A DNA stretch of 24,650 nucleotides from Gemmatimonadota bacterium. GTDB lineage: Bacteria; Gemmatimonadota; Gemmatimonadetes; Longimicrobiales; RSA9. Position 1 is the first letter of the stretch. The number at the start of each line of letters is the position of its first letter. Where the stretch lies: assembly GCA_012027055.1 (NCBI GenBank), contig VEPF01000411.1, forward strand, positions 1 to 24,650. The letters are read 5' to 3'. A program made the position numbers and the translations under genes. Below are positions 1-24,650 of this stretch, one piece after another. The notes beneath the pieces are model-generated. The model saw only the letters and a list, made by a program, of their open reading frames with translations, made no database searches and was not told where the DNA came from.

Positions 1-724
1 TCCGCTCCTGCAGGAACGCCGGGGTGAGCCGGGCGGCCCAGGCCGAGAGCACCGTGATCGTCCCCGTCACCAGCAGCAGCCCCACCACCACCAGCACCGC
101 CCCGGAGACTTTCTCGGCCACCGGGATGAACCGGCGGAGGCGTCGCGACGCGTTCAGGAAGGCCCCCGTGGCCAGCGCCGCCAGCAGGAACGGCAGCGCC
201 AGCCCGGCCGCGTAGCCGCCCAGCAGGAGCATGCCCGACGCCATCGTCGCCCGCGCCGATGCGTATGTGAGCAGCGCGCCCAGCACCGGCCCCAGGCACG
301 GGGTCCAGCCCGCCCCGAACGCGATCCCGGCAATGGCCGCGCTTGCATAGCCGGTCGGCGATTCGTTCAGCTGGAACCGCCGTTCCCGCATCAGCGCCGA
401 GAAGCGGAAGACCCCCAGCAGGTGCAGCCCGAAGATCAGGATCAGCACGCCGCCGATCCGCGAGATCCAGTCCTGGTAGCGGAGCAGCACCTGCCCGATT
501 AACGTTGCCGACGCGCCCATCAACAGGAAGATCAGCGAGAAGCCGGCCACGAAGAACAGCGCCGGCACCACCGCGGCACGGCGATCCGTACCCTCGCGCA
601 GATCATCGAGCGACATGCCGGTGATGAAGCCGAGGTAGCCTGGCACGATGGGCAGCACGCACGGCGACAGGAACGAGAGCAACCCCGCCCCGAAGGCAAC
701 CGCAAAGGATACCGAACCGTCCAT
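1..724 (-). CDS. ccdA: Cytochrome c biogenesis CcdA/DsbD-family transmembrane thiol-disulfide transporter (3' end runs off the window)
   Basis: Not in the ORF track because its stop is outside the window. Manual translation from ATG at 724 gives MDGSVSFAVAFGAGLLSFLSPCVLPIVPGYL...IAFGAGWTPCLGPVLG, with both hallmark Cys motifs (FLSPCVLP, GWTPCxG) and hydrophobic helices. GGAG lies 8 nt upstream. The frame is open to position 2. Confidence 0.92.
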   Translation of the reverse strand, partial: MDGSVSFAVAFGAGLLSFLSPCVLPIVPGYLGFITGMSLDDLREGTDRRAAVVPALFFVAGFSLIFLLMGASATLIGQVLLRYQDWISRIGGVLILIFGLHLLGVFRFSALMRERRFQLNESPTGYASAAIAGIAFGAGWTPCLGPVLGALLTYASARATMASGMLLLGGYAAGLALPFLLAALATGAFLNASRRLRRFIPVAEKVSGAVLVVVGLLLVTGTITVLSAWAARLTPAFLQER

Positions 725-2489
725 GTCGTCGTCTCCAGGGTGGAAGCGGCTGCGTCACGCGCTCTACGACTATTATTACCGAGCGAAGTACTTTCCGTTC
801 GCCGCCGAACGCCGCGCTCGCCGTGAAGAGCTCGAGCGCGGCTTCATTGTCCTGCAGATCGACGCTCTTTCCTACGACGACCTGCAACGAGCCCTCGACC
901 GCGGCTACGCTCCCAACCTCCGCCGGCTGATCGAGCGCCACGGCTGGGAGCTGCGGCGCTTCCCGGCCGGGCTGCCGGCCGCAACGCCCGCGGCCCAGGC
1001 GGCGATCTTCTTCGGGACCAGGGAGGACATCCCCGCCTTCCGCTTCTACGAGAAGCGCGAGCGGCGGGTGATCATTGGCTCCCGGCCCGCGGATGTCCAG
1101 CACATCCGCGACCGATTGCCGGCGGCCGGAATCCTCGAGGGCGGCGCCGGCTACGTCAACATCTACGATGGCGGCGCGGCCCGGGCCGTGTTCACGCTGG
1201 CCGCGCGCCAACCTCAACCCTTCCTGCAGAAGATGGGGGGCGGGCGCCTGGGTCTGCTGCTCCTGCTCCATCCGGTGCGTACCCTGCGCATGGTGCTGGC
1301 CAGCGGCTGGGAGTATCTGCGCGAGGAGGTGGTGCGGCTGTGGGGCCAGGTCAAGGGGCAGTACACGTACTACTGGTGGTACATCCCCCTGATGCACATC
1401 GCCACCAACGTGATCCTGCGCGAGCTGCAGACCATGGCCGTGCTGCTCGACATCTACACCGGCGTGCCGAGCATCTACACCACCTACAACATCTACGACG
1501 AGTTCGCGCACCACTTCGGCCCCGGTTCTCGCACCGCCTACAGCGCCATCCGCGCCTTCGACCGCCGCGTCGACGAGATCCGGCGCATGCTGCGCCGCGT
1601 GCCCGGTCGCCCCTACGACCTCTACATCCTGAGCGACCACGGCCAGACCGCGTCCGTCCCCTACCGCGTGAAGTTCGGTGAGACGCTCGGCGATACCATC
1701 GTCGCCGCCGCGAGTCACGGCGTGCTGGTGATGGCCGGCACCGGCGACTACGCGCCCGAACACCAGGACATCATGGACTTCCTGGTACAGGAGCTCGAAC
1801 AGGTCTCGGCGGAATCGAGCCTGCCGACACGCCGGGCCGGGAACCGGCTCGGCCGCTGGCTGCGCCGTCACTACCAGCTCTTTCCGCTCGTGGCCGAGGT
1901 GGTCCGCCAGTCCCGGGAAACCCAGCTGGTGGTCACCTACTCCTCATCGCTGGCGCACGTCTACTGGACGGAGCCGACGGAGCCCCTCGCTTTCGATGCC
2001 ATCCGCGAGGACGCTGACCGGCGCGCCCTCTACTACTTCCTCGTGGCGCACGCCGGCATCGGCTGCGTGATCACACGGATGCTCGACGGGGCGCACGTTG
2101 AGAGCCTGCGGGGGCGGGCGCTGATCACGCCCGCGGGCGAGCTGGAGGTGCTCAGCGGTGCGGATCCGTTGCAGGACTACGCCCGGACCGCGAGCGAGCG
2201 GCGGGCGGTCGCGCAGCTCGCCCGCATGCGCAACGCAGGCGACCTGATCCTGTTCGGGAAGTACGATCCGGTGAAGGACTCGTGCATCTGCTTCGATGAC
2301 CAGATCGGCGCGCACGGCGCGCTGGGTGGACGGCAGGGCTATCCGTTCATCATGGCCCCGCGCGGACTCATCCCCGAGGGCTTCCCGATCGACGATCCGC
2401 TCGACCTGCACCAGCTCTTCCGGCGCTACTGCGCGGCGCCCGCGGCGCCGGTGCAGCCCTCGCAATCGGAGCGGCCGGCCGGCACCTGA
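723..2489 (+). CDS. Alkaline phosphatase superfamily protein (type I phosphodiesterase/nucleotide pyrophosphatase-like)
   Basis: Metal-binding motifs are in the expected order: IVLQIDAL, PAATPAAQ (candidate Thr nucleophile), YDEFAHHFGP, ILSDHGQ, GAHGALGG. Start moved from 648 to ATG 723 because 648-722 is the antisense of ccdA. Confidence 0.75.
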   Translation: MSSSPGWKRLRHALYDYYYRAKYFPFAAERRARREELERGFIVLQIDALSYDDLQRALDRGYAPNLRRLIERHGWELRRFPAGLPAATPAAQAAIFFGTREDIPAFRFYEKRERRVIIGSRPADVQHIRDRLPAAGILEGGAGYVNIYDGGAARAVFTLAARQPQPFLQKMGGGRLGLLLLLHPVRTLRMVLASGWEYLREEVVRLWGQVKGQYTYYWWYIPLMHIATNVILRELQTMAVLLDIYTGVPSIYTTYNIYDEFAHHFGPGSRTAYSAIRAFDRRVDEIRRMLRRVPGRPYDLYILSDHGQTASVPYRVKFGETLGDTIVAAASHGVLVMAGTGDYAPEHQDIMDFLVQELEQVSAESSLPTRRAGNRLGRWLRRHYQLFPLVAEVVRQSRETQLVVTYSSSLAHVYWTEPTEPLAFDAIREDADRRALYYFLVAHAGIGCVITRMLDGAHVESLRGRALITPAGELEVLSGADPLQDYARTASERRAVAQLARMRNAGDLILFGKYDPVKDSCICFDDQIGAHGALGGRQGYPFIMAPRGLIPEGFPIDDPLDLHQLFRRYCAAPAAPVQPSQSERPAGT

Positions 2490-2498
2490 GGGGCATGT

Positions 2499-4622
2499 TC
2501 ACGGTACGATCTCCAGCAAACCCTCTCGCGCCGCACTCTCGCCGGTGCCCAGCCGCGTGACCCGCACGCGCACCCGGTAGACTCCCGGACTCAGGTACTC
2601 CGTGCCGATCATCCGCGCCTGCTGCAGCCCGTATTGCTCGTGCGGCACGCCCGCGGTCTCGACGAACTCCATGCTCACTACGTTGCGCCGGCCCGCTACG
2701 AACGCGCGCAGATTCTCCCCCGGTCCGGCCCGTTCGGGCGCCGCCCGGATTTCCGTTCGATACCGCTCCCCCTCCCCTACTCCGTAGAGCTCGTAGAACA
2801 GGTGCACCGGTTCTCCCGCCCGGTACACCCGCCCCGGCGCGGGTGACAAGACCACCTCGCCGCGCCGCCACGTGCCCCGCACATCCGTGGGGGCAAGTAC
2901 GACGTCGCTCAGCCGCGGCCCGGAACCGTCGAATTCCGGTACCGTCAGCTCTCCCCCCACGATCGCACCGGCCTGCTCGCCGGTCGAGTCTGTGAGCGCA
3001 ATGCGATAGCGCACACGTTGCCGCAGTGAGGTGTTGAGCATGGCGTGCAGCAGGGTGAGACCGCGCGGCGCGGCGGGCGCGAGCAGATCGGTCGGGAGCT
3101 GACTCCGCTCGATGCGGTCGCTCCGCGCCACGGCGCGCGTCGAGTCCTGCACCAGTATCAGCGACAAACGGGTGGTCAGGACTCCGGAAGCATCCGCCAG
3201 CTCGCGGGCCGCGTTCGTCGGCAGCGAGACGGCCGCCACGAGCTGGGTCGAGTCATCCGGGCCCCGGAAGGCGTAGGTCGCGGCCACGAACGCGAGGCGC
3301 CGCGTGAATGGGGGCTCGTAGCTGTCACCCGCGGCGAGCTGGTGCAACGTGCGCTCCGTCAACCGGCGGGCAAGCTGCCCGTCACCGCCGGGCATGCAAA
3401 CTACGCGCATGTCACCCGGCAACTCGGTGCGCACCAGCGCGTCGCCAGCGTGCTCCGCAGCGTCGGGCGGAACCAGCGCGTCGAGCAGGCGGCCGGCGGC
3501 CCGCCGGCTCTTCACAAGCTGCGCCACCCCGAACTGGCAGTGCCGCAGCAGCGCGAGCCGCTGGGGATCGCCATGCCGCATCAGCATCAGGCCCGGCGCC
3601 GTCAATCCGAAACGACGCGGATCCACGCCCAGGGCTATCGCGCTCAGCTCGGCACCGTCGCTCATGGGCGACTCCGGCCGGAAGCTCAGCCGCGCCTGCT
3701 GCAGCCGCCGGTAGTGCTCGCCCAGCCGCTGCTCGAGCGTGACCCCGGCGCGCGCGGCGCGGTGCTCCCAGAACCGCCGCAGCCACTCCCCCCGCTCTGC
3801 GAGGCCGGCCGTCGCCCACGCGGCCCGCTCCCCATCACCCACGATCGCGCCGATGGCCCGGAAGTACTCGCGCGCACCCTCGCCCGTCAGGTGCCGGACG
3901 CCCTCGAAGTAGCGCGCCACGCCCGCGCTTCGCGTGGAGGGGTCCTGCAGGAGCGCGAACGCGGCCGTGTGCTGGCTCAGCGAGACGTCGGCGCCGTAGG
4001 ACCGCGCCCGGTCGCTCAGTAGCAGCGCGCGCTCCGTCTCGTTCCGGTCGAGCGCCGCGCGCGCTTCCCAGAGCAGGCCCGTGCCCGTCGCCGGCGTGCG
4101 ACCCAATGCCGCGCTCGCCTCTCGCGCAAGCGCACTGTCACCTCGTTCGACTGCGAGCTGCAGCAGTTCGAGCGCGGCGGCGCCCAGCTGCGAGTCCAGC
4201 GCGAGCGCGCGCCGCAGGGCGCGCACTCCCTGGGCATAGGCGAGACTGTGAGGTGAGATGAAGTACTCGTCCGGGTCGCTGAAGGCACGCACTCGCGCAT
4301 CCGGGCCGCGGACCAGCATGGCCCCGAGCGCGAACTGCCGAAAGGCGTCACCGGGCGCCCTGGCGGCAGCGCGTTGCAGCAATTCCCGCCCGCGATAGGC
4401 GTCCGCCCGGTCGTGGCTGAACGCGTAGCGTCGCGCGCAGCGCATCCCCTCCGCCAGCTCCGGGTCCAGTTCCCGCGCCGGCACCAGCCCGTTCACTTCG
4501 GCCGTGCTGCCCGCCCGTTCCAGCTCTTGCCAGAAGCCGGCCGCCGGTACCTGCCCGCTCGCCGGCCCCGCCAGGGTGCCCGTGGCCAGCAGGATCAACG
4601 GCAGGCACGACCTGATCCGCAA
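2499..4622 (-). CDS. Secreted GWxTD-domain-like protein (signal peptide, helical TPR-like N-terminal half, degenerate GWxTD core, C-terminal Ig-like sandwich)
   Basis: TTG start with AAGGAGG 5 nt upstream and a signal peptide (MRIRSCLPLILLATGTLAGPASG). FWEHR...EHYRRL..A...F and GLMLMRHGDP match the pattern FW..R...EHY.R...A...F / RG.IYIRYG.P. The C-terminus YRAGEPVHLFYELYG...LSPGVYRVRVRV is beta-sandwich-like. Confidence 0.65.
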   Translation of the reverse strand: MRIRSCLPLILLATGTLAGPASGQVPAAGFWQELERAGSTAEVNGLVPARELDPELAEGMRCARRYAFSHDRADAYRGRELLQRAAARAPGDAFRQFALGAMLVRGPDARVRAFSDPDEYFISPHSLAYAQGVRALRRALALDSQLGAAALELLQLAVERGDSALAREASAALGRTPATGTGLLWEARAALDRNETERALLLSDRARSYGADVSLSQHTAAFALLQDPSTRSAGVARYFEGVRHLTGEGAREYFRAIGAIVGDGERAAWATAGLAERGEWLRRFWEHRAARAGVTLEQRLGEHYRRLQQARLSFRPESPMSDGAELSAIALGVDPRRFGLTAPGLMLMRHGDPQRLALLRHCQFGVAQLVKSRRAAGRLLDALVPPDAAEHAGDALVRTELPGDMRVVCMPGGDGQLARRLTERTLHQLAAGDSYEPPFTRRLAFVAATYAFRGPDDSTQLVAAVSLPTNAARELADASGVLTTRLSLILVQDSTRAVARSDRIERSQLPTDLLAPAAPRGLTLLHAMLNTSLRQRVRYRIALTDSTGEQAGAIVGGELTVPEFDGSGPRLSDVVLAPTDVRGTWRRGEVVLSPAPGRVYRAGEPVHLFYELYGVGEGERYRTEIRAAPERAGPGENLRAFVAGRRNVVSMEFVETAGVPHEQYGLQQARMIGTEYLSPGVYRVRVRVTRLGTGESAAREGLLEIVP

Positions 4623-4667
4623 CCGACCCTCCTTGCCGCCGCCTGGCCGGCTGGTCTCGCCCCGCTC

Positions 4668-5597
4668 TCAGCCGTTGCGGAAGCGGTACCCGATCAGCTT
4701 GTAGACCAACTTGGCCACCAGGAAATCGGGGGCGTGCATGCCCGGGATCGGCGCCAGCTCCACAACATCCGCGGCATGCACCGTCCGCTCCCGGAATACC
4801 CGCCGCAACAGCTTCAGCACCTGGTACCACTGCAACCCGCCCGGCTCCGGCGTCCCGGTCGCGGGCACCAGCGCGGGAGCGAACGCGTCCACGTCGAAGC
4901 TGAGATAGACGTCGTCGCCCAGCACCTGCATGACCTGCTCCTGCCACTCATCCCCTGCGTGGATGTCATCCGCCAGGAAGACGTGCAGGTGGTTCGAGGC
5001 GCGCACCAGCGTCATCTCCGCCGACGTGAGCGCCCGGATCCCGACCGCGACGATGTTCACGCGCTCCTGCACCTGGTACATGACCGAGGCGTGCGAGTAG
5101 CGCGATCCCTCGTATTCCGGCCGCAGATCGGTGTGCGCGTCGAACTGCAGCACCGTCTGGCGCCGGCCAGCCTGCGCCAGCCGGTCCGCCCACGCCAGGA
5201 TGGGCGCGCTGCTCAGCGAATGCTCGCCTCCGAGCGCAATCACGAACTTGCCCGGGCTCGCGTCCAGCACCGCGTCGTAGGCGCGCCGCAAGTCCGCCAG
5301 CGCGTGCTCGCCGCCCGCTCCGCTCAGCGCCAGTGCCGGCAGCGTGGCGATGCCTACCTCCGCAGGCTCGCAGTCGAGTTCCTGGTCATACAGCTCCAGG
5401 TAGCGCGATGCATCGACGATCGCGGCCGGACCGGCGCCCGTGCCACCCCCGTAGCTGACCGTCGCTTCGTACGGCACCGGCAGGATCACTGCCGCGGCCG
5501 CAGCGAATTCGCTGCCCCGCTCGTCCAGCCCCAGGAAGACGTGCGGCAGCTCCCACTCCAGGCCCCGCAGCCCTGCAGGCACGCCCTTCTCGGCCAT
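4668..5597 (-). CDS. speB: Agmatinase (ureohydrolase/arginase family)
   Basis: Motifs VPYEATVSYGGGT..GP.AI, GGEHSLS, DAHTDLR, SFDVD and GTPEPGG are present. Start moved to ATG 5597 (GAGGGGGG upstream); the ORF-track extension to 5735 overlaps fur. Confidence 0.9.
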   Translation of the reverse strand: MAEKGVPAGLRGLEWELPHVFLGLDERGSEFAAAAAVILPVPYEATVSYGGGTGAGPAAIVDASRYLELYDQELDCEPAEVGIATLPALALSGAGGEHALADLRRAYDAVLDASPGKFVIALGGEHSLSSAPILAWADRLAQAGRRQTVLQFDAHTDLRPEYEGSRYSHASVMYQVQERVNIVAVGIRALTSAEMTLVRASNHLHVFLADDIHAGDEWQEQVMQVLGDDVYLSFDVDAFAPALVPATGTPEPGGLQWYQVLKLLRRVFRERTVHAADVVELAPIPGMHAPDFLVAKLVYKLIGYRFRNG

Positions 5598-5608
5598 CCC
5601 CCCTCGCA

Positions 5609-5636
5609 ATGAAACGGGGACCCCGCCGGAGTCCCC
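5609..5636 (-). terminator. Possible weak intrinsic terminator or stem-loop between fur and speB
   Basis: On the minus strand GGGGAC-9nt-GTCCCC (5636..5616) is followed by GTTTCATT. The U-tract is short. Confidence 0.3.
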
Positions 5637-5662
5637 TCGAAATCGCCGAAGCCTGGCCGATC

Positions 5663-6142
5663 CTAGACCGTCTCGATCGGACAGGACAAGCCCTCCCACC
5701 GCAGCTCCGCACCCGCCGCCCGGCAGTCCGCGCACAGTCCGTAGATCTGCAGCCGGTAGCGCGCGGGCAGGAAACCCTGCTGCCGCGCTGCTTCATCCTG
5801 CACCCGGTGCAGCTCCGTGCTGTGCATGTCCACTACCTTGCCACACTCCGTGCAGATCAGGTGCTCCCGCACCGGCTTCTGCCCGAACAGATGCTCGTAC
5901 CGCTTGAAACCCTCCCCGAAATCGTGCTCCTCCACCAGCCCGCTCCGTACCAAAGTCTCCAGCGTCCGGTAGATCGTCGCCTTCCCGATCCGCTCCCCCC
6001 GTTCCCGCAGCTTCTTCTCGATGTCTTCCACCGACAGATGCTCCGGAGAATTGAACACGACCTCCGCGATCGCCTCCCGCTGCTGCGTCACGGGCAAGCC
6101 CTGCTCGCGCAGATACCGACGGAAGAGGTGGACGAAACTCAT
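5663..6142 (-). CDS. fur: Fur-family transcriptional regulator
   Basis: T.QREAI, HLSVEDI, ATIYRTL, EHLICTECG and YGLCADC (two CxxC) are present. ATG 6142 has GGAG 5 nt upstream. The subfamily (Fur/Zur/PerR-like) cannot be determined from sequence alone. Confidence 0.9.
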   Translation of the reverse strand: MSFVHLFRRYLREQGLPVTQQREAIAEVVFNSPEHLSVEDIEKKLRERGERIGKATIYRTLETLVRSGLVEEHDFGEGFKRYEHLFGQKPVREHLICTECGKVVDMHSTELHRVQDEAARQQGFLPARYRLQIYGLCADCRAAGAELRWEGLSCPIETV

Positions 6143-6214
6143 GGTCACTCCGGGCGGGCCGGCTGCGTCGTGCCCGCTCCCGCGGCGGGCCTGGATCGGG
6201 ACGCCTCCTGACAA

Positions 6215-6249
6215 CGACTATTGATAGTCGATCTCATTCTCATCGTCAA
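6215..6249 (-). promoter_or_regulatory. Putative sigma70 promoter overlapped by a Fur-box-like site and a 7-2-7 palindrome, upstream of fur
   Basis: Minus strand reads TTGACG(6249-6244)-17nt-TATCAA(6226-6221). GAGAATGAGATCGACTATC (6241-6223) matches the Fur box GATAATGATAATCATTATC at 13/19. CGACTAT-TG-ATAGTCG is at 6215-6230. The stretch is AT-rich against the background. Confidence 0.5.
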
Positions 6250-6760
6250 TCGCCCCGCTCCCCGCTGCCTCCACGCCCGATACCTCCGCCTCGTCCGCGG
6301 CCACGCTCAGGTTCGGGACATCGGCCGCCGGAACGGCGCGTGGTCCGCCCAGTCCCTCGACCAGCTGCCACCAGCGCTCGGCAGCTCGTTCGATGAGTTC
6401 GGTACGAGGCGGCTGCTCGCCCTCTTCGTCCATGCGCTGGAGCACGCCGCTGACGATGCGCGTCACCGCGGTGGCGGGGGCGGTGCCATGCTCCTCGAGG
6501 TGCTCGCTGACGGTGGCCGTCCCCCGGCGATCCCGGGTGACGGTATAGCGCGCGGTAATGACGCGGCGTTGTTCCGGTTGCGGCGTGAAGGCCGCGACCA
6601 GGAAGACGGTGCTCTCGCCCGCGGCGATGCGGCGGGTGGGGAACAGCCAGATCTCCTCGATGGTGCCGACCGGGATGCGCTCCGCGAGGCGTGCGAGCAG
6701 CGCGTGCGGCAGGCCGGGATCGGGTTCGGTGTTGACCCACTGGCTGGGCGGACGGCTCAT
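6218..6760 (-). CDS. Hypothetical protein (180 aa)
   Basis: ATG 6760 lies 10 nt after the nrnA stop. The sequence looks globular (IEEIWLFPTRR...RVITARY) and fits the operon, with an acidic low-complexity tail. Confidence 0.7.
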   Translation of the reverse strand: MSRPPSQWVNTEPDPGLPHALLARLAERIPVGTIEEIWLFPTRRIAAGESTVFLVAAFTPQPEQRRVITARYTVTRDRRGTATVSEHLEEHGTAPATAVTRIVSGVLQRMDEEGEQPPRTELIERAAERWWQLVEGLGGPRAVPAADVPNLSVAADEAEVSGVEAAGSGAIDDENEIDYQ

Positions 6761-6770
6761 GGCTGCGTGC

Positions 6771-7826
6771 TCACCATTCTGCGCGCACCGTCCGGGTGCT
6801 GGCGCCGGCGGCTTCCAGGGCCGCACGGACCGCTGCGAGCACCCGCGTGCGCGTGGCTTCCAGGGGTTCGCCGACCAGGGCGCCGGAGGCCTTCACGTGT
6901 CCCCCGCCGCCCAAGGCACGGGCGATGGCGTTGACATCGACATCTCCGGCGGAACGCAGGGAGACCTTGGTCGCCCCGTCGGCGGTCTCGCGGAATAGCA
7001 GCGCGATGACGGTACCCTCGACGGAGCGGGCGTGCTCGACCAGCCCTTCCAGGTCGTCGGCGTTCGCGCCGAGGCGTTCGACGACGCCGCGTTCGACACT
7101 GATGAAGGTGATCGGGTAAGGATCATCCACCTCCAGGTGATCCAGGGCGTAGCGCAGCAACTCGACGCGGCGCAGCGGAACGGTCGCGTAGATGCGGCGA
7201 TACACCTGTTCGGGATCCACCCCCTGTTCGATGAGCTCGCCGGCGATCTCGTGGGCGCGCCGGCGAGTATTGGAGAAGCGGAATGATCCCGTGTCCGTCA
7301 CGATGGCCGTGTAGATGCCTTCGCGCACGGCGGCCGGCCACGGGCGGGCCACTTCCGCCACGCCCAGCAGATCGTACACCAGCTCGCCCGTGGCGCAAGC
7401 GGCGGCATCCTGCAGGACGATGCCGGCGATGGCCGCATCGCTCGCGACGTGATGGTCGAGCACCAGCACGTGCGCGCGTCCCAGGCTGCCCGCGATGCGC
7501 CCGATGCGGCGAGGCTCGCAGGTGTCGAGCACGAACACGGTATCGGCCGCGCGCAGGACACTCGCCGTCTCGGGGTGGGCCGGGTCCCGCACGATGCCCT
7601 GGTCGGGCAGCAGGTGCCGGTAAAGCCCCGGGAAGGGGGTGGGGTTGACGATGTGCACGACCTTGCCCAGGCCGAGGAGCCAGGCCGCCACGGCGGCCGC
7701 GGCGCCGGCCCCATCGCCGTCCGCGTTGACGTGGGTGGTGAGCACGACCCGCCCGGCCGCCGCGAGCGCGGCCGCGATTTCCTCCAGGGCGGCGCGGCGG
7801 TGTGCGGGGACCGGTGATCCCGTCAT
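6771..7826 (-). CDS. nrnA: DHH/DHHA1 phosphoesterase, bifunctional oligoribonuclease / pAp phosphatase NrnA
   Basis: THVNADGDG, VLDT, LDHH, TDTGSFRFS, SLRS and GGGHVKASG motifs are present. GGAG lies upstream of ATG 7826. Confidence 0.9.
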   Translation of the reverse strand: MTGSPVPAHRRAALEEIAAALAAAGRVVLTTHVNADGDGAGAAAAVAAWLLGLGKVVHIVNPTPFPGLYRHLLPDQGIVRDPAHPETASVLRAADTVFVLDTCEPRRIGRIAGSLGRAHVLVLDHHVASDAAIAGIVLQDAAACATGELVYDLLGVAEVARPWPAAVREGIYTAIVTDTGSFRFSNTRRRAHEIAGELIEQGVDPEQVYRRIYATVPLRRVELLRYALDHLEVDDPYPITFISVERGVVERLGANADDLEGLVEHARSVEGTVIALLFRETADGATKVSLRSAGDVDVNAIARALGGGGHVKASGALVGEPLEATRTRVLAAVRAALEAAGASTRTVRAEW

Positions 7827-7867
7827 GCCCGGGGCTCCTGCACCGCCGGGAAGATGCGCTTGTGAAC

Positions 7868-8518
7868 CTACGCGTAGGTGGATGCGATATGTACGGCGCG
7901 CGTCGAGGCGCGCCCGTGGATGGATCCCTGGCGGAGCGCGGCGAGGAATGCACGCGGCTCATCGGCGAAGGGCGGCACTTCGACCCAGGCACCCCCTACT
8001 TCCGCGAGCGTGTGGGCGTCCGAGCCGGCGCCCAGGGGAAGGTCCCGGGCCTGACCCCAGGCCACGGCCCGCTCGTTCAGGCGGGAATCGTGGAGGCGCG
8101 CGTTGAAGCCTTCCACCGCGTCCACCAGGTCCTCGATCTCCGGCAGGATGCGCCCTCCGCCACCCTTGCCGCTCGCGAACGGATGCGGCACGTAGACGAT
8201 GCCCCCCTGCGCGCGGATGCGGCGGCAGGTTTCGCGGGCGGGCGTGCCCTTCGGAATCAGCTCATTGATGAACAGCCCGATGATGTCCACGCCCTCCGCC
8301 GTCTTCACTTCCTCGCCGGCGATCACCAGGTCGGGATGGCGCGCCCGGAGTCGGAGCGCGGTGCCGATCTGGTTGTGGTCCGTCACGCACACGCGATCGA
8401 GTCCACGCGCCCCGAGCCCCGCCACCAGCCTGACGGGGTCGGTCAGGCAGTCGAAGGAATGGCGCGTGTGCAGATGCATGTCTATGCGCCAGGGGCGCGT
8501 CTCAGCAACTCTTGCCAT
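7868..8518 (-). CDS. PHP-domain metal-dependent phosphoesterase (TrpH/YciV-like); may originally extend to 7823
   Basis: Complete PHP metal set: DMHLHT, TDHN, GEEV, PHPF, GSDAH. It ends at TAG 7870-7868, but the frame continues to a TGA overlapping the nrnA ATG. The start overlaps the coaE end by 37 nt. Confidence 0.85.
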   Translation of the reverse strand: MARVAETRPWRIDMHLHTRHSFDCLTDPVRLVAGLGARGLDRVCVTDHNQIGTALRLRARHPDLVIAGEEVKTAEGVDIIGLFINELIPKGTPARETCRRIRAQGGIVYVPHPFASGKGGGGRILPEIEDLVDAVEGFNARLHDSRLNERAVAWGQARDLPLGAGSDAHTLAEVGGAWVEVPPFADEPRAFLAALRQGSIHGRASTRAVHIASTYA

Positions 8519-9699
8519 ACCTCTTCCGCGGCCCGCTCCAGTTCGGCGAGCGAGCCGCCGTTGTCGATCACGAAGGTGGCGAGTCGGCGGTTCTCGGCGG
8601 CGGGATCCTGTGCCGCGATCATGGCATCCGCGTCGGCCGGCGCCAGGCCGCGGTCCGCGATGATCCGGGCCCGTCGCACAGCCGGCGGTGCGTCCACCAG
8701 CACGACCGCATCGAAGCGGTCTTCCGCGGCCGTCTCGAACAGCAGCGGGATCATGTGCACCACCAGCCGCCTGCCGCTGGCGGCGAGGGCTCGTTCCCGT
8801 TCGATCTGCAGCCGTTCCACCTCGGGGTGCACGATCTGCTCGAGTTCGCGGCGCTTGCGGGCATCGGCGAAAACCACCCGGCGCAGCGCCGCGCGATCGA
8901 TTTCACCATCCGGCTGCAGCACGCCGGTGCCAAAATGGCGGCGCACCTCCTCGTAGCCGGTCGAGCCGCGCGCCACCGCCACCCGGGCCAGCTCGTCCGC
9001 ATCGATGACCACACCACCCAGCCGTTCCCAGACGCGGGCCACGGCGGACTTGCCGCTCCCGATGTTGCCGGTCAGCCCGACGCGCAGCGGCCGGCGGCGG
9101 CGCCGGCGCACCAGCCAGGCGCCTGCCGCGCGCGCCAGCAGCAGGCCGAGCAGCACGGTGCTGAGCGCGCCGAGCGCGTGCGCGACAATGTGCCAGCTGC
9201 CACCCGCCGCGTACCCGGCCAGTACCGAAAGGCCGCTCCAGCCGAGCACGCCCAGCAGGTCGTAGGCCAGGTACTTGCCGTAGGGCATGCGCGACATGCC
9301 CGCGAACCAGGGCATGAGCGTGCGCACGAAGGAGATGAAGCGCGCAACCGTGACCGCCAGGATGGAGCGCCGCCGGAACAGCTGCTGCGCCACCCGCTCG
9401 TAACGCCGCCAGAGCCGGCCCACGCGACCGGAGCTGGCAGCCACGCGGTGGCCGCCCAGCCGACCCGCCAGGTAGCCGATCTGATCGCCCAGCAGGGCCC
9501 CGACCACGGTAGCGGCCAGGACGTGCTCCAGGCGGAAGTAGCCCTGGTAAGCCAGGAAGGCGGCCACCAGTACGGTCGCTTCGGCCGGGATCAGCAGCCC
9601 GATGAAGAACGCCGTCTCGGTGCCCGTGATCAGCAGCACCAGCCACGGGCCCGCCTCCCGCAGGACCTCGATGAGCTGCTGGAATTGCGCCTGGTTCAC
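8482..9699 (-). CDS. coaE: DedA (VTT/SNARE-associated) membrane domain fused to dephospho-CoA kinase
   Basis: The N-terminal ~195 aa are DedA-like (ETAFFIGLLIPAE, GDQIGY, ARFISFVR, FAGMSRMPY..YL.Y). The C-terminal ~200 aa are CoaE (VGLTGNIGSGKS P-loop, IDADELAR, DRAALR..VF, IVHPEV, IPLLFE, VIDNGGS). One continuous frame from a GTG start. Confidence 0.9.
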   Translation of the reverse strand: MNQAQFQQLIEVLREAGPWLVLLITGTETAFFIGLLIPAEATVLVAAFLAYQGYFRLEHVLAATVVGALLGDQIGYLAGRLGGHRVAASSGRVGRLWRRYERVAQQLFRRRSILAVTVARFISFVRTLMPWFAGMSRMPYGKYLAYDLLGVLGWSGLSVLAGYAAGGSWHIVAHALGALSTVLLGLLLARAAGAWLVRRRRRRPLRVGLTGNIGSGKSAVARVWERLGGVVIDADELARVAVARGSTGYEEVRRHFGTGVLQPDGEIDRAALRRVVFADARKRRELEQIVHPEVERLQIERERALAASGRRLVVHMIPLLFETAAEDRFDAVVLVDAPPAVRRARIIADRGLAPADADAMIAAQDPAAENRRLATFVIDNGGSLAELERAAEEVWQELLRRAPGA

Positions 9700-9733
9700 G
9701 CGGCGTCGCCCCGGTCGGCCGGCCGGCTTCGCA

Positions 9734-10003
9734 TCACGGCCGGCGTGCGCCGCCCCGTGCGGCCTCGCGCGCCCAGCGCAGGTAGCGCTCCACTTGCGCG
9801 GGCTCCGGCATGCCGCCGCCGGCCCCGAAGGCGGTCTCCAGCCGCCATTGCAGGTAGGCGCGCGGGGGCAGGGGCAGGAATGGTGGCCGCCGCCACCAGC
9901 CGCGCGCGCGGAAACGCCAGGCCGCGTGCAGCATCGGCCCGATCAGCAGCGGGCGCCGCAGCACCAGCAGTGCGAAACGGAACACGGAGCGGCTGTCGCG
10001 CAA
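9734..10003 (-). CDS. Small hypothetical protein, Trp/Pro/Arg-rich, first gene of the minus-strand run
   Basis: The C-terminal part of ORF 9734..10162 reads as protein (AWRFRARGWWRRPPFLPLPPRAYLQWRLETAFG...RYLRW). The start is uncertain: TTG 10003 or GTG 9985. Confidence 0.6.
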   Translation of the reverse strand: MRDSRSVFRFALLVLRRPLLIGPMLHAAWRFRARGWWRRPPFLPLPPRAYLQWRLETAFGAGGGMPEPAQVERYLRWAREAARGGARRP

Positions 10004-10070
10004 GGCAGCTTGGCGTCGCGAGGTGAAGGAGGTATCGCTCGAGGCGGCAAAGATAGGCGGTCCCGAGGGG

Positions 10071-10099
10071 TGGCCGCCAGAGCGTCGCACCGGTATTAT
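10071..10099 (+). promoter_or_regulatory. Possible promoter for the E1 gene
   Basis: TGGCCG-17nt-TATTAT (10094-10099) in the divergent spacer. The -10 is good and the -35 is weak. Confidence 0.3.
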
Positions 10100-10188
10100 T
10101 GGTCCCGCATCGGGCGCGGGCGACTGCGCTAACTCGTTACCGCAGCGTGCTTTCACTTTCACTCCACGACCAGGCGGATACCCGTCTC

Positions 10189-12312
10189 ATGGCGACCAGG
10201 TCCAAAGCGCGCGCACCCTCGGAGAAGGCCCTCGATCACGGCACGCTGCGCCAGTTCTACCGCACCATGCTCGCCGCGCGACGCACCGACGATCAGGAGA
10301 TCCTGCTCAAGCGTCAGAACCGCATCTTCTTCCAGATTTCCGGAGCGGGCCACGAGGCGGTGCAGGTTGCGGTGGCGGCGCACCTCCGTCCCGGCTCGGA
10401 CTGGATCTACCCGTATTACCGGGACCGCGCCCTGACCCAGGCGCTCGGCGTGACGCCCTACGAGCATTTGCTGCAGGCTGTTGCCGCGGAAGCCGATCCG
10501 GCGAGCGGCGGCCGGCAGATGCCCTCCCACTGGGGCCACCGTGAATACCGGATCGTCAGTTCGTCCTCGCCCACCGGCACGCAATTCCTCCAGGCCGTGG
10601 GTTGCGTCGAGGCCGGCGTGCGCGCGCAGCGGGACGAGCGCATGCGCGCCGCGCTCGAGGAGTTCGCCGCGGACGAGATCGCGCTCTGTACCACCGGGGA
10701 CGGGACGACCTCGCAAGGCGAGTTCTGGGAGGCGCTCAACACCGCGTGCAACCTGAAGCTTCCGGTGCTCTTCCTGGTGGAAGACAACGGCTACGCGATT
10801 TCCGTCCCGGTGGAAGTGAACACGGCCGGCGGCAGCATCAGCAAGCTGCTCACGGGCCTGCCGGACCTCTACATCGAGGAGTGCGATGGCACGGATGTGC
10901 TCGGCAGCTATGCGGCGGCGGGCCGGGCGGTAGCGCACTGCCGGGCGCACCGCGGCCCGGCCCTGCTGCACGCGCACGTGGTGCGGCCCTATTCGCATTC
11001 CATGTCCGATGACGAGCGCCTGTACCGTCCGGAGCACGAGCGGCGGCTGGAGGCGGAGCGGGACCCATTGGTCAGCTTCCGCCGCCATCTGCTCGCCGTG
11101 GGTGCCGCCACCGAGGCAGAGCTGACCGCGCTCGAGCGGGAAGTCGAACAGGAAGTGAAGGACGCCTCGGATCGCGCGCTGGCGCAGCCCCAGCCCCCGC
11201 GCGACACGGCCACGCGCTTTCTCTTCTCCGCGGCGGTGGATCCGCGCGCCCCCGCGTTCGACACCGAATCCCGGCCGCAGTTCAGCGGGGCTGAGACCAC
11301 CATGGTGGACCTAATCAACGGCTGCCTGCGGGACGAGCTGGAGCGCGACCCGCGGGTGATCGTCTTCGGCGAGGACGTGGCGGATGCGAGCCGCGAGGAG
11401 GCGCTGCCGGAGGTGAAGGGCAAGGGCGGCGTCTTCAAGTGCACCTACGGTCTGCAGCGCCGCTTCGGCTCGAATCGCGTCTTCAACTCGCCGCTCGCGG
11501 AGGCGAACATCGTCGGCCGCGCGATCGGCATGGCCACGCGCGGGCTCAAGCCGGTCGTCGAGATCCAGTTCTTCGACTACATCTGGACGGCCATGATGCA
11601 GATCCGCGACGAGCTGGCCACCATGCGTTATCGCTCCGGCGGCTGCTGGAGCGCGCCCGTGGTGATCCGCGTCGCCTCTGGCGGTTACCTGAAGGGCGGC
11701 GCCATCTACCACTCGCAGACCGGCGAGACGCTCTTCACGCACACCCCCGGCCTGCACGTGGTGCTGCCCTCCAACGCGCTCGACGCCAACGGGCTGTTGC
11801 GCACCGCCATCCGCTGCGAGGACCCGGTCATCTTCCTCGAGCACAAGCACCTGTACCGCCAGGTCTACAACAAGGGCTGCTATCCCGGCCCGGACTTCAT
11901 GATCCCGTTCGGCAAGGCGGCGGTGGTGCGCCCCGGCGAGGATCTCACGGTAGTGGCCTGTGGCGCGCTCGTGAAGCGCTCGCTGGACGCCGCGCGGGCA
12001 GCCGCCGAGCAGGGCATCGACGTCGAGGTGATCGATCTGCGCTCGCTGAATCCGCTCGACCTGGAAACCATCGCGGCCTCGGTGCGCAAGACCGGCAAGG
12101 TGATCGTCGCGCACGAGGACTCGCTTTCCTGGGGCATCGGCTCCGAGATCGCCGCCCGCATCGCCGATGAGCTGTTCCCGTGGCTGGACGGGCCCGTACG
12201 CCGGGTCGCTTCGCTCGATACCTGGGTGGCCTACGCGCCCCAGCTCGAGGACGTCATCCTCCCCCAGACTGATGACGTACTGAAGGCGGTCGTGTCGCTG
12301 CACGCCTGGTAG
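10189..12312 (+). CDS. 2-oxoacid dehydrogenase E1, fused alpha+beta subunits (branched-chain/2-oxoisovalerate type likely)
   Basis: The alpha part has [13 protein letters not shown], the TPP-binding GDG...NN motif ([15 protein letters not shown]...EDNG) and HSMSDD. The beta part has [27 protein letters not shown] and [10 protein letters not shown]. Start moved to ATG 10189. Confidence 0.92.
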
Positions 12313-12373
12313 GCGGGGACCCGCAGCGCCGGACCGGGGCAGGCGCTCTCGGGTTCGGCCGCCCGCGGCCGGG

Positions 12374-13612
12374 TCAGACTCGGCCCTGCAGCACGGCGCG
12401 CAGCACGTCCGCCATCCGCGTGATCTCGGCCGGCCGGTTGTACACGTGCGCCGACAGGCGCAGCCACCCGTAGCCGTACTCGCCGATCACGCGCGTCCGG
12501 ATGTTCGCCGCGCGGGCCAGCTGTGCCTGGACGTCGAGCGCCGGCCGACTGGTGCGGAGGCTGAGCAACCCCGCACTCAACTCGTCCCCGGGGGGCGTGA
12601 TCACAGCGACGCCCGGAATGCCCGCTACCGCCTCGCGCAGCATGCCGCGCAGTTCGCGGATACGCGCGTGTACGCGCTCGCTGCCGATTGCCTGGTGGAA
12701 GCGGAGCGCGGCCAGCAGGCCAGCCAGTCGGCTCTCATCGGCGGTGCCCAGGTGATTCAGCCGGTCGGCGCCCAGCTTCGGATCATCCCAGCCGCCGGAC
12801 GCCAGGGTCGGCCACAGGCGCGCCCGCCACTCCTCGCGCAGGTAGAGCAACCCTGACCCCTGGGGCGCGAGCAGCCATTTGTGCGGCGAAGAGGCGTAGC
12901 AGTCCGCATCCAGGGCCCGCAGGTCGACCGGCATCATGCCGGGCGGATGTGCGCCATCCACGACCACCAGGACGCCGCGCGGCCGCGCCAGCTCCACCAG
13001 CGCCCGCACTGGCATCACCACGCCGTTCGTGAAGTTGACGTGCGACACCGAGAGCACCCGCGTCCGCGCGCTGCGCGCGCGCCGGAACCTGTCCACGCTC
13101 TCGCCCGCGTCCCGGGGCGTGGGCGGAATCGGCAACGGGCGCAGCACCACGCCGCGCCGGGCAGCGAGCAGTTGCCAGCAGCACAGTCCACCAATGTGCT
13201 CGTGGTCGGTGGTGAGCACTTCGTCGCCCGCGTCCAGCTCCAGCCCCTGGGCGACGAAGTTCATCCCTTCGGTGGTGTTGCGCGGGAACACGAAGCCGGC
13301 CGGATCGCCGTTCAGCAGCGTGCCCGCTTCCTGCTTGAGCGTGTCCCACTCCACCCCCGGCGGATAGCTCATGGCCACGCGCCGGGTATGCTCGACCACC
13401 GCGTCTACCACCACCCGCGGCTGCACGCCGAGCGTGCCCACGTTCAGGTAGATGCGATCGTCCGGCACCAGGAACGCCGACCGCACCACCTCCCAGTAAT
13501 CTTCGGTCGGGGGCGTGGTCGAGCGCCGCAGTTGCGTCCGGAACGCGCTGAGCTGCGCCGGCCAGGCCAGGGCCGCCGCGGGAGCGGCGCGCAGGAAATC
13601 ACGGCGTTGCAT
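12374..13612 (-). CDS. Class V PLP-dependent enzyme (CefD/EgtE/cysteine desulfurase-like) with twin-arginine signal
   Basis: YLNVGTLG, RNTTEGMN, TTDHEH, SHV, VDGAH and SSPHKWL (PLP Lys) motifs are present. The N-terminus MQRRDFLRAAPAAALAW matches the Tat consensus. Start moved to ATG 13612. Confidence 0.85.
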   Translation of the reverse strand: MQRRDFLRAAPAAALAWPAQLSAFRTQLRRSTTPPTEDYWEVVRSAFLVPDDRIYLNVGTLGVQPRVVVDAVVEHTRRVAMSYPPGVEWDTLKQEAGTLLNGDPAGFVFPRNTTEGMNFVAQGLELDAGDEVLTTDHEHIGGLCCWQLLAARRGVVLRPLPIPPTPRDAGESVDRFRRARSARTRVLSVSHVNFTNGVVMPVRALVELARPRGVLVVVDGAHPPGMMPVDLRALDADCYASSPHKWLLAPQGSGLLYLREEWRARLWPTLASGGWDDPKLGADRLNHLGTADESRLAGLLAALRFHQAIGSERVHARIRELRGMLREAVAGIPGVAVITPPGDELSAGLLSLRTSRPALDVQAQLARAANIRTRVIGEYGYGWLRLSAHVYNRPAEITRMADVLRAVLQGRV

Positions 13613-13619
13613 GCCGCCG

Positions 13620-13649
13620 ATGATGGACCCGCGTCGCACCGCGCGGCAA
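13620..13649 (-). promoter_or_regulatory. Possible leaderless-mRNA promoter for the PLP enzyme
   Basis: TTGCCG-18nt-CATCAT-7nt-ATG, with no Shine-Dalgarno sequence before the ATG. Confidence 0.3.
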
Positions 13650-13742
13650 GGCCGGGGTGGACACGCGCGCCCTCGGCACCTCCGTACCTGCCTCGCCCGC
13701 CGCCCACTGGCGGTCGTTGCGGGCGTGCCTGATCTTGCCGCC

Positions 13743-14840
13743 ATGGCCTCCACGTTCCGCTTCGTCCGCGAGTACCTGCGCGCCGATCCGCGCGCGGTGA
13801 TCATGGAGGAGACCGGCTACCGTCGGGACGGTGCCTGGCTGCCGGCGCGACTCTATCGCCCGGCCCGCGCGCGTGAGCCGCTCCCGGCCTGGGCCGTGCT
13901 CCACGGTCTCACGCGCACCGGGCGGCAGCACCGCAACCTCGATCGCCTCGCCCGCGCCTTCGCCGCCGCCGGGCACGCGGTGTTCGTGCCCGATGTCCCG
14001 GAGTGGCGGGAGCTGCGCGTCGCGCCCGCCATGACCGCGCGCACCATTCGCGCGACGGTACAGGCGCTGGGCGAACGGCGCGAGGTACGCCCCGGTCACA
14101 TCGGCCTGCTGGCCTTTTCCTTCGGCGCCACGCAGGCCATTGTGGCGGGCGCTGACCCCGAGGTGGCGGCGTTGCTGCATGGCATTGTCGGCTGGGGCGG
14201 CTATGCCGACCTGCACGCCACCTTCCGCTTCGCGCTCACCGGCACGCATGAATCCCGCGGCCGGCGCATCCGCATGGAGCCGGACCCGTACGGTCTCTGG
14301 ATCATCGCCGCCAACTACCTGCACCACGTGCCCGGCCACGAAGCGGATGCCAACGTGGCCACCGCGCTGCACGAGCTCGCGACCGAGGTGGGCGACCGGG
14401 TACGCTACGCCTGGGAGCCGATCTTCGATGCCTCCAAGCGCCGCCTGCGGGCCCGGCTGCCCGAAGCGCAGCGTGCACTCTTCGACTCCATCGCACCCCC
14501 CAGCCATCAGCCGCGCCGCGACGAGCCCGCCGCGCGCGCGCTCGCCGAGCAGCTGGCCGACGCGGCGCTGCGCTGCGAGCCCGAGCTGGACCCCGGGCCG
14601 CGGATCGAGGCGGTGCGTGTCCCGGTGCTGCTGGCGCATGGTCGCGATGACCGGCTTATCCCGTGGCCGGAGTCGCTGCACCTGCAGCAACTGCTTCCGC
14701 GCCAGCGCCGGCGGGGTTGCGTCATCACCGGGTTGTTCGCTCATTCCGGAGGCACGCTCGCGGGACTTGGTTTTTCCGAGCGGGCGCGGGAGGGAGCTCG
14801 TTTCCTGGCCCTGTTGCACCGTATCCTGGCGATTGCCTGA
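13743..14840 (+). CDS. Alpha/beta-hydrolase fold protein
   Basis: VLHGL (oxyanion region), nucleophile elbow AFSFG, HGRDDRLIP (Asp) and LFAHS (His) occur in the canonical order. Start moved to ATG 13743. Confidence 0.75.
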   Translation: MASTFRFVREYLRADPRAVIMEETGYRRDGAWLPARLYRPARAREPLPAWAVLHGLTRTGRQHRNLDRLARAFAAAGHAVFVPDVPEWRELRVAPAMTARTIRATVQALGERREVRPGHIGLLAFSFGATQAIVAGADPEVAALLHGIVGWGGYADLHATFRFALTGTHESRGRRIRMEPDPYGLWIIAANYLHHVPGHEADANVATALHELATEVGDRVRYAWEPIFDASKRRLRARLPEAQRALFDSIAPPSHQPRRDEPAARALAEQLADAALRCEPELDPGPRIEAVRVPVLLAHGRDDRLIPWPESLHLQQLLPRQRRRGCVITGLFAHSGGTLAGLGFSERAREGARFLALLHRILAIA

Positions 14841-14992
14841 ACCTGACCGGGCGCCGGTCTGCGCTCGCGCCCGGCACCGGACCCTGGCACCGGAGCACGG
14901 GTATTTTCAGCCGCAGGTCCGCGCGCGCAGCGGAACCCGGCGGTCTGGCGGGTCCGCCGCACAGGCGGCGTTTCGAATCACCGGAGCAGTCC

Positions 14993-15424
14993 ATGGATTC
15001 CTCGGCGATACCGGTCTTCCTGGCTGGACCTTTTCCGGTGCTCTTCACCTTCCGGGTGGACGAGCGCGAGGAGGAGGTGGAGCTCGACGTCGCCCTGTTG
15101 ATCGCCGGCCTGCCGAACGTGCTCGCAGCCACGGTCTTCCCGCTCGACGCCGGCTGGGACCGTATCCGGGGTGCTCTCGAGAGCGGCGATGCGCGCCTGG
15201 GCGTGGCCGGGACGGTGCACGAGGAGGAGTCCACGACAGGTCAGCCGGAGCGCTACCCGTCCGCCTACATCGGACTCGAGTGCGCCAATGGTGAACGCCT
15301 GGTGCTGGCGCACATCCGCGGCCTGGACGCGCTGCAGGCGCCCGATGCCTACGCCCGCGAAGTGATCGATTCCATCCTGCAGGGCAGCGCGCCCGAAGAG
15401 CTGGGGCTCACCATCGACGAGTGA
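14993..15424 (+). CDS. Hypothetical acidic protein (143 aa)
   Basis: GGAG lies 6 nt upstream of ATG 14993. Composition is globular and codon usage matches neighbouring genes. No recognisable family motif. Confidence 0.7.
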   Translation: MDSSAIPVFLAGPFPVLFTFRVDEREEEVELDVALLIAGLPNVLAATVFPLDAGWDRIRGALESGDARLGVAGTVHEEESTTGQPERYPSAYIGLECANGERLVLAHIRGLDALQAPDAYAREVIDSILQGSAPEELGLTIDE

Positions 15425-15488
15425 GCTGCCGCCCCGGCACGTCCGCCCCGGTTCCCGCCCGATCTCGCCTCGACCGGCGCAGCGCGTG

Positions 15489-16418
15489 CTAGAAACAGGC
15501 GGGCAGCGAGCCGTCCCGGGTGACGCGCAGTCGGATACGCGCGCTGCTGAATGAGCCGAATACCCCGGTACCGGCACCGTGCACGCTCGCGATACGCACG
15601 GCTCCCGAAGGATTGAAGGAATCGCCGCGCACCCAGTTCACGTAGTTCCGGTCCGCAGCGGCGATCACCACCTCGGCGCTGACCCCCTCCGGCAAGCCGC
15701 TGCTCAGGGCCATCAGGATGGGGTGCAGGGCCGGATCGAAGCGGTCGAACAGACCCAGCTCGCCGGGAAGTACCAGCGTCGTGTCGTTGGCCGAGATCGC
15801 CAGGCCCTCCAGCCGGAGCGGCACATTGGGAGTGTCCGCGACTACCCCGCGCTGCACCAGGATCGGGAAGATGTCGGTGAAGCGTGCTTCCACGTCGTAT
15901 ACCCAGGCGCCCTCGACCGCGCCCCAGCGGAGTTCCAGGCTGGTGTCCGGCACCAGCGCACACGACCCGGTCCGCGGTTGCCGCAGCTGCAGCGCGGCCG
16001 GCACCTTCGTGCTGCCCGCAAGCTCGGCACCGCTCGACGTGCGAATCCGCAGGCCGTACGTCTCGCCCGGCTGGATGGGCAGCCCGAGGGCGGACGCGGC
16101 ATAGCACGAGCCGGCCGCGCTCGGCCTGGCCGGTTCCGGCTGCAGGCAGCGCCAGTAGTCGACGGGATGGAACTCCAGCACCCTCCCGGCCGCATCGCTC
16201 ACCGCGATCCGCGCGTCGGGGATGCGCATGCCGCCCTGTCCGAGCGCCCGGTGCAGGTACGCGTACTGCGAATCCGCGCCCGCCTCCAGCACCACTTCCG
16301 CGACCACGAAGTCCGCTCCCGTGGTGCTCGTGACCTCCTGCAGCTCGCACGCGGCCAGCAGCATTGGCAAGGCGGCTGCCAGCGCGGTCCGCCGCGGTTT
16401 CGACGAGGCACCTAGCAT
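15489..16418 (-). CDS. DUF4249-like lipoprotein partner of a TonB-dependent receptor
   Basis: Lipobox LAAC. The C-terminal ASVHGAGTGVFGS resembles the DUF4249 'SN(I/V)xGGxGxFG' motif. The start overlaps the receptor stop (TGATG). Confidence 0.7.
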   Translation of the reverse strand: MLGASSKPRRTALAAALPMLLAACELQEVTSTTGADFVVAEVVLEAGADSQYAYLHRALGQGGMRIPDARIAVSDAAGRVLEFHPVDYWRCLQPEPARPSAAGSCYAASALGLPIQPGETYGLRIRTSSGAELAGSTKVPAALQLRQPRTGSCALVPDTSLELRWGAVEGAWVYDVEARFTDIFPILVQRGVVADTPNVPLRLEGLAISANDTTLVLPGELGLFDRFDPALHPILMALSSGLPEGVSAEVVIAAADRNYVNWVRGDSFNPSGAVRIASVHGAGTGVFGSFSSARIRLRVTRDGSLPACF

Positions 16419-18772
16419 CAGAATGTCACCTCCAGTCCAATGCTCGGCAGCAGTGGGAACATCGAGATGCCCGAGCGCGCCGCCGGCCTGCGATCGTATT
16501 CAAAGAAGTAGAAGAGCACGTTCCGCCGGTTGGTCAGGTTGAGCACGTCCAGGTAGGGTGTCAGCGTGCCCCACCGCTTCTGGAGCTGCTTCCGCACTGA
16601 GACATCGATGCGCAGATAGGCCGGGTAGCGCGCTCCGTTGCGCGGCCCCAGCGCCACCGCCAGCCCGGCACTGTCGCCCCCCATGCCCGCTGGCTTCCGG
16701 GTTCCGTCCAGCGGCTGGTATGCGTAGTAGCGATACGCGCCGATCGCTCGCGTGTACGGCAGGCCGCTGCCGTAGTTGAGGCGCCCGCCGAGCTGCACGT
16801 TCCGCCCCAGCTCAGCGTTGAGCGTGAAATCCACGTCCAGGCGCCGGTCGAACACGGGCGGATAGGTGACCGTAGCCGGGCTGGCCGCTCCGCTCTGCAG
16901 GTCGGGGAACGTGCGCCGCGCGTGCAGCCACGAGAGCGCCAGCATGGGCCGCAATCGGCCCGACTCCCGCCGTACCAGCAGATCGGCGCCGTACGAACGC
17001 CCGGTGCCCCGGGCCAGGTCGTCCGCCGCGGTGTTCGGGTCATCGGCCACGTTGTTGGTCGTGACCCCGGTGAACCGGCGATAGTAGCCTTCCAGCGCCA
17101 CCTGCCAGTCATCCCCGACGAAGCCCTCTATGCCGCCCTGCAGCTGGTCCGAGACGACGACCGGTGCCTGCGCACCGCTCAGTACCCAGACGTCGATGCC
17201 GAGCGGCAGCTCCTCGTCGCGGACCGAGTGGAGGAACTGCGTGTAACGGCCGACCGCCAGCTTGAGCCCGAAGTCCCGGCCACTCAGGAATCGCTTCACT
17301 GCGAGCCGCGGCGCCAATCGGGTCAGCGCGCTCCGGCTTCCCGGCGTCCAGCGATCGACCCGGGCGCCCGCCTCCAGCAGCCAGCCCGGACTTCGCAGAT
17401 TGCCTTCCACGTAGCCGCCCAGTAGCCAGCCGGCCTCCCGTCCCTGCCGGAATACCGTCCCCCCGGTCGTGGCCAGGTTGTCGTGCGCCTGCCGACCCAG
17501 CTCGCCGCCGATCTTCAGGCCGGCCGCTTCCCCCAGCACCAGCGCCAGGTCGGTGCGCACCAGCAAGTGGGACACCTCGCTGCGGAAATCGGTGTCCTGG
17601 AATTCCGGGAAGCGGATCGCGGTCGCGAACCGGGAATAGCCGAATCGGCTGTCGAGCTTGTGCGGCCCGAGCGGTCGGGTCATGCCGATCCCCACCACGT
17701 CGTTGCCCCAGTCCCATTTCACGCGCAGTGGGAAATCCTCGAGGCCGGTCAGGTTCAGCACGTCGCTGCCCGTGTAGCCGGTGAACAGCCAGCGCGTGCC
17801 TCCCCGGGTCCAGGCCTCGCCGAACGCCTGTACGTCCGTCAGGTGGTAGGGGAACTCGAACACCGGCTTCAGTACCTGGTCGAAATACGATCGGCGGATC
17901 GACAGGCGCCCGCGCGCGTTCTTCAGTCCCAGCCGGTCGGCCGCCTCTTTGGGGAGGGCAGTGCCGGCGGCCACGCGCGCGGCCAGGAGCGACACCCCGG
18001 CACTGCCCTCGAACCCGCCTTCGCCGCTCTCGCTCTCGATGGCGAGCACTGATGACACCCGGCCCCCGTACTCGGCGGGAAATCCCCCCGAAAGCAGGTC
18101 GGCGCGACCGATCATGTCGGCGTTGAACACGCTGAACAGGCCGCCCAGGTGGAATGGATTGAAGACCGGGAAACCGTCCAGCAGGATCAGGTTCTGGTCG
18201 GCCGAGCCGCCTCGCACGTTGAACGCCGAAGAGTAGTCGGAAGTCGTGACCACCCCGGGCAGCACCTCCACGGCCCGCAGCACGTCGGCCTCCGCCAGAC
18301 CCGGGATCAGCTTCATCTGCTCGGCCCGCATTCCCGTCACCGTCGCGCCGGCCCGTTCTTCGAAACGGGCGCGCGCGCGTTCCGCCTCGACCCGCAGCCC
18401 GGGCATCGCGACGGCCTGCTCCGCCAGCACGATCGTCACTTCGACCACGCCCGCAGGCACCGCCACCGTGGTGTCCGCGCGCGCGTATCCGAGCAGCTCG
18501 ACGCCGAGCCGATACGGCCCGGGACGTAGCCGCGAGAACCGGAATTGCCCGCCTGGCGTCGTCTCTATGGCCCGCAACAGGCTCGTGTCCCCCACCGCTC
18601 GCAGCTGCACCATGGCGTTGCCCAGCAGTCCGCCCTCGAGAGCCCTGACAGTGCCCCGGATCTCGACCGTCTGAGCAGCCCCCGGCCGCGCGGTCAGCGC
18701 CAGGGCGAACGCGCACCCGACGGCCGCCCACAGCCTCCGCCTGGATTCCTTGGATTGACCCACTCCGCTCAT
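16418..18772 (-). CDS. TonB-dependent receptor (signal peptide, carboxypeptidase-regulatory-like domain, plug, beta-barrel)
   Basis: Plug motif NVRGGSADQNLILLDGFPVFNPFHLGGLFSVFN, alternating barrel strands, LDVLNLTNRRN near the end, and a C-terminal Phe (GLEVTF). The true start is about ATG 18772 (or GTG 18763), not 20305. Confidence 0.9.
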   Translation of the reverse strand: MSGVGQSKESRRRLWAAVGCAFALALTARPGAAQTVEIRGTVRALEGGLLGNAMVQLRAVGDTSLLRAIETTPGGQFRFSRLRPGPYRLGVELLGYARADTTVAVPAGVVEVTIVLAEQAVAMPGLRVEAERARARFEERAGATVTGMRAEQMKLIPGLAEADVLRAVEVLPGVVTTSDYSSAFNVRGGSADQNLILLDGFPVFNPFHLGGLFSVFNADMIGRADLLSGGFPAEYGGRVSSVLAIESESGEGGFEGSAGVSLLAARVAAGTALPKEAADRLGLKNARGRLSIRRSYFDQVLKPVFEFPYHLTDVQAFGEAWTRGGTRWLFTGYTGSDVLNLTGLEDFPLRVKWDWGNDVVGIGMTRPLGPHKLDSRFGYSRFATAIRFPEFQDTDFRSEVSHLLVRTDLALVLGEAAGLKIGGELGRQAHDNLATTGGTVFRQGREAGWLLGGYVEGNLRSPGWLLEAGARVDRWTPGSRSALTRLAPRLAVKRFLSGRDFGLKLAVGRYTQFLHSVRDEELPLGIDVWVLSGAQAPVVVSDQLQGGIEGFVGDDWQVALEGYYRRFTGVTTNNVADDPNTAADDLARGTGRSYGADLLVRRESGRLRPMLALSWLHARRTFPDLQSGAASPATVTYPPVFDRRLDVDFTLNAELGRNVQLGGRLNYGSGLPYTRAIGAYRYYAYQPLDGTRKPAGMGGDSAGLAVALGPRNGARYPAYLRIDVSVRKQLQKRWGTLTPYLDVLNLTNRRNVLFYFFEYDRRPAARSGISMFPLLPSIGLEVTF

Positions 18773-18783
18773 TCCAATAGGCT
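18755..18783 (+). promoter_or_regulatory. Putative sigma70 promoter for the peptidase gene
   Basis: TTGACC(18755-18760)-17nt-TAGGCT(18778-18783). It overlaps the first codons of the divergent receptor gene. Confidence 0.5.
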
Positions 18784-18832
18784 TTTGCACACGAATTCCT
18801 GCATGGACTCCCGGCCGCATGGTCCCGACTGC

Positions 18833-21181
18833 ATGAGCCGCTTGCGCCTGATGCGCTTCGCCGCCGTACTGGCCACCGGCATCTTCGCACTGGCCGGCTG
18901 CGGCGAGCCGGCGGCCCCGCCCGTCCCCGCAGCTATCGCGATCTTCAGCGGGGACGGCCAGACGGCCACGGTCGGCGCCCCGCTTCCTGCTACCCCCGTG
19001 ATCCGCGTCCTCACCGCGGAAGGCAAGCCGGTCCGGAACGTCCCGGTCAATTTCGCGATCAGCGGCGGCGGTGGCACTATCGCGAACGCCGGCGCCACCA
19101 CCGACAAGACCGGCGGGACTCCGGTCGCGGGCTGGGTGCTCGGCACCACGGTGGGTGAGAATCTGCTCACCGTCACCAGTGGCCTGCTCCCACCGGTCAC
19201 GATCCGCGCCACCGCGGTCGCCGACCTGCCGGCCGGTCTGTTGGTCACCCGTGAACCCGCGGCGGCGAGCACTCGCGGTGTGCCGCTCCCCACCCAGCCG
19301 GCTGTGCAACTCATCGACCGCTTCGGCAACAACTCCGGCCAGGCCGGCGTCACCATCACCGCGGCCACGATCGAAGGTACCGCCGTCATAACCAACGGCA
19401 CGACCGTCACCGCCGCGGACGGGAGCGCGGTGTTCTCGGGACTCGCGTTGGATGGGCCCGCCGGACCGTACACACTGGAGTTCCGGGCGCCGGGACTGCT
19501 TCCCCGCCGCGCCGCGGGGCCGATCCAGATCGGCGCGGGGATCTGCGGCGATGCCGGCGCGAATGGCATGACGCTCGACTTCCAGCCCGGACAGCTGCTG
19601 CGAGTCCGGGCCGATGCGCCGACGGCACCCAACTGCCTCGCTTTCGAACTGTCGCGCGCCCTCGGCCAGCAGTACCTGCTGCTCTTCGAGAACATGCCCC
19701 TCAACGGCAGCTACTCGGCGGGCCTGTTCGACGAGCTGCCCAGGAGCCCGATCGACTTCAGCTTCGCGGTGCGCGGCGCCCCCAGCACCGTCGGCTACGG
19801 CGACGCGGCCGCTGCCTTCCGCCGGCTGGCGTTCCCCGCCCTGGACGAGCACTCCTCGCACCAGTGGGACTTCGGGGCCGGTCCGATCTACGAGGGATCC
19901 GTCGGGCCCCTCCCCGGCGGCGTGGCGCAGCCGAAGCTGCTCCGCGGCGGGATCGCGCTCGATCTGCAATCTGCGGCCGTCGACCCGCAGGTCGGCGACA
20001 CCGTCACGGTCTATCTGGAGGGCATCCCGCGGCTCTCCATCCCCTCCGGCCAGCAGAAGGCGGTCATCCGCGCGCTCTCGGACCACCTGATCTTCGCGGA
20101 AGACGTGCGCCTCGGAACGCTCACCCGCGAGAACAGCACGCCCGATGCGCCGGTCTACAACTCCCCCATGAGCCAGGGGGCGATCGACTCGATCGCCGCG
20201 GAGTACGCGCAGTTCGCGCGCGTGCAGGGTGACCTGCTGTTCCAGAACCGCTTCAACCAGAGCGTCGAAAGCCGCTCCCCCGCCAGCCGCGTGCTGACCG
20301 TGCATACTCTGATGTATGCCAACAACATCTGGGGCTACACCTACTCATCGTCGTACTACTTTGCCTTCGACTACTGGGTGAGTAGCACCAACGGCACCAC
20401 CCCCGGGTTGCCGCAGCATCCGCAGCGCGTGGCGGACGATCTGTTCATGCACGAGATCGCGCACCTGCGCCACTACGGGATGCTGGAGCGCGCGGGTCGT
20501 ACCGCGCAGCGGGGAAACCAGTGGCTGGTCGAAGGTTTCGCGCGCTTCACCGAGCGCCTCCCCATCGCCAACCGACTGCTCGGGCTGGTGACCCCATCGC
20601 GCACCGGCAACCTGGTGCTGCCGCGCAATCCAGCGTTCGGAAACTCGTACTACTTCGATGACGTGCCCACCTACCTGCAGGCGGGCGCAGCCATGTTCGG
20701 GGGCTACGGCGCGTCCTCCTACGTGTTCGACTACTTCGCCGACCAGGTCGCGCTGCGCGGCGGCGAGCCGCTCGGCGCCTTGCGCGATTTCCTGCTCGCG
20801 GCCGGCACGCGTGCCCGGCTCGATTCCACGGTGGTCCGGTGGCTGCCCGATGTTGGATCGTTCGAGGAACTGTTCACTCGCTCGCGCGTGGCGCTCTACA
20901 CCGACGACTACGGGGTCGGTCCGCTGCCGGCCTGGACGCAGTATCAGCAGTTCCAGCTCCGCGCCAGTCGACCGCCCGGCAGTCAGGCGCTCAACGACCC
21001 GCGCAACGCCTGGCTCAAGGTCACGCCGGGTCAGCCGTTCTCCACCGAACTCACGCCGCTCGCGGCCGGCACCGCGCGGGGCGTGCTGATCGACGGTACT
21101 GCGGCGAGCGGCAGCGCCCGCATTTCCATCGATGCGTCGCGCATGGCCAACGGCGTGATCTCCATCGTGCGCATCCGCTGA
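18833..21181 (+). CDS. Lipoprotein with N-terminal Ig-like (Big_1/invasin-type) domains and an HEXXH+E zinc metallopeptidase domain
   Basis: Lipobox LAGC. Ig-like strands (SGDGQTATVG..LP...VIRV...GKPV.NVPV.F....GGG). HEIAH (20450-20464) is followed by WLVEGFA.F.E, a gluzincin-type third ligand. The start could be ATG 18803, 18833 or 18851. Confidence 0.8.
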   Translation: MSRLRLMRFAAVLATGIFALAGCGEPAAPPVPAAIAIFSGDGQTATVGAPLPATPVIRVLTAEGKPVRNVPVNFAISGGGGTIANAGATTDKTGGTPVAGWVLGTTVGENLLTVTSGLLPPVTIRATAVADLPAGLLVTREPAAASTRGVPLPTQPAVQLIDRFGNNSGQAGVTITAATIEGTAVITNGTTVTAADGSAVFSGLALDGPAGPYTLEFRAPGLLPRRAAGPIQIGAGICGDAGANGMTLDFQPGQLLRVRADAPTAPNCLAFELSRALGQQYLLLFENMPLNGSYSAGLFDELPRSPIDFSFAVRGAPSTVGYGDAAAAFRRLAFPALDEHSSHQWDFGAGPIYEGSVGPLPGGVAQPKLLRGGIALDLQSAAVDPQVGDTVTVYLEGIPRLSIPSGQQKAVIRALSDHLIFAEDVRLGTLTRENSTPDAPVYNSPMSQGAIDSIAAEYAQFARVQGDLLFQNRFNQSVESRSPASRVLTVHTLMYANNIWGYTYSSSYYFAFDYWVSSTNGTTPGLPQHPQRVADDLFMHEIAHLRHYGMLERAGRTAQRGNQWLVEGFARFTERLPIANRLLGLVTPSRTGNLVLPRNPAFGNSYYFDDVPTYLQAGAAMFGGYGASSYVFDYFADQVALRGGEPLGALRDFLLAAGTRARLDSTVVRWLPDVGSFEELFTRSRVALYTDDYGVGPLPAWTQYQQFQLRASRPPGSQALNDPRNAWLKVTPGQPFSTELTPLAAGTARGVLIDGTAASGSARISIDASRMANGVISIVRIR

Positions 21182-21235
21182 GGCTCCCGAAACCGGGGCA
21201 GTTTCCCCGGCGTAGGGCGGAGGGGAGGTGAGACC

Positions 21236-21523
21236 ATGTTCGAGACCATCGCTGCCCTTGCCACCGTCACCATGGCCGGCGGCGCGGCCGGCGCGGGCTA
21301 CGTCGGCAGCAAGCGATTCGTGAAAGAGCGGCTGCGCTTCGAGGACCAGATCCAGAGACCGGGCGCCGCCATCGTCGCCGGTCCGGTCGCGGCCCTGGCC
21401 GCGGTCCCGGTCGTCGCGCTGCTGCCCTTCGTCGGCGGCGGCACCGCCCTGCTGTTCGGCGTCGCGGTCGGCGCTGGCACGCGCGCGGGCGCCCGCCAGA
21501 TCAGGCGCTGGATCAGCGACTGA
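21236..21523 (+). CDS. Small Gly/Ala-rich membrane protein (95 aa)
   Basis: Strong SD (GGGGAGGTGA) before the ATG. Hydrophobic segments carry small-xxx-small motifs and are separated by a charged stretch. Confidence 0.7.
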   Translation: MFETIAALATVTMAGGAAGAGYVGSKRFVKERLRFEDQIQRPGAAIVAGPVAALAAVPVVALLPFVGGGTALLFGVAVGAGTRAGARQIRRWISD

Positions 21524-21536
21524 GTGCTCCTCCCAG

Positions 21537-21578
21537 GGAAAGAGCCGCCCGGACCAATCGCCCGCGCGGCTCTATTCC
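21537..21578. terminator. Stem-loop between the convergent small gene and the tRNA; possible bidirectional terminator
   Basis: GGAA-AGAGCCGC...GCGGCTCT-A-TTCC inverted repeat with a 17-nt loop. No strong U-tract. Confidence 0.3.
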
Positions 21579-21594
21579 GCTGCCACAACCTGCA

Positions 21595-21665
21595 TAGGGG
21601 CGCTGGGAATCGAACCCAGACCTAAGGCTTAAAAGGCCTCTGCTCGACCTTCGAGCTACGCCCCC
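21595..21665 (-). tRNA. tRNA-Lys(UUU), 71 nt, CCA not encoded, atypical D-arm
   Basis: The cloverleaf folds by hand: GGGGGCG/CGCCCCT acceptor, TA, GCTC-GAAGGTC-GAGC, GAGGC-CTTTTAA-GCCTT, AGGT, CTGGG-TTCGATT-CCCAG, discriminator A. Confidence 0.85.
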
Positions 21666-21710
21666 GCGTCCCGGCGCAGGCGACGTCCACACCGCCGCTG
21701 GCCGCCGCGC

Positions 21711-21739
21711 AATCTAGCCCCGCGCGCCGACCCCTTCAA
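21711..21739 (-). promoter_or_regulatory. Putative sigma70 promoter for the tRNA
   Basis: TTGAAG(21739-21734)-17nt-TAGATT(21716-21711), about 45 nt upstream of tRNA position 1, in the intergenic space. Confidence 0.55.
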
Positions 21740-21757
21740 CCGAGCGCCGCTCCCTCT

Positions 21758-22243
21758 TCACGGCCGCACCGTGGTGAGCAGCAGGCCCAGCACGACCAGC
21801 GCGCCCCACAGGGCCAGGCTGCGTTTCGCGGCCGCCCGCAGGCTCCGCCAGCTCGCGGGCTGCTCGGGGTTCCGCCGCAGTCGGTCCGCCATGACCTGAA
21901 TGACACGCCCGTTGACCAGCAGGGCGATCAGGCCCAGCAGCTTCAGCCAGGCCCAGGGCGAGCGCGGCAGATACGACAACTGCGCGAGCAGCTGGGCCAG
22001 GCCGGTGAGCAACGCCAGGGACAGGCCGATCAGGACCGGACGGTGGGTGTTGCCGATGCTCGCCAGCAGCGCCGCACGCTGCGGCGCCGGCCGCCGCTCC
22101 GCACGCAACGCGAAGCGATCGCCGTTCAGGGCGAAGCGGGCTGCCCACAGGACGCTCAGGATGTGACCGAGACCCGCGAGCAATTGCACGCTGTCGTGGC
22201 CCCGGTACGCCGCGGTCCACCAGGCAATCAACCCATCGCCCAT
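21758..22243 (-). CDS. Hypothetical four-helix membrane protein (CopD/DUF2214-like topology)
   Basis: Four hydrophobic segments, a His in TM1 (LGHILS) and WLKLLGLIALLVNG. Starts 6 nt after the upstream stop. Confidence 0.65.
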   Translation of the reverse strand: MGDGLIAWWTAAYRGHDSVQLLAGLGHILSVLWAARFALNGDRFALRAERRPAPQRAALLASIGNTHRPVLIGLSLALLTGLAQLLAQLSYLPRSPWAWLKLLGLIALLVNGRVIQVMADRLRRNPEQPASWRSLRAAAKRSLALWGALVVLGLLLTTVRP

Positions 22244-22249
22244 GCGGCC

Positions 22250-22687
22250 TCAGAGCGGCTCGTGCTCGGACAGGCTGGGCTTCCCCACCACGGCCAGATT
22301 GTAGCCCAGCAGTGCGCCCACCACCGCGAGCACGATCATCACCAGCAGCAGTATCAGCGTGAGCGTCGGCGTCAGCCCCTGCCAGCTCGCCCGGCCAGCG
22401 AAACCGAACCAAGTGACGTTCAGCAGCAGCCACACCACCAGCGACGTGAGCGCGATCGCCACCCCGTGCAGGATGGGCGCCTGCATGGCCCGGAAACCCG
22501 CGTAGAACCCGCCCGCGAAGAACCCGACCGCGGCCGCCAGCACGCTCCACCAGGTGTCTTCGCCACTGAAGGGCAGTGCATCGAATGCGGCCAGGACGAG
22601 CACCGCGAACGAGGTCACCGCCACGGCCACCGCCCACCCGACGAGCACGCGGCCCAGGCCGACGTTCTGGAGGTGTTCCGTGTGCAT
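22250..22687 (-). CDS. Hypothetical four-TM membrane protein (TIGR04086/YrzE-like)
   Basis: Four hydrophobic helices with GFFAGGFYAGFRA..APILHG and VLAVVGALLG. Starts 12 nt after the rnhB stop. Confidence 0.7.
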   Translation of the reverse strand: MHTEHLQNVGLGRVLVGWAVAVAVTSFAVLVLAAFDALPFSGEDTWWSVLAAAVGFFAGGFYAGFRAMQAPILHGVAIALTSLVVWLLLNVTWFGFAGRASWQGLTPTLTLILLLVMIVLAVVGALLGYNLAVVGKPSLSEHEPL

Positions 22688-22699
22688 CGTTCCCTCCGC

Positions 22700-23392
22700 T
22701 CAGGGCAGCTCCAGCAGAAGCTGCGTGTTCGGTTCGAAACTGCGCCGGTGATGCGGCGTCAGGCCGAGTGCGCCGATGGCAGCCCGGTGCTCCAGCGTCG
22801 CGTATCCCGCATTGCTGTCCCAGCCATATCCGGGGTAGCGCCGCGCCAGCAGGTGCATGCCCCGGTCTCGTACCACTTTCGCCACGATGGATGCGCAGGC
22901 CACTACGTGCACCCTGGCATCGCCGTCCACCACGGCGGTGCAGTCCTCGCCCAGCCCGGGTACCGGCAGTCCATCGACGATGATGTGCTGAGGGCGGAGC
23001 GGCAGCCGGGCCAGCGCACGCCGCATCGCCAGGTGCGAGGCACGCAGGATGTTGAGCCGGTCCACCTCGCGGCTGCTCGCCGCGCCGATCCCGATTCCCA
23101 GGGCATGGGCCCGGATCTCGGCACAGAGCCGCTCGCGCTTCTCTGCGGTCAGCCGTTTCGAGTCGTCGACACCGCGGATCCCAACCCCCCTGGGAAGCAC
23201 GACGGCCGCAGCCAGGACGGGCCCCGCCAGGGGACCGCGGCCGACCTCGTCGATTCCGGCGACGAACTCGATCCCGCGATCCCACAAGGTCTGCTCCAGC
23301 GCCATGAGCTGGTGCAGCCGGCGAAGCGCCGCGCGGCGGCGGCCGCTGGCCGTCCGCGGGCGATTGCGCCGTTTGGCTCCCTCCGACCCCAT
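22700..23392 (-). CDS. rnhB: Ribonuclease HII
   Basis: GIDEVGRGPLAGPV, DDSKRL, IVDG, GDA, ASIVAKV.RD and HRRSF motifs are present. It follows rplS, a common arrangement. Confidence 0.95.
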   Translation of the reverse strand: MGSEGAKRRNRPRTASGRRRAALRRLHQLMALEQTLWDRGIEFVAGIDEVGRGPLAGPVLAAAVVLPRGVGIRGVDDSKRLTAEKRERLCAEIRAHALGIGIGAASSREVDRLNILRASHLAMRRALARLPLRPQHIIVDGLPVPGLGEDCTAVVDGDARVHVVACASIVAKVVRDRGMHLLARRYPGYGWDSNAGYATLEHRAAIGALGLTPHHRRSFEPNTQLLLELP

Positions 23393-23419
23393 GCTTCAGG
23401 TCAGATCGGGACCAACGCG

Positions 23420-23764
23420 CTAGCGCTGCTTCTCTTTGATGCGCGCGGCCTTGCCGCGCAACGCGCGCAGATAGTAGAGCTTGGCGCGCCGCACCCGCCC
23501 GCGGCGGACCAACGTGATCGACTCCACGGACGGCGAATGCACCGGGAACACGCGCTCCACGCCGATCCCGCTGGAGATCTTGCGCACCGTGAAGGTCTCG
23601 CTGATGCCCGCGCCCTTGCGCGCAATGCACGTGCCCTCGAACGCCTGGATGCGCTCCTTGTCGCCTTCTCGCACCCGCACGTTCACACGCAGCGTATCAC
23701 CCGGCGCGAAGTCCGGCAGGGCAGCCCGCAGCTGGTCTCTGGTGACTTCCTGCAGTATGTCCAT
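23420..23764 (-). CDS. rplS: 50S ribosomal protein L19
   Basis: [44 protein letters not shown] and [21 protein letters not shown]. Confidence 0.97.
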
Positions 23765-23875
23765 GTGGCCTCCCTCTCTCGACTCACGCCGGCGCTTCGT
23801 AACCCAGCGTACTGGTGGTCATCACTCCCGACCCGGCGCGCTTCCTCGTGCGCACACCGGCGTCGTCCCGCGCTC

Positions 23876-24580
23876 TCATGCCGTCGGCGCTTCGCCCTGC
23901 CGCCGCCGGTATTCCTCCCACAGGTCCGGCCGCCGCTCCCGCGTCAGCCGCTCCGCCGCTTCCTGCCGCCAGGCTGCTACTCTGGCCCGATGCCCGGAGA
24001 GCAACACCTCCGGTACCGCCAGGCCGCGGTATTCCGCCGGACGCGTGTACGATGGCGGGCTCAGTAACCCTACATCATAAAACGAATCGCCCGCCGCCGC
24101 CTCGTGCGTACCCAGCGCCCCCGGCAGCAGCCGGACTACCGCGTCCGTCACCGCCAGTGCGGCATACTCGCCGCCGCTCAGCACGAAGTCCCCCAGCGAC
24201 AACTCCTCGGTCGCCAGCCCCGCCGCCACCCGCTCGTCCACATCCTTGTAGTGGCCGCACAGCAGGGTCAGCTCGGAGGCCAGGGACAGCCGCACCGCAT
24301 CGTCGTGGCCAAACCGCCGGCCCCGCGCCGAGAGCAGAACCACCGGGCCCTCGGGCTTCAAATCGTCCACGGCCTCGAAGAACGGCTCCGGCTTCATCAC
24401 CATCCCGGCCCCACCCCCGAACTGGTAGTCGTCCACCGTCCGGTGCCGGTCGTGCGTGTACTGCCGCAAATCAACCAACCGGTACTCCACCAGGCCGCGA
24501 GCGGCCGCCCTGGCCGGTATGCTCAGCCCGAGCGGACCGTCGAAAAAGGCCGGAAAGATCGTCACGATGTTGATACGCAT
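23876..24580 (-). CDS. trmD: tRNA (guanine37-N1)-methyltransferase
   Basis: MRINIVTIFP, VDD..FGGGAGMVMKPEP, SLGDFVLSGGE, RLLPG, DSF and P.YTRP motifs are present. Start moved to ATG 24580. Confidence 0.95.
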   Translation of the reverse strand: MRINIVTIFPAFFDGPLGLSIPARAAARGLVEYRLVDLRQYTHDRHRTVDDYQFGGGAGMVMKPEPFFEAVDDLKPEGPVVLLSARGRRFGHDDAVRLSLASELTLLCGHYKDVDERVAAGLATEELSLGDFVLSGGEYAALAVTDAVVRLLPGALGTHEAAAGDSFYDVGLLSPPSYTRPAEYRGLAVPEVLLSGHRARVAAWRQEAAERLTRERRPDLWEEYRRRQGEAPTA

Positions 24581-24614
24581 CGCCCGCCTCTCCACCCCCC
24601 CGGGGCGCGGCCCG

Positions 24615-24650
24615 CTACAGTTCCAGCCGACCCGCCGGCGGTGCTATCCC
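24615..24650 (-). CDS. rimM: Probable 3' end of ribosome maturation factor RimM (partial)
   Basis: The last codons read GIAPPAGRLEL*, resembling the RimM C-terminus (..PP.GLLEL*). The position fits the rpsP-rimM-trmD-rplS order. Only 11 codons are visible. Confidence 0.5.
   Translation of the reverse strand, partial: GIAPPAGRLEL

Follow-up and report, generated by a model that had tools for sequence, protein, structure and literature searches.

A DedA-type membrane domain and dephospho-CoA kinase encoded in one reading frame in Longimicrobiales-type Gemmatimonadota

A DedA-type (VTT) membrane domain and a dephospho-CoA kinase (CoaE) share one 405-aa reading frame on the minus strand (8482..9699, GTG start at 9699, TAG stop at 8484-8482) of the window, that is, the whole 24,650-nt stretch of DNA analyzed. 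This is a real gene, and the single frame with complete DedA and CoaE domains reported in the preliminary description was recovered by reading of the frame, by Pfam, and by the CoaE equivalog TIGR00152. On balance, we favor its product being a predicted bifunctional inner-membrane protein, in which a DedA-type VTT domain and the housekeeping kinase act independently. The N-terminal half would be a working VTT domain, like those that transport or bind lipids with a phosphate headgroup, and the kinase would hang four residues past the last membrane helix on the cytoplasmic face. The fused gene arose by loss of the stop codon between translationally coupled dedA and coaE, within a (VTT gene)-coaE-php-nrnA operon. 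Each domain would most likely retain its own activity, and the fusion would fix 1:1 co-expression and the membrane proximity of the last CoA step, with no new chemistry. We infer translation as one chain, conservation of both activities, a cytoplasmic kinase, and no direct mechanistic coupling; the final step of CoA synthesis is probably done at the membrane.

The DedA half (residues 1-203, 9091..9699, minus strand) contains a VTT_dom core (PF09335) at residues 38-163 (nt 9211-9588), matched by Pfam with 62 bits against a cut-off of 33.9 over profile positions 2-122 of 123, and the structure model gives it helical secondary structure (pLDDT 82). Like E. coli YqjA/YghB and B. subtilis UptA/PetA, it has the VTT domain, the four essential charged residues, and the basic cytoplasmic loop and C-terminal tail, although it is only 22% identical to YqjA. 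In the alignment to E. coli YqjA, the conserved residues E28, E40, R120, and R126 correspond to E39, D51, R130, and R136, which are essential in that protein (bioRxiv 10.64898/2026.09.20.752871). The P/G motifs of both re-entrant loops are kept, and the basic loop at residues 80-111 aligns with the YqjA region holding W102 and H105, placed at the cytoplasmic face (bioRxiv 10.64898/2026.09.20.752871). There is no solved DedA structure (Foldseek search; bioRxiv 10.64898/2026.09.20.752871), and the modelled helix pattern would suit a fold of three membrane-spanning helices and two re-entrant hairpins that ends in the cytoplasm. The basic loop and basic tail agree with the positive-inside rule, which, with the YqjA topology, is consistent with the earlier proposal that the kinase is tethered on the cytoplasmic side.

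As to family, we rejected both UptA identity, with scores far under the equivalog cut-offs (NF052604 and NF052605, 58.7-60.8 bits versus 250 and 32-35 bits versus 300), and YqjA/YghB-type identity (NF008102, PRK10847, 66-68 bits versus 236). The YqjA/YghB role is filled by another paralogue of the same genome (L002), with 253 bits on PRK10847. Across 251 genomes of the order, all type-1 DedA matches at E ≤ 1e-40 adjoin or are fused to coaE, and the DedA half of the window is a separate paralogue, seen among them only in these two arrangements.

The CoaE domain (residues 205-405, 8485..9087, minus strand) matched PF01121 at residues 207-385 with 165 bits (cut-off 27, profile positions 3-179 of 180) and TIGR00152 with 132 bits (cut-off 65.6). 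The P-loop GNIGSGKS (residues 211-218, nt 9046-9069) and the DAD motif (residues 233-235) showed no variation across 22 fused homologues and line up with those of solved CoaE structures (6n39 and 2if2 aligned). AlphaFold2 predicted a nucleotide-kinase fold (pLDDT about 90), which Foldseek placed at TM 0.84-0.87 and rmsd 1.9-2.7 Å to 4ttp, 4i1u, 9dug, and 1jjv. In fold (the same TM range), in the GxxxxGKS P-loop and DAD of its C-terminal 200 residues, and in passing the equivalog cut-off, the window kinase resembles the stand-alone CoaE of E. coli, H. influenzae, and T. thermophilus (PDB 1vhl, 1jjv, 1uf9, 4ttp); unlike them, it has no start codon of its own and is joined to a polytopic domain four residues past a membrane helix.

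A search for a second coaE, recommended in the preliminary description, found none: the fused gene was the sole PF01121 match in the source genome G000 (85% complete), and five relatives that are 90-100% complete (G465, G483, G437, G449, and G224) likewise had a single match. Judged from sequence, the CoaE half is most likely the housekeeping dephospho-CoA kinase of the cell. Since the fused CoaE is the only CoaE match in these six genomes, the essential kinase is most likely at the cytoplasmic membrane face. In G000, coaD was present under the model name coaD_prev_kdtB (E. coli coaD was formerly misnamed kdtB owing to its gene neighborhood). No coaBC or coaX was detected there, a gap most likely reflecting the incompleteness of the MAG (85% complete). 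Five relatives with better genomes (three with the fusion, two split) have both genes, and a salvage-only organism importing dephospho-CoA was rejected on that ground. Salvage uptake of dephospho-CoA or a pantetheine derivative coupled to phosphorylation, as proposed in the preliminary description, is not needed, since fused relatives can draw on coaBC and coaX.

To judge from the junctions of relatives, the join arose through stop-codon loss between coupled neighbors. In sister genera, dedA and coaE remain coupled neighbors, and the split junctions read TGATG, ATGA, TGAATG, or an in-frame TAG or TGA. On the tree, the fused or split state needs about five changes, of which well-supported branches force at least two, and the same join arose several times within one soil and bioreactor lineage. 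Close sisters differ as well: CoaE does not need the VTT domain, because G461 has plain CoaE without any VTT gene while its sister G467 is fused (support 100/87). We found no such architecture outside Longimicrobiales-type Gemmatimonadota, and in a search of 1.84 billion representatives, clusters with both domains numbered only about 7-10, each sharing 41-56% identity with the query. P0320, labelled Cloacimonetes, was rejected as a fusion from outside the phylum, the label being probably a binning error, because the synteny (E1 / small gene / VTT-CoaE / PHP / DHH) is that of Longimicrobiales. A protein-language-model atlas search gave no usable match. With the AlphaFold DB cluster representative A0A6A3WPB9 (468 aa), the alignment spanned both halves but had an rmsd of 13 Å.

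Downstream, a PHP/PHP_C metallo-phosphoesterase gene (7868..8518, minus strand; Pfam PHP_C 50.9 bits) overlaps the end of the fused gene, or begins 2 nt past its stop if Met14 is the real start. Its protein scored 58.8 bits against a CehA/McbA-like model, under the cut-off, and a PDB sequence search with it returned nothing. The third gene of the conserved coaE-php-nrnA string, a DHH/DHHA1 (NrnA-like) gene (6771..7826, minus strand), matches Pfam DHH and DHHA1 and reaches 83 bits on the NrnA equivalog, under the cut-off of 350. On the other side, a divergent gene for a fused E1 alpha/beta 2-oxoacid dehydrogenase (10099..12312, plus strand; NCBIfam PDH E1 alpha and beta matches) indicates the ancestral upstream limit of the coaE string: CoaE-only loci have it 120-560 nt from coaE, and VTT-containing loci about 1.4-1.6 kb from where the CoaE domain begins. 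At least six genomes have in the same position a second VTT subfamily (YdjX/TVP38-like) with no BLAST similarity to the type-1 VTT (BLASTP E = 2.6), itself fused to CoaE in G407 and in nine further database clusters. Two unrelated-looking VTT subfamilies have been linked and fused to CoaE independently. A third upstream membrane protein (L122, L124, and L133), considered as another VTT type, scored 27 bits, under the Pfam threshold, and E = 0.13 versus a YqaA-like paralogue. A sister family also has DedA-CoaE-PHP triple fusions (L008 and L117).

Counting against independent domains, the association looks more persistent than a neutral accident would suggest, given the second VTT subfamily, the coaE-bound type-1 DedA, and the PHP extension. 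It is possible, if doubtful, that VTT and CoaE, with PHP and perhaps NrnA, are functionally coupled as one membrane-associated machine. The VTT domain might deliver or flip a phosphorylated substrate for the kinase or phosphoesterase, which would amount to trapping by phosphorylation, or CoA made at the membrane might supply a lipid process served by the VTT domain. Besides the two VTT subfamilies and the constant company of the type-1 paralogue, DedA-CoaE-PHP, CoaE-PHP, and CoaE-DHH fusions bind the whole operon together, and the very short window linker would, in the model, hold the kinase right at the VTT domain's cytoplasmic mouth (pTM 0.56, with modest inter-domain confidence). However, a VTT gene is present or absent among sister genomes of one genus, linker length ranges from 0 to about 25 residues, and the de novo CoA pathway is found in relatives. 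Furthermore, translationally coupled neighbors fuse readily in high-G+C genomes, and the DedA cargos so far reported are lipids, with no water-soluble nucleotide among them (bioRxiv 10.64898/2026.09.20.752871). A further and unlikely proposal makes VTT, CoaE, and PHP a physical, membrane-bound unit, in which the VTT domain would present or translocate a phosphate-bearing molecule (of pantetheine/CoA type or a lipid) for the cytoplasmic kinase or phosphoesterase to act on; if true, it would give the DedA superfamily its first biochemical partner and a substrate clue beyond lipid-carrier recycling.

The junction (residues 197-206, VRRRRRRPLR, 9082..9111, minus strand) covers the DedA domain's basic cytoplasmic tail and then Pro204. 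The sequence quoted for it earlier, WLVRRRRRRPLRVGLTG, is correct, as is the remark that the usual Met position holds Pro, since Pro204 aligns with the CoaE start Met of split relatives. The supposed poly-Arg linker is no more than the basic tail that DedA proteins normally have on the cytoplasmic side: at the aligned position, YqjA finishes with ...LWKKKYGNR. The model has the last helix running to residue 200 and CoaE strand 1 from 205. Two proteins from one frame, through an internal start or cleavage in the tail, would leave CoaE largely soluble, and we consider this very unlikely. A conceivable internal start is the GTG at codon 197, just before the Arg run, but direct reading of the sequence found no good Shine-Dalgarno before it. 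The old CoaE Met is still kept in several fused proteins, although most have neither Met nor a conserved start there. For the contig of the window itself, one gene call (P0013, 268 aa) uses an internal Met start and misses the DedA half, but that start falls within the DedA domain, and the homologues argue against the call. The GTG at 9699 is backed by homologues beginning at the same position (e.g., MNQAQF in P0003).

Also very unlikely is a DedA half decayed to a mere membrane anchor, with the kinase alone mattering. Eukaryotic dephospho-CoA kinases, yeast Cab5 for one (PMC4076087), do reside at membranes or lipid droplets with no transporter domain attached. But one helix would suffice for that, and the DedA half, with its equivalents of E39, D51, R130, and R136 and the P/G motifs of its re-entrant loops, is conserved as much as the kinase half (about 45 invariant columns, those of the four charged residues among them, versus about 50 in 22 fused proteins).

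An artefactual fusion, from a frameshift in sequencing or assembly or from contig chimerism, could find support in the fragmented source MAG (481 contigs, 85% complete) but is effectively refuted by independent assemblies and hundreds of homologues. Contigs of three runs from three studies (2018, 2020, and 2024) cross the identical junction gap-free, their sole difference being a substitution, 9131 C>A (Arg190 to Leu). None has an indel there, where the preliminary description would have taken a frameshift or stop as the sign of separate dedA and coaE genes. The near-identical fused protein P0002 was found on other contigs, and 288 blocks of an assembly collection index the identical fused protein of one relative; synteny was the same at all three sites displayed. 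Both domains occur together in >110 database proteins of about 403 aa, which share 51-83% identity with the window protein. In an RNA run from the source study, none of the sampled sequence words was present.

Among known systems, the mycobacterial CoaE-GrpB/UPF0157 protein (PDB 6n39, top PDB sequence match for the kinase half; NCBIfam PRK03333) likewise has two domains and about 400 aa; its extra domain is soluble and C-terminal, whereas that of the window is a membrane domain and N-terminal. Gemmatimonadota CoaE-PHP fusions (an ESM Atlas cluster of 507 members) and the triple fusions of the sister family share the operon and the stop-loss mechanism, but the window's PHP gene remains unfused and does no more than overlap or abut the DedA-CoaE gene. 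CoaE is not strictly a stand-alone enzyme, as had been supposed, since its fusion partners are numerous and unrelated and include GrpB, PHP, NUDIX, DHH, metallo-beta-lactamase (MBL), PIG-L, and Rce1-like domains. We know of no VTT domain in yeast Cab5 or human COASY, and COASY is fused to PPAT; both are of independent origin. In both, the last CoA step is likewise at a membrane surface (Cab5, on lipid droplets/ER: PMC4076087). The inferred placement in the window protein suggests that an essential and normally soluble cofactor step can be permanently membrane-bound in bacteria, as in yeast.

In the DedA/VTT family, which includes human TMEM41B and VMP1, transport of undecaprenyl phosphate or phosphatidylethanolamine has been demonstrated for a few members. 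For most of the others, a natural "Rosetta stone" fusion could help to define a role. Two VTT subfamilies repeatedly joined to the same soluble enzyme, sometimes with a third enzyme, are a testable lead, and they raise the question of whether the membrane domain needs, feeds, or positions CoA synthesis. Even a merely tolerated accident would be a clean case of fusion that recurs alongside fission and the replacement of paralogues in a single bacterial family. In agreement with the earlier statement that no characterised example was known, our literature search found no paper combining DedA with CoaE or dephospho-CoA kinase, or describing such an architecture, and for fusions or domain architectures of the DedA family it returned only general gene-fusion studies, none naming the family. 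Databases label these fused proteins only "dephospho-CoA kinase," and one gene caller removed the membrane half.

The fused DedA-CoaE gene lies on the minus strand (window 9699-8482; GTG start, TAG stop) and encodes 405 residues, with complete VTT (DedA) and CoaE Pfam domains at residues 38-163 and 207-385, both well over the gathering score, and 132 bits against the TIGR00152 CoaE equivalog (cut-off, 65.6). The junction text of the preliminary description was borne out (the window protein reads ...AWLVRRRRRRPLRVGLTGNIGSGKS). Three runs, each from a different study (bioreactor metagenomes of 2018 and 2020 and a metagenome of 2024), give Logan contigs that cross the junction without a gap, so the frame is no assembly slip and the fusion, with both domains complete, is real. 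The sole substitution against these contigs is 9131 C>A, the window having C and all three other assemblies A; it turns Arg190 into Leu in the last helix of the DedA half, Leu being the more plausible residue inside a membrane helix. For the window's contig itself, the database has a gene call (P0013, 8482-9288) that starts at the internal Met138 and is annotated as a 268-aa CoaE alone, which hides the membrane half; a 76% identical relative (P0118, 268 aa) likewise carries a CoaE domain only.

The two halves are members of the CoaE and DedA/VTT families. The best-supported reading, which we consider somewhat probable, is a putative bifunctional inner-membrane protein of stop-loss origin, with a separate job for each half. 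A functional DedA-type domain would carry the only dephospho-CoA kinase detected in the cell on its cytoplasmic tail; loss of the stop between coupled neighbours would have produced the gene and left each half its own function, and fusion would fix stoichiometric co-expression and proximity to the membrane. In the kinase half, the P-loop and the DAD motif are intact, as are the conserved arginines of the lid, and the AlphaFold2 model of this half fits solved CoaE structures with TM 0.84-0.87. The check for a second coaE suggested earlier found none: the fused gene is the only PF01121 match in the window's genome (G000, an 85% complete MAG) and in five relatives with 90-100% completeness. The window's genome also encodes CoaD. 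Searches of it for coaBC and coaX gave neither, probably through incompleteness of the MAG, since five relatives (three fused, two split) have both. On our reading of these gene sets, the lineage would make CoA de novo.

More than 110 proteins of about 403 aa, 51-83% identical and all with both Pfam domains, came back from a word-indexed search of 5.8 billion; the named relatives are "dephospho-CoA kinase" entries from Longimicrobiales or Gemmatimonadota MAGs. Because this search admits 0.55-1.75 times the query length, it gives no count of stand-alone forms, and genome scans are less biased. Across 401 genomes of the phylum (a tally that includes, as one count, the unpublished G157, on which no claim depends), the majority carried a plain CoaE, some 200 aa long, and full-length matches appeared only in the window's order. 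Among 251 genomes of the order, 16 of the 73 in the window's family (f1) have clean fusions and two of the 73 have a single in-frame TGA; in the second family (f2), 5/107 are fused and 2/107 have an in-frame stop, and none of the 71 genomes of the third (f3) has the fusion. Only some 7-10 two-domain clusters, each 41-56% identical to the query, came out of an exhaustive HMMER search across 1.84 billion cluster representatives; further down, the list is of single-domain proteins. One fused protein, P0320 (L155-L157), which recurs unchanged in 288 indexed blocks of the assembly collection, is labeled "Candidatus Cloacimonetes bacterium," probably a binning error, since its gene order is typical of Longimicrobiales. 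As far as these searches see, the architecture is confined to Longimicrobiales-type Gemmatimonadota. The literature search found no paper describing a DedA and CoaE combination; the closest parallels are CoaE-GrpB of mycobacteria (6n39) and those eukaryotic dephospho-CoA kinases that are bound to membranes or droplets, such as yeast Cab5 (PMC4076087). An unnamed AlphaFold DB cluster representative of 468 aa (A0A6A3WPB9), aligned over both halves for 364 residues (rmsd 13 A, 23% identity), may be an independent VTT plus CoaE architecture elsewhere.

In sister genera within f1 (G027, G289, G380, G266, and at least 10 more), dedA and coaE are separate and adjacent, and their junctions are of the translational-coupling kind: TGATG (L011, L013, L025), ATGA (L096), TGA followed at once by an in-frame ATG or GTG (L102, L119), a gap of a few bases (L012, L113, L116, L118), or an in-frame TAG (L007). 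The old CoaE Met is retained in several fused proteins (L103, L105, L109, and P0003); the window protein has Pro204 at that position, in line with the Pro originally described. In fused proteins the linker measures 0 to about 25 residues and always starts with the basic run after the last helix. This run aligns with the basic C-terminal tail of E. coli YqjA itself, so what had been described as a poly-Arg linker is not novel as a linker. On a maximum-likelihood tree built from the concatenated DedA and CoaE parts at 33 loci, the fused/split state has to change five times, and at least two of the changes are forced by well-supported branches. Stop loss between coupled genes has thus occurred more than once; fission may also have occurred. 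The fusion is evolutionarily labile and confined to a single lineage; such natural clues to the possible partners of a DedA-superfamily protein are rare. At L102, L113, L116, L007, L014, and L119, the VTT gene and coaE share a frame with one TGA or TAG between them; these loci may represent fission or a pre-fusion state, either of them recent, or else stop read-through.

In f2, the frame continues into the next gene, encoding a PHP/PHP_C metallo-phosphoesterase (PHP), to give 644-aa VTT-CoaE-PHP-PHP_C proteins (L008:1444-3375 and L117:1432-3363); L010, L020, and L115, with open frames of comparable length (about 630-650 aa), are candidates for the same fusion. Other f2 genomes have a 437-aa CoaE-PHP fusion (L116:2107-3417), and a CoaE-PHP cluster in the ESM Atlas counts 507 members, most of them from Gemmatimonadota. 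Together, these fusions support a functional link between CoaE and PHP. P0160 (594 aa) joins CoaE to an NrnA-like DHH/DHHA1 protein. Across Longimicrobiales the order is coaE-php-nrnA, divergent from a fused 2-oxoacid dehydrogenase (E1) gene, with the PHP or DHH gene missing at some loci. The distance from E1 to coaE is 120-560 nt at loci without a VTT gene, and from E1 to the start of the CoaE domain about 1.4-1.6 kb at loci with one, so the VTT gene is a later insertion upstream of an older coaE string. At loci without PHP (L023, L108), the DHH gene begins about 30 nt past coaE.

The most telling addition to the preliminary description is a different VTT subfamily (type-2) exactly at the site upstream of coaE occupied by the window's subfamily (type-1); it is a separate gene directly upstream of coaE in G180, G453, G479, G511, G519, and L026. 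Type-2 scores 50.7-59.7 bits, over the Pfam VTT threshold, lacks the two-arginine motif, and shows no similarity by BLASTP to the DedA half of the window protein (E = 2.6); its stand-alone members are named YdjX (TVP38/TMEM64 family) by JGI. It is fused with CoaE in a 435-aa protein (L140:198-1502, genome G407) and in nine further database clusters (P0272-P0280; NCBI, JGI, ENA, and Logan). Type-2-linked kinases nest among type-1-linked ones in the CoaE tree, which points to replacement in place at least two times. Every match to the type-1 DedA half with E <= 1e-40 in the 251 genomes of the order adjoins or is fused with coaE, and the type-2 gene was not detected in genomes with a type-1 fusion. 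A third upstream membrane protein (G471, G489, G485) is weakly VTT-like.

That the fusion recurs in two VTT subfamilies, and that the type-1 paralogue is strictly co-located with coaE, speaks for the main rival, a true functional coupling of VTT, CoaE, and PHP, which we nevertheless find rather unlikely. The VTT gene comes and goes among close relatives, and VTT-bearing and VTT-less loci are interleaved in the family, with at least five changes forced by well-supported branches of the CoaE tree; fused G467 is sister (100/87 support) to G461, whose plain CoaE is directly preceded by a T2SS-G-like pseudopilin gene. Moreover, known DedA cargos are lipids, and CoaE is a promiscuous fusion partner (GrpB, NUDIX, metallo-beta-lactamase, PIG-L, Rce1-like membrane protease, epimerase, DUF169, and M18 peptidase). 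Gene neighborhood has been a misleading guide to CoA genes before: E. coli coaD was long named kdtB, and its profile model is named coaD_prev_kdtB. In relatives (L129, L155:3596-4000), a pseudopilin gene of the same kind comes before the VTT gene or coaE; the fused gene of the window is preceded by a small ORF (9734-10162, minus strand) that has no likeness to it.

There is a slim chance that the one frame yields two products, and a slightly slimmer one that the DedA half is a decayed anchor. Invariant columns are about as numerous in this half as in the kinase half (22 fused proteins), and its E28, E40, R120, and R126 align with the essential E39, D51, R130, and R136 of YqjA (bioRxiv 10.64898/2026.09.20.752871). 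The half falls far under the UptA and YqjA/YghB equivalog cut-offs, and another paralogue of the window's genome, L002, passes the YqjA/YghB-type model, so the fused half is a separate DedA paralogue. An artefactual fusion is practically out of the question, given the contigs from three studies.

[quoted passage not shown] W102 and H105 align with the very basic 80-111 loop of the window protein (ten Arg), so the tail, and hence the kinase, is predicted to be cytoplasmic. In the AlphaFold2 model, of modest inter-domain confidence (pTM 0.56), the last helix runs to residue 200 and strand 1 of the kinase begins at 205, which would hold the kinase near the membrane surface. The window's genome has four VTT-domain genes in total; one of its contigs (C273) bears a short YqaA-like VTT paralogue (L005:1468-1956) that overlaps the upstream end of a 493-aa ORF on the same strand.
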